Shown: positions 1 through 64,000 of the stretch, piece after piece | Position numbering within the stretch: position 1 is the stretch's first letter | Layout of the letters: each line of letters begins with the position of its first letter | NCBI GenBank assembly: GCA_965235115.1 | Contig: OZ249447.1 | Span: 9,114,001-9,178,000 of the forward strand | DNA: 64,000 nt | Source of the DNA: Laetmonice hystrix | Lineage: Eukaryota | Direction: 5' to 3' | Made by a program: the position numbers and the translations under genes | The notes under the pieces: model-generated | What the model saw: the letters and a program-made list of their open reading frames with translations, nothing else | Told to the model about the DNA's origin: nothing | Databases searched by the model: none

Positions 1-2167
1 CTTCCGTGAACCTAACTTATTGTGCCCTCATTCTCCACGAAATCCTTTCCAGCAATATAAGTGATTCAATAATGTACATGACAATTTCTGTAACAGTTAA
101 TCAAGATTCATTAGCGTCACTTGTATATTTTATTCTAAGGACGGTAAAACTGTAATACATTATAGTTACATTATGTTTACATGTACAGTCATATGAAATG
201 ACGTTATGTCATAAGTATATATTTTTTAAAACGGCCGTTTTGTTCATGTGTTGATAAACACATTGGATAATGACTTAAACAGGTTAAAGAATTTACATCA
301 AGCACTTCCGAATGCAGGAGAGTATATAAAAATGTGATAAAAATTCCTCTCTTCACTGCAAACTGTTTAGAACACATTACCTCTCGAGGTTCTAGCTGTA
401 TTGTCGTTTTTGAATAATGAAATCCAATTACAGAATAGGTAGAATATTTGTAGCTGTATATTTCTGGTCTTCACCGTTGTTAGGAGAAAATGGTTGCCTT
501 CCAACTACTACTACTGAGAATGAATGTAAAGAAAAGGTTTTCTTGTAGGTGCTTTGTAACAAATTGTACAACAGTTGAACTTTACTTCAGTGTACCTACT
601 TCAGCAACATCAAGTCGGATGTCAAACAGGATTTTGTAATTGTTTACTGGTTATAGTATGTAAGCCTATACGTCCAAGCTTAGAAGTGTCGCACTTTACT
701 TGAAATTGTGTTGGAGACGTCGAAGAGGCTGGATTGTGCCTACAACATGCGCTGACGTTATTTCATGTATGTGTTCGTTGCTGACGTCAGCCATTTCATA
801 GATGTTTTACGAGTCAAGTGTTTCAGTAGAATTGACCGACTTATTTTTTAATACGGGAAAGTGATTCTCGAGGTGGAATCCTCTCGAAGGAGACAGAATG
901 ACATAGAGCATACACGTAGTTCGGGTTATTATGGACTTAGTATGGGTCATTTTAAACACAGCTCTTGATATTTGCATCCAGGAGAGAGACAATGAAGGAT
1001 GTATGAAACAAGCCTACAGTGGAAACATACCAGAAATATATTTAGTTTATACTGCGGGTGGGGAACGATTGAAGGAATCTCACGACAGTACATACTATGG
1101 ACAGGATCATTACGATATATTGAGGCATACAGAGGCACCATAGTGAGGTTTGAAAGGTGTATTCTTACCTAGTCGGCTTCATGATAGTCCCCAAAATAGT
1201 CAAAGGAATATATTTTATGTTATAATTGAAAGAGTATACATTGTCAAATGACCTCGATAAGCGATGCGCCAGAATTTTTATTTATATCCGAGAAATGTTC
1301 TGTGTTCCTTATATCAATGTTCAATAAATATACACCTTTAAAAACACTTCAGCATAGCACGTGTCTTAAAGTTGTCATGCTGATTTGTGGTCCTCCGTTG
1401 AGGTCTGGTGTGCCTCCCCCCCCCCCCTTTTCTTTCCAGTGCCTACCAGTACTGCGGTTCAGTAATTGATGAGTACAATAAATATAGTCCGTGTAGATAT
1501 CCTAAATGTAGTCAGGTGTGCAACATCATCTTGCCACTGGTGCGATACCTTATATTTGACAATTTGATGCACATATAGTCATCTTTGACCTTAGCATACG
1601 TCATTGCACTTTGAAGTGAAATTGTATGAAAGGGAATGTATGTGTGCTATTAAAGTGAAATACCCATATATATATACAGATGTCAGTCTATTTGTTTCTC
1701 AAAACTAATCTCGTTTTAAGATAATAGTACACGACGGGATGATATAACACGTCTCATGTACGGATTTTTACCAAAAATTACACATTTATTAGGTTTGCCA
1801 AATAGCCTTTATTCAAGAACGCTATACATCTGTATCACCCACTGTCCACTCTTATGACAAAAAGAGGATCTTATTTCAGCCCATTACAGGCATGTATGTT
1901 GGTTTTGGCAAAATTATGACCAATAATTATGTGTATCTTTATGTGTAGCGTTGACACTATATTTACAAAAAAGATCTGATGCAGCCTACTTCCATGAGAA
2001 TGCATTACTTTTAGACTTAGTAATTTTTGGTTGCGGCAAAATATTGTTCTAACCGACTATGTACACAGTGCTTCACCAGGACACATGTCGAGTCCACAAA
2101 TAAAAGTGGCTACTACAAACATGTTGCCCTTAACAAAACTTGACAGATGTTGACACATAAAAAATGT

Positions 2168-4271
2168 TCAAATAATAATGTCTGTATCTCCAAGTTCCTC
2201 ATCTGATGGTAATTCCACCTTGTCCAGGCTGATCAGGTTAGGATCAACAAGGGGTAGTCCTTCCTTTTCACGCCGTGCTAGCTCCAGGTATGCTTCACGA
2301 CAGGCCCAATCACCCAGTCTAAAAAAGAAGATCATAATGATGTATGACGGATCATTTTTCAGGACATTTTAAATAAGAAAGTAGCTAAATATTGTGAATG
2401 TTAGCCTTTGTGAGAGACAATGCAGACTCGACCGTTAATACCTTTCAGGCCATAGCCTTTCTCAAGTTTCTGCTGTGTCCACCAGTAATTGGCTGCAAAC
2501 GTTTTGTCTAATTCTAGGCTGAATATATTACCTGTGATCAGGTTGATAGGCTAACACAAAGCCACCCCAGCAGATGCACACAGTGATGCCCATGAACAGC
2601 ACGGCAAAGTGGAGCAATTTATCCTCATCCTTGTCCACCAGGCTGTATCCAAACGAAATCCAGTTCTGAAATACAACACTCAACTCAGTCAACTCCTACG
2701 TGCTAGTTAATGTACACTCAACATGTGTAGAATTATAGTTGATTCGCCCCAGGTCGGTTTCAACCCGGGTCGGTTTCACGCCACAACCTAGTCAATTTGC
2801 CCCACTTTCGAAGTCGTTTCGCCCCACACTTGAAGTCGTTTCGCCCCATTCGATGATCTCGAAGTTCATTTGCCTCAACCTCTAGTCTAAGTTCGTTCAC
2901 CACACTGGAGCTTTTATAGTTAGGCCTAGTTATTACAAGGGTTCATACATACAGTATACTTGTTATAGGCAGGCAAGTTAAGGCCAACACACACACTGCG
3001 ACTGCTTGCAACTCCTTGCGACGCGACCGTCGTGACCCAGTTTTTCACCCCAGCTCCTCTACACAGGACGGAATGGAGTCTTGCGACAGTCGCAGAGGTT
3101 CTGGCACTGTCAGAACGTCTGCGACCGTCGCAGGCCACTCATTGCCATAGCGACAGACCGTCGTGCGACGAGTAATCACAGTGTTTGTGTTGGCCTTTAA
3201 ACTCCCACCAGGCCGCGGGGAGGAAGGAGCGGGCCGGGCCAGGACGTCCCGGCACCCGTTCGAAGGGTCGGGCGCCAGTCAGGGTCGGAAGCGGGGCCTG
3301 GGCGGGCCTGGGTTGGCCTGGTGGAGCGGGGCAGGCCAGTTGCCTGTGGGCAGGTGGCTGCGGCGGGGGCCGTGTAGGTCGGGAGCCCGGTAAAGACAGC
3401 GCCCGCCCCAGTTGCGGGCTCACTATTTCTAGGCGAACCCGCCTAGGCTACACGGTAGCAGGCACGGTGGGCCTAGGCCTACAGCTGGTAGTTATTGGCT
3501 CGCTCCCAGCTGGCCCAGTCTGGACTGGGGCATAAGACTTTCCGAGTGGGGCGAATCGTCTTTCCGAGTGGGGCGAATTGACCGGGGCGAATCGCAAATG
3601 GGGCGAATAGACCATCTACGATGTGTAGGCCTACCCAACAACTTCTGTTTTCAACAAACCTTAACTTTACAACTTATACAAAATAGCCAACAATCAGTGA
3701 TCAGCTGGTAGATAGGATATCATACTGATGAAATAACCTTGACTATAAACTGAAGTGAAGCCTTCTTTTCTAATCTTTAATCTTCATCTTACTTAGTGAG
3801 TCCTTACCTTAGGCTTAGCCTAGGCTTAGCTTAGTTAGGCAAGTAATAGAATAAACATTTACTTCGCTCAGTGATACTTGGGTCTCAAATCTAGTTCACA
3901 TATCACTTTAAAGTCAAAAGTCAGCATGGGCAGACTGTCAATATTATTATAGCCTAATATAGGCCTTACTAATTTAAAACTGTCAAACAAAATTGCGAGC
4001 GCAGCACAGGGCATGCACTGATGCTGATGCCCGATGCAGGGGTCATGTTCCAACGTGAGAGTTGACGTACCTCGTCCCGTTCTTGCAAGGGTACCTTTTC
4101 CTTTAATTCTGGCGAATTCTGCACGGCTTCTGGTAAGGTCGCAGAATCTGTGTTTTTCTTTGATGTTGATATTAAAGAACAGGGCTGGGCCAAACGCTGC
4201 TGACGTGCTAAATGAGAGGTCCAAGTTCGGCATCCTTGGAGCCGAGCAGCTAACCTGACAAACGACGCCAT
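2168..4271 (-). CDS. NDUFB11: NADH dehydrogenase 1 beta subcomplex subunit 11 (ESSS/NP15.6), 3 coding exons: 4271-4071, 2665-2532, 2318-2168
   Basis: Phase-consistent GT-AG splicing gives MASFVRLAARLQ...QERDE / NWISFGYSLVDKDEDKLLHFAVLFMGITVCICWGGFVLAYQPDHR / LGDWACREAYLELARREKEGLPLVDPNLISLDKVELPSDEELGDTDIII*. It has an Arg-rich mitochondrial presequence, one TM helix, and the AYxPD..W..REA and ELPSDEELGDTxIII motifs of invertebrate ESSS subunits. Confidence 0.93.
2736..3618. mobile_element. Non-autonomous DNA-transposon-like insertion in NDUFB11 intron 1 (superfamily not assigned)
   Basis: Several TTCGCCCC copies at the left end (2743-2850) mirror several GGGGCGAA copies at the right end (3546-3608). 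The interior is GC-rich in an AT-rich intron. Exact ends are approximate. Confidence 0.6.
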
Positions 4272-4862
4272 CTTGGATTCTGAGACGGAGGTTCCTTATT
4301 CGTGCGTTATTCTGGTACTATTCACATATATCATAACAGAAATTATCTTGCGATATTTGACCTGTACAAAAGATATTTACCTTGTAAAAAATTATATTTA
4401 TTATAAAAACGTAGATGTCTGGTCTAACAGAAAATAGTAGAGGGCTTTGATCTAGGCTAACTTTCTCTTGATCATTATCTAGTTCCTAAATTTATCACTA
4501 GAGGGAATGGCAGGTTTTGGGCTTAGGCCTACCTTTAGGATGTAATTCATTAAGCCTATATTTGAATAGTGTATTTAATAAATCTGTAAATATTTAAAGG
4601 GATTTATAAATGACCACTGACTTGCTGTCTTCTGCTGTCTGCTGGCCTAGTCTAATTTATCTAATTTTATGGCTTGTGTGTCATGAGCTTTTCTCTAAAC
4701 GGCAATTCTTCATTGCGGGCAGAAACAGGTATGGCGGCAAATGAGTATGTTTTGGCCTGTCTGCAGACAAGAAATTACTGCAAAAGTCCCCAAAGTGACC
4801 CAAACTATTGTGTTTGGCCCTCACAGAGTCATTTTCTATGAGAGGTTACTTGGTTACATACA
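4272..4862. promoter_or_regulatory. Bidirectional promoter region NDUFB11/ATRIP
   Basis: Divergent start codons at 4271 (-) and 4863 (+) are 591 bp apart. CAG|GTATGG at about 4727 may be a 5' UTR exon donor. Confidence 0.6.
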
Positions 4863-7800
4863 ATGGCTGCAAATCCATTATTTAATGCTGTCGGTCCCAG
4901 GAAATCGTCCCGTCTCGTAGCCGGAGATGGGCCAGACACCCCCGGTCGCCCGACTCGGGTGTCACCGAGTGGTCCCACTCACAGACACAGTGAGTCTGGT
5001 ACTAGTAGTAGTACAAGTAGGCCTGGTATCGGTCGTGATAGCCTGCTTTGCAAAGCCCCCAAACCGGAGTGTAAACAGTCTCGTCCTCTGTCCCTTCAAA
5101 CCCCTCAAGGCCAAGCCCAAGGTAACATTGTCATGGCAGAACTCGTAGAACGAGAAGGTCCAAACACAAAAGTTAAGAGTAAGACTAAGTTTCAGTATCC
5201 ATCTCCAAGACAAAAGGCAAAAGATGAGGAACCACCAGATAAAAGACGTCGAACTGATAACCAAAAGCCCGTGTCAGCTAATCCAGTAATGCATCAGCCA
5301 AGTGATGATCTCTGGGATGATGATTATTTTGATTTCATGACAGAAGATCAATTTGAGAATATTGATCAAGCCATTGCTCTTTCCCAGCAAGTAAATGTAG
5401 CAAGTAGAGAACCTGCATATAACGTCTGCAGCAGTAGAAAGCAGACATTGGCTTGCCGAGCTGTTGGTCGGGGTATGGGCCGCAGCCATTCAGCAGGTGA
5501 GGTAGTACAGAAGAATCATCAGAAGGTACAGAAGAAAGTCATGCAAACGGAAGGGATAAACTCAGTGGATGAAAACTTGCAGAGGTCCAAACATCCAAGG
5601 GGCTCGGCCTCCTCGTCTGCAATATCAGAAACCACTCGGTCTGTTGCTTACAACAAATTGTCATCCAGTACCGTTCCAAAGTCTTCTACATCCAAACAAA
5701 GTGGCAGTAAAGAATTACAGCCCAAGGTGCCTACCGGTGGTGCAGTTTCAACAAAATCGCAGCTCACACCTACAGCAGGAACAACCTGCAGTGGCCAGTT
5801 CTCACCAGCTTTACCAGGAGGCGGAGGAGGTCATGGTAGAACTGAATTTTCTGACATTCTGCAGAGTAGAATTAAACAATTAACGGAAGAAACCGACAAC
5901 AACAAACAAGAGGTACGGAGAGATTGGTTCCATATATTTAAGAAAGTTGTATGAATGTTAAGTAATATTATTAGGCATAAAAATTAGAGGGATTATACAT
6001 TGATGTAGTGTAACTGGTCCTTGAAAATGATATTTTTATTTGATTTCTTTAATTCTGTGCCAACCACCTCATATATGATTTTTGTTTTTGGAACAGATTA
6101 AAAAACTAACGGCTATTGTGTTGAACAAAGATGGACAAATCAAAAATTTGCGCACTTCACTTCATGAAAAGGATGCTGAAAATTTAGCAAGGAAGCAAGA
6201 GAAAATAGAGTTTCTTGAGAAGCAGGCAATACGTGAATCTGAGCGAGATAAACTTTTTGAAAAGGAAGTTGAGAGATTTAAAACTCAACTACAGTTCAAA
6301 GAACAGGATATAGTGGAGCTACAAGGCCGTTGTAAATGGTTCGAAAAATTGAAGAATGTTGCCAATAGTCAGTCTCCAAGTCGCCCGGGTCAAGGCTGCC
6401 TACAGGCTGGTCAGAGCCCAAGAGCGAGAGTAGATCAGAAGTCACCAAGAACATCGAAGGGCAACTTCCCAAGTGGGGTCACATTCATGGCAGATGAATG
6501 CACTCCCAAAAGCAAGTCTTCCCAAAAAGGCACATCGACACCTCAGCTGGATAAAGGTTAGTGAAATATAGAACTTCACAGGTATTGAACAATCAAAAGT
6601 GTTAATTTTCCATAGATTTTGTAAGTTTTCTTCATTAAGCATCTGCATCAAGTAAGAATGTAATATCAAAATACATGAGGCCTAATATTATCACTTCCAT
6701 TGCTGGCCTAAAGTATTGCAGTCGTGTATCATATTTGAGGAAAAAGGGACGGTATCTTTTAGAGGTTATGTATAACTGACTGCAAATAGGGATTTTTTAT
6801 TGAACCACATTTCTATGTATGAATGATGTTTTTTTTAACTAGCTGAGACCGCACAAAGAACAGAAGGAGAAATCCAGGGCCCCAAAGCCAAGAGTCCTAA
6901 CCCTTGGCCCTGCGTTAAAGTACATATACCAAACTCAAGGGGTCTGTACCAAAATCTGATTCCATTCATTATAGAGCCTCAAAATCAAGAAGAAAGACAT
7001 ATTTTTTTGGATGTAATATTAATCATAATTTGTCAAGAGTAAGAAACATTGAGAAAATCTTGAGCACTTGAATATAATGTTTGATTTTCTTGACCTTTAG
7101 CGAAACTTAACCACTTGCCCATGGATTGAGTATAAAAATGCATGCATTAAAGTTCCATTCCAACAGGTGAGATATGTACAGGATCTGCTTACCTGTGTAA
7201 TATGTAATTAGTAAAAACACATTTTTTACAGAATTATCCCTGCTTGGCTTAACCAAGTAAAAAGTAATCCAACGGGCAAGTGGTTAAGAGTTTGAAAAAT
7301 GTCTGAAAGGACACATTGCAACTTCCTAATGCAACTTCTTGTTTGAAGACATAGAGATATGAAGTCTGTCAACTGTTTACAATATAGGTCACATGCATGG
7401 GCCTCGGATGATGGGCAAGATGTTGGCAGAACACTCAAAAATAGGGACAGCCCATCCTCAGGGCATCATGGGTTTGCTGCAGGTGCCCCCAAAACATCAA
7501 GACCTTCAGGAGCTTGGTCTTCACAGAGACATGGTCACCCACACTTTCTCCCCAGCCAAGACAAAAAGGCATGCATTTTATTTTGATCCTTGAATAAGTA
7601 AATGATTTTGACCAAAAGCATTTTTACAGATTCAAAACTGTTGCAGATTTAGCAGATTAGTTCGATTTTTTAGACCTCTACAAGATGTAGTACTAGCTAG
7701 TTATTACATATTACAACTTATTGCCTTGTTTCAGAGTTTTGTCATAACTCATGAAGACAAATAACATTATTATTAAGAAACCCAAACTGTAGCAATTGAG

Positions 7801-10800
7801 GCCATCTTTAATTATAGGATTAGGCTTTATGCAGTACTTTCTGACGGATGAGTTGAACATTGGCAGGTGGATACAAAACATGCAGACATATAGCCCTGTG
7901 ATGTCACGACAACAGTGTGGTGGCCCAGTTGTCCCTGAGGATCACTATAAAATGGCTCTTCATGCAGTGGCGTCACTTCTCCAAGGAGACCTCGGCAGCC
8001 ATGATCCCATTGACGTACTTTCTAGTAGCACCGACGAGGCGGTGCTGCTCCTTCCTGCAATAGAGAACTACTTGTCTCACTACCTCCACCTGGTGAGGGC
8101 TGCTGGAGAAGTGCGGTCACCATCTCAGATCAGCTCCATACAAAGCTCTTCAATAGAGGGTTCCATTGAGTCAGTGACAAGCCAACTGAGGATGTTGATG
8201 TCGGATGGTGCCACCTATGCCAATCACATAGAGAGGTGTGCTCTCAACGGGCTGTGGATGCTACGGGTTTTGGTGGAGAACAGTGGAAAGGTGAGAGAGA
8301 CACTGATGGGAACTGTTGAATGTGCCATAAACAAAACGACAGCGAGCACTGCTGATTCCAGCCAGACTCTGACTGCACAAACTTCTGGGTCCCAGCAAAC
8401 AACATCACGAGGAAACAAGGTGAGAGATTAGGTGTTATTTATAAACAACAGGAAATTGGCATCAATAGCTCATTGTATGTCAAATATAGCAAACTAGGAA
8501 CAGATTACTGTATTATTTTGATTATGTGTTGATTCATTGATCATAATGATATAATGTCATTGATATGTCATGTCTAAATGTGGTGTCTAAATACATAAAC
8601 ATTTAAAATAGGAGTCTGGCCAGTCAAAGGAACGGCCAGGGACTCCAGGCCAGATTCATTGATCATTAAATATAACGTTATTGATATGTCATGTCTAAAT
8701 GTGGTGTCTAAATTTATAAACATTTAGGAGTCGGGCCAGTCAAAGGAACAGCCAGGGACTCCAGGCCAAAACACATTGAAAGGTGAAGAGGTTATTCCAG
8801 TTCCCAATTCAACACCAGATGGAGCCACCAGTGGTAGAGAGCCGACTCAGCCCATGAGTAGAACAGCCATTCAGCTGAGTATTGGCCGGGTGGTCCGAGA
8901 GACTCAACTACTTACAGTGCTCATGCGGCTAGCAAACCCAGTTATTTCAAATGTAAGTAGCCTCAGCAGAGCAACAAAAATAATGCTATTCAATCTCTTA
9001 GAAGTTATCAGAGAAAGGTTTTACTAGTACACCTTTTTCATGAATATATCATTTGGAAATATGGTAACATCTTCATTTTTATCCCATTTACTCTCCCTTA
9101 AAAAATGATTTGGTTAGGGAGAGAGCTTCCTAAGTAGGCATTTCAGTGAATTGAAGTAATATATATGTTGCTTGGCAGGGTCAGACTGCCTGTGCAGAGG
9201 TGGTTGAGTTATCCTTCAAAATATTGGCTGTGCTGGGTGCTAGGTGTTCACCATCCCAGATAATCAGGTGAGTTCTACAATCACAGACATACTCATGGGA
9301 ATGTAGTAAACTTATGTCAGAAAAGTAAGATGTTGGCATTGCCAGTGTAAAAAAAAACTCATGCCTTGCTGAATAATTTTTTTTATGGTCTTTCTAATTG
9401 CCTAATCAACATGGCGTTCAGTGTGTTCTTACCAAGGTGTGCCACATTTTCTGAAACATCTGCTATAACCTGAGTTGGTTTGTTCTCAGACTCGAGCCAC
9501 TTCTTCGACAAGAAACATTGCTGAATTGTCTACAGGAGGACACAACTTCAGGCACGGAGCGACGATTGGGATACCACCTGGCAGCAGTTACCATGCTCTC
9601 AGTGCTGAGTCGATCCCCAGATATTCTACCCAAGTTTTGTACATCCTCAGGTGAGTGAAAGGAAGACCAGCGTGGTAGTAGCAGTTTTCACTGCAAGCTC
9701 TTCACTAATTGGCGTGAATATTCGCATCAATTTATTTTTATTGGCACTGATATTCAGCCGATAGTTTTTACTGTACATGTATTTGTAAAGTTTGGTGATC
9801 ATGTGTGTGTGTGGTAGGCACACTTTTGTGAATGGTTAGTTGTGGATGGTGTGATCAGTTAGTTGTGGATGGTGTGATCAGTTAGTTGTGGATGGTGTGA
9901 TCAGTTAGTTGTGGATGGTGTGATCAGTTAGTTGTGGATGGTGTGATCAGTTAGTTGTGGATGGTGTGATCAGTTAGTTGTGGATGGTGTGATCAGTGAT
10001 CAGTTAGTTGTGGATGGTGTGATCGGTTAGTTGTGGATGGTGTGATCGGTTAGTTGTGGATGGTGTGATCGGTTAGTTGTGGACGGTGTGATCAGTTAGT
10101 TGTGGATGGTGGGATCGGTTAGTTGTGGATGGTGTGATCAGTTAGTTGTGGATGGTGTGATCAGTTGTGGATGGTGTGATCGGTTAGTTGTGGATGGTGT
10201 GATCAGTTAGTTGTGGATGGTGTGATCGGTTAGTTGTGGATGGTGTGATCGGTTAGTTGTGGATGGTGTGATCGGTTAGTTGTGTATGGTGTGATCGGTT
10301 AGTTGTGGATGGTGTGATCAGTTAGTTGTGGATGGTGTGATTGGTTAGTTGTGGATGGTGCGATCAGTTAGTTGTGGATGGTGTGATCAGTTAGTTGTGG
10401 ATGGTGCGATCAGTTAGTTGTGGATGGTGTGATCGGTTAGTTGTGGATGGTGTGATCAGTTAGTTGTGGATGGTGTGATCGGTTAGTTGTGGATGGTGCG
10501 ATCAGTTAGTTGTGGATGGTGCGATCAGTTAGTTGTGGATGGTGTGATCAGTGATCAGTTAGTTGTGGATGGTGTGATTGGTTAGTTGTGGATGGTGTGA
10601 TCAGTTAGTTGTGGATGGTGTGATCAGTTAGTTGTGGATGGTGTGATCGGTTAGTTGTGGATGGTGTGATCAGTTAGTTGTGGATGGTGTGATCGGTTAG
10701 TTGTGGATGGTGTGATCAGTTAGTTGTGGATGGTGTGATCAGTTAGTTGTGGATGGTGTGATCAGTTAGTTGTGGATGGTGTGATCAGTTAGTTGTGGAT

Positions 10801-12913
10801 GGTGTGATCAGTTAGTTGTGGATGGTGTGATCAGTTAGTTGTGGATGGTGTGATCGGTTAGTTGTGGATGGTGTGATCAGTTAGTTGTGGATGGTGTGAT
10901 CAGTTAGTTGTGGATGGTGTGATCGGTTAGTTGTGGATGGTGTGATCGGTTAGTTGTGGATGGTGTGATCAGTTAGTTGTGGATGGTGTGATCAGTTAGT
11001 TGTGGATGGTGTGATCAGTTAGTTGTGGATGGTGTGATCGGTTAGTTGTGGATGGTGTGATCGGTTAGTTGTGGATGGTGTGATCAGTTAGTTGTGGATA
11101 GTGTGATCAGTTAGTTGTGGATGGTGTGATCAGTTAGTTGTGGATGGTGTGATCGGTTTGTTGTGGATGGTGTGATCGGTTTGTTGTGGGTGGTGTGATC
11201 AGTTAGTTGTGGATGGTGTGATCAGTTAGTTGTGGATGGTGTGATCAGTTAGTTGTGGATGGTGTGATCAGTTAGTTGTGGATGGTGTGATCAGTTAGTT
11301 GTGGATGGTGTGATCGGTTAGTTGTGGATGGTGTGATCAGTTAGTTGTGGTTGGTGTGATCAGTTAGTTGTGGATGGTGTGATCAGTTAGTTGTGAATGG
11401 TGTGATCAGTTAGTTGTGGATGGTGCGATCAGTTAGTTGTGGATGGTGTGATCAGTTAGTTGTGGATGGTGTGATCAGTTAGTTGTGGATGGTGTGATCA
11501 GTTAGTTGTGGATGGTGTGATCAGTTAGTTGTGGATGGTGTGATCGGTTAGTTGTGGATGGTGTGATCGGTTAGTTGTGGATGGTGTGATCGGTTAGTTG
11601 TGGATGGTGTGATCGGTTAGTTGTGGATGGTGTGATCAGTTAGTTGTGATGTGGTGGGTTTACTGTGGTCTGACTGTTGTTGTTTTGAGTGTTTGACACT
11701 GGTTGACGTTGTAGAGAGCTGCGTGCTGCTAGCAGTGTACAGCCTGAGCTCAGCCATCCAGTTCACAGTGCCTGCCCATCAAAGGCTGCAGCTCAACCTC
11801 AAGGTCAGTCACTCTGCTCATTCAGGCTTGTCACGTTGAGGTGATTTCTCATTTAATATTAATGATATATTTGATTTAGAAATGTATTTTCTTTTGTTTG
11901 TGTTTATGGAATGGGTCAAGTCCACGTCAAGACCTAGGCGCAGTGCCAGTTCTACCTTAGAGCATGCCAAGATTGAGCAAATAATTCAAAATTCTATAAT
12001 ATTACACAGACACAAGCCCCATTAAAACATTGTAGAGACCACAATAAGACTGTTGTATTGCAGATTGTTCAATTTATCAGTCAAAATGCTGTAATTAGAC
12101 TTGTATTGCAGATCATTCAGCTTATCTCAGACTTGATGACACTTAGTACCAAGGGTCAGTCACTGGTGTTGCAGTCGGACTGTCAGTGCAGTGTTAATGT
12201 AAGTAATTTATGCCACTCAGTAAGAATGGGTATTAATTTAGATCGATGCTAAGATTGTTTTGAAGTATCTAAAAGTGGTATTTAGAAAGGAATAGAAATG
12301 TTATATATATATGTTATTTTATGCCATTCTTAATGTCTATATGACAATCATAAGGCCTCATGGCTCGCCTAGGTTTATTTGCAGTAATTGTTTCTCCTGA
12401 ATACTCATATGGTATATTTTCCACATTATTGTGTTTGTTCAGGTTGTGAAAACTGTGATTCTCCTGCTGCACGAGGAACTACAGGAATACCGGAGACAGA
12501 GGGCACCAGCTGCACTCAACTTCCTCCGGCAAGGTATAAGTCTCCTTCACATGATGGCGCTACCTGACGGCCTCTTCACACAGCACCGGCGAGAGGTGGA
12601 AGATCGATACGTTGAACTGGTCATCGGCATTGACAACATATTCAGGGAGTCCAAAGGCATTTCTGAACATGAATGTAAGTGTTTTGAGTGGTTTAATTTG
12701 GTAACACAGTGCCATTGTCTTTAGAAACCTGAAGAGGTGATAGACTAAGAGAAATGTCCAACTTTGTCACTCATCTCTTCACCCTTCACTGGTGGTTTTT
12801 CAGTGGATGGCCTGCAGGTGCTGTGGGACTTCGAGTTTGACTACCCAGGCGGTACTCATGATGGAGACGATGGAGGTGAAAGTGGCGAGGGTAATGCAGA
12901 CACCATGTCGTAA
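4863..12913 (+). CDS. ATRIP: ATR-interacting protein. Exons 4863-5912, 6097-6556, unresolved exons at about 6844-7480, 7835-8419, 8728-8952, 9179-9267, 9490-9650, 11715-11803, 12442-12674, 12804-12913
   Basis: Acidic motif DDLWDDD..IDQAIALSQ, coiled coil NKDGQIKNLRTSLHE...FKTQLQFKEQDIVEL, and helical C-terminus ESCVLLAVYSL / VVKTVILLLH..RQGISLLH..LFTQH all resemble recalled vertebrate ATRIP. Splice phases are consistent except for the junctions between 6.56 and 7.83 kb. Confidence 0.85.
8535..8768 (+). repeat. 116-bp tandem duplication spanning an ATRIP 3' splice site
   Basis: Two similar copies of ATTCATTGATCAT...GTCTAAATGTGGTGTCTAAAT...TAG|GAGTCxGGCCAGTCAAAGGAAC..CCAGGGACTCCAGGCCA, with acceptor AGs at 8610-8611 and 8726-8727. 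Confidence 0.9.
9835..11648 (+). repeat. 23-bp minisatellite, about 79 copies, in an ATRIP intron
   Basis: Unit GTTAGTTGTGGATGGTGTGATC(A/G) repeats head to tail with rare substitutions and small indels. There are no unique spacers. Confidence 0.98.
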
Positions 12914-13765
12914 CACCAAAACCAGCATTTCACAGCTCATCAAGCTGTTTCCTATTTGCTCAGAATTTTCCATGTCCATGAGTCACGTGCAGCTGAGCAG
13001 GAAGAAAGGGGACACCTCGTGCCTGTTTCTCACTGGGCGACTAACAGACACATGGGATGTCAACTACATTATCACAAATGATCAGGTGTCACCTAACGCA
13101 CTTGCCAGAAAAATACCTCTTCAGGTCAGTAAGTACTGAACCTCAGGTTGAATAAGTTATGAATGCATAACTCAGTAATGTCAGGGCCATAATCTGGGAA
13201 TCTCAATCTATGTATGAGACTGCCCCGGAGGGAGAGGCTTGTCTCATTGCCAGTCTCAAAGTGAGTAAGGAAGACCCCTGCATTGACACATTTAGGTGGT
13301 AAGTAATTGCCAAGATTAGAGAATAAATGTTAGAATTGGAAGAGAACAGAATATATATAAGGTATCTGCGGAGGACCAGAAACTAATACATACTACTTGT
13401 CAGTATTTTGAGATAGATATCCCAAGTTCAGCCATATACACTTGATATCATCAAACAAGATTCGATCAAGGGGTAATATTAGGACTCATTTTATACGGTA
13501 ACACATTGTATATATAATGGAAGTAATTGACAACGCGAAAATACCAATTAGGTAATTTTATTTCAATCCTCGACGTGGTTGTTGCCCATGAGAGATTCCA
13601 TGCATCTGAGATGTATTAACATGAGTGTATAATAGTAGACTTGTTACTGCATACCGTCTTTTATAAATAAATGGCTTCTATCGAAGTTTTCTTTGGAAAA
13701 GAAAGTGATTCTCAAAGTCAACTTAGATAGTCGTAGAGTATATCAGAAAGGGTCAGCCTCAGACT

Positions 13766-13897
13766 GTCCAATGGCCCTGCGTAATTCACGAAAATGAGAT
13801 AGACCAATGGAAATTCCTTGGTTATGAAGGACTCTGTGACGTCAGGCTGATGTTGTCATGGTAACGGCTGGTTTTGTTTGCTGTGGTTACGGAAGTG
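13766..13897. promoter_or_regulatory. Orphan promoter-like cluster: CCAAT x2, CRE, RFX X-box, ETS
   Basis: CCAAT at about 13768 and 13804, TGACGTCA 13837-13844, GTTGTCATGGTAAC 13852-13865 and CGGAAGTG 13890-13897. Confidence 0.5.
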
Positions 13898-16800
13898 ATG
13901 GTTCTAGATCACGGATGTGATGGTTCTAGAGGTTCTAGATCAAGCATATCTCGAGGGGTGGGGTCTGTTTACGCTGGGTCGTTGACAGTGTAGTTGGGTC
14001 GAGTTCACGCTAGTGTTGTAGAGATTTGTAGTGTAATTACGCAAATAGTGCCTTCCTGCATGATTATTTTGTCTAACGTATGGGAAAATATTGTTTGTTT
14101 AGTTTACTTGGTTGAAAGATATTCAAACAAAGTTTAGTGTCGTGCTGTGGAATACAGTGGTCAGGAAACATCACACCTGTACAAGAATAAAACGCCAAAA
14201 TAGAGGCTTACATTACTACATCCAATGCAGAAATACGTTTGTTTAGTTTTGTGTATTGAAAAAAGAAATTGTCATGGTATAAGAAACCATTTACAATATT
14301 TATCCCCTTTTGTGTGGTCGTATGGGGGTATTTATTAGAAGTCAGTGCCGATCAAAGGGATTAGAATCTATTTTTAGAGATTGGAGCGTCTAATGCCCCC
14401 TTGCGGTTGCACATGGTATCAACTGATACAGCCGACCATAGACATCGAATCCCCTGCGTCAGTAGGCGACGATGCGGACGAGAGCTTCGATATCTATGCA
14501 GCCGACTGGCTGGGTTCCTGTTCAATCCACCAGGTGGTGTTCCGATGGAGCGACCAACCGAGACCAACCGAGACGACTTATAAGCTCCGCAGGCGTTTTT
14601 CTCGTACGCCAAGCAAAATTTTGATCTCTGTGAGATTTTAATTGGTTTGGCTGAAATGATCTAATTCACAAATTAGAAGAAGCTGCTTTATTCCCAACAG
14701 GAATATAGAGAATGCATACCTACTCCCCAGGACTGTACACGCCATATAGGCCGACTCAAGGCGGACAAAGTACTTTGAACTATAAAAGCTCTTATATTTT
14801 CTTCTTCGCGCCTTTCCACCTTAGTTATAAAAAGCATAATCCCCTTTCCATAGCATTCTGTAGTCTATAGATCGTCCTCGAGGCCTATATTCTATATTCT
14901 TTGAGAGATTAAAAGATAAGGTAGGCCTAGAGGACTAAATCTTGACAGGTGGTGGGCCAGGTGGTAAACCTAAATGTATAGTTGGAGGGAGCACTAAGAC
15001 GATTTTGCTCGCTCGTTTGTCTAGAAACCCTTGAGGTGGAGTGTGTACTAGGTAAGGCGTGCATCTTGGATGTAATCATATATGGCTCAGGCTAAGTTGT
15101 GTATAGGTCCATCTTGGACCAGGTGTTTAAGGGCAGTTAATACTTGTAGGCCTAGGGACCTGAAGAAATGATCGTGAACCTGTGTCGGTGAGCGAATGGA
15201 CACGGTGGTTGATGCGGCCGTTAGGGGTCGCCCCGGGCCGTCTAAGGTCGACCTCCGCAGCGTGTCACAGAGAGGGATCTACACGGCTGTCGACACGACC
15301 GCCCGACCCGCTGTACAAACGGCAGCGCGGCCGCCAAAGTCGAGTCCCATCGGGTCGCGGTGAGTTTCGCCCTGTAGACAATTAGTGGCTCTTACCTGGA
15401 CAATACCTGCGTTCACAGGTCGAGCTTTCGTTTTTGATTACAATCGGCCCGTGACAGGTGTGTGTAGTGGTGGTGTAGGCGGTGAGGGTGGGAGGTTCAC
15501 CCACCACGGCCCGCCTCGGGGCTTGCCGCGGACTCGCCGGACACAACCGGCTTAAAACGCTCGCGCGTCACAAAATGAGAGGTAACGGCCAGTGGCTAGA
15601 CAGTCTGTAATGCCCCTTTTAAGATTTTTTTTTAGATGTACGCCCCTAGCTTGAACCAGTTGATACTATCCCTAGAACTAGAGTCAAGAGGAATGCCTGA
15701 CATTCCTAATTATAAGTAGGCCTATAAAATAGACTGCCACGGTATACATCGCCCGTGATAACTTAACCCACGAAATTTGGTCGAAAGTAAATTCCTAGCA
15801 CTGACCTTACCCCTAACCCCGGTCCCTACACCTTCCAAAAACATATCCCTATCTTTATCCCTAACCTTAACCCGATCCCCTGCCCAAATATGTAGTGGGG
15901 AAGTTATCACGGGGGAATAACCACTGCCACCCGGGGTTGGGAAAAACGAGGCCTATCCGTACATGCATGGACCTACAGAACGTTTCTCCTCTTTATTTCC
16001 CACAGTGTATTCCTCTACATCTATTCCATCTATATGGGCCTAATGGGCAGAGGCTTAGAGAATTCGTCTAATTTTAAAACTCACCATGCTGCTTCGTTGA
16101 AATTATGACTATTGAAAGTTAAAAAGCGTACGTATAGGCTAGCTCTTAATAAACCCGCAAGCCTAAGTAGCTTTTACTCTACATGGAGGCCTGCCCGTGG
16201 CTGCGTAGCTCATGTAGACCTTTGTAGAAACTTTAGAGTATTTCTAAAGATAATCTGTTTTGACTTTGTCGCTTCTAATTATAAGGTTACCATTATAACA
16301 GTTCAGATGAAGGTAGATTACCAAACGGTGCATAATGTTGTTCCCCACGCTTTGCCCCCCCCCCCCCCCTCCACATTTACTTCAGAACGACAGGATGGGC
16401 CACTACTACAAACATGTGACTATATATTATGCCTAATATGCAAATTATATCCTTTTCGTCTTCATCCAAACTATATAGGCCGCGATGGGGTCTAGGCCTA
16501 TCTTCCCATGCCACAATTAATGTATTGCTTGCCCCAGGCCAATATTCAATCTTTATGCCCATATACAGACTCTGACTCTTTATTATTCAGGGCCTAATGA
16601 TCGAATTACCTCATAATTAGATCTATTATATACATGTGATAATAATTTCGATTAACAGTGTATGGTATCGTCATGTTGTATAGAAAGTCAGCTAATATTA
16701 ACAGGTGACCGACCCTCGCGTTTTGTCACAATACATGTAATCTCAGCATATACAAATAGGCTATAGACCCTATTATGACAGGAGGGTCTACACATATTTG

Positions 16801-17607
16801 TCCTGGTTCTACATGCATGATTTTGGAAGTAGCTAACATGGTATTGAGGTATAGCTTGAATTGGTATTTGTTAGTACACGGCCATTACACCGAGTTGGGG
16901 GAGGCGGCCCCGTTATGTATAGACAGCCAGTCTGCGGCTTGGTGTTCACCACCGCTGCGGCCGGGCTGGTCCTAGTTGACGGTTTGGGGCGGGTGTATGG
17001 CGCGACCGGCCTCAGTGGCGGCCCCGGTACGGCGGTATTGTGACTCTAAATGGCCTCCATTGAGCCCATGTCGAGATCTAATTTCCATTAAAATGACTCC
17101 TCTCAACCCCCCTTCCACTCAACCCCCTACAACCCCCACCCGCTCCGCGCCCCCAATCCACTGGCTGTAAGCACATGGACCGCTATACGTTTCCGAGCAC
17201 AAATGTTACACACTCGAGCAAGATCTGGGTGGCAGTTTATCGGGGTAGGCCCTACAGCTTTGAGTGATTTCAAGGATCTATACTCATAATGAATAAATAC
17301 TATATGAGACCGCCGGGTGGGAATATATTTGTGATAGTAATTTGGCCCGTTGATCTGATTGCCAGGGTTGCTGTGGTTTTGTATTAGACTGGGGGCGGGG
17401 GGTTGGAGGGGGCGCTCATTACGAGAAGGTGGGGGCCACAGTAGCGGCCAAGCTCACCCCCCTCTGGGAGACGCGCGAAAATAACCGGGCCCTACATTGT
17501 AACGGCCGAGCCACTGACGGCCTCCCATAGAACTCGACACCCCTCAAGTCCGATTTTTCTATCCCACTGATTTCTTTCATAATATTTCTATTAATGGCCT
17601 AAGTCCG

Positions 17608-18014
17608 TATAAAAAGCGTCAGGGCGAAAGGGCGGCCATTCAGTATGTGATAAGCGGTCGGTTGGGGCGGACAGGGCCGCGGGGGCAGTCTGAGAGGTCG
17701 CCCGCCTGCCGTGCCCGCCGTGCCGTCTGCGGTGCCACCCGGGCCCGGTATAGACGAGGACTCCAGTCCGTGCCCCGCACGTCGTCACACCACACTGTGG
17801 CACAAAGCTCTCCACAACACACCACGCACCTCGATGTCATCAACCCACAGAGAGGATACCGGCGACAGAACATGTACCGCCATGTTCCTGACTAGGATCG
17901 CGTGAGAACATGACTGTTTGGTACAGAGGTAATCGTCACCATCATCATCATCGTCATCATCCCACATCATCATCAACAGCAAGGTGTGGTTAAATTGTCG
18001 GCCTACAGGTGAGT
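17608..18014 (+). promoter_or_regulatory. TATA box, initiator and candidate first exon ending in a consensus donor
   Basis: TATAAAAAG 17608-17616, TCAGT 17640-17644, GC-rich leader, CAG|GTGAGT with GT at 18009-18010. No downstream CDS was recognised. Confidence 0.4.
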
Positions 18015-19251
18015 AAACGGAATGACGCAGGACCTCGGAACTAATTGTGAAACGGCTGACCGGCGTCGCTATTACCACATAGCGGGATAACTGACCCATG
18101 TTCCAAAGTGATTACGTAATATACGACGATAACAGTCTCTTCCTCCCACCCTTCCCCTAATATACCTCACTGCACGTTCATTCTAGTGTAAAATTATTGC
18201 AGTTATTTTGGTAAGTCGTACGTAATTCGTTTGAATTCTCCGGCGCGATTATATCGCGCCAGTTATCGGCAAGCGTATAAAGCCAAATTCCCGTTATATG
18301 GCGAGGGCTGATGACCCATGGTCCGTCAGACCGTAAGCCTAACTCATATTTGTATCATTTATCACTCATTATTATATCGTTTATCAAGCTAGGTTATGTT
18401 ATCGTGGTCGTATTGTTTATTGGTGATCATCAAATATCACATGTAGTGATTGTAAAAGTTATCATTATTGAAGGTCCAATAAAGGTGCATCGAAATGCGG
18501 GGTAATACCAATTTCTGAACCGAATATGCCGAGGTCTAGGCCAACTTTCCACCTTTAGAACATCTCGTAGAAAGTTTAAAGTTTCTGACATCATGGATCA
18601 CAGATGAGATACGTTAATGATTAAACGATTTTGCATTCAAGGATGTTAAATGTGCCTGGTCCATGCACGCACTCAGACGTGTCGGTCTCCACCCTCGGCC
18701 GTACATATTGAACGACCCGTATACCCCCCGGGGCGATTTGAATGGTTTAGCGTGGCTCGCGGACGGTAGTGTGCCATGATAAACCCGAGAGGCTGTGGGC
18801 GGATTCAATCACCCCACTAAACTATATCAGTCGCTATCGATCAGGGGCAATTCACAGTCAGGATCTCCACAAACTAACCATTACAAACTATGTGCGGAGA
18901 ATAGTTTAATATGTAGGCCTATAACAGGGGCGGACCCAGAGCTGTTTCTTGACTGATTTCCAATATAAGCGTGCTAGGGGTTCGGGTCGAGGCATGTTCC
19001 CCCAGAAAATACAATGTAAAATGAAAATTTGGAGTGCTTTGCGGTTTTAAGCAAGAGAATTCGACCTACCGAAAATCAGACTGAAAATAAAACCTGGAAA
19101 ATGCACATTTTATTAAATAATTGTATAGAGACAATTGTTTCCGCAAAACGGTCGCCCCCCCCCCCCCCCATCCGCCCCTGTACAGTGCGAATTCTGTTAT
19201 GACCATTGCGACCTCACGCCTGAAGAGGCTACCAAGGCTGAAGGACATATA

Positions 19252-19449
19252 GGTTCCTAAAATCTTAAGATCTTACTTAAGTTCAGGCCTAACCCTTCTG
19301 AATAGCTGGCCTGCACCAGCCAATCAGAATAGCGTTAAGCCTAAAGTATAAGATCTTAAGATTTTAGGAACCGGGCCCTGGTCTTAGAAGACCAGACAAT
19401 CAGAAGCGTTAAGCCTAAACTTAAGTAAGATCTTAAGATTTTAGGAACC
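19252..19449. mobile_element. MITE-like inverted repeat with a duplicated right arm
   Basis: GGTTCCTAAAATCTTAAGATCTTACTTAAGTT (19252-19283) has its reverse complement at 19418-19449 and a partial second right arm at 19349-19372. A weakly related sequence lies at about 32530-32650. Confidence 0.75.
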
Positions 19450-22400
19450 GGACCCTGACGTCGACACCTCTATTAAATAATGAGATGGTACGACTGGGAT
19501 AAGTGCCATCTGTTCTAATGAATGTGCATAATCAATACGTACCTCTCGATCTGGAAGTACTAATCACGAAACACACAATACATTGCTTGCCGAACTTTGC
19601 GTTGGTGGAAGTTTAAGGGGGAGTTGGGTGCACTGAATCTATTCCATTGTGGAGTGATTATTTATTAAGTTTATTTGGAGAGTTATCGGTTTTGCGCGAT
19701 AATAGGAGTATAAGAAGGAACATGAATGGGTACATTGTGATAATTATACCTCTCAGGGCATGTGCTATGAGATCCTTGTATACTTTTCGCCGTAGTTAGC
19801 TGACCTTAAGGGGCGAGGTGACATTGTTGAATCAGACCGTAAAGGACAAGTTGCTCAAGTGTACAGTCAGTGAACTGAGGTCACCTCCTGGATCCAGGGA
19901 TCCATGCAGGTACTGTGGCCCCAACACCTCCTCTCTCCTCCCTAACCGTAGAAAGACCACGCTCCTTGGTGGATTATGTTCCCTTTTTGATGCATACAGT
20001 GGGACACAAGGAATGAACTAATTCAAAGACATTGCATAATCTTTTTGTAATGTAGTTTCAATTGGAACCTCATCAAATTATTTCTTTAATGATATGAATA
20101 GGCTACTTTATTACCATGCTTCAAATGTAAGATTATGTCACGTATTCCCGAAAGGATACCCCATTTCTTTTCGGTTTTTGTTTGTTTGTTTTGTTAGCTG
20201 AACCGGAAAAGGTACCTCGGTCTTGACGTCACAACAGCGGTTGGTTTCCTCGAAATATCGTCTTTTTTCGTCTGCTCATCTTTTTGTCGTCTGCTCATCT
20301 TTTGATTGTTGCTCAGAAAGTCGTTCACTTTCAAAATCTGGCTATCGAGTATCAATCAAAACCTGACGCAGAGGGGCCACTCATCGACAAGTTCTGGAAA
20401 TACTCAGTCTACCTAAGGAAAAGTTCAAGGACAGCACATGCAGTTGTGCGGCTATATACATGTAATTGGCTTAGGCCTACTCATGCACGTGTGTGCAGGA
20501 GCTCAGTCTGCCAAGAGCATTGCTCAACGTTTTGCCGATGACAAATGAGTGTAGCCTTTATGTCAGAAGATGTTCAGGCCTCCAGTGAAATCAAGGTGAA
20601 ATGGAAATTACTCTTCAATCGTGGAAGAGAGGGGCTTAATATGGGCCTATAGGCCAAGAAGTAACAGCACCGGCGTTGGGCTCAAGGTTCCAATGGCCTA
20701 TAAGCAAGATGCTGAATTCTGTCAAATATATCGTTATGTTTCCCCTTTTTTCTCTATTTTCATGAGACCTAGTGAGGATTTTGCCTCATTGCATGCCATG
20801 GTCTATACATGCCACCATCGATGCGGTTTCAACCTAATCCTTCAAATAAGACCAAAAGTCGTCGTAGATGATCTGGCGCTAATCATGTAGGTCTACAGAT
20901 GTGAGCAGTGATAGATCTATTCATTGAAACATGGTGATATAGGAGAATGACTTATGTTTTCATTCTGAACTCGAGCCGACAAAGAAAAGGATGCCGAAGA
21001 CGGTAGCAACTAGGTACTATAGCAACACGAGTTTCTTGTCGCTGGGACATGACCTTCTCATCTAGAGCATATAAGTAGTGGGAGGTGACGGGACCCCAGA
21101 CCTCCGCCATGGCCGGACTCGAGGCGTCCCGAAGAGGTACTTGAATTGCCCCTCCATTCACTATCCGCCATGCTATTCATCATCCACCTGCCAACCTTTT
21201 GTTATATATAGCATCATAAAATTGAATTAATTTGTAAAACCACCTGTTGATATAAATGCACCGGTCGCACCTGCCGATGCCCCTGGGAAATTCTTGTCAG
21301 GTTGACGGGACAGAATGGGCAGGGGAGGGGGTACTTTCTTCTGAATCTCCTCTCTGGCTTGGTTCAGATTTCCTGCGCATTCAGCGCTGGGTAGCTACGA
21401 GGACCTTGAGGGTGGGGCGAGAGATTTTAGGTCGAACCAGTGTCAAATCGTCTTCAATTTTGTCGGATTTTCCGGGCGACAGAATTTGAAAGCCTGTGTC
21501 AGGCGAGGTCGTTTGCCTTTTGACACAAGCTCAATGTCCCGTCAATCGCGGCTCCTCCATACTTTTCACGCTCAGGTTACTTCGTATAGTCGCCACCATA
21601 CATTTGCATCCTGCTAGCGGAAGCACTGTATGCTCACTAGTGCCGGACGCAGCGCGACGTGACGTCATGTAATGGCCCTCCATTGGGACGGGGTGTGCTA
21701 CCTGGGAGGTGACCTTCCAGCCAGTGTGACCCACAGGTGTTGAATGACCTAGTCGAATGACGTTTAGTGCGGTACTGAAAAGAGATTGACAAATGATTGG
21801 GGGTGGGACTGGCCTGGTATAGGTCATATATGTAAGGGTAGATTATAGCCTACCTCATATGTCACGTTCTGATTCGGGCTCAGTAAGTAAAGGCTATGGG
21901 ACAGATGGGCCTTATAGTTTAACTTCAAGCAGACATCGTAATGTTCTCCCAATGATTCGACTCTGCCAGATTACTATTTGAATTCAACACCTTCCTCATT
22001 TATCGATTTATCCATAAATGATTGCCTCGTTAGCATATCCTCATGGCATATTCCTTACAAATGAGAAAAGAATCAATATTGATCGGACTAATTGGCCTAC
22101 GTCATTTTCAGGCAAGTTGAGACATGACGGTTTAGCCATAAAGACCGGGCCCCTTCTATGGAGATAGTCTATACGAAAATAGAACCCTATATGATTCCTT
22201 ACCAAAACAAGATTTTCCTCCGTCATAACCATGTGTGAAATCTATGCAAGGCCATTTTCATCAGCATTTTAACAGTCTGCAGGTTCTATACCACAATCAC
22301 TCAAGGTGCAAGAACAAATTCTCTACGACAACTTTCAGTTCCCTTAAACTAGATAGAAAAAATAAAGCCATGCAATGTTGTCGCGGATAGGCTAGGGCAA

Positions 22401-24008
22401 GGCTTTTATAACGATATAGGCCTACATGCACACTGTTGTTATTCGTGCAGATTTCGGTTGAAACTCTATATGCCTAACAACCACCGTTGTTTGTTTGAAT
22501 TTCTTTCCATGCCTGAAGAGCTTTATTCTCAGATATTCGTGCAACACGTCCAAACTTGAGAGGGATAAAGGTTCTAATGCCCTGCATAAGTCAAACAGAA
22601 TGTAAGGTCCCCGTACGGCCCGTAAACAGAACAAAGGAGTCCTCCCGCTATAGGGGGCGGCATGTCTTCACACCATAATGTGCTTCAACCTCGTTTTGTG
22701 AACTCGACCACCAACAGCGCTTTCCACGCCCTTTTGTCTCCGAAACGGGTTATCCTGAGCCTGTCTTAATGACAACTAGCCATCTCTGTGCATGGACTCC
22801 TAACACTGCGCATTAGTCATACACTATGGAATAGAAGATAAGAAGATGCTTTTTTACTCTTTTGTCCCTCTGGTCCACCGTAGATATCTTATACACACAA
22901 TGACTTCTTTAGCCACACTGACAGTGTATGACGATTTTCGGAAAACTTCGTATTATACGTATACGGCCTTATTGTATTAATGTCCAGTATTATAATGCAA
23001 TTATAGGTGACCAAACTTACTGAGACTTTCACTCCTAAATGTTATTCAGGCGGCACAAATTACAAAATAAGTTTAATTACGCAACACTTAAATGTAAAAA
23101 TTCAAAGTGAGAACAAGGGCATTGGCTGTCCAGGGTGTTTATAGATATCTATATATGGCAAGCCGGCTTTACTTAAAAATTATCATAAGAAGCAATGAAG
23201 GCTATATGCTAACATCGAACATGAGCTATACATTGTCATATAGAAAGCCGGCATCTCTTTAACATGTTCAGGAATAGCAATTGTACAAAATTGTGTAGCA
23301 AGAAGCTCTGTAACCCGGTGCATCGAAAGAAACGTGTCATATTATGCATGCATCGTATATAAATGTATATACGTATATCTAATAATTATGAGAATATTTA
23401 TTTTAACCAGATCTCTTCATGCAATCCGACGTGTTGCTGTCCGGTTTTCCCTTCCAGTCGATGTACTAACTAGGACCGTCTCTAGATGGACAGCTGTTTC
23501 TCTGACTCATCCTCACACCATGCTCTGAGGTCACGATGTCATTCACACTCCTCCCCAGGTTTCCATGCACCTTTCAACACAGCTTCATCAGGACAGACTC
23601 CGCCGGGCCTTGTCGCCGTTTCTCTATAGCCTCCACGAACGTCTTGTAAAATTCAAAGGGGCCGTCAGATAAAAACATGAGGGGCGCACGTTTGAACCTG
23701 TCAGCGTCGGTGTCCCCACAGAGCCGTATAGAGAAGCAGAGTTCACGTTTCCTTAATCACTGTGTTACTAATTGTGTAGAGTTACTGTTAGTGGGGGCTC
23801 TCAACCGCACGTCTCGGCCAGTGGCCCCTGGTTCATTGTCCATACTCACAACCAGCCATCTAACGACCCATAGGCGCCCCTGTGGCCGCCCTGCCATCTG
23901 CGCATAGCTTGCCATACCTGGGCCAAATCTGGAGGACCTTGCTGCGATTACAAAAAAAGTGCTTATAGACCTTCTGTAACCAGGCAACGAACCATTTTAT
24001 CGTCCGCA

Positions 24009-24140
24009 TTGTGTTTCTTCTTCTTTTTTCTTCTTCCTTTTTTTCTTCTTCTTTATCATTTTCTTTATCTTTTTCTTCTTCTTCCTCCTCTCTTTCTTCT
24101 TATTCCCCCTTTCTTCTTTTTGTTGTTGGTTTTTGTTTGT
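24009..24140 (+). repeat. Degenerate TTC/TCT pyrimidine simple repeat
   Basis: Nearly pure C/T tract. It explains the Phe/Leu-rich ORF 24009-24191. Confidence 0.85.
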
Positions 24141-24537
24141 ATTGTGATGTTTTGCAAACACCCCTCATCCTGTCCCTATAAGTGTAACTAAAGTTAATCC
24201 CTGGCCTGCTGCGTGGTCTGAGACCCCTTATTGGCTTTATCAGTCATGCAGCCAGCACACTTCTGTCATTAAACAGTTTTCAGAGACTTTGGCTGAGAAG
24301 ACTGCTGTCATGGCAAAGCGATCGAAAATTTTCGCTGAGAAGACTGGGCCTACATGGAGCGACTGTTGTCATCGCAAAGCGAACGAAGATTTTCGTTGGA
24401 ATAACTGCTGCCAAACGAGCAGAGATTTTGTGAGGACTGTTGTGAAACGATCGAAAACTTTCCGAAATTGGGGAGAGGACAGTTAAATTGGGCAGTTCAA
24501 ACACCATTAGAAAAAGAAGACATCCCCCATCCACATA

Positions 24538-24736
24538 CCTTAATCCTCCACTTACCTGCCCTATTCCCTAGCGCATAAAATTTCAAATTTCAAACAGCTC
24601 AGCATGTCCTATTCAAAATTTGACATACATGACCTGGTTTTAATAGGGCTGTTACCCACGACCAATGGAGTACCTTTTCGCACTTAGACAATTTTCGGCC
24701 ACTTCGGGAATAGGCCATGTAAGTGGGGGATTAAGG
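24538..24736. mobile_element. 199-bp MITE with TA target-site duplication (Tc1/mariner-type)
   Basis: Imperfect TIRs of about 30 bp, CCTTAATCCTCCACTTACCTGCCCTATTCCC and GGGAATAGGCCATGTAAGTGGGGGATTAAGG, flanked by TA at 24536-24537 and 24737-24738. Confidence 0.8.
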
Positions 24737-25203
24737 TATAGGCCTAGGTCTATGCATTAGGCCTATATTATAGGCCGATGTCCGCTGGCAAGATCCTGTA
24801 ACTCCCTCAGTTGCTTAGGTTGCTTAGGTCCGCAGCGGTCAAAATAGCACAGCACATTACTGACCGCAGGGCCATAGCTCCTCTCTTTTCTTGCTCCGAT
24901 TTAGAAAATTAATGAATCAAGTCATGATGTTTATTGTTGTTTATTTGCAATCGTGTATAATGTATCAATCCATTCCTACACCGAAAAGTGTCGTGGCGTC
25001 AGGTCCTAGTCGGCCTAAAAGAGAAAAGAAATTACGTAAAACGCCATTTCTAGATTATTTTTTCACGAAAAATATGGGAAATATGCTAAGCATATTGAAA
25101 AATATAGTCTCTGCATTGCAGTGGCAGGCCTACAGGCATATGGTAGGCCTATTTATAGGCTATGCGAAAGCCATTCAGGGGTACGTTTCATAACCATCAT
25201 TAT

Positions 25204-25234
25204 CCTGTCGTGCGTTAAAATCCCCATTGAAAAT
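25204..25234 (+). repeat. Dispersed repeat core shared with 44757-44787
   Basis: Identical 31-mer CCTGTCGTGCGTTAAAATCCCCATTGAAAAT at both sites, with weakly similar flanks. Confidence 0.75.
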
Positions 25235-25798
25235 TGGTGTTAACGAAAGGCCTACGAAAAGCTGACGCGGGTTGTGGAATGCACCACTCTGGGTCTTTAG
25301 GCCTAATGTTTCCCTTAAAACAGGACAGTTAACCTTTTGAAGAATAGCCCCTTTTAGGCCTGATCAATACCTCATGTTTATCTGTCCCGTTAAATTAAGT
25401 AAACAGTTTTGCTGAAAGAAGGCAGAGAACATAATATCTGCACGTTGAAATACCTGTACTCTATACCTATACTCTATATTCCTGTACCTGTATTACCTGT
25501 ACTCTACCTTTGAAACAGCTGAGGCGAATAAGGTGCCACCTCGCGATTCTGGCATTCCTGCAACGCACGCCAAATACAGCGCTACCTACCGAGAGAAGGT
25601 GGAACGAAAAACTTGAGCCTGTGAAGACTGGAAAATTGGTGCGATTTTTTCGAAAACGTAAAGTTACTTTTTAAACGTATAGCTCCGTTTGATAATTTAG
25701 GGACATCTTTTTTGCATTACATTCGGATTTCAAAGAAAATTAAACAAGTTAAAGAAGAAAGAAGAACAGGAAGAAGCAGCAGCAAAAGAAGTAGATTC

Positions 25799-25947
25799 NN
25801 NNNNNNNNNNNNNNNNNNNNNNNNNNNNNNNNNNNNNNNNNNNNNNNNNNNNNNNNNNNNNNNNNNNNNNNNNNNNNNNNNNNNNNNNNNNNNNNNNNNN
25901 NNNNNNNNNNNNNNNNNNNNNNNNNNNNNNNNNNNNNNNNNNNNNNN
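25799..25947. other. Assembly gap (149 N)
   Basis: Run of N. Confidence 1.
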
Positions 25948-26664
25948 GACTAGATCCGTTCATCCTACAGTTCGAAGATCTGGCGTCTGAGACAACTCGT
26001 GATAACCCAATGATAGCCGCCATACGCAACTATGCCACAGATCGACCCACTGACGGGGAACGGGTTGTATTGCTACATCCCTTTAGAAGAGTCGTGTCGC
26101 ACTTTTCTCAGCCTTGCACCCTCCCGGCTCCAAGTGGACACTTTGCGACTCATCATACTGTCAGTGTTTGAACCATCAGCACGTGTTGCCAGACTACGAC
26201 CGAACGTGGACCCATGCAAGCTCCTTCCGACCCATCAGCCAGTTCATGGGAGACAGACCCGAGTCTATCTAAGCGATACCTTCAGACGTGACCGTTCACT
26301 GTACATGTGATCAGTGGTTTCGTGGATTTATATAGTGGGGAGGTCAGGCAGGACCTCCAGAGTGGTGTCCAACACAACCACATTGTTTTAGTAAGATAAA
26401 AAACATTTTACAGGCGACAACCAAAGCCTTGGAGGTGTAGATCCCGTCTGGAGGAATACATATAGGGCGACCATCCATAGTTTCTTCCTGCAAGTCGATT
26501 TTATTACAAGATATCAATAAAAATGATAAAATCAGTGTAACATGGACAATGAGGCACGTGACACCGACGTTCTGCATACGACAGTTGTCACCCAGCGTCA
26601 CGATCCACATAATTGTAGTCAATTATATACAAATTAAGATTTCACCTCAAAAGCCAATTGCCTA

Positions 26665-27918
26665 CACTCTTAGAATAAATGGTTCTGATTGGAACCTTTC
26701 TGGGTTCTATGTCTTGGCACGTATTCGGAACCCAGTTGGGTTCTTCACAGAACCTTACATCTAGGTTCCCTGTGGAACCCCAAATCGGACAGATATAAGG
26801 TTCCATGCAGAACCTATGTAGGTTCTTCAGGAAACTTCAAAAGGTTATTCGCAGAACCATTATCTTCACTTTCCTTAGTTCTTCCGGGAACTTCAAACAA
26901 AAGGTTGTTCAAAGAACCAATCCCCAGGGGTTCAATAAAGAACTTTTTTGTCCAAAATAGACATAAAATAAGCCAATACTGGATCTAAACTAGTTTGGAA
27001 CCAGTTGGTGCGAACCTTATGGCCAGGTGAATTCACAGGTTCATTTGTATAAAAGTTCAAACGTCTGCAGCCTAAGCTACTCCGTCTGAAAATATCGACT
27101 GTCTCAACCAAGGAGTTAACATAACGTCTTCTGGCCTGCAAAGATGGTGTTTCCTAGACAAATGTTAACGAACCACACTTCATGGGGGCCTAATTAGGCA
27201 ACTATTTGACCTTCCACTCATCACCATATGACAAAGACTGTATTAATATTATTATTAATCTATGCCATGGTCGTATTAGCCGGCGTTCATATGTAGGCCC
27301 CTTTTACGTCACGTCGGGGTTGAGGGTCAACTCGTGCTTGGTTTCTTGTATGGAACCCTTTTTTCTAGAAGAGTTCTACATAGAAACCTCAACATTTCAA
27401 AGAACCCTTAAAACCTTTCCTCCGGGTTCCACAAGGAACTCTAAATTTTTTTAGAACTTAAAAAAAAACAGGTGCCACAAGTAACTCAGAAGTTCTACTG
27501 GGAACCTCAAACAACCTATCTCTATACGTAGTCAGAGTATAATGCTTATCAGACTATAATAAATAGTTTCTCTGCAGTCGTCAAAGGTGTCAAGATCCTT
27601 AGGGGCTATTAAATAATGTTGATTGAACAACCTTCGTCTGAGTCAATAAAGTTTAGGGGCCTAAAGAACTAAAGAAAGGTTCATTGTGGAACTTTACATT
27701 CATAACAGGAACCCTTTTACTCTGTATAGAACATTTTGGTTCCACGTGGAACCTAACTTTCCTACAAGGAACCCTTCTCCCCCGTATAGAACCTTTTGGT
27801 TCCACATGGAACCCAACTTTCCTACAAAGAACCCTTTACCTCGTATAGAACCCTTTGGTTCCATGTGGAACTTCGAAGTTCTACAAAGAACCTCTAAGAA
27901 CCCTTATTTCTAAGAGTG
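26665..27918. mobile_element. Non-autonomous CACTA/EnSpm-like DNA transposon, 1254 bp
   Basis: Termini CACTCTTAGAATAAATGGTTCT and AGAACCCTTATTTCTAAGAGTG are inverted and flanked by TA. Dense subterminal GGTTC/GAACC repeats occur at both ends. Confidence 0.8.
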
Positions 27919-27961
27919 TACATGCCTGTATTTTAGTGGGTTTAGTGGGTTTAGTAGTCAG

Positions 27962-27964
<3 letters not shown>

Positions 27965-28041
<77 letters not shown>

Positions 28042-28050
28042 AGAGAGAGA
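27965..28050 (+). repeat. (GA)n microsatellite
   Basis: AG dinucleotide run with a few AC interruptions. Confidence 0.97.
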
Positions 28051-30379
28051 TAAATTGAAAGTCATTTCAAATTTTGTATTCGGCATACAACATATTGATT
28101 GCTTATGCAGAGCACTTTGGCAGGCCTCTTTATAAGAAATAAAATTTAAACAAAATCTGTCTCAAAAAAATGTTTGGCCTCACACTAGCACTTGTCCTTA
28201 AGAGGGAACTAGGCTATTTTGTGAAGTTAATCCCAAGAATGGCTTCCAGGCAACATATTGGCTTTCCATTTATTCTTATCTTTTGCCGTATAAAACCCCC
28301 CAATAATTCGAAACGTCAACCTTGAGCAGAACGCAACACACCCTTTTCCGTTTCGTTCCATTCTCTCTCTCGAGGTGGCGCTGTATCTCTTGCGTCTTCC
28401 AATGAATTCTGGCCCTAGGACATCCAGTCGAGTAGTGCCAATCGAGAGGTGGCGCTGTAGAACAAAAGGTGTGATTCGGATCACGAAACAAGCTTCCCTG
28501 TTGTAGAGCACATAGCCCCCAACTATTAAGTTTTGGAAGGTAGTGTATAGGCCTACTGTAGTGTTCTTTTGTGTCACCTTTCCAGATCACTCGAGGTCAC
28601 AAATGGTACTCAATCGAATGCGCTTCATATGGAGCACAGCCCAGAAGTAGCGGCATACCAAGATGTAATTTTAATTAGATTGAAATGGTACTCGTAAGTG
28701 AAAACTTAGATCTATATTTGACTTCTTATCCATGCTTCGGGCCGAGGGGCCTACTATATATGGCCGTGTCTTGCAGCGTTTTCACGCTGTGGATAGGCCT
28801 GACCCTTGAAAAATTGCATGATCTTGATATCACCTTTCCAGGTCACTCAAGGTCAAGAGAAGGTGCCAAATGAAAGCTGCTTCCTATCCATGATTAAGAG
28901 AGGCCTAACTATAAGGCCATATCTTGCAAGTTTTCCAGTTATTGAATCCAATACGATTATCGCCCTGAAATTGCATAACGAAATCAAATATGGTTGACGT
29001 GCCGCCATTTTAGATCTGACTTAGGACTAGCTTTGTAAGCCTATAGCAGCCGCGGATAGGCCTATAGCCTATAGGCCTATATTGTCAAATATAGGCCTAT
29101 AGGCCTAGGCCTATGCATAGGTTGAGGGGTGCCATGGGTGCGGGTGTGTGTGGGCGTGGGGTTGTGTAGGCAGACTATGTTTTGTGTGAACCTTTCAAGT
29201 AGGAAAATAACTTCGTAACGGGGGAAGGGTAACAACCCCCGTACCCCCCCCCCCCCCCCAAAAAAAAGAAAGAAAAAAAAATCCGCCACTGCATGCCTAC
29301 TCTCGGCATGGTATAAGCTGGTTTCCAGCTCCCTCGCTAGGTGACGCGTCGACCACAGAGCCACCTAGCGAGGGAGCAAGGGTAGATCTGGCCTATACAT
29401 AGACCAAGATAGGCCTATAAATAAAAATACATGTAGGGCCTATTCACAAGTGTGCTCAAAAATTTTCATTCACACACCAACCTTTGGCCCCTTGCTATCT
29501 GCCCCCCCCCCCCCCCCCCCCAATCAGCTCTAGGGCTAGCTACAGGTATAGGCCTAGACCTAGGCCTACATCAGGCCTGTCGGCCCAAGACCCCGACCTT
29601 GAGAAGGGGGAGTCTCTCACATGAATCCATAGGTAGCTTAGGCGTTGGCGTAGGCTATGGGGACTCTTTGGTTATGCTAAAGGGGGCAGAGGGGTTGATT
29701 TGCCGAAAATTTGGGGGGGGGGTGCTTGCTTTGCCCGAATTTTTCGCGAACCAACCAACTTAGGCATATAGGCCTATACTGAGGGGCTAGGCCTAGGCCT
29801 ATAGGCTACGGATCGCGCTTCTCAATCTCCTGTGCCTGTAATAGGCCTATAGGCCCTACTTTGGCCGTATACATGGGCTTTTTTTAAAAGAATTTTGTTG
29901 GAAACCTGGTTTCAGGGTCCGAATAATCTTCATTAAAAAAGGGGGAAATGAAAATTTAAGGGGGCCGGGCCCCTTGTGCCCCCTGGATTCCCCCAGTGAA
30001 TATTTATTTTAGGTCTAAGCCGAATAGGTGATATGTTTTTTGCCCGATGGTTAGCCCCCCCCCCCCTAAAAAAAATCCTGGATCCGCCCCTGCTAATTAA
30101 TGGAATTCTTAATTGTGCTGGGCCAGCGAAATAAGGGCGTCTCCAAAAAAATGAGAAAAGGCTAAAAAAATTCTGACTTTCTGGGAACTGAAAATAGGCT
30201 ATAGAATCTATGCGTAAATCCACAGCCTATGTCCTTGCATCCGGCCATAGGCCTATGCCTATGAGTATCAGTCAAGTGCTCCCAATTAAAAATGATAGTA
30301 ACACGTGGGCACGGTAGAACCTTGAAATTTGGCGGGGATTTCGTAAGTTAGAAAGGTGGCGCCACCAATGCCCCCCAGA

Positions 30380-31290
30380 GGCACACAAAATGGCGAACCA
30401 ATAGATATACCCCTCTACCGACAATTGAGAACCTGCTCACTCGGCTCCAAAATTTCCACGAGTTCGCGCATCGAAGACCCAGAAATAAGGCAACTTTGGG
30501 AGTAAATATTTACCACTTATGGTGAGTATTTATGGATATACCGACCCTATATTGGGAGATAGACATTATATTACATACACAGTCGTAAAACGTACAAATC
30601 TGTCGCATATTAAGGTAAATATTCGATGTCAACCAACGAAGGTATTCTCACTTCTTTGTTTGCTGCGGCTGCGCAGTGTCTGTTTACTGACTCGGCTCTC
30701 AGAGACGGAAAACAAACCAGAAACAAACGCCTAAAATATCACAATAAACCGAATTTCCACGATAAAAAGTCTCTCTTCGGAAAACCTCGAGAACCCTGCG
30801 ATATTTGAGAGAAATTTCAGCGACAAGAGGCGTGTGTGATTGTCAGAAAGTGACAATCGATTGACGGTGTCCGCACACCGTGTGTCGCAACCGGCTGACG
30901 ACGAGGAAGGTCGTGGTAAATTTCGCGCAAGCTCAAGCGCAGCCGCAAATCTTCGACGATGAGAAGTGTCCGATTTTGCGCATTGGGCTGCTCGAACACC
31001 GTAAACACAAGCACGACCGATGACTTTGGGGGGTCCTCAATTCTGATTCACGTTAAAGGGAAAGGTGAAGCAAGGAGTCGACATTAAAAAGATGTATTCG
31101 TGGATTTGAACGCAAATGGCAGCGTCAAATATGGCGAACCAGTTCCGCCCTACCCGCCTTTGACAGTCACAGTTGTGTGGGTGTAGGCGTCGTATGCACC
31201 AAGCACTGAACTGTCTGAAGCAGCTTGACTACGCTAGCCTAATCGATGGCGATGCTGTAGCAGTGTAGCTGTAGGCCTACTTTAGGCTAG
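30380..31290 (+). promoter_or_regulatory. Probable NRF1 promoter(s) and non-coding first exon(s)
   Basis: CpG-rich. YY1-type AAAATGGCG at about 30387 and AAATATGGCG at about 31127. Strong donor ATG|GTGAGT at about 30521. NRF1 is the nearest downstream + strand gene; the link is inferred. Confidence 0.45.
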
Positions 31291-33844
31291 TAGACTCTAG
31301 TACCTAGATCTTAGACTTGCTCTTTCGTTTTTGACATTTGACGACCGTAGGCCTACTAATATTTTGCGATAGAGTCTAGGCTCGCGTAAAAATAATGACA
31401 TCACTTTTAGAGTCTAACCTCTAATTTTAAACAAATAAAAAAATGGCCAACTTCCAGTTCCAGATTTAGGCCTAACACTAGTAACAGTAACATTACTTAC
31501 TGTATTAATATTGCTATAATACTAGAGTACAAAGGGTAATGTTAGTCTTTTCGATGACCCCCCCCCCCTCAGCGAACCGTACATAACAGAAAAACTCGTG
31601 TTTGGTTTTTTTTTTGCTTAGCTGACGAATTACAGATCGACGTTTTTCACAGTTTTTAAAAAGCGTATGCAGGGAGTGCCAAATCGAGTGACCGAGACAA
31701 CCAAAAAATCGGTCTGGGCAACTGGAATAAGCCGATCAGTTGCCCATTGAACAACTACGTACACTACAGCAATGGCTGTATAAATTATAATACAGTGGTC
31801 ACTAAATTTGTAGCCCGGGACTACCAAAAAATAAAAAACAACCATATTGACAAATTGTGGTTGCCCGGGGGCTACCATTAATGGCATTATTTTGGAAGCA
31901 TTATCCTAACCAACCGACATCATCACCAACATGACTCTGTAGCTAGGTCAGGGATATGCCGTATATATAGTCCCTTTAGCCGCGCATGTGCGTGTGCAGA
32001 AAAGCAGTGCGCGGCAATAGGGAGGTTGCGCCAGGAGCTTACAAAATTTTACACTAGGTGGCGCGTCGAATACGGGTTTCCGGCCCAGTTTGTTTGAAAA
32101 AATGCGGGGGTGCGTGGCAAATAGGTAGTGCGCAGCTAAAGGGACATATACGGTATATAGGATTTCAAGAGGGCATGGCACGCATATCCAAAAACGGGCA
32201 CTGTGATGAAGGGGCATTTGAACACACAAAGTCTTCTAAGGCACAGGGCACAGCCTGGAGATCAATTAACTGCATGTATTGACCAGCTCAAGTACCAGGG
32301 CTTGTCCTTTGAAAAAAGCAGGTGCACAAAATTTTGTGCACCTTGAAAGAGGTAGGCGCGCATTTTTTTTTTGTGCACCTAAAATGTGGTAGGCGCACAA
32401 TTTATTTTTGGGTCAGATGAGGTGTAATAGTGTGTATCCTCGCAAACCCTCACACATCCCATCCGTCTCGACTTCTGTTAATGATCAACCATAGGCACAT
32501 GGTTACTGCCAGGGTACAAGCACATACTGGAAAGGGTTAAGATCTTGCTTGAGCTGAAGCTTAACACTTACAATTGGCTGGTCTCAGCAGACAGCCAATC
32601 AAAAGCTTTTAAAAGTAAGATCTTCAGTTTTTATGAATTGAACCCAGGACTCACATTCTTTTAGGTCACACTTGTTCTGAGGCCATCATCATTGTTCCAA
32701 ATGGACTGAATAGGGCGCCTAAGTATGTCACGAGAATTCAAGAGATTTCGCGTTGTCGGGACAAGGAGCAGATAGCCTCGCTGGTTTAACATTGCGATGG
32801 CCATAGGGAACAGTGACAGTCAACTTTAAAATATTTTCATTCTGCAGTGAAGTCGCTGTTAATATTTAAACGTTACAATACATGATGGCTGGCATGTTTA
32901 CTCTGGGATAAAGTTTGTTTTATAGTTTAGAAAGTTAGATTGTGAATATACGGGCTGGTTTTTGTAAGCCTGTCGGCCCTGTCAATGCTAATCCTATGGG
33001 AAATTTTTTGACGTCACAATCGCATGGCGCACGTTTGGTGCTATCGCGAGCTGGTTTGAGGCTATTTAACGTCATTTGCATAACCAGGTCACGAGACTTA
33101 GGCGCCCTATAAATGAAAAAGACTTGACCTGGTCCCGAGGATGGACAGCACTTGCCGACAGGATGCAGAACCTACAATTTATTACACACACACAAACCAT
33201 ACCACACTCCAGTGCATCACACAAAAAAATGGTAGGAGTGCTAACATTCACACTCCTTAAAGTTAAACTAGTGTCCTGAGTGTGAATAGCACTCCTTAAA
33301 ATCGTACAGCTAAAATTGACAATGAGCTCTGTTAATATTTACGACATTAGTAACCTGAACAGCAAAGAATTTACATGTAGTTTGTACCACATAAAATGAC
33401 TGCTTTCATATTAATTTATAATTTATTGCGAGACTAAGGGGTGCAAGCGCGATCGCGCTCCTTAAACATGATGCACTGACACTGCATGTTTGGTCAGTGT
33501 TCTCGTGTCATTCATTTACTAGAAGCTGTTTCATTGCCCTCATAATATTTTTCTGTGTGGAGCTCTGCAACAAGATCTAAGAACTTTGAAACTTGGTAAC
33601 ATTTTGCCATTAAGTTACCTCCAGAGTCTGGAGTGTACATTGTACTACAACTGATTTGGAAAAAATAACACTGCTAATTTTAAACTTGCAAATTGCAAAA
33701 AAAGATCAATTAACAGGGATTTACAGTACCCTAGTAATATCCCTTGCTGTTTTGATTGGCTTGCTTCTAAAACTAGTGTTGGCAACTGTGGCCTGCTTGG
33801 GACCTTCTTGCAGGTTGCTCCACAGACTGCCGGGTTACCTTGCC

Positions 33845-36800
33845 ATGATGGACCACCGAGACCATGTGAATGTCACAGACACAAATCACGTGATGAGCAC
33901 ATCCATGATTATTGACGATGACCTGTCCGACGAGCCCAGTTCACCTGAAAGCACATTTGATGAATCAGTTCTCCTAGACTCCAGTGTAACTGGCGACGTT
34001 GCTGCTCAATTAGCAGCTGCAGGTGGGTAGAGCAACAGATGCTAAATTGTGAGCCTTAATTTATTATAGGTGTTGACATAAAACACACGTATGATGAACA
34101 ACACATCAATGATGAGTGACGGTCTGAGCGACGATGACAGCTCACCGGAGAGTCCCTCATATGATGAGACTGATCTGCTCAACGCCACTGATGAAGTTAT
34201 GGCACAGCTTGCTGCTGCAGGTTCGTCGAAAATGCATGCATATTTCTGCCGATCAAGCTGCAAAACCATGCATGGATGTTGTATTGTTTCAGAAATGTGA
34301 AAGTACCCGTATTCAAGAAGAATTCAGACTCTTTGATTTCCAGGAAAACAGCATCCACATTCCATCTTTTTGTTGTCCAATATGTAATACCTGTTTTAGT
34401 CACTGGATCAATTGTGAATGTGGATATATGTGTTCATTTTTGGCCAAAATGCTTTCATTTGAATATTTTTCCCTTCTGTTCTAGTTCTTTCTAATTTATT
34501 CTTTATTATCTAGACTAATTCCCAATGTTGTGTGAATTGTAATCATTTCATTTCTTTCTGGGTAAGATATTTCTCATATATTGCTTGCCATAGTTAGTTC
34601 AGTGCACCTGTTTAATTCTAGAGACATCATTGTGTGTTCATTTCTTTCAAAATATCTTAAGTAGTCAGCATTTTATGACAGCTTTGCTTCAGACGGTGAA
34701 CATGAAGGTTGAAATTTGTGAATGGAAACCCGAAAATTGCAAACAAAAGAATTCACATGCTTGGTCTCATCTATACAAATGCCAAGACGAAGTTTTATAT
34801 TTTGGTCTCCAATGCTATCAAGCATGGTTTAATAATGTCAATAAATAAATGAATATTGGTTCTACAGACATGAACATTTTCTACAGATTCACAGATATCC
34901 CCTTTTTGGGGATTGAAATGCCACCAAAAATGCACCAAATTTGTGTCTGAATTTTGAAATTTTCCTACCATTGACCACAAAATCATAAGTTTCAACAGTT
35001 TTGATATTTTCTCCTGATCATGTCTGGTTTCATAATAAAGCTAATGTGAGTACATGTAGGAAAGGCATCATAAAACCAGTTACAACCATAGTTCATGTCC
35101 GTATTCTCACATCTCTGGTTCCAGGGCCAATTGGTGTTGCAGCAGCTGCAGCTATAGCCACCGGTAAAAAGAGGAAAAGGCCTCATTCCTTTGAAACGAA
35201 CCCATCCATACGAAAACGACAACAAACACGGTTATTAAGGTAAGGCTCGATTTGATTTTGTAAACTGTTGACTGCTATTTATTGGATTTCAAGCCTTTAA
35301 ATAATGTCTCTAGTGTTCAAATCCATGACAACAGGTACCTAACTAGATTTACAACTGACTGTTCCAGAAAACTGAAGAACACAATTGACGAGTACACAAC
35401 AAGGGTTGGCCAACAAGCAGTTGTTCTGTGTTGTACTCCAGGAAAGCCAAGCCAGTCATCCCAGTCCTTTAAAGTGTTTGGATCACAACCTTTGGAAAAT
35501 GTTGTAAGTGTTTGAGAAGGAAATAGTCTGAGAAACATCATTTGTAATCATCTAGGTTGTAAAACAGTGAACAAAGCCCCCCCCCCCCCGCCCACACACA
35601 CACACACACACACACACTTTCAAAACTCTTTCCAGGTCCCTGTTCAGTATATACAGCAAATACAACACAGTGAATATGTATGGTATCCTTTTTGTTTGCA
35701 CTATTTCAGTTACGGAACTGTCGGCCAGCAGTCATGCAAGACTTGGAAGCATCTCTTGCCCAGCAGGCGCCGCCAGCACAGCCAGAGAACCCAGCCCTCC
35801 ATGAACTTCCCCCACTTGTCATAGATGGCATCCCCACACCTGTAGATAAAATGACACAGGTGCGTCATACCGTTGCTCTGTCCAGATTTTGAAGTTTTTT
35901 TGCAAGGTCTCAGATTTGGACAATGAGTATTTGGTGTTATTGCATTCTCCCAGAGAATATTTATAATTGGATCGGTGCTGGAGTGGCAGTGGTTTAAAAC
36001 ATGGCTTGACAGGAGTTAAATGAACTAGCTACCAGCTAGTCGAAAGTGAAAGCTCTTGTAAGCAGTCCAATGCCTCAACAATTGCAGGCCTATGCATACC
36101 CATGGCAGCATGTATAACATAGAAACTACATCCAGTCTGCCGACTCAATTAAAATGTATCTTTGGACAAAATTGGTAGCCAAGATATACTCGTTTACTCA
36201 TCCAAAGTCCAAGCTTGGGTAAGTGACATTTACAGAATTTGTCTGGCCCTCGCAGACTGTATTGGTCATATTAGCAGTTGGCAGGTCATTATCCTGTGCA
36301 AAGGTTGGATATCTTAGTGGCCTGAACAGTAATTTTATTGGTTATAAAAGTTTCTGGCCCATAAACTGATAAAGACCGTTGGATCATAATGGGACCCAGT
36401 GGGTCATAATTCCGGCTGGAACTGTATTTACACTTTCAGTATTGGAGTTATCATCTCATGTGTCATAATGATTCATATGCATTAATTATTATATATGACT
36501 GGTATATTAATGAAAATTGTATGAAAATATAATTCAGTAAAACCTAAAGGTGGGGCAGGGAGATCATCCGTGTGGGCACTTGGAGATGGATTGTAGGTGG
36601 GTGGGAGCATTCATCCCGAAAAGTTAGTTTCGAGCCATGCAAAGTAGAGCTAGCATTAAAATTTAACACAGATTTAGGTTTTAGGGATAGGAGCCGTGTC
36701 AGCCATATGGCCACCTTGTATTGCAGGCTCAGCTACGTGCCTTCATCCCCCTGATGCTCAAGTATGCCACTGGACGTGGCAAGCCGTGCTGGGGACGTGA

Positions 36801-39800
36801 TGAGCAACGCCCACCCTGGTGGCCAGCTAACGTTCCATGGGCCAACGTCCGCTCCGATGTTCGCAGTGAAGAACAAAAGCAACAGGTACCAGTCTTTGAG
36901 CAAAGCTTTGAGCCTTGTGTTATCTCTCTCTATCTGTAGGCCCAGCTACGTGCTTTCATCCCAGAGATGCTCAAATACTCAACAGGCCGCAGCAAACCTG
37001 GTTGGGGAAAGCCTGAGTGTCGGCCAATCTGGTGGCCCAACGATGTACCTTGGGCAAATGTCCGCAGTGATGTCCGGTCGGAGGATGAGAAAAAGAAGGT
37101 ATTTGGTGGAAAATGTTTGCAGAGGTGGACTCTCTGCACGTCTGATGTGTTTGTTCACCAGTCTTTGTGGAACCCTTCTTGTGTTTGTTGAATCGTCTTC
37201 AGTTTGATGTGCATCCACCATCAGTTCATTGTCTGCATCCACCTGTCTCTGTATACATGTATACTTATGTAGAATAAGTCCAGACACCATCAGTAGCATC
37301 ACATGCTGGTAGTCGAGTTTTGTTTTAACCAGTGTTTCAATTTGTTTTACACCTGTTTTCCTGTTGCTGTGTATATTGTTTATCCTATGTTTTTTGGCAT
37401 AGATGATGACTCTATTGTCTAGAGTAGCAGTCAGTCTCATCTGTACATGATTCCTTTTGCAACTATGAGTTATTGAGTCAATGAGTTATTATTGTGAGTT
37501 GGCTGCAACACAGTGAACAAATCAGAAAGCAGTGTAAGCCGTTATAACTTATAGACCAACTGGTGTCAATTCTTCTGGAATGGTTATTATAAACCTAGTA
37601 CGTACTTAACGGATGTCATCAGTAATATTGACTTTTAAAAAAGCATGTACTATTTAATGTTACTGACCTCATCTAAAAATTACCTTAGCCCAAGCAAACT
37701 CCACCTTGAAGGTGATGCACTGTGTTCTTCCCACTTTTAAGCCTCCAAATAATTCAGTTTGAGACTTTACTTTTCTCACCAAACAAAGATTAAATCTAAC
37801 AGTTTTCCAGTAGATAATCGTACAATATTAGCAGTAATTGAAGGCCCTATTTGTGCCTATTAACTACCCTACCTGGTAATTTCTAGCCGTAGATATATTG
37901 CAATATATATCGCAACCACAGTTTACTCTTTCCTTTCTAGGTATCTTGGACTCACGCACTCCGCTGCATCGTTAAAAATTGTTACAAACACCATGGACGA
38001 GAAGACCTGCTCCCTGATTTTGATGAAGTTACACTTTCGTCACATGTTCCCGGCCCACAGTATGCCCAGCAGACAATGGTCCAAACAATAAACAATCCAG
38101 ATGGTACTGTGTCCATCATTCAGATAGACACTGGAGATGTCCAAAACCCACAGATGGTCACTTTGGCTGATGGCACACAGGCACAGGTCGTCCACACCGT
38201 TGCTCCAGTAAGTACCGTTTGCAACTGTTTCAGGTAAAATTCAATGATCGATGTATTATTGAATCTGACAGCAATTTTGATATTATTACTGAGGGTAGTG
38301 CCATCACATGCATGATCGGTTTTCTACTATCAAATCTGGCACCAAAAGGACATCATGATATTTTCCATACACAGGGTATTTTGGCCCATGTGTGCACCCC
38401 CCCCCCTTTTTATTAGGGGAAGGAACTTTCCTTTAATATAGGAAAGAAATTGAATATTCCAACCTTTTTCTCTAGCCTATGAAACCTACTTTGTGACTTT
38501 GGTAGTTGCCATCATGTGGATTTGTGTTCTTGAAGTTAAAGACGAAACTGTTCATTCCTTGTGCTAGGGGAAGCAGAATACAAACCTTTCAATACAGAGC
38601 CCTGCTATGTACTGGGCAGTGGCAGGAATCTTTCTTATCCTGAAATAGTGGTAAAAGCAACTGTGCCAGCTTTTCATAATGATAATTTTGGGACTTGAGC
38701 ATGTATCTTTATGCATGAACAAGTGATGCAGGCTCAGTGCAGTCTTCAAGCTATTCTAAGTCCATGGGATGAGAAAAGAACTGGACTGACATTAGCACAT
38801 GTGAACGTTATAATGGTAAACGTGTCTGGTTTCTTCTTACAGACACAAGAGTACTACACACGACATGTAAGTTGCATGTTGTTCAGTTTGTAGTATTGTC
38901 AGTGTAGTGTTTTCCTTGTGTACGTTTTTGTATGTGTTTGTTCCGGCTGTCTCAAAGTCATCTCGAGATCTGAATGGTTGAGAGGCAGTGACATAGGCGG
39001 TTTGTTTCCTTAGATTGTGTTTTTACACGAAGGTGTCCCCTAGAATAAATTCCCTCCTATGAAGACAATTCAGCATGAGCAAGCTGATCTTCCATTCACC
39101 CTACCTTTACCTTTGCAAAGGTTACAAAAAGGTAGTTTTATCACAGAAAAAATCAGAATGCCCTTAATTCAAAAATGCAATTTTTTTTTTAATGTTGAGC
39201 CAGTATAGCAGCACAGAACATGTGGAGAAGGCATTGTCATAATAAGCAGGTTGATGTACTGGCCAGTAGACTGTGAAGTTACTGGCCCTGAATGATCCAT
39301 TGGCCTCAGATTTGGGAGCCTCTGCATGCCTGCTGTATGCACTGAGAGTTGTATGCAGAACTAAAAGTTGGGGTCCAAGAGCATGCGGCATGGCCGGGAT
39401 TGGATAAACAACTGGTCTAATTGTGCCAATGTTTGCAAAAGTAAAGTAAGTGGCCTGTACTGGCCCAACGCCTAAACAAAATAGCTAGGGCCATCAGGCC
39501 AGTGCTAATATCAAGGTCTGCAGAGATTAAAATTGTCTGTATTGTCCAATGTCATGAATGGTAGTGGGAGCGGTTTTTGGAGCATGCTTGTACGGTTTGG
39601 TGAACGCTGTGAAAGTCGGTTGTCAACTGGGTGTGGCCTGGTTTAGTTGTCTTGATAATATCCTTCATCAAAAAAGTACATTTTTCTCTCCCACTCGTGA
39701 TAGTCAGGTTCACGAGGAGCCTTGCAACTAGTAATAGTAATTCAGACAGCTCTCAGTCATTCTACAGAATTATAGGCCTCAGTCAAATATAAAGGTCAAA

Positions 39801-40852
39801 TCCATCTGGCTTTGGTGTTGTAAAATGTGGTTGTGTTTCAGATAAATGGAGTTCACGAAGCCTCCCAGGCAGTACAGACTCTGGCTGAAGTGGCTGCCTC
39901 ACAGCAAGACCTAATAGGACAAGGTAATGTTGCTGTGGAGATCAACAGTGATGCCACTGCCCAGGCTGTTGCAACACTTGCTGAGGCCACAATCAACTCA
40001 GATGGCCAGCTCATCTTAACCTCTGATCCTAATTCATTAGGTGCGTTCACAAATTCACACTTTTAACATTATATTAATATGTAGTATGTAGTTGCACCAG
40101 TAGCACGGAATGCAAAAAGAAACATCTTTTAGGAGGGAATTCACCTTGAAGATAACAGGCACATATTTCATTGGTAGATTATTTTAATGAAGACCTTATC
40201 TTTCATCTAGATCTGTAGTTTCAAACATTTTTAATTTGACTATGAAACTGGTAGACATTTAGATGATGTGACTGTTCTATGCTCCAAAGAATTTGTTAAA
40301 ATCTTAAATTGCACCGGTAGCACTTTTATAAATCAGGCTGATTGGTAATTGTGGTTCTTCACCTTTGGTTCTGATAAAATGAATCGAGTGCTTTGTCTCC
40401 TAAAGTTAAAGTACATTGGACATTGACATTGATGTTGGCATACATAACATAACAGTTGCATGTACCAGAAAGCCATACTGTGCCATCCCTGGTTTGTTAT
40501 GTAAGTTATGGGTGTTTTAAGTTATTGGCTCCTGGTTATTGAAAATGTATAATATATTTTAGGTTGGTATTTCGAGACAGACCCTCCAGATGATAATGTA
40601 CTTTACCATTCTGCCATTTCCACAGGTGGGCAGTTTATTGCAGGTAACGCAGTATCGGGGATGGTGACCATCCCAGTATCAATGTACCAGACCGTCGTCA
40701 CGAGCATAGCACAGCTCCAAGAAAGTCAGCAGCAACAAGCTCAACAAGGAGTACAGATTGCCATGGCCCCTAATTCAGAACCACTGTCTCATAGTGGTGA
40801 GGTTCCAGATGCAACTCATGCTGTGGAGGTAATGACTGTGGAGCAAACATGA
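33845..40852 (+). CDS. NRF1: Nuclear respiratory factor 1 / erect wing / P3A2 transcription factor. Exons 33845-34022 OR 34091-34220; 35125-35239; 35368-35503; 35710-35859; 36727-36885 OR 36940-37098; 37941-38207; optional 38843-38866; 39842-40040; 40626-40852
   Basis: Contains GPIGVAAAAAIATGKKRKRPHSFETNPSIRKRQQTRLLRKLKNTIDEYTTRVGQQAVVL, LPPLVIDGIPTPVDKMTQAQLRAFIP, WWP..VPWANVRSDVR, VSWTHALRCIVKNCYKHHGREDLL and GMVTIPVSMYQTVV, all NRF1/EWG hallmarks. All splice phases are consistent. Confidence 0.97.
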
Positions 40853-42418
40853 CGCTCAGCCAAACGTAGTCAATGATCAAGTTTAACAGACAGGACTGTT
40901 TACCCAAATCTTCACACACTGAACAGATAAATAGTAAAATTCGCTGCAATAACGGTTTCTGTGTGGTGGTAGTGATGACAGCGTCCCTCTATGGATGCGG
41001 AGTTGAGAGTGAAACTTTACAGGCCGAGATGTGATGATCACTGTGATTGTATCCAGGCACAAAGATCATTCCCTGTAGTATGGAGTATTTGTTATTACTA
41101 CCACTACAGCTTCTGATAAATTGTATGGAGCACTTCTATGGTGGTTGTGCTCATGGCAGTATGTTTATTTGTTGTGTAACACCCCGGTTAGAAGAACTTG
41201 TGAAGTTTGTACTGGAAGCCTGTATTAAAAGACAGCCACAGTGATGTATGTGATGGGACAGTGTGTTGGAAACACGATGTGCCAATGGTCTGACTGTGTG
41301 TGTTGTAAGGCGATGATGTGAGTATTCTGATAGGATGTTTACCATGATATCAATGGCCTGACCATTTCATGGGACAGCAGTGATGGTTGCCTTTGCACAG
41401 AATTTGCTGTAAAGTTATAAGATGAGGACTAAACACCATTAGTTGAAAACAAAAATCTTATCAAGACCTGCCAGAATCCGCTTTCACAATATCCGTTATG
41501 TTGCCAGTTAGGTGAAGTCCATGGACAGATGTCAAGACGTTTCTATAACAGACTTAGGAATAACACCAATAAAATCCCATGCCACACTGCCTGCACTCAT
41601 GAACGTACTACCAGTCATGCCCAAGGTGTGAAAATGTTACTCACAAGAACATAGTGATTGATGACTTGTCCTGCCAGTTCTGTTATCCTGCAAATCTAAC
41701 TGAGTGATCTTTTTGTAGTGGAGACATTCGGTTATAAGCCAATGTTGGAAGCACGTACACACTTTACCTGTAGATATTGAATTCCTTGTACTGTTGTGCC
41801 TGTTCAATTATATATAGGTTACCTAACTGAACTCTTGTCCAGTTACACTTGAATTGCAGTTAACTTTTCTCCCATGCCATGATTTGCATAATAATGTAAG
41901 GCATTTACCTTTTAGTAACAACCAAAATTGTCTTTTTTAAGGAAACATTGTGCCTATTATGGTAATTGTGTTTGATACGAGGGTACTACTGTGTACGGAT
42001 CTCTAGAAACATGGCAGATCAAGAACGTAATGGTAGGATTTCACTGTAGCTCAACATGAGGTTTAGGTAATTACACAATGTATAGTGAACGTAAAGGGGC
42101 ACTTTAAGTGAGGACGTTATTGAGGATGAAATATAAGATTGCGGTCAGTTTGTTGGAGGGATTGCTTGTCCTCCATCCAATGTCAACCAGACAAGTGATC
42201 CGCACCGAATGACCTTCCTCCTACTGGAGCAACCCTGCCTCCAGTAACTGACAATACTACAGCCTCCAACTGGACGCTGACTTGATGGTCACAAGGGATG
42301 TCTACTGAACCGTTTCAGGTTTGACACCCTTAGAGACACACAATACTTCTTTATGAATTGGCATTTGGTCCTGGAGTTAACTCGGCAACTTTTGATATGA
42401 GCCGCACAGGATCTCAAA

Positions 42419-42642
42419 AGGCCGCCGCACACGACGAACATTTGTGCGCGAACATTTGTTCCCGAACAAAATTCCGCTCGTGTGCGGTGATCAAAACACC
42501 GAACGAACAATTGTTCGTCGGTATTCAACATGTTAAATACTGACGAACAATTGTTCGCTCGGCGTTTTGATCACCGCACACGAGCGGATTTTTGTTCGGG
42601 GACAAATGTTCGCGCACAAATGTTCGTCGTGTGCGGCGGCCT
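42419..42642. mobile_element. Near-perfect palindromic MITE (PIF/Harbinger-like)
   Basis: AGGCCGCCGCACACGACGAACATTTGTGCGCGAAC... is mirrored by ...GTTCGCGCACAAATGTTCGTCGTGTGCGGCGGCCT over arms of about 105 bp. Flanks are AAA and TTA (degenerate TWA target site). Confidence 0.85.
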
Positions 42643-43496
42643 TTAGACTGTGTTTGGCGGCTCCTTTCAAGCGTGAATGAGGGCTGGAATGCAAATTTTG
42701 TTTTCTGCGAGACATTTATTTATTTTCTGGATGTTTATTATGCTCTGGCGCGAGATTCTCGAAACTGAATGCACTTGTATGCAGTTAAGTTTTTCTGCAC
42801 TTCAAAAATACGGAAATTCAAACAAATTGATGACCGATTAAACTTTGGCAATTTGGTTTTACATGAAGGTAACCTCGAATGTCGTTCACACAAAATTGAA
42901 AAGTTTGTTTTCTTTTCTGGAGTAGAGTCTAGACTGTATTACAGGGACTGACTCAAGGTCACCCCCCCCCCCCCCCAAAAAAAAAAAAAAAAAATGGATC
43001 CAGTTTTATCATTTCCCTTATCAACACCCTAATTTGAGATCACAAAGGTTGGGTCATAACATAAGTTTGCATTCTGAACGCACAGGAAAATGCACCTACA
43101 TTGCGCTGGGACAAAGAGCAGCTGAATTAAGTCCAGAGCATTAAGTCTTTCTAAATATCTTGTCATAGCCGTCAGAATGATCAAAATATTATATCTCTGG
43201 TAGGTGTTATCACACACTGACTCTCTATCTAGATATACATTGTATATTATATTAAATGATATAGTCAAGTTGGTGGAAATACAACTGTTGTACATAGATC
43301 ATGACCGGGATTCTTTCCCCAACAGTCAGAGGAGTCGTTCGACAAATGTACATTGATCTATTGTCGCTGTTTCTGAAGCATTAATTTATAGACAAATATT
43401 GAATTATGACATTTGTATCATAATGTATCTTTTGCCATTAAAGGTCTTCCTTTTCAGTGGTGATCTTCATGTGTTAAATGATTTGTGCTTGAATGT

Positions 43497-46400
43497 CTAC
43501 AGTACTTTGAGCATTACAAAATTCTGTATCTTTCGTGGCAGCGATAACATTGCCAATGAAACATAAAGTCTGCTCCCTGCAGTCTTTCGAAATGCAAGTC
43601 TGGCAAGGTGTTGGAGTGACAAGGTACTGTTCTGAACGGCCTTGATCCCACACAGAAGGTCATGTTTGCCGTGCAGTGCCATAGGGACCCCGTGGCTGTA
43701 CTCTGTGAGTAAATCGTGCCTGATTCCTGAGTCGTACGCATCCCCAGCCAGCCATGTCTCCTTGGCCCAGTCTAGGCCTGAGTGCAGTAAGGTTGTAACC
43801 AACTGTCGGTCGCCAAGACGACACGCCTTATGAAGAACCTACAAATAGAACCAAGGGATACAACTGAAAACTTACTGACGATCTGGTTTGCAGTAAAGGT
43901 TACAGTGGGTACTACACCACTGCAAATTGTCCCGATTTGATTAGATTCTTTCCTAATTTCTAATATGCAGCCGAGTATGTAAACATTAACCTTTCAATGT
44001 ACCATGTATGCTTTGCGGTGGATACATTTAAAAATGTGTGGTGAAGGTTCATTGAATACAAGATATTGCTTGGGTGTAGAACTGAGTTGTGGGGGTGGCC
44101 AACCACTGTCTTGTTCGCGCCGCAGGAATCGCTATGTGACCGTTTTTCGGGGGGGGGGGCGGGCAACCCGAAAGACCCCCCCCCCCCGCCTCTTACCCTT
44201 GAAGCAGTATATAAAAAGATATTTCATGTCCTTGACCTTGTAGGCCGTAGAACGTACCGTAATGCCGTGAGGACCTTCAATATTGGGGTCGGCGCCATAC
44301 TGAAGTAGGAGGGCAGCCATGTCTCCCTTGCCGTGCTCGGTCGCCAACCACAGCGGTGTCTTGTCTTGGCTGATGACGTTGAGATTGGCGCCTCTGGACA
44401 CCAAGGTTTCCAGTGTTCGCTCGAAGTCGTTGGCGTCCCAGTGGGTTGTCACGGCGACATGTAGGGGTGTGATGTTCTCCTCAGGATGGCAGAGGTTTAC
44501 GTCACACCCTGCACAGGCCATATACAGGTATACAATATGTATACACACATGTATATAACTTGCAATTACATCTGGGTTAACTTTTTTTTATACACACTGG
44601 GCCTGGCCTTCCTGTAACATGTATACCCCGACCCTTCAGCTTTGAGACTATATTCGCCATGTAAAGTGAACTTTATGAGTTGCAGGTTTATTGAGGTTGG
44701 TGTAACAACTCCAATAGGCTACTTATTCTGGAGTGCGTTTCTCATCTGTCGGTTTCCCTGTCGTGCGTTAAAATCCCCATTGAAAATACACTGGAGTTAA
44801 CGATACGACAAGCTAACGACATGATGAAAAACACACCCCTGTAGCCTATCAGGCATATCAATACCTTACCATAGACACACAGAGATTGGAATTTCAACGA
44901 AATTCTTTGAAATCATCAGTTGTAATCTTACCACTATCCACCAGGATATCGACCGCGTCTGGGTGATTCATTCGGATGGCAAGGTGAAGGGGACTCTCAT
45001 GAAAGTCATCCAGAGCGTCCACTTTACTCCCTACCAAATGGTATCCAATATTGTAGACGTCTAATCAGATTCTACCGTAGAACATGTGATAGTTCGGATT
45101 TAGGGCTCAGGATCAAGCGTGTTGAATCCAGAATTTGAGCGTCTTTTTTTTTGGGGGGGGGGGGCGGGGGGGATACCCGCGTATGCCCAGTGATAAAGTA
45201 AAGGTAGGAGGGCAAGATATTCTAAAATATTTCCTTGAGAAATTTACCGGCAAAATCGGATACGCCTATTTTCCATTGAATCTTTTTGCGCCCACCCGTT
45301 GATAATTATCGTAATCAACGAGGAGCCTGCCATTCATTTCCACACAAGTTAACGGTATCGCTACTAACGAGGCGTTTAGTAGGCCTAAACCAGGAAGGCA
45401 AATATTCCCATGGACATCAGGTGCATTCGTATAGGCTTGATGAGGATTGAAAGTTAGGCCCCTATACCTGTATCTACCAAGATCCGGCAGAGGCTGGCGT
45501 TGCCGTTCCTTGCTGTGTAGTGAATGGGTAGATGACCTTTATTGTTGGGCATGTTAACGCGTGCGCCAGACGACAACAGTATCCGTACCACCTCGTCGTC
45601 ATTTCTCAAACATGATATACATAAAGGTGTAAAACCTGCAAGAAAGAATTGATACTCGAATAAGGTATGTAGAAATACGCCTATACACAAAATTGTGATG
45701 AGATAGGAAAAAGACGCTTACGCTGGAAAACACCAGAAGATGGTAGATCTAAACGTCTAGTCCTTTTATGGCCTACATTTTCCTTAAAGACCAACTTATT
45801 TGGGGCTTATTTAACCAATTCTCTAGTTTCCTTTTAAAACAGTTGGTGTCCGTAACTTACCATACCGATCCTGGACATTGGTCTTGGCGCCATATTTTAA
45901 AAGTAACTGAACCAATCGAAGGTCACCTCCATCGATGGCCAGAAAGAGTGGAGTTCTCTGCGTCTTGATCCCGGCTACATTGACGTTAGCCTTTGCTGCC
46001 AGAAGACATTCAAGGACTTCATAACTGCCGTTTGACACAGCACAGTGTAGAACAGTGACGCCGCAACTGTTAAAGTAGATGTCCACGTCAGATGTAGGCT
46101 ATATATCCTAAAGAGCAGCCTATAGGATTTTTTTTCAGGGGGTAAAGATAATATATTTTTAGTAGTGGATTTGAAGTAGAGATCGACCCATAGAGGTCTC
46201 ATATGCCTAGGCCTACCACACCATCCCAAAACATTCAATGCTATATAGAAATATAAAAATTCATTCAACTACCACAGTTATGTCTGGAGGGAGTTATAGT
46301 TATCTCAACCCCCTGCCTTGGTTTCGCAGTTTACCTATAGGCCCCCTATTGATAGATATCAGGTCTAGATCAACTTACAAGTCCTGTGCATTGACGTTGG

Positions 46401-47354
46401 CGCCCGCTTTGATTAATAACGCCGCTACCAGATGGCGCCCCTTGCAAGCAGCTATATGCATTGCCGAAAGGCCATCATTGTTCACGTCCATCCAGTCAAG
46501 GTTGGCGCCTATAGATAGAGAAACAGCATGCCGTGTTCTATGCAAATCAACTAGGCCTATATACATATTGTTGTTGGGATGTCTTGAAGACTATAGGCTA
46601 TAGGCCTGGCTATAGGTCCCCTGAAGAAATAGGCTTATAGGCCTAGGCCTATGGCCTACGCGCGGTGCTGATACGTTTATAGCCTATATATATAGGCCTA
46701 TGTATAATATTCACACATCAAGAAACATAGACCTTTAAGTCACTGGACCTACCCGCCGTTATCAGCATCCTAGCAATGTCCAGATGGCCTGTTTCAGCCA
46801 CATACTGCAAGGGCGTCAGGCCATAGAAGTCGGGACGGTTAACATCAGCACCCGACTGCAATTAAAGGGTAACTGGGTATAGAAGGGTCTACAACCAAAC
46901 TGAACTGTCTTTGAACTGTCTTTAAATACAACTTTTAAAACATAAGCCACAAGGCCATAGTCTGTGTGATGCATTAATTTCCTCCCCACGTCTAATTCAT
47001 CATTTCCCGTGCACCCTACATATCATCAAGCAGCAGGTCCTTGGATCTTTATAGAGCATCTTAAAAAGCATACAAATGATATGCCGAAGTGTGGTCCTGG
47101 CTAACCTCTAGCAGCAATTTGGTAACCTCTGTATACCCTAACTGGGCAGCGATACCGAGGCAGGTGTTCCCTGTTGTATCGACTTCATTTAATTCCAGTT
47201 TCGGATTTATTCGCAGCAACTTGCGTATATCCTGTGCTGCCCCCTGGCGAGCCGCGTTGGAGAGACGCTGATGTTCAACGTCCAGTTCATCGAAAACCAC
47301 TTTTCGTTCTTGCCGTGCAACGAATCTCACAGCCATCGACCAGAGAACTGCCAT
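43497..47354 (-). CDS. Ankyrin-repeat and SOCS-box protein (ASB-like). Exons 47354-47106, 46855-46753, 46508-46379, 46066-45861, 45635-45468, 45030-44932, 44508-44258, 43838-43497
   Basis: About 11-12 ankyrin repeats (GLTPLQYVAETGHLDIARMLITAG, GITVLHKACRLGDRQLVTTLLHSG and others) and a C-terminal SOCS box (TLSLQHLARLAFRK...LSLPRKIQNFV). All junctions are phase-consistent. The start codon (47354 or 47336) is uncertain, and the 5' UTR exon probably ends at 49635. Confidence 0.88.
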
Positions 47355-47575
47355 GGACCGAAAGAGCGAGATATTTCTATTCATTTCACAAATCTTGTGC
47401 ATAGTAGACAATATTCTTAACACATGTAAGGTATAGGGCCTAGGCCTAGGCTTATATGTGGCTGTAATTATAAGGGCCAATTCAAGTTTTATTCTCTATG
47501 GGATTTTTTTTTTAGACTCCTCCGCTGAAGCACGTGCTTCCCGAGCAGGAGCACGTGCTTCCCGAGCAGGAACAC

Positions 47576-48295
47576 GTGTACGTTGGCCCAACGTTGGCAT
47601 TTGGTCGGCACTGTCGCCACCGTCGCGGTTGGAAAATATACGTTGGCCCAACGTTGGCAGTTAGTAATCACTATTGCCATGCTGTCCGGCTGGAAAGAAT
47701 TAGGCCTACGTTGGCCCCACGTCGGTATATAGTCGGTACTATCGGCACTCTCTTTGTTGAAACCCGGTTGAAAAACCCACGTTGGCCCATCGTTGGAATT
47801 TAGTCGGCACTGTCGCCACCTCTTGGTTGGAACCCGGTTGGAACACCCATGTTGGCCCAATGTTGTCATTTAGTCGGTACTATAACCATCCTCTTTGGTG
47901 AAACCCGGTTGGAACACCCGCGTTGGCCCAATGTTGGCATTTAGTCGGTACTATCGCAACCCTCTTTGTTGAAACCCGGTTGGAACACCTACGTTGGCCT
48001 AACGTTGGAATTTAGTCGTCACTGTTGCCACCTCTTTGTTGAAACCCGGATGGAACACCCACGTTGGCCCAATGTTGGCATTTAGTCAGTTGTGTTCACA
48101 CCTTCTCTGTTGGAACCCCGTTGGAACACCCATGTTGGGCCAATGTTGGTATTTAGTTGGTACTATCGCCACCCTCTTTGTTGGAACCCGGTTGGAACAC
48201 CCACGTTGGCCCAATGTTGGCATTAAGTCAGTACTATTGCCACCCTCTTTGTTGGAACCCAGTTGGAACACCAATGTTGGCCCAACGTTGGAATT
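47576..48295. repeat. Tandem array of about 71-bp units (about 10 copies) rich in the CCAACGTTGG palindrome
   Basis: AACCC(G)GTTGGAACAC anchors at 47761, 47831, 47902, 47973, 48043, 48114, 48185 and 48256. Confidence 0.9.
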
Positions 48296-48696
48296 CTTCT
48301 CTACCTAGCAGGCGCTATAGGTGGTGCTGTTATCAGTGAGATTGATTAGACTGTCTCAAATACAGTCCAGGTTAGCTTTTAGCGACTTTAAGTCATTCGC
48401 GCATAATACAAGAACAGCTATTCATTGTGTAAAATTATGCTTTATTTGTTCTTTGATTGTGAAAAGAACAAGATAGGGACGTAGAGATTATATTTTGTTT
48501 TTAAACAACCCAATATAGAAAACACCAATTTGGATTTCCGACGGGTAACATAGTGAGGACAGGGCTTGGGTGTACGCATCAGTGCTAAAACTGGCACAGG
48601 AGATAATATAGCGTACCCACGCAATGGTTCTGCCTGAGCTAGTATTTTATTTGGAGTCTATTTAAATTGGCTCCGGCTGGAGTGCCCTTGTGGGAA

Positions 48697-49215
48697 CCCA
48701 GCAAGGTCGTGCCAAACGTTGTCCCAACTGGTGGCCCAACGTGGGCCCAATAAGCAAAATGTCGTTGGTCCAACGTCAGGCATCTGACGTTGGCCCAGCG
48801 TTGGTATTAGACGTTGGCTCAACGTTTGTAAACACGTTGGCCCAACTGGTGGCCCAACGTGGGCCCAATGAGCAAACTGTCGTTTGTCCAACGTCGGGCA
48901 TCTGACATTGGCTCAACGTTTGTAAGCACGTTGGTCTGACATTGAGCCAATGGCCTGTTTTAACGTTCACCCAACTGGTGGCCCAACATGGGCCCAATGA
49001 GCAAAATGTCGTTGGTTCAGCGTCGGGCATCTGACGTTGGCTCAACGTTTGTAAGCACATTTGTCTGACGTTGGGCCAATGGGCTGGTTCAACGTTGGCC
49101 CAACTGGCGCACCAACGTGGGCCCGATGAGCAAACTGACTTTGGTCCAACGTTGCCATCTGACATTGGCCCAACGTAGCTACTGACGTTGGCCCAAAGTT
49201 GTACCAACGTTTGCG
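48697..49215. repeat. Tandem array of about 120-130-bp units (about 4 copies), AACGTT-rich, probably transposon-derived
   Basis: CCAACTGG(T/C)G anchors at 48724, 48842, 48971 and 49100. Confidence 0.8.
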
Positions 49216-49845
49216 TGTTTAATCAGGGATAGTCGGCTCCGTAGCCAGGTATCGTTAGCGGGGGGGGGGGCGGGGAGGGGGAATGACAGAATTCCGGCGG
49301 GGGTTCAATACCTATAGTTAAAAATGTCAAGGCAGGCAGTCTGGGAGAGGGAGCGGTCAACTTTTTCCGGGGGGGGGGGGGGGGTCAAGATCAAGTAGAT
49401 CGCCCAATGCATGGAGAGAACGCGGTTAGATTGGGTTGGTAGCATGTCACTTTCTCGCCCCCAATCAGGCTGGATCCAGGCCTATAGGCCTATAGTCTGG
49501 CTACAATTGTTGATAATATCATTGTTTTATAGCAAGGCCGCCTAATTAAGTACTCGTTTAATAATTGGCGTATGTCCAATATATGGGACTACTGATGTTC
49601 TCCAGTAACACTGATATTTTAGAGAATTCCTTACCTGTAACGTAACTTAAACAGAAAATGCACTTGACGGGGTCGGGGCTGAAAACGTATTGGGCACAGT
49701 TCAGTCGAGCCACTGCGTCGTAAATATACCTAGAGGTCTACCACAAGGCTGAGGATGAGAACGTAAATAGAACACGAGGTGAGACCGGCGACGGTGGTGG
49801 GAGCATGTATACATGCTCTCCTCCTCTGCTGCAGCCGCAGTAGCC

Positions 49846-49950
49846 GCCGCCGCCTTCGCAGCAGCAGCAGCAGCAGTTGTAGTAGTAGCAGCAGCAGCAG
49901 CAGCAGTTGTAGTAGTAGCAGCAGCAGCAGCAGCAGCAGCAGCTGTTGCA
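49846..49950 (-). repeat. Compound CTG/CTA trinucleotide repeat in the presumed ASB-like 5' UTR exon
   Basis: On the + strand, (CAG)n is interrupted by TTG-TAG-TAG-TAG twice. Confidence 0.9.
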
Positions 49951-51042
49951 GCAGAGCCGCCATGAAATGTAAAAAGCTTGGCTCTGATCTCTCACAAACA
50001 CCAAGGATCGTCTCTGTTTATCTTGCATTGAATGATACAGGTCCCCATAAAATGCTCCCCTGTTATAATGTCGCAGCTCTTTATTGGTACCGATAATCCA
50101 AAAGCTTTATTGAAGCTTTACATTGGAATTAAACCTTTGGTCGATTTACCTGCATATACTGTGAAATATATCTCTGGGCCAATTTCTCTCTAGCGCCTCG
50201 ATTGATATCGAAAAAGGCAGTGAATTTAAATTTTTAAAAAGAGAAGTGTTTGGCCACTAAATGACGAAGTAAGAATCGTGTCTCAAGGCTTGAAATTCAA
50301 ACACTAGTACCCTAAACTGATATACTTAAAGGTTTTATTCCTATAAATGTTTATACAAATCTACACTAGTGTTTGCATTAAACAGCGTGCATATGCCTGC
50401 AATGTCAATCTCATGATGCATGATGTAATGATTCTCTCTAGCCTGTATGCCGTATCACTTCTAGAATGCTAGCATAAGAAAAGCGGAAATCATTTCTCTT
50501 GCAAGTGGGAATATTTCACCACCGCAATGAAGCTCTTACAGAACGATTTATCAAAACAAATTATTCAGGATACCGGACGTAAGGGGAAGCGTCCACAGCA
50601 ACGTTGTCGGTTTCTGTGGCACCACGCTATCAGCAGTATTTGATTGGTCCCTTTCGGTACTGAGGTTACCATGACAAAGCCAACAGTCACAGTTCAGAAA
50701 ACCTACTCACATTTCTAATATTACAGTAGCAATAATCGTCATGACAATTCTTTAAATTAACCTTTTAACCCACTAACAAAGTTTTACTCATTACAAAATT
50801 TTCAACTTGCAAAAATTGTATTTTCAAGAGTCGGAAAAATAACGTGGCACAAAATGTAAATCAATTTAAAAATTTAATGCAAGTCCTGTTATATATTCGT
50901 TATAGATTTCTATCAATAATGGCCTGAATTTGTAACGACACCAATGTGACAGGCGGTGTTGGATAAATCGGTAATGTTTAAATGAAAAATACAACATATG
51001 TAGCAATTTCCTAGTTAGATGGGGTTAACTTAGGTGACCACC

Positions 51043-51600
51043 TTTCCACTCAAGAATTCCATGGAAGAAAGTCGCATTAGCCACCAGAGGGCCCAGGGTA
51101 GGCCCAGAGGCACTACTTTGGTGCCCCCTAACGGTGGTCCCCGAAATTATATGTCCACTTCCATCTCCTTTACTTATAGCTAGTATTCCCCGAGTTTCAG
51201 ATCATGCATTGCACCATACATTTTCTCATCTAATCTGTGGGGGACAATAAGCATATTGCAAAGATCATTACTACTATATTTTGTTAGTTTATACAGATAT
51301 TAATTTAACAGCGATAATCCCTTTCCGCTCAAGAAGTCGTTGGCAGAAAGCCGTTTTCAACCACCAGAGGGCCAAGTGTAGGCCAAGGCGACAGAGATAC
51401 TCTGTTGCCCCCTAGCGTTGGTTCACGCAACTATATGTCCATTGCCATTTCCTTTACTTGCTTGATAGTGTGCCTAAGTGTTGAACTTCAGAGCTTGCGC
51501 TGTCCCATACATTTTTTTCATATACTTTTTACGAAACTATGAGCAGCTTGCAAAGATCATCACCACTGATTCACTGCATACAGGTACATTCTGGCAACAA
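51043..51600. repeat. Diverged tandem duplication (period about 280 bp) carrying CTCF-like motifs
   Basis: CCACCAGAGGGC at 51081 and 51361; GCCCCCTA(A/G)CG at 51123 and 51407; shared CTTTCC.CTCAAGAA, TATATGTCCA and GCAAAGATCAT blocks. Confidence 0.75.
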
Positions 51601-51953
51601 AAATCATGTGCAAAACATGGATGTAAGATGTATTTTTTCTCAATATCAGAGATTTTGTTTGAAAAATGGATCCTGAAATCTCTTGATGACTTGCATAACC
51701 TTTACAATCATATCCACAACCATACTCTTTTCTCCCTTGTTTAAATGATGGAAACATGTTGAAGTTTAGTTTCAAATTTACTAAATCATGTGGTCCCAGC
51801 TGGTGGTATTTCCCTTTGATATAGGCCTATGTCCATGAAATATATGGGTCAGATGAGCAGATAAGGCCATGATATATACTGGGTCAGATAAGTAGATAGG
51901 ACCATGAAAGATAATTGGTCAAATATGCAGACAAGTCCAAGAAATATGTTGTG

Positions 51954-54900
51954 TCAAATAAGCAGATAGACAATGTAGGTAGCCAGGGCGACCCAATGGC
52001 TGGCATAGTCCAAACTGGCCCATTTGCTCAGGGTGTGGCCCATGTTGTAGCCCTGCAAGTAACAAAGGGAAATCTTAGGTGAGCAGGTACATGACAACGT
52101 ATCAGGTATACATTTGTATCTGCATTACTTGTTCGTACTGGATTACACTGTCTAAATTCATCAGACTCGTCACTGCATATTCCATTGTGTGCAAAAGGGT
52201 GGCTATTCGGCAAAGCTGTTACTGTGCTACAAAAAGCACATCTGATCTATCAAAAAGGTATTGTTGAGGTCCGTCTGCAATTTATTGCTTGTAATTTGTA
52301 CCACTGGGTATGATTGAATGGTCCCTAATGATAGGGATGTCACAGATGGCGTCAGCTTTTCACGCACCTCCACCTGTGTATCACTATTGTCAAACATGAG
52401 GCCCAGGTAGGCCAGATGGAACACTGCCAGCAGTCCAAGTGCTACGTTTGTTGTGATGACGGCCAGGTGAGTCTGCAATATATCCAAAATATTCCTTAAT
52501 AACCTTCCACTTTATGAACAACACTGGATCAGAACGATAGAAAGATGAAGCTACTCTTAGAAGTACTACCTAAAATCAATACCGGTAATTTGGAAAATCT
52601 ATAATCTGAATATCAAGATAGCCTCACTTGGGAAACTGAACTCAGACCTGGGGCTCGTTTCACTAACACTGTACGAGCTCGTATATGGCCTAAAAGCTCG
52701 TAAAGAAGCAAAAACTCGTACATTTTGCTATTATGATCTATAGAAAATACGAGCTCGTAAAATACAGTTTTCCAGAATAAAATTGCAGTTTTCAATGACA
52801 AAAAATCTGATATCTCATGACATTAAACATTATGTACATGTATTGCCCACTCTGGAAAGAAAGCTTTGATGACCTGAGATTTCCAGGAGTTCTGGTTTTC
52901 CAGGATTTTCCACTGCTGGAAAGAGGATCATTATCTTCCCAGGAGTTTCCAGGAGTCTATGAACCCTGTTAGAAATCCTTAGTACAATAAATATTGAAGA
53001 ACTTACAGACTTATAATGATGATCACAGGTCTCTTTGCACCGTTTCGCACCAATGCATGCGTCAAATGTCCTACTTAACTTCTTCCTCAACTCTAAAAAA
53101 GATAAATGTAATCCCAAACAGACACTCAGTACTGTACTACTGCTACTTGACATTATTTGTTTAATTATGGTAATTACCATCATTTAAATAAACTGAGTTG
53201 TCTCCAAGTTTGGAATGGTTTCGCAATGTGTTGATATTCCTTGTATATCACTGCAAACTTGGCCTGGTGGGCTCAGTATCTGAGCTTTAACAGGCATTAA
53301 CATCTTGTAAACTTTGCTGAATTTTTTTCTGAAGTTCAGGAATAGCAAAACATGTCCTTACCATGTTCGACATAAGAATAAAATCCCAAAGAAAGCAGAA
53401 CAGCTGCTAGCTGGAAGTTCATACCCTTTCAAAGAAAATTGTACAAATGATTATATAATATTAATTTTCATAACTGAATTCATCCAAACACTGCACATTG
53501 GGTATTTGTGAACTTTTATGTCCATAAGAATCACTCATTGATTGGAATATTTGCTCAACATAATTTTTGGAATTTCTCAGTAGCTCTTAGCAACAACATC
53601 GTATAGGAGCACACATTTTATTGAGTGAAATAAATGGATTCTTACATGAAGGATGGAACTAGCGGCGTAGGTCAGTATGACAGCAGTGAAAGTACCAAAT
53701 GGTCGGGCAGGGCGGAAAACATCTGGTAGAAATACAAACATTAGGATGAGACAATATTCTCGGTACTTCCTTATTCATTTCAACTTTCAAGCATTTACTT
53801 AATACGCAGATATGATAAAGAAACTACACCGCCCTTTCTAGCTTTCAAGTATCATTAGCTAAAAGGTTGAATTCAAAAGGAAAAGGAGCTGTCTAAAGTT
53901 TAAACACATTTTATATACTGGGCAGTACTCACAGTTTCGTAGCCAAAAATGCATAGGTAAGTTCCAATTGGCCACTACTTCTGTTAATGATCTGGGAAGC
54001 TCAATATTTAGAGGTTTTGCAACACTTAAATCCCTGAAAATCAGCACATGCATTAATATAATTTTTTCATGTAGTTCTCCAGGTGTTACAAAAAAATATA
54101 AATACAATGGAAACTGTCGAACAAGGAATTATGATATACAACCAACTGATTTTTGATGTCTTTATTCTATGCACTAATCCATTATATGAGCTACTCGTTC
54201 AGCTTATTCCAGCGACATCATTCAAACACTACCAACCCCTGCACTCACAGTAGTTATTTCACATCCATGCCTGCAGAATCAAATATTTTTGTCTATAGCT
54301 AACAAACCATATTTTTATGACATACCATTTAACATCGGTAATAACACCCTTTGGAGGCACTGATGTTCCACTTCCTCTCCTGCCATTGTGGTTAGAAGAT
54401 TTTCCCACTGAAGAGCCAAGTCCCGATAATGTTGTTGTTGCTTCAGACATGTAGCTTACAAAATAGTGACTAAACCTGAAGCCTTGTGCATCACGATATG
54501 CTGTAAACCATCTAAAAAAAACCCCATAAAATTAAACCAACCATACAGTATCTCCTCACATAAATCAACTATACAGGATGTCGAATCTGTGTACCACGCA
54601 GAGTTTATTGGTCTCCTCTTAGTTTTGTTGTTGAGATTTTTTTTAAAGTACAAGGTGTCTGTGAATCACTTCATAATTTGTTTGCTCTAGCCTAATACCC
54701 AAGTGATCAACAGGGACCTAAGATAATAAATTTATGCATACCTTCCCCAGTGATCAAGAATGAGCCAATGTACCAAACATGTTGAATGCATCAAGCACAG
54801 AAGTCCAAGTATTGTACTACAAACTGCCTTCAATAGCCATGCGAAATCCTACAAATAGATATAAATATCTAATAAATATCTAATGTGCAAGGTTAGGAAG

Positions 54901-56305
54901 ATATATGAGGTATTTTGATGACAATAATCTTCAGAGTACATAGTATTCTACCAGTACTTGTAGTTATCTCAACAATGTTTACATATTTTACTGCTCTGAT
55001 ATTTTAAGAGTATAATATCAATATTGATTCAAAGACTACTGTATACAGACATCATTTTATTTAGGCTGCTATACGTACCAACTTTATTCTCCTTTGTTTG
55101 AACAGCATATTATACTCCAGGATTGAAATCCATGGGCCAAATACAATTGAGCCAGGATGAAAGAGGTATCCCGCATACTGCCAAACTGTTGGCATGGCCT
55201 TGATTACTCCTTGATCAAGGTCAAATCCAATGGAAATGACCTTCATGGCAACAACCATTTGTGCACCTCGAATTCTGTGCCAGTCTTCATTCTCAACTAT
55301 CAGCAACTCACTGTCAACAAAATCCATCTAAAAACTGAGCTCAAAATAATATTAAAAATCTGCATAAGGACTAATTGATTGTTTTAAGGTTACGAGGACA
55401 GAATATGCATGTGTCATAGGCGAAAAAAGATAAACAATACTTGCAGATTGCCATATGATAGTGATAGTATAAAACCAATCAGATTTGCGACTAGAACACT
55501 GCTTTAAAGAGCTATGGTTAACACCTACCAGGAAAGCAGGAAGGCCACAACAAGACCAGCTGTCATTGGGCCATTGTGTCCCCGAGGTCTGGCTGAGGTG
55601 ATGATCAGCTGCAGGTATGGTACGACAGCCAAGATAAGCAAATAGATGATTGTTGTTTCAAAGAATAGATTGGCTGCCAGCAGACCACAGACAACTGATA
55701 TGGTGTGCCGTATGGCTTCCTTCACCCTCGACTCATCTGATTTGGAAAAAGTCAGAAGTGAGCACAATCAACAAGAATATATACATGTATTGCCCTTACT
55801 TTAAAAACCCATGTGGAAAAAAGGTGTAACTATCTCTGAATTTTCTACCCGTTACAATTTAAAGCAGCACTCTCATCCAATAAAGACATCTTCAAAAATT
55901 ATTATCATTATTATAAAATCCAGCACCAGCTAGGATGAAATCTACAAATTAATTTGCTTCATAAAGGGGTCTCCTGCTCCTGACAAAGCAGTTTGATTTT
56001 CAAACAACCTGTGGTAGCATTACAACAGAGAAACGCTACATACCATCTTTGAAAAACATGTGTGTTAGCCTTGATAGAAAGCAAATGGCCATCAGAGGAC
56101 AAATTGCTCCAAGCACTTGAAGTAGTGTAGCGAGGGCACAATTGTCTGCTAGTTCCAAAAGAGGAATTCGCTGATATATCATTTGCTCATCCTCATAGAG
56201 TGGGCTCTCATAGGCTCCATCACCGTAGAGGTTGTCGCCATAGTAGTCATCCAGAAACTCTCCTTCCTCATCCATTTCTGATGGAATCGTGAAGTCATCC
56301 TCCAT
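51954..56305 (-). CDS. PORCN: Porcupine, Wnt O-palmitoleoyltransferase (MBOAT). Exons 56305-56044, 55736-55529, 55310-55079, 54848-54742, 54511-54326, 54033-53933, 53722-53646, 53425-53362, 53092-53007, 52472-52368, 52052-51954
   Basis: Contains [71 protein letters not shown], catalytic [30 protein letters not shown] and [11 protein letters not shown]. All junctions are phase-consistent. Confidence 0.97.
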
Positions 56306-56899
56306 CCTGACCAATTAGGAGAGTCACCTGGCCTTGCGAGCTACAGTTCAACGAGGGGGATAAGGCACATTTGTTCCAATGATCATGACTCCATCATATC
56401 TTCAGTCAGCCAGGCCTGCATGGATAAAATATATAAAATAATACAATATTTTTCATTCCTTGCTCGTCCATTGATCTGGACATAATATATGACTAGGTTC
56501 ACTTCTTGTGATGTCATTGGCCAATTTTTGGAAAGGGGGAGTCACAGGGTTAAGCCCCCCCTCCCCCGCCCCCCCCCCCCCCTTTCCATATTTCTGTATG
56601 TAGGCCTACACACACTAGGTACACTTGGACCTAATACAGTGTAGGTATAGCTTTTAGTCTGTTTAGACATACGGTACATTATCAAATGTGAATGTAAAAA
56701 TACCCATATTAATTAATAAGGGCCAAATATTATAACCATTTCTTAGACTTTAGACATTACTTTGTTAGACTGTATTACTATTAGTCGTTAGAGCTGGCCT
56801 TCAATTTAAATAGATGCCTGAGAGTGAGAATAATCAGATGGGCTGAGGCATTTCATACCACAGAATCTATAGGTAGAGTACCTATTCTGTTTTCATACT

Positions 56900-57300
56900 A
56901 TTAGAAACATACTAGATACTGATAAGATACTGACACAAAACCACACATTACGCGGGACACTCGGCCTCTCACAGAGCCAGATCCCGTCATTGTGAATGCA
57001 TCTTCTCCCACTGTCCTGGCGCCTTCTCCCCGGTGTGAGCTGTCTCCAGTGTTAGCGCCGCAGTAGCGCCACCTTCCACTTCTCACCCGAACCTTTAGGG
57101 GCATCGTAGCGCCACCTGCTGACGACCTATATATGTGATGGCTGATTGCCACCAGTGAGTGATCGAGAACTACAAAAATGCCAGCATGACTGCCAGTGGC
57201 AGTGGGCGTGTACTTAAAAAGACGGTTCCTGTCTTCGAGCGAGGCATTTATAAACGGGACGGCTGCACTATCTAATCTGGAGTGTAACTGTAAGTATATC
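56900..57300. promoter_or_regulatory. Bidirectional promoter with non-coding first exons of PORCN (-) and CLN3 (+)
   Basis: CpG-rich island with a - strand donor (A|GTATGT) near 56910 and a + strand donor (ACT|GTAAGT) near 57290. Confidence 0.55.
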
Positions 57301-57899
57301 CCGGGAAGTCTATTTATAGGTAAAGAAACGAGGAAAGAAACTTAGAAAGGACTTTTGCCTCTGACTGTGACCTAGATTAGAATAGAACTTAGTCAAGTAG
57401 AAGAAATCAAGGATAGTTAAAAGCAAGATAATTATTATAGGGCATAGCCCTAAATTTTTTTCGTAGATTAGGCATATGTTATGAGTTGTAGGCCGCAATT
57501 TTTACTTTACAAACAGTAATCAGTAGGGGATTGGAGAGGGGGGCTAGGGAGTCCGGGCCCCCCTTAGATTTTCTTTTTTTTATGAATATAATGCATTAGT
57601 ATAGCCTATAGGCCTACGGCTACAGTCAAAATCAAAAGCCAAGCGGAGTGGGCAAAAAAAAATTAGGTGGGCCCCTTATCAAAATCCTGGTGGGCCCCGT
57701 GCGTGGCTCCCCCTTAACAAAATCAGGAATAAATTTTCCTAGCCTTGAAATGAAAGTGTTGAGGCTATTTTAATATATATATAGAAAAAATGGAACACCT
57801 CCACCTCACTTAATTATGCCGATATGAGCCCATGCTAGACTTTTGACACAGGGTCAAGGTTGTTGACCAACCTCCTGAGGCTGATTGGTAAAGACGTTT

Positions 57900-58265
57900 T
57901 TTGACACGTGCATAGAAATGGATCCTGTATGTGTTGCAACGCATGCGTCATTTAAAAAAAAAAATGGTGCACGTCGCATGCGTCCAGTACAGAATAATAA
58001 TCCCCATTCATTCTCATCACTTCTAAAAAAATCACGTGCATCGTGCTATAGTGCCATCCGGTGTAGATGTTGGCGTTCATTTTCATCACTTTTACAAAAG
58101 TCACGCACGTCACACACATACTGTGTAGATATATGCCTGTTCATTCTCATCACTTCTAAAAAAGTTGCGATCATCGTACACGTTCATTCTCATCACTTCT
58201 AAAAAAGTTGTGAGCGTCGCATGCATCCGGTGTAGATATCCCTGTTCATTCTTATCACTTCAGGT
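57900..58265 (+). repeat. Degenerate tandem repeat (ATTCTCATCACTTCTAAAAAA core)
   Basis: The core recurs about 5 times at 60-70-bp spacing, with GCATCCGGTGTAGAT blocks. Confidence 0.75.
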
Positions 58266-59289
58266 AACTTCTTTACAGTCCTTGGGGTTGTTTAAGGAGC
58301 TCAAGTAATCCTGATGCTGGTCTTGTGTTCTCCAGTCTAATTTCCATTTCTAAGCTCCATTTCTTAGGGATATAGTGATGGGAACCCGGAGAATTGGACA
58401 CAATAAGAGTATCAATGACAGGAAGCATTCAATGTGGGAACCCACGGTAGTTTTCACACCAAAAACATGAAACTCGCAGGATTTACCGTGCCAGATTGAA
58501 TAAAAAATAGTGCCAAGCTCAAATATGAGCCGAAGTACCCGAAATCTGAGGTCGCAGGTCAAGGTCAAACAGGTAAAATAAATAAATTAAGCTTCAATCA
58601 ATCCTATTGGATAATACTCTACGGCTAAATAGCCGACGATCCTAGTAACACCTAATTAACACCTAATTTGAGACAAAAATAAAACTAACCCTAGGCCTGA
58701 CCCTAAGTTTGGATTTGGTAAGTAGTTGAACTAAGATGAGTCCGTGAGTTCGTTATTATTACTATTTCTTGGAAAAACTTCCTGTCTGTAGTCAGTGCGT
58801 AAGAGCCTGGGGGGGGCAACTGCTCTCCCAAATTAGGGCAAAACAGTGGGGGAAATATGGGGCAAAGCAAAAAGAAAGAAAATCGTACAGAGAAATTTCA
58901 GGCTTTTTGGAAAGTGGGGTCTGAGTGGTGAACTAGCAGCGTTATCACCACAGGTTTTGACTTTAGTTTTTCACCACTTTGACTGTTGATACATGTGTGG
59001 CATTGTGGATCTATAAGGGTGAACAGGACGAAACCTAAGTCAGAGATTCACCGAATTTTTATTAATTGAGAACAATTATAGAAATTCCCATTATACTCTT
59101 GCTACTATAGTCGCTGTAGGCAGAGACCCCAATACCTGTACAATTTTCTTTTGAACAGCTGTTTCTGCTAATCCACTATTGGGAAATGTTTTATTTCTAT
59201 TTTTTAGGAAACTACAAAATGACAGAGCCCAGGAAGTGAGGCTGAAGCCCAATTTCTTAACAAAATTTTTGCAGGTCACATTGGAGAGA

Positions 59290-62200
59290 ATGCCACTTAC
59301 AGGTATGGCAAAAAAATTGAATACTTGATTTTTATCTTTGTTTAAGTTTTATTTCTTTTCTGTTATAAGTCCCTCTGAGCAGACATGACTCTGAATGAAA
59401 CTAATTAATTACAGTTGTGTAATGTTTCCTGCCTAATGCCTGTTTGTCTGAATGTTTTGGACTACCTTGTTACATTGTGAACTTTGTAAGTATAACCATA
59501 ATTTATTTTTCTTCTTCCAGCAGCCCAGGTTAAAAAAATTAGGGACCTTACTGGGTTCTGGTGAGTAAGAACATTATTCTAGGTCTGTGCTGATGACATC
59601 TAGTTCGTTTTAATTCTGAATTATTAGATTTTATACATGCAAGGCATGGGATGCTCCCACTCTAAGTTTCAGATATGAAATCAAGTTGATCATCATACAT
59701 CTTGGTGTCAATTGTAAGAAGATGTATGACTTCTTGTTCGTGTTCAGTAGTAACTATGACTCAATCTTGCACAGTTTACGACTTTAAAGCCCTTAGAGTC
59801 TATCAATGACGTCACTGTGATGGATACATAGATGGGGAAAAAAACTTTTTATATTTTTCCCAGGGAGCCCGGAGTGGAAGTGTCGTGACCTGAAAAACTT
59901 GCAGTTCAAAGGGTTAAGAAACTTGGGAGTCCCTTTCTAATATATATTTTTCTTTCTTTTTTTCAAACTTTTTAGGTTGCTTGGTCTATGCAACAATTTT
60001 GCATATGTTGTCATGCTCAGTGCAGCATATGACATTCTGGATGATGGCAAACAACCAGCACACAATGTAAATACATTGTATCTCTTTACTTCTACCTGTA
60101 TTGCAAGCCAGTAAAGCTAATATATGATCATTTGGAAGTGTCACCAATGCAACTGTCGGATGTATGGTCACACCTCGTTTGTCCGAACTTGGTGCCCATT
60201 AAAATGTGATGGATTGTGAAACATACAGATTACTGAATCATTTTAAATAGAAAATGGTGGAAGAGGTCAGCAGAAAGTGTGTGACTGTTCGTATTGTGAG
60301 GTATACGGATCAAAGAAACAGGGATTAATGAGGTTGGACTGTAACATAATTCCAATGTTTTCTTGGTAGGGAACTGAAACAAATGGTACAACAGTACAGC
60401 CAGAAACAGCCAATGACAGCCATAAAATGGTCTCCAACTGCCATCTTATTGGTACAGGGGTAGGTTTGATCACCAAGCTATCATCCATTCCCTCAAATTA
60501 TGCTGATCTTTATAAAGCAGTCTTTATCTGGAATTTAACTATAAAATTATGATGAATTTAAGTTAACTGTTTTCCTCTCTTTCATATGTAGGCAGTTCTG
60601 CTGGCAGATATCTTACCCGCCGTCCTTGTCAAGGTCACAGCACCATTATACATCCAGCTCATTCCATACTGGTGAGAGATTCCCAAGTACAGAATTTGAT
60701 TAATCAATGTTTGATAAGAATCATATTTAGAGTTATAACATTTTTCGCCTTTGTGAATTAGCAAAAGCTAAAGGCCATCAAATTTTTAAGTGATCAGAGA
60801 ATCTAGGGAGAGTCAGAAATGGATAAATTGAAGTAATTATCTAGTCTCAGGTAGGCTAAAGGACCTGGTTAGTTGTAGATGAATATCTGTTTTTTTTGTA
60901 GCCTAATCCAAAATATATTTTATAACCTTAGGATCAGGGTCTGTGTTGTCGTATTCCTCTCGGCCATCAGCTTTCCCTTAGTGGCAGTATCTCGGGCAGT
61001 GTGGCTTAGCCTACTAGGTAAGTCATGAAAGTTCTGATTATTTTTTCAATTCGTAAAGCACTATGTTGAGAATGTGAACCTCCTGCAAATCAGTATTTTA
61101 CACTTTCAATCATCAAATCCAACCTAATGTGAAATACACTGTGTGTTCCTCCAGGTGTGGCATGTGCGAGTGTTAGTTCTGGAGTTGGAGAGATTACATT
61201 CCTGAGTTTGTCATCTCACTTTGACAGGTATGATTTCTGTTCGTAAACCTCTTCCTGATATTAGATTTGAGCTTTCCCAGTTTGGGGATGCTAGTGCATT
61301 CAACATTGTAGATTTCTCTTGAACCTGTGGCATTGAACTTGGTCTAATTTTTTAATTTCAAACTGCTTGTATTCTGTTGGCTTTCTATAGCTGTGGGGCC
61401 TGTCTTACTAAGGTCTGGTTATTGACAATATCGTTTATTTACACAGGAGTTAATGACAGACCAACTGGTTATTAACTAGTGGCCTCCCATTTACTTCTAT
61501 ATAACTTAATGATATTATTAATATCGAGACCTTAGTAAGACGGCCCCCCTGTGGTGTTGTCTCTGTTTACAAGTGGGAAACTCATCTTTGCAGGATGCAT
61601 ATATATTTACACACATCAAATTACAAGTACAGTCAGACCCCGTTATACCGGTCGCCACTAATCCGGAAACCCCGATATCCGGACGGTAAACCTTGGGAAC
61701 GGATTTTTGGGGTTCGTTTTGTTATCATTAATCCGGATGTCCCGGTTTCCGGATCCGGACGCATTATTTATGAACAGTTCTCATCATATTTGTCTCATCA
61801 AACCGGACGGCCAACCTTCAAAATGTCTGATTACCCATATGCTGTCTGGAGCAAGTCAGGTGTAAACAGTCGACACCTAAGGTATCGGTGTACAAGCCTG
61901 CCCAGGCCAGGGCAGCCAGCGACTCAGCCTGTCACAACAAACGCGGCTTGGACCTGGCTGACCGTGCACTCACACAGCCGGTAGTGGGGTGGGGGTGGGG
62001 GTGGGGGTGAGGTACTGGTGTGTGTGCTGCAGGGGACCACTATAGGGGACCCTGCCCGGGGGTCTGGCACCCTCTCTGACCCCCAATCTTACACACTGCA
62101 CCTTCCATTTCAAATTTCACACCTTCCATTTCAAAGGTCACAGCTTGCATTTTTAAAGAGGGTGAGTTGTCTTTGAGGGTACAGGTTTTGAGCGGCTCTT

Positions 62201-63971
62201 CTGTTTGAAAACCCAAACTGCTATCTTGAATGAATAGATTAACGACGAACAGTTTTCTACTATGATGAGTATAAATATGGGCAAATTTCAATGCTACATT
62301 CATTCGAATCCAAGCAAGGCTAGAAGACACATCACCTGACAAACCATCGTCATGCAGATAAAAGAAAAGAAAATTTACACTGTAGCAGTATACTTCCTTC
62401 CTGTGTGTAAAATAATCTTCCCTTTCCCCTTCAATTCCCTTCTCAAATATTTAACATTATAACATTTTATTTGAAGCCTTGAGCGAAAAAGTTGAAAACA
62501 TATTACTATACTGACACTTGATAGCACTACAACCATTCTTGTGTCTAGGAGATATAATTGCCCCCTAGCGGCCAGATCGGGATATAATTCCCCCCTAGCG
62601 GCTGGGTCAGGAACCATATTCACTAATCCGGATGCATCGATATCCGGACAGTTTTTAATGGGAACCAAAGTGTCCGGATTAACGGGGTCTGACTGTATTA
62701 CACTTTCAGTGATTCTATATCGACGTGGTCTTCAGGCACTGGAGCAGCAGGAGTGTTTGGAGCTCTGGCCTATGCAGGCCTTGTGTCTGCAGGACTATCC
62801 CCCCGTGACTCTCTGCTGGTCATGCTGGTTGTACCTGCAACACTCCTGATTGTGTATGTTGTCTCTATTCCCGAAGTTTAAAAAACATCTATCGCTAAAA
62901 CTATATGTGGTTGGTTGTGTGATTCAGGATTTTTCTCATATTTTATCCATTGAAAATGTAAAGTGATGACGGTACTTGTAAGCTTTTTCAGTATTACCAG
63001 TTGATATAAGAAAAATATTACCGGTGTAGATTTGGAAATATACAATGTATTATATCATTGGCATCACAGCTAGGTTGTCTAGTTTGATAGACTGTTTTGA
63101 GAGAATATATCTTGTGTTCTAGGTATTTTTGCTTGCTCGTAAAACCAGAAACAATGGGACGTAAAAAACCAGCTGATGACAACCATGATGACCAGCATGA
63201 GACGGAATACTTGGTTCAAGAAAATAGAGGTTTCCTCACATTATTCATAACTCTTGTATTTACCTTATAAAGTGAATGGTCTGAACCCTTTCATGTTTCC
63301 AATAACCAGAGCCAGATGTTTCTCCCCTCTCTGAGTGTGTTTTTGTAATGTACATTAAACATGGAGAATTCTGTAATTTGCCCCCACCCACAGGCCATTG
63401 CTAATAACATTTGCATGATTATGCAGGCTTAGCTCAGTCAATGACTTTCTTCCAGCTCCAGACTACAAGACTTGGGCATTGGAAAAGAAGTTAAAACTTG
63501 TGCTAGTGAGTCATCTTTTTTTATCTGCAGATATGTACTCATAATTAGACTGCCTAAGAAGAGTTTCATTTTGCATCCATTAGAATATGCCTTGCCCTGA
63601 AAGACTTGCTTGACAGGAGGCTCAGATTGTGCACTCGGTTCAGTTTTCTAACATTGAATACTGAGGACTAACCTGGGGGATGTTGCAATTTATCATTTCC
63701 AATGATCCTGAGGTAACATGAGTTGGTTAGTCCTGTCATCTAAGGACTACATTGGGATTTTCTTGACACAAATTTGAATTCCTCAGTGGTTGACATATGT
63801 TTGAGTGTATGCATAAGCAAGTATGCATGTACATGTTTTGCCTAAGCTTTTCTACGTTGTCAGGAGTAATGGGGTTGTCAATATATATCGGTTCAATTTC
63901 AGCCTTTGCTCCCTTACATGGTTCCGCTGATGGCCGTGTATTTTGCTGAGTACTTCATCAACCAAGGATTG
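59290..63971 (+). CDS. CLN3: Battenin/CLN3 lysosomal transporter, continuing beyond the window. Exons 59290-59302, 59521-59560, 59976-60066, 60370-60459, 60592-60671, 60932-61017, 61155-61227, 62710-62853, 63123-63229, 63456-63505, 63903-63971
   Basis: Contains [67 protein letters not shown] and [19 protein letters not shown]. All junctions are phase-consistent. Confidence 0.96.
61630..62695. mobile_element. Tc1/mariner (pogo/Tigger-like) non-autonomous element in a CLN3 intron, 1066 bp
   Basis: TIRs CAGTCAGACCCCGTTA and TAACGGGGTCTGACTG flanked by TA on both sides, with subterminal (A)TCCGGA repeats. Confidence 0.88.
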
Positions 63972-64000
63972 GTGAGGGGCTCTGTTTCATTTATTATTCT

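What the first reader, a model, noticed from the sequence alone, without database searches (positions are those of the whole stretch)
36727..37098. NRF1 DNA-binding domain encoded by two tandem, mutually exclusive-type exons
Seen: two 159-nt, phase 0-0 exons, each with intact AG and GT sites and an open frame. Exon A (36727-36885) reads AQLRAFIPLMLKYATGRGKPCWGRDEQRPPWWPANVPWANVRSDVRSEEQKQQ. Exon B (36940-37098) reads AQLRAFIPEMLKYSTGRSKPGWGKPECRPIWWPNDVPWANVRSDVRSEDEKKK. Conserved residues are often written with different codons, which points to an old duplication under purifying selection rather than an assembly echo. The spacer is only 54 nt, while every other intron I resolved outside the two NRF1 exon pairs is at least about 128 nt, so joining A to B looks sterically disfavoured. 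Known: this segment is the core of the NRF1/EWG DNA-binding and dimerisation domain. From memory, A-type residues (PLMLKY, WGR..RPPWWP) resemble Drosophila EWG and B-type residues (PEMLKYSTGR, WGK..C.PIWWP) resemble vertebrate NRF1. Inference: one gene makes two DNA-binding domains by splicing, possibly an ancestral bilaterian duplication that was lost reciprocally in flies and vertebrates.
Basis: partly seen in the sequence, partly recalled or inferred. Interest (0 to 1): 0.9.

Follow-up and report, generated by a model that had tools for sequence, protein, structure and literature searches.

The report
Alternative DNA-reading exons in NRF1
This worm-like invertebrate's NRF1 gene carries two neighbouring, interchangeable exons for the part of the protein that reads DNA; the same pair is kept in annelids, a ribbon worm and a brachiopod, so one old gene very probably makes two versions of this transcription factor.

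Summary
Exon A (36727-36885) and exon B (36940-37098) are both 159 nt and phase 0-0, have AG/GT sites, and lie 54 nt apart. Both match Pfam PF10491 positions 133-185, which is human NRF1 residues 203-255: helix alpha5 plus the DNA-inserting loop.

- **Not an assembly echo.** DNA contigs of the source sample span the pair, and synonymous sites between A and B are saturated while dN is only 0.24.
- **Conserved elsewhere.** Two siboglinid-type annelid assemblies and one metagenome contig have the same A-then-B pair with a 53-nt spacer.
- **Annotated as alternatives.** RefSeq lists equal-length isoforms that differ only in this segment for the nemertean Lineus longissimus and the brachiopod Lingula anatina.
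- **Consistent difference.** A exons keep G220 and usually L211. B exons have S220 and E211.

The best reading is an old lophotrochozoan pair of mutually exclusive exons, probably kept apart by the very short spacer. No RNA data exist for this species, so usage here is inferred.

I found no paper describing this pair. The scan also noted this stretch under s1-327597.

The parts
35710..35859 (+). NRF1 exon 4, the constitutive exon upstream of the pair. It ends ...DKMTQ in phase 0, with donor GTGCGT.
   Evidence: Splice sites and translation. Pfam PF10491 positions 82-132.
36727..36885 (+). Exon A: alternative exon for the DNA-reading head (human NRF1 203-255). It is the A type with L211 and G220, has an unusual C at the near-invariant G223, and has the weak donor GTACCA.
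   Evidence: Orthologous A exons occur in L004, L011/L021 and Lineus isoform X1.
36886..36939 (+). 54-nt spacer between A and B. It carries exon B's polypyrimidine tract and a branch-point-like UUGAG about 26 nt from A's donor and 28 nt from B's acceptor.
   Evidence: Sequence. The spacer is 53 nt in L004 and L011/L021 although their flanking introns vary several-fold. The RNA has no stable fold. Any branch point inside it lies under 50 nt from A's donor.
36909..36916 (+). TGAGCCTT, a candidate branch-site or regulatory motif. Its only other copy in the 64-kb window is in the 47-nt spacer of the exon 1A/1B pair (34050-34057).
   Evidence: TGAGCC also occurs in the L011 spacer. Its function is inferred only.
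36940..37098 (+). Exon B: the canonical lophotrochozoan version of the same segment (E211, S220), with donor GTATTT.
   Evidence: It falls in the 34-row S220 clade with annelid, nemertean, brachiopod and mollusc sequences.
37941..38207 (+). NRF1 exon 6, the constitutive exon downstream of the pair. It starts VSWTHALR in phase 0.
   Evidence: Pfam PF10491 positions 186-212.
33814..34220 (+). A second duplicated pair in the same gene: exon 1A (33814-34022) and exon 1B (34070-34220). Each has its own ATG, and they are separated by 47 nt. Joining both gives a premature stop.
   Evidence: Not found in L004, L006, L021 or L022.

Best explanation
Exons A and B are an old tandem-duplicated pair of alternative exons. 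Each supplies the same 53-residue module of the NRF1 DNA-binding domain: helix alpha5 with R206, and the major-groove loop with N242 and R244.

A transcript takes exon 4, then A or B, then exon 6. This gives two NRF1 isoforms that share the dimerisation domain but carry different DNA-reading heads. The A type has L211 and G220. The B type has E211 and S220.

Shown:
- Both exons are intact and homologous.
- Both map to the same domain positions.
- Both have been kept under purifying selection.
- Related phyla keep the same pair.
- Annotated isoforms in a nemertean and a brachiopod use one exon or the other.

Inferred:
- The same either/or choice happens in this species.
- Joining A to B is hindered because the 54-nt spacer forces B's branch point to within about 40 nt of A's donor (steric exclusion, as in alpha-tropomyosin exons 2/3).
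- The two heads keep the TGCGC half-site but differ in backbone contacts, affinity or partner use. A/A, A/B and B/B dimers would all be possible.
For: Anatomy:
- Both exons are 159 nt, phase 0-0, with AG/GT sites and a 54-nt spacer.
- A and B both equal PF10491 positions 133-185, flanked by 82-132 and 186-212.
- The base-contact residues R206, N242 and R244 are kept in both. The differences include the backbone-contact positions G220 and G223.

Selection:
- A versus B in the window has pS 0.81 (saturated) and dN 0.24.
- A in L004 versus A in L011 has dS 0.56, dN 0.063 and ratio 0.11. The B exons of the same loci give 0.08.

Conservation:
- The same A-then-B order with a 53-nt spacer occurs in L004, L011 and L021.
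- Their flanking introns range from about 740 to 2850 nt.

Either/or use:
- Lineus longissimus X1 and X2 are both 475 aa, with 10 differences, all in this segment.
- Lingula anatina X1 and X2 are both 464 aa, with 14 differences, all in this segment.
- A spliced Logan contig of a siboglinid relative joins exon 4 to B to exon 6 and skips A.

Orthology:
- The A exons of L004, L011 and Lineus form a clade (94/90), separate from a 34-row B clade (97/73).
- The tree that also holds the window's A with them is 0.76 lnL better than the free tree.
- A Lineus-only duplication has AU p = 0.037.

Steric criterion: donor to branch point under 50 nt (PMC5740500).
Against: - No RNA run exists for this organism, so neither inclusion of A nor exclusivity is shown here.
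- The GenBank model of Ridgeia piscesae (KAK2186184.1) joins A and B in tandem.
- Double inclusion stays in frame, so nonsense-mediated decay cannot remove it.
- The window's exon A is the most diverged A exon (end branch 0.69). It has C at the near-invariant G223, so it could be under relaxed constraint.
- Several relatives lack A altogether: L005, L006/L007, L008 and L022.
- The 50-nt steric limit comes from human data. The shortest spliceable intron in this taxon was not measured.
- The RNA support behind the RefSeq isoforms could not be inspected.
Confidence: 0.75

Rival explanations
1. Exon A is a relic in this species. Only B is spliced into mRNA, and A is drifting towards loss, as has already happened in several relatives.
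For: The window's A has the longest branch of all A exons and replaces the near-invariant G223 with C. Its donor GTACCA and its polypyrimidine tract are weak. A is absent from L005, L006/L007, L008 and L022. No A-type transcript fragment close to this exon was found in the protein collection.
Against: The frame is open, and both splice sites and the exact 159-nt length are intact. Differences from B are biased towards third positions (15/8/31) with synonymous sites saturated. dN to the orthologous A exons is about 0.19-0.20 with dS above 1.7. My rough estimate is that the extra roughly 0.1 dN on this branch, if neutral, would leave about a 1-in-20 chance of no stop, indel or splice-site hit. 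The absence of transcripts means little, because no RNA data exist for the species.
Confidence: 0.12
2. A and B are spliced together at least part of the time. This would give an NRF1 protein with a tandem-duplicated DNA-reading segment, as in the deposited Ridgeia piscesae gene model.
For: The Ridgeia model KAK2186184.1 has both segments back to back. Double inclusion keeps the reading frame. Introns of about 50 nt are spliced in some invertebrates (my own knowledge).
Against: Both exons fill the same Pfam positions, so co-inclusion duplicates half of a three-helix domain. The RefSeq isoforms of Lineus and Lingula, and the siboglinid transcript L026, contain exactly one copy. The spacer stays at 53-54 nt while neighbouring introns vary several-fold. 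All other introns of this gene are 128 nt or more, except the other duplicated pair. An ab initio gene caller would join two in-frame exons by default.
Confidence: 0.08
3. The pairs in this genome, in siboglinid-type annelids, in Lineus and in Lingula arose by separate tandem duplications. They converged on a short spacer and on the G220/S220 split, so the pair is not ancient.
For: AU tests on 53 columns cannot reject window A with window B (p 0.19) or siboglinid A with B (p 0.097). Tandem duplication of this region recurs: an arthropod-type contig has two partial copies (P0001). This same gene made a second pair with a 47-nt spacer. The two Lingula versions both have E211.
Against: The best tree unites all four tested A exons. 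A Lineus-only origin has p 0.037 and a drop of 17 lnL. All A exons have G220 (GGC codon where DNA was available) and all B exons have S220. A exons apart from Lingula X1 have L211, as CTG against GAG in B, which is a two-base change. The order and the spacer length are the same in the genomic loci.
Confidence: 0.15
4. One reading: the duplication dates to the bilaterian ancestor. Flies kept the A type and vertebrates kept the B type.
For: The window's A shares L211, R226, D227 and P232 with insect EWG. B shares E211, C229 and I232 with vertebrate NRF1. An AU test cannot reject placing the A exons outside the E/C-type group (p 0.38).
Against: R226, D227 and P232 are absent from the A exons of L004, L011 and Lineus, so they are changes private to this lineage. 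L211 and G220 are common among non-lophotrochozoan sequences, including arthropods and echinoderms. The echinoderms have L211 and Ptychodera has M211, both with C229, so E211 in vertebrates looks like a separate change. S220, the mark of the B clade, was seen only in lophotrochozoans in the named-species set. No A/B pair was seen in any arthropod, deuterostome or cnidarian sequence examined.
Confidence: 0.05

Closest known systems
TCF3 (E2A) exons 18a/18b, which give E12 and E47
   Same: Two adjacent homologous exons are used one at a time. Each encodes the DNA-binding part of a dimeric transcription factor, so one gene makes isoforms with different DNA-binding heads (PMC6120717).
   Different: It belongs to a different protein family (bHLH) and is a vertebrate case. 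The choice is controlled by hnRNP H/F. No very short spacer is known to me there.
FOXP1 exon 18/18b and Drosophila srp mutually exclusive exons
   Same: Both are transcription factors in which tandem-duplicated mutually exclusive exons change the DNA-binding domain (listed in PMC9013439).
   Different: They involve other folds (forkhead, GATA zinc finger). FOXP1 18b changes the preferred DNA motif (my own knowledge). Here all three base-contact residues are kept, so a change of core motif is not expected.
Alpha-tropomyosin exons 2/3: steric exclusion by branch-point proximity
   Same: The branch point of the downstream exon lies too close to the donor of the upstream exon for the two to be joined. 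This is the criterion used in PMC5740500 (under 50 nt). With a 54-nt spacer this geometry is unavoidable here.
   Different: The mechanism is shown by experiment for tropomyosin (my own knowledge). Here it is inferred from length alone, and the threshold for this taxon is unknown.
NRF1 / EWG / P3A2 family as described so far
   Same: The gene is a clear member: PF10491, conserved R206/N242/R244, and the same exon order as its relatives.
   Different: My searches of the paper library found no description of alternative DNA-binding exons for NRF1, EWG or P3A2. Only unremarked RefSeq isoforms in Lineus and Lingula show it.

Membership tests
NRF1/EWG/P3A2 (Pfam PF10491 Nrf1_DNA-bind) | Match to the family profile above the curated cut-off | tested here: met
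   A scores 80.8 bits and B 92.1 bits against a cut-off of 23.5. Exons 4 and 6 also match. Both hit human NRF1 in the PDB.
NRF1/EWG/P3A2 (Pfam PF10491 Nrf1_DNA-bind) | Base-contacting residues R206, N242 and R244 of the human structure | tested here: met
   They are present in both A and B in the alignments to 8K3D. Their roles are taken from PMC10810270.
NRF1/EWG/P3A2 (Pfam PF10491 Nrf1_DNA-bind) | Binding of the GCGCATGCGC palindrome as a dimer | not testable with these tools
   This needs EMSA, ITC or SELEX with A-type and B-type proteins.
Mutually exclusive exons from tandem exon duplication | Adjacent exons that are homologous and have the same length and phase | tested here: met
   Both are 159 nt and phase 0-0, with 74% amino-acid identity.
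Mutually exclusive exons from tandem exon duplication | Both copies encode the same part of the protein fold | tested here: met
   Both map to PF10491 positions 133-185.
Mutually exclusive exons from tandem exon duplication | Mature transcripts contain exactly one of the two | tested here: inconclusive
   There is no RNA run for this species. In orthologues, the Lineus and Lingula RefSeq isoform pairs and the siboglinid transcript L026 carry one copy. The Ridgeia gene model carries both.
Steric-hindrance class of mutually exclusive exons | Donor of the upstream exon lies less than about 50 nt from the branch point of the downstream exon | tested here: met
   The spacer is 54 nt, so any branch point at least 15 nt from the acceptor is at most 39 nt from the donor. 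The criterion is from PMC5740500. Its validity in this taxon was not tested.
Frame-shift/NMD class of mutually exclusive exons | Exon length not divisible by three, so that double inclusion is destroyed | tested here: not met
   159 = 3 x 53, and double inclusion and double skipping both stay in frame. The exon 1A/1B pair does meet this feature.
U2/U12 incompatibility class of mutually exclusive exons | One intron of the cluster has a U12-type donor (consensus RTATCCTT, from memory) | tested here: not met
   By eye, the donors GTGCGT, GTACCA and GTATTT do not fit that consensus.
Docking/selector RNA-structure class of mutually exclusive exons | Conserved competing base-pairings in the flanking introns | tested here: inconclusive
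   Only the spacer region was folded. It is less stable than shuffled sequence (z +2.1). The long introns were not searched.

The most novel reading that the evidence does not exclude
A splice switch in the DNA-reading head of NRF1 arose once near the base of Lophotrochozoa. It has been kept for hundreds of millions of years in annelids, nemerteans and brachiopods, and lost repeatedly, perhaps in most molluscs. The A (L211/G220) and B (E211/S220) heads would differ in DNA affinity, flank preference or methylation sensitivity. Because they share one dimerisation domain, they would form three kinds of dimer with distinct target sets.
Probability: 0.35. Interest if true: 0.7.

Novelty: new member of a known kind. 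Interest (0 to 1): 0.6.

Why it matters
NRF1 is usually treated as a factor with one fixed DNA-binding head. It is a regulator of mitochondrial and growth genes.

An old, selectively kept either/or exon pair inside that head would mean that a whole animal super-phylum tunes NRF1's DNA contacts by splicing. Three dimer combinations would be possible from one gene.

It would also add a transcription-factor case in non-model phyla to the small set of deeply conserved tandem-exon substitutions. The A versus B differences (positions 211, 220 and 223) are natural variants for testing how the NRF1 loop reads DNA.

For annotation, it warns that gene callers may join both exons, as in the Ridgeia model, or drop one.

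Tried and rejected
- **RNA evidence.** The look-up of sequencing runs found only three DNA runs of one sample and no RNA run. Read laying therefore confirmed only the genomic structure.
- **A-type spliced transcripts in the protein collection.**
  - A query with the window's exon A gave no close A-type fragment of this species.
  - A query with the L004 A exon gave none either. It did lead to P0276 and, indirectly, to the named relatives.
- **Representative search with exon A**. Nothing was more than 79% identical to A. It did yield P0036, which revealed the L004 pair.
- **Tandem-motif scan of JGI metagenomes**. Of 12 hits, only L011 is NRF1.
- **Loci that could not be fetched.**
  - Mya arenaria is not on record.
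  - P0042 has no DNA.
- **Phylogeny.**
  - The first two 53-column trees placed the window's A differently.
  - Most AU tests were non-significant.
  - A tree of the flanking exons did not resolve the species relationships.
- **Taxon.** My early guess that the organism is a mollusc was dropped. The nearest named flanking exons are from Lineus, Ridgeia and Owenia, and other agents' notes call the genome annelid.
- **Cuttlefish and octopus.** I considered them as evidence of A/B isoforms. They differ along the whole protein, so they are not isoforms of one gene.
- **Spacer structure.** The spacer has no stable RNA fold.


Full report
**1. The observation**

The window holds a complete NRF1/P3A2/EWG-type gene on the + strand. 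I rebuilt the 5' two thirds.

- Exon 1A is at 33814-34022, or exon 1B at 34070-34220.
- Exon 2 is at 35125-35239, exon 3 at 35368-35503 and exon 4 at 35710-35859.
- Exon A is at 36727-36885 and exon B at 36940-37098.
- Exon 6 is at 37941-38207.
- All of these have AG/GT borders and a continuous reading frame.

They are 159 nt each, phase 0-0, and 54 nt apart. They share 39/53 residues and 105/159 bases. Differences by codon position are 15/8/31.

Both match human NRF1 chains 8K3D/8K4L. Both occupy the same Pfam PF10491 positions 133-185. Exon 4 ends at position 132 and exon 6 starts at 186. So either exon completes the domain, and taking both would duplicate part of it.

DNA contigs from three runs of one sample cross A, spacer and B without any difference. 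This is a real genomic structure.

**2. What the segment encodes**

In the crystal structure of human NRF1 on ATGCGCATGCGCAT (PMC10810270), the dimerisation domain is residues 54-172 and the DNA-binding domain is 201-284. The exon corresponds to residues 203-255. That is helix alpha5 with R206, the long loop 218-249 that enters the major groove with N242 and R244, and the start of alpha6.

All three base-contacting residues are kept in A and B. The 14 differences include two phosphate-contact positions. At G220, B has S. At G223, A has C. Eight of the 14 differences lie in the groove loop.

The choice therefore swaps the DNA-reading head and leaves the dimerisation domain untouched.

**3. Is exon A a living exon?**

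Synonymous sites between A and B are saturated (pS 0.81) while dN is 0.24. A silent copy would be unrecognisable after that much time.

The same arrangement turned up in other species.

- L004 is a 649-kb ENA contig with an A exon at 6049-6207, a 53-nt spacer, and a B exon at 6261-6419.
- L011 is a JGI metagenome contig found with a tandem PWANVR pattern. L021 is a 1.1-Mb ENA contig. They are near-identical in both exons, again with a 53-nt spacer.

The A segment of L011/L021 is identical to the first of two tandem segments in a Ridgeia piscesae protein, so these loci are siboglinid-type annelids.

Between L004 and L011, the A exons have dS 0.56, dN 0.063 and ratio 0.11. The B exons give 0.08. 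A is thus constrained about as strongly as B in that lineage.

The introns on either side of the pair vary: 867, about 740 and about 2850 nt upstream, and 842, about 2640 and about 790 nt downstream. The spacer stays at 53-54 nt.

**4. Either/or use**

No RNA run exists for this organism, so I looked at relatives.

- RefSeq lists two isoforms of 475 aa for the nemertean Lineus longissimus. All 10 differences lie in this segment. X1 has L211 and G220. X2 has E211 and S220.
- RefSeq lists two isoforms of 464 aa for the brachiopod Lingula anatina. All 14 differences lie in the same segment. X1 has G220 and X2 has S220.
- A spliced Logan contig of a close siboglinid relative of L021 joins exon 4 to B to exon 6 and skips A.

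Against this, the deposited Ridgeia model joins both exons. An automatic gene caller would do that with any two in-frame exons, so I give it little weight, but it is the main piece of contrary evidence.

**5. How the exclusion probably works**

Three of the four known mechanisms do not fit or were not found.

- Double inclusion stays in frame, so decay of a frame-shifted message cannot enforce the choice.
- The donors are not U12-type by eye.
- The spacer RNA is unstructured.

What remains is geometry. With 54 nt between A's donor and B's acceptor, any branch point for B inside the spacer lies within about 40 nt of A's donor. The human survey uses 50 nt as its limit for steric interference (PMC5740500).

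Branch-point-like YUNAG elements sit 26-30 nt from the donor in all three spacers. All other introns of this gene are 128 nt or more. The one exception is the 47-nt spacer of a second duplicated pair, exons 1A/1B, whose joint inclusion gives a stop.

This part is inference. The shortest spliceable intron in this taxon was not measured.

**6. Age and origin**

On 53 columns the trees are weak, but they point one way.

- With named species, the S220 type forms a 34-row clade (97/73). It holds the window's B, Lineus X2, Lingula X2, and annelid, nemertean and mollusc sequences.
- The A exons of L004, L011 and Lineus form their own clade (94/90).
- Holding the window's A with them gives a slightly better likelihood than the free tree.
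- A Lineus-only duplication has AU p 0.037. A siboglinid-only one has p 0.097, and a window-only one has p 0.19.
- All A exons have G220 and all B exons have S220. A has L211 (CTG) against E211 (GAG) everywhere except Lingula.

I read this as one duplication before annelids and nemerteans split, probably before brachiopods too. Later losses followed. Five related genomic loci lack A: L005, L006/L007, L008 and L022. The read-through open reading frame P0103 also shows no A. Only B-type proteins were seen in molluscs.

The fly-like residues of this A exon (R226, D227, P232) are missing from the other A exons. L211 and G220 are common among non-lophotrochozoan sequences. The vertebrate-like E211 of B is matched by L in the echinoderms and M in Ptychodera.

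**7. Identity of the organism**

The flanking exons are closest to Lineus, Ridgeia and Owenia. Earlier notes of this scan call the genome annelid. I treat it as a lophotrochozoan, probably an annelid.

**8. Novelty**

Mutually exclusive tandem exons that swap a transcription factor's DNA-binding part are known: TCF3 E12/E47, FOXP1 and srp. Steric exclusion is also known.

For NRF1/EWG/P3A2 I found no description in the paper library. Only unremarked RefSeq isoforms in two species show it. This is a new member of a known kind. Its interest lies in its depth of conservation and in the protein it affects.

Noticed in passing
window 33814-34220: There is a second tandem pair in the same gene. Exons 1A and 1B each have their own ATG and a similar acidic N-terminus ending ...QLAAAG, and they are 47 nt apart. 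Splicing both gives a stop 16 codons into 1B. The siboglinid-type loci and L006/L022 have a single first coding exon.
   Followed up: partly
window 34050-34057 and 36909-36916: TGAGCCTT occurs only twice in the 64-kb window on both strands. Each copy sits in one of the two tiny NRF1 spacers, preceded by GAGCAA in both. The whole-window count matches chance (2 against 2.2 expected), so only the placement is unusual. It may be a shared branch site or regulator site.
   Followed up: partly
G000:C13:23222674-23222820 (L003), minus strand: A distant NRF1-like exon (45-48% identical to A/B, keeping the WWP...PW.N.R motif) lies 14 Mb away on the same chromosome. It is probably a diverged paralogue.
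   Followed up: no
window 36400-36599: In intron 4, contig depth rises about three-fold and many contigs break with loose ends at 36548-36584. This looks like the edge of a dispersed repeat, about 150 nt upstream of exon A.
   Followed up: no
window 35573-35626: A poly-C run followed by a (CA)n microsatellite lies in intron 3. Read-laying skips it as a repeat.
   Followed up: no
window 25799-25947: A run of 149 N, which is an assembly gap or masked stretch. I left it as it is.
   Followed up: no
P0001 / P0184 (ENA contigs of about 2.2 kb): A GC-rich, arthropod-type (RMDAR) contig carries two tandem partial copies of the same NRF1 region, starting at G(R/K)GKPGWG. This is an independent duplication of this part of the gene in another lineage.
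   Followed up: no
P0346 (Acanthosepion) versus P0342 (Octopus): The cuttlefish NRF1 has an L211/G220-type segment and the octopus protein has an E211/S220-type segment. The two proteins are only 60-65% identical throughout. They may be two paralogous genes in cephalopods rather than isoforms.
   Followed up: partly
P0363/P0382, P0366/P0427, P0375/P0403, P0345/P0356: Several bivalves (Solemya, Mercenaria, Pinctada, Crassostrea virginica) have two distinct B-type NRF1 proteins encoded on the same large contig. This suggests a whole-gene duplication in bivalves.
   Followed up: no
L021 and L004, first coding exon: In the siboglinid-type loci, exons 1 and 2 of the window's gene are fused into one exon. 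The intron after ...AAAG is absent.
   Followed up: no
window 44132-45037, minus strand: Ankyrin-repeat-like open frames (...LHLAIRMNHPDAVDILV..., ...TPLHVAVTTHWD...) indicate a neighbouring gene on the opposite strand.
   Followed up: no

What the first reader, a model, noticed from the sequence alone, without database searches (positions are those of the whole stretch)
33845..34220. Second duplicated exon pair: alternative NRF1 N-termini
Seen: exon A' (acceptor near 33814, ATG 33845, donor after 34022) encodes MMDH...IDDDLSDEPSSPESTFDESVLLDSSVTGDVAAQLAAAG. Exon B' (acceptor 34068-34069, ATG 34091, donor after 34220) encodes MMNNTSMMSDGLSDDDSSPESPSYDETDLLNATDEVMAQLAAAG. Both end in phase 1 at the same AQLAAAG codon and fit exon 35125. 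The spacer is 47 nt. Joining A' to B' shifts the frame to a TGA, and retaining the spacer gives TAG at 34028-34030, so only one can be used productively. Known: this acidic Ser-rich N-terminal region of vertebrate NRF1 carries phosphorylation sites that modulate DNA binding. Inference: the regulatory N-terminus is switched alongside the DNA-binding exon.
Basis: partly seen in the sequence, partly recalled or inferred. Interest (0 to 1): 0.75.

Follow-up and report, generated by a model that had tools for sequence, protein, structure and literature searches.

The report
Two alternative start exons in NRF1
This invertebrate's NRF1 gene (a master regulator of mitochondrial genes) carries two neighbouring, related copies of its first coding exon, both kept intact by selection, so it probably makes two versions of the protein's regulatory front end, although no RNA data exist to show it.

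Summary
Exon A' runs 33814-34022 (ATG 33845). Exon B' runs 34070-34220 (ATG 34091). They are homologous copies of the first coding exon of an NRF1 orthologue, 47 nt apart. Both end in phase 1 at ...AQLAAAG and both fit exon 2 (35125). Using both, or retaining the spacer, gives an early stop.

Neither copy looks decayed:
- Both score like real NRF1 N-termini against a profile of 53 orthologues (54 and 59 bits; shuffles at most 6).
- Between the copies, synonymous sites are near saturation (pS 0.69, pN 0.285, dN/dS about 0.19).
- A related genome (an ENA contig) has a B' orthologue with 40/44 identical residues, and the similarity stops at the donor.
- The B' acceptor and start of its 5'UTR match an annelid-like locus at 17 of 18 bases.

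Seven other lophotrochozoan NRF1 genes have a single first coding exon, so the pair is lineage-restricted.

No RNA runs exist for this organism. Usage, mutual exclusivity and any coupling to the DNA-binding exon pair are therefore untested. Two UGCAUG motifs just after the weak B' donor suggest Rbfox-type regulation.

The scan had already noted the DNA-binding exon pair of this gene.

The parts
33814..34022 (+). Exon 1A': acceptor AG at 33812-33813, 31 nt of 5'UTR, ATG at 33845, 59 codons plus 1 base, donor CAG|GTGGGT
   Evidence: No in-frame ATG lies upstream in the open frame. Profile score 54.0 bits. One heterozygous SNP at 33976, synonymous.
34023..34069 (+). 47-nt spacer between the A' donor and the B' acceptor. 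It contains TAG at 34028-34030 and the motif AGCAACAG...TGAGCCTT, also present in the 54-nt spacer of the DNA-binding exon pair.
34070..34220 (+). Exon 1B': 21 nt of 5'UTR, ATG at 34091, 43 codons plus 1 base, weak donor CAG|GTTCGT. The exon is 151 nt, so using it together with A' shifts the frame.
   Evidence: Profile score 58.9 bits. Orthologue P0272 in a related genome is 40/44 identical. AGGTGTTGACATAAAACA at 34068-34085 matches 17/18 in the annelid-like locus L004.
34233..34274 (+). Two UGCAUG elements (34233-34238 and 34269-34274), 13 and 49 nt downstream of the B' donor. Candidate Rbfox-type intronic enhancer.
   Evidence: the + strand rate in the window is about 1 per 2.4 kb. My estimate of the chance of two or more in 60 nt is about 3e-4.
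35125..35239 (+). Exon 2 (GPIGVAAAAAIATGKKRKRPHSFETNPSIRKRQQTRLL-), the common partner for both donors.
   Evidence: 92-97% identical to exon 2 of relatives.
36727..37098 (+). Context: the second duplicated pair, DNA-binding exons 5A (36727-36885) and 5B (36940-37098), 159 nt each, with a 54-nt spacer.
   Evidence: In Lineus longissimus, RefSeq isoforms X1 and X2 differ only by this exon.

Best explanation
A' and B' are two functional, alternative versions of the first coding exon of NRF1. They arose by tandem duplication within this animal's lineage. Each mRNA uses one of them.

Each exon brings its own start codon and its own version of two features: the acidic, serine-rich segment that CK2 phosphorylates in vertebrates, and the first residues of the dimerisation domain. 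Each then splices to exon 2 at 35125. The result is two NRF1 proteins that differ only in the first 44 or 60 residues.

Shown:
- homology of the two exons;
- intact start codons, reading frames and splice sites;
- the same end phase;
- joint use is unproductive;
- purifying selection averaged over both copies;
- strong conservation of B' in a related genome.

Inferred:
- A non-coding upstream exon splices to either acceptor.
- The 47-nt spacer is too short to be removed as an intron, and the frameshift disposes of any double inclusion.
- A' is the default, because it has the stronger donor and the first acceptor.
- B' has a weak donor, GTTCGT, and is switched on in some tissues through the two UGCAUG elements just downstream, which would be Rbfox-type activation.
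For: - Anatomy and frames.
- The gene is NRF1. DNA-binding exon 5B matches PDB 8k3d at E = 1.7e-28, and all exons align to Lineus NRF1.
- Both exons score within the range of true orthologous N-termini: 54.0 and 58.9 bits, against an orthologue median of 62.9, a 25th percentile of 55.4 and shuffles of at most 6.4.
- Between the copies pS = 0.69 and pN = 0.285, so dN/dS is about 0.19. Third-position identity is 43%, the same as in the old DNA-binding pair. If one copy had been neutral since the duplication, pN should be at least about 0.53.
- Relative (ENA ERZ26222911, 515-kb contig): P0272 is 40/44 identical to B', and the similarity ends exactly at the donor. A 60-codon + strand ORF ends 59 nt before its ATG. 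In the window the A' ORF has 61 codons and ends 60 nt before the B' ATG. The downstream ORFs mirror the gene, including a 129-codon Nrf1_DNA-bind ORF of a size that fits the two DNA-binding exons plus an open in-frame spacer.
- The B' acceptor and start of its 5'UTR match the annelid-like locus L004 at 17 of 18 bases.
- The only heterozygous variant in the 407-nt A'-spacer-B' block is synonymous. At the intron rate 4.3 variants would be expected (P = 0.07).
- Two UGCAUG motifs lie 13 and 49 nt after the B' donor. The positional rule for Rbfox is in PMC11874969.
- Frameshift and branch-point proximity are the recognised ways of enforcing exclusivity (PMC5740500).
- The same gene's DNA-binding pair, with the same short-spacer design, is annotated as alternative isoforms in Lineus.
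Against: - There is no transcript evidence at all. No RNA run holds the locus. Degenerate searches for the spliced junctions in JGI metagenome contigs found nothing.
- The upstream exon or promoter is unknown. A high-copy repeat lies 540 nt upstream of A'.
- The A' orthologue in the relative is inferred only from the position and length of an ORF. Its sequence could not be read, and it shared too few 5-residue words with A' to be picked up. A' therefore probably evolves faster than B'.
- Seven other lophotrochozoan NRF1 genes manage with one first coding exon.
- 42 aligned codons give a wide error on dN/dS.
- The minimum intron length for this species is not known, so steric exclusion at 47 nt is an assumption.
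- Rbfox dependence rests on motif counts only.
Confidence: 0.62

Rival explanations
1. Only B' makes protein. A' is a younger duplicate that is never spliced productively, or is no longer. It is either a relic or a 5'UTR exon or upstream ORF that dampens translation of NRF1.
For: - B' carries the ancestral acceptor and 5'UTR and is 91% conserved in the relative.
- The A' orthologue was not recovered by the word-based search that found B'.
- A' has lost the residue matching human Ser52 and has Val where nearly all orthologues have Asp in SDLL.
Against: - A' keeps its ATG, an open frame, a near-consensus donor in the family's phase, and a profile score of 54 bits.
- pN between the copies is far below the value expected if one copy had been neutral.
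- An ORF of matching length and position persists in a relative whose adjacent intron no longer resembles the window's, as judged from the read-through translation.
Confidence: 0.15
2. Both exons are used, but as alternative first exons driven by two promoters. There would be no choice of acceptor from a shared upstream exon. Exclusivity would then follow from where transcription starts, not from splicing.
For: - Each exon has its own short 5'UTR and ATG.
- No upstream exon could be identified.
- The conserved block at the start of B' could be a promoter-proximal element rather than an acceptor.
Against: - A B' promoter would have to sit inside the A' coding exon and the 47-nt spacer.
- Both exons are preceded by pyrimidine-rich tracts ending in AG at aligned positions.
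- Lineus NRF1 has four RefSeq protein records with the same sequence, which may reflect transcripts differing in non-coding exons.
Confidence: 0.15
3. Only A' is used and B' is a silent remnant.
For: A' comes first and has the stronger donor.
Against: B' is 40/44 identical in a relative, with conservation ending at the splice donor. It has the higher profile score, an acceptor shared with an annelid-like locus and no variants in the sequenced individual.
Confidence: 0.04

Closest known systems
First coding exon of vertebrate NRF1 (human residues 1-75: CK2-phosphorylated acidic serine cluster plus the start of the dimerisation domain)
   Same: Same motif order (S-x-D/E cluster, SSPE, (F/Y)D(D/E)xDLL, D(D/E)V-x-AQLAAAG). 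Same exon end in phase 1 before PxGxAAAAA. Three S/T-x-x-D/E sites in each copy. CK2 phosphorylation of this region enhances DNA binding (PMC10810270).
   Different: There are two copies here, not one. A' lacks the residue matching Ser52 and has Val for the Asp of SDLL. B' is two residues shorter in the stretch that aligns with human residues 60-67, which lie inside the crystallised dimerisation domain (residues 54-172). Phosphorylation was not tested.
DNA-binding exon pair 5A/5B of the same gene (earlier finding s1-327597; Lineus longissimus RefSeq isoforms X1/X2)
   Same: Tandem homologous exons separated by about 50 nt, saturated synonymous sites, and a shared spacer motif in this genome.
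   Different: The 5A/5B pair is old: both exons are also present in Lineus, L004, L012 and L016. It is in-frame if both exons are included (159 nt each), and in Lineus it is annotated as alternative RefSeq isoforms. The N-terminal pair is lineage-restricted, contains the start codons, shifts the frame on joint inclusion and has no transcript support.
Mutually exclusive exons from tandem exon duplication, enforced by frameshift/NMD or by branch-point proximity (Hatje et al. 2017, PMC5740500; alpha-tropomyosin exons 2/3, from my own knowledge)
   Same: Adjacent homologous exons, the same phase, joint inclusion giving a premature stop, and a very short intervening intron.
   Different: The defining splice-junction evidence is missing. 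The exons hold the initiation codon, so the 5' partner is non-coding and unknown.
C. elegans unc-32, a gene with two separately regulated sets of mutually exclusive exons (PMC3585155, abstract only)
   Same: One gene with two clusters of alternative homologous exons.
   Different: Regulators and tissue patterns are known there and unknown here. The gene family is unrelated.

Membership tests
NRF1/EWG/P3A2 N-terminal exon | Sequence homology to the N-terminal acidic Ser-rich segment of NRF1 orthologues | tested here: met
   Profile of 53 orthologues: A' 54.0 bits, B' 58.9 bits, shuffles at most 6.4. tblastn of orthologue N-termini against the window: 1e-8 to 1e-12 for both.
NRF1/EWG/P3A2 N-terminal exon | Exon ends in phase 1 at ...QLAAAG and reads into the PIGVAAAAA/NLS exon | tested here: met
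   In-silico joins A'+exon 2 and B'+exon 2 are both open and give AAAGPIGVAAAAAIATGKKRKRP.
NRF1/EWG/P3A2 N-terminal exon | Lies in a gene that encodes the Nrf1 DNA-binding domain | tested here: met
   Exon 5B against PDB 8k3d/8k4l, E = 1.7e-28. All downstream exons align to Lineus NRF1.
NRF1/EWG/P3A2 N-terminal exon | Serines phosphorylated by CK2, with an effect on DNA binding | not testable with these tools
   Only motifs can be counted: three S/T-x-x-D/E sites in each copy, at different positions.
Mutually exclusive exon pair (tandem exon duplication) | Adjacent homologous exons with compatible phase towards the shared flanking exon | tested here: met
Mutually exclusive exon pair (tandem exon duplication) | Joint inclusion prevented or made unproductive | tested here: met
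   B' is 151 nt. A'+B'+exon 2 stops at TGA, and a retained spacer stops at TAG 34028-34030. Steric exclusion by the 47-nt spacer is inferred, not tested.
Mutually exclusive exon pair (tandem exon duplication) | Splice-junction reads from each exon to the flanking exons, with none joining the two | not testable with these tools
   No RNA run holds the locus. X1-X3 are genomic DNA with no splice joints. Junction patterns are absent from JGI metagenome contigs.
Mutually exclusive exon pair (tandem exon duplication) | B' kept by selection in relatives | tested here: met
   P0272 is 40/44 identical, and similarity ends at the donor.
Mutually exclusive exon pair (tandem exon duplication) | A' kept by selection in relatives | tested here: inconclusive
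   A 60-codon ORF ends 59 nt before the B' ATG in the relative, against 61 codons and 60 nt here. Its sequence was not obtainable. Pairwise dN/dS of 0.19 argues for constraint on both copies.
Rbfox-activated exon | (U)GCAUG in the proximal downstream intron | tested here: met
   UGCAUG at +13 and +49 after the B' donor.
Rbfox-activated exon | Motif conserved in relatives; inclusion depends on Rbfox | tested here: inconclusive
   The relative's read-through peptide ...G LSQAC implies GCNTG at intron +12 to +16, with the middle base unknown. The Fox-1_C search of the genome was uninformative. Dependence cannot be tested here.

The most novel reading that the evidence does not exclude
The N-terminal pair and the DNA-binding pair are chosen in a coordinated way, through the element AGCAACAG...TGAGCCTT that both spacers share. 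One gene would then yield two discrete NRF1 'paralogue-like' proteins, each with its own phospho-regulatory and dimerisation start and its own DNA-reading exon, instead of four random combinations. The N-terminal spacer may even have been copied from the DNA-binding spacer, which would make a portable 'mutual-exclusion module'.
Probability: 0.1. Interest if true: 0.75.

Novelty: new member of a known kind. Interest (0 to 1): 0.45.

Why it matters
NRF1 is a central activator of nuclear genes for mitochondrial function, and it is usually treated as a single-product gene. Its N-terminus tunes DNA binding through CK2 phosphorylation.

A lineage that keeps two alternative N-termini, on top of two alternative DNA-binding exons, could make up to four NRF1 proteins from one locus. 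That would offer a natural experiment on what the N-terminal segment does. It would also give a compact example of two short-spacer exon pairs in one gene for studying how exclusive splicing is enforced and coordinated.

It is nonetheless a new instance of a well-known evolutionary mechanism, and its expression is still unproven.

Tried and rejected
- RNA evidence. The look-up of sequencing runs found only three runs of one sample and none on record as RNA. Laid on 32700-38400 they behave as genomic DNA, with even depth over introns and no splice joints.
- Spliced junctions. Degenerate patterns for A'-exon 2 and B'-exon 2 in JGI metagenome contigs gave 0 hits each.
- The A' orthologue in the relative. 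The ENA sample file is too large, so no DNA was served. The profile search with A'+B' returned only the B' orthologue.
- A closer relative through exon 6. The best hits are 74-77% identical and have a single N-terminal exon.
- The pair in other genomes. It is absent from Lineus (L003), Tubulanus (L014) and the unnamed loci L004/L005, L011, L012, L015 and L016.
- Solved structures. PDB sequence searches with A' or B' alone gave no hits, because the overlap with the crystallised fragment is too short.
- Rbfox in this genome. A search of G000 with Fox-1_C (PF12414) found nothing, the controls were silent too, and the result is uninformative.
- The genome search 'relatives' is not available for this genome.
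- Literature. No paper describing mutually exclusive exons in NRF1 turned up among the 15 best-ranked papers of one full-text search.
- Assembly artefact or paralogue: rejected.
- Pairing between the spacer/B' acceptor and the exon 2 donor is kept only as a lead. It has no obvious role in exon choice, and its statistical support is modest and post hoc.

Full report
**What is there.** The window holds an NRF1 orthologue on the + strand.
- The exon at 36940-37098 matches the DNA-binding domain of human NRF1 in PDB 8k3d at E = 1.7e-28.
- All exons align to NRF1 of the ribbon worm Lineus longissimus, the most similar named protein.
- A protein tree places the gene among lophotrochozoans without resolving its phylum.
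- The host genome has 627 Mb in 35 contigs and only this one NRF1 locus.

My exon table:

| Exon | Coordinates |
|---|---|
| 1A' | 33814-34022 (ATG 33845) |
| spacer | 47 nt |
| 1B' | 34070-34220 (ATG 34091) |
| 2 | 35125-35239 |
| 3 | 35368-35503 |
| 4 | 35710-35859 |
| 5A | 36727-36885 |
| spacer | 54 nt |
| 5B | 36940-37098 |
| 6 | 37941-38207 |

Two more exons lie near 39836 and 40628.

**Check of the observation.**
- Both exons end with one base of a Gly codon after ...AQLAAA, and both read on as AAAGPIGVAAAAA in exon 2.
- A' followed by B' runs into TGA. A retained spacer gives TAG at 34028-34030.
- No in-frame ATG lies upstream of 33845 in the open frame.
- The two peptides are homologous (BLASTP E = 9e-5, 17/30 identical in the core).
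- Each peptide is about as similar to the N-terminal exons of annelid, nemertean, mollusc and hemichordate NRF1 (48-66%) as the two are to each other.
- Single DNA contigs from three runs cross both exons, so the pair is not an assembly artefact.

**Is either copy decayed?** I built a profile from 53 non-redundant N-terminal segments of NRF1 proteins returned by the searches. Its consensus is ...MSDDMSDPSSPESASFDDSDLLNSAVTDDVTAQLAAAG. A' scores 54.0 and B' 58.9 bits. The orthologue median is 62.9, the 25th percentile is 55.4, and shuffles of A' and B' score at most 6.4.

A codon comparison of the 42 alignable codons gives pS = 0.69 and pN = 0.285, so dN/dS is about 0.19. Third-position identity is 43%, the same as for the 5A/5B pair (41.5%), which is old. 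Synonymous sites are therefore close to saturation while the protein is conserved. Had one copy drifted neutrally since the duplication, pN should be at least about 0.53.

In the sequenced individual the 407-nt block of A', spacer and B' carries one heterozygous variant, a synonymous CTA>CTG in A'. At the intron rate 4.3 would be expected (P = 0.07). All four exonic variants of the gene are synonymous. This is weak support on its own.

**Relatives.** A profile search with A'+B' over the 5.8-billion-protein collection returned one protein, P0272 (54 aa). It comes from a 515-kb ENA contig.
- Its first 44 residues are 40/44 identical to B'. Similarity ends exactly at the donor (LSQACRRLHK against SSKMHAYFCR), as expected for an exon under selection next to a diverged intron.
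- A 60-codon + strand ORF ends 59 nt before the B' ATG. In the window the A' ORF has 61 codons and ends 60 nt before the B' ATG.
- The ORFs further downstream fit exon 2 and, through a 129-codon Nrf1_DNA-bind ORF, the 5A-spacer-5B block.
- I take this as good but indirect evidence that A' is also kept in that relative.
- The ORF was not picked up by the word-based search, which suggests that A' changes faster than B'.

The first 18 bases at the B' acceptor (AGGTGTTGACATAAAACA, 34068-34085) recur at 17/18 in the annelid-like locus L004, 81 nt upstream of its start codon. B' therefore carries the ancestral 5' end.

I found only one first coding exon in these loci:
- Lineus (L003);
- Tubulanus (L014);
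- the unnamed lophotrochozoan loci L004/L005, L011, L012, L015 and L016.

The N-terminal duplication is thus confined to the window's lineage, unlike the 5A/5B pair. That pair is also present in Lineus, L004, L012 and L016. In Lineus it accounts for the only difference between RefSeq isoforms X1 and X2.

**How it probably works.** Shown: only one of the two exons can be used productively per mRNA, because B' is 151 nt and the spacer holds a stop.

Inferred:
- Exclusivity is enforced by the frameshift and by the 47-nt spacer being too short for the A' donor and the B' branch point to be used together. These are two of the recognised mechanisms for mutually exclusive exons (PMC5740500).
- A' has a near-consensus donor (CAG|GTGGGT).
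- B' has the weakest donor of the gene (CAG|GTTCGT).
- B' is followed by UGCAUG at +13 and +49. The + strand of the window has about one such hexamer per 2.4 kb, so two in 60 nt has a chance of roughly 3e-4.
- GCAUG downstream of an exon usually enhances its inclusion through Rbfox proteins, which are conserved from nematodes to humans (PMC11874969).

I therefore propose A' as the default exon and B' as an exon activated in Rbfox-expressing tissues. This is a hypothesis built on motifs.

The upstream partner is unknown, whether a leader exon or a promoter. A very high-copy repeat occupies 32700-33270.

**What would differ between the proteins.** Both copies keep the SSPE core and three S/T-x-x-D/E sites, but at different positions.

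I aligned them by eye to a mammalian NRF1 from the searches (P0263). The human site numbering is from my own knowledge.
- B' keeps the Ser-Tyr matching Ser52-Tyr53.
- A' has Thr-Phe there and Val in place of the Asp of SDLL.
- B' is two residues shorter in the stretch matching human residues 60-67.

Human residues 54-75, the last 22 residues of this exon, belong to the crystallised dimerisation domain (residues 54-172). CK2 phosphorylation of the N-terminus is reported to enhance DNA binding (PMC10810270). The switch could therefore change both phospho-regulation and the start of the dimerisation domain. None of this was tested.

**Coupling to the DNA-binding exon.** Nothing here tests it. The only hint is that both spacers share AGCAACAG...TGAGCCTT in the same order. 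The DNA-binding spacers of Lineus, L004 and L012 lack it. That motif is the subject of another note of the scan (s1-327625).

**Novelty and verdict.** The 15 best-ranked papers of one full-text search for NRF1 with mutually exclusive exons described no such exons.

The finding is a real tandem duplication of the first coding exon of NRF1. It is most likely functional, and it is a new instance of a well-known mechanism. Its expression, tissue pattern and any coordination with the DNA-binding pair remain to be shown.

I put the probability that both exons are used as alternatives at about 0.6-0.75, depending on whether the two-promoter variant is counted. Interest is moderate.

Noticed in passing
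window 34233-34238 and 34269-34274: Two UGCAUG hexamers lie 13 and 49 nt downstream of the weak B' donor. In the relative, the read-through peptide after AAAG (LSQAC) implies GCNTG at nearly the same offset.
   Followed up: partly
window 34031-34058 and 36878-36916: Both inter-duplicate spacers share AGCAACAG...TGAGCCTT in the same order. In the DNA-binding pair, AGCAACAG is the end of exon 5A. The DNA-binding spacers of Lineus (L003), L004 and L012 lack the motif.
   Followed up: partly
window 34051-34074 vs 35225-35248: This is the longest inverted repeat in 33600-37300. The end of the spacer plus the B' acceptor can pair with the end of exon 2 plus its donor (18/24; RNAduplex -25.5 kcal/mol; 1 of 200 shuffles as low). 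No obvious role.
   Followed up: partly
window 34068-34085; L004 4488-4505: An 18-nt block at the B' acceptor and start of its 5'UTR (AGGTGTTGACATAAAACA) is conserved at 17/18 in an annelid-like NRF1 locus, 81 nt upstream of its ATG. It is not found in Lineus, Tubulanus, L011, L012, L015 or L016.
   Followed up: partly
window 33446-33459: Perfect 14-nt palindrome AGCGCGATCGCGCT, about 355 nt upstream of the A' acceptor. It is GC-rich and could be a promoter element.
   Followed up: no
window 32700-33270: Very high-copy repeat: contig depth of 1e4-1e5 against about 45 elsewhere. It lies directly upstream of the NRF1 first coding exons.
   Followed up: no
L004 4623-4843; L016 4123-4356: In two annelid-like relatives, exon 1 and exon 2 are fused, so the intron after ...AAG is lost.
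   Followed up: no
L011 10332-10688: Four to five tandem partial copies of the 3' end of NRF1 exon 6 (IDTGDMGQPQIVTLADGTQA...) follow the exon in this relative.
   Followed up: no
L014 (Tubulanus), L011, L015: tblastn found only a 5B-type DNA-binding exon in these relatives. Lineus, L004, L012 and L016 keep both 5A and 5B, with spacers of 44-53 nt.
   Followed up: partly
window 25799-25947: Run of 149 N (gap or masked).
   Followed up: no
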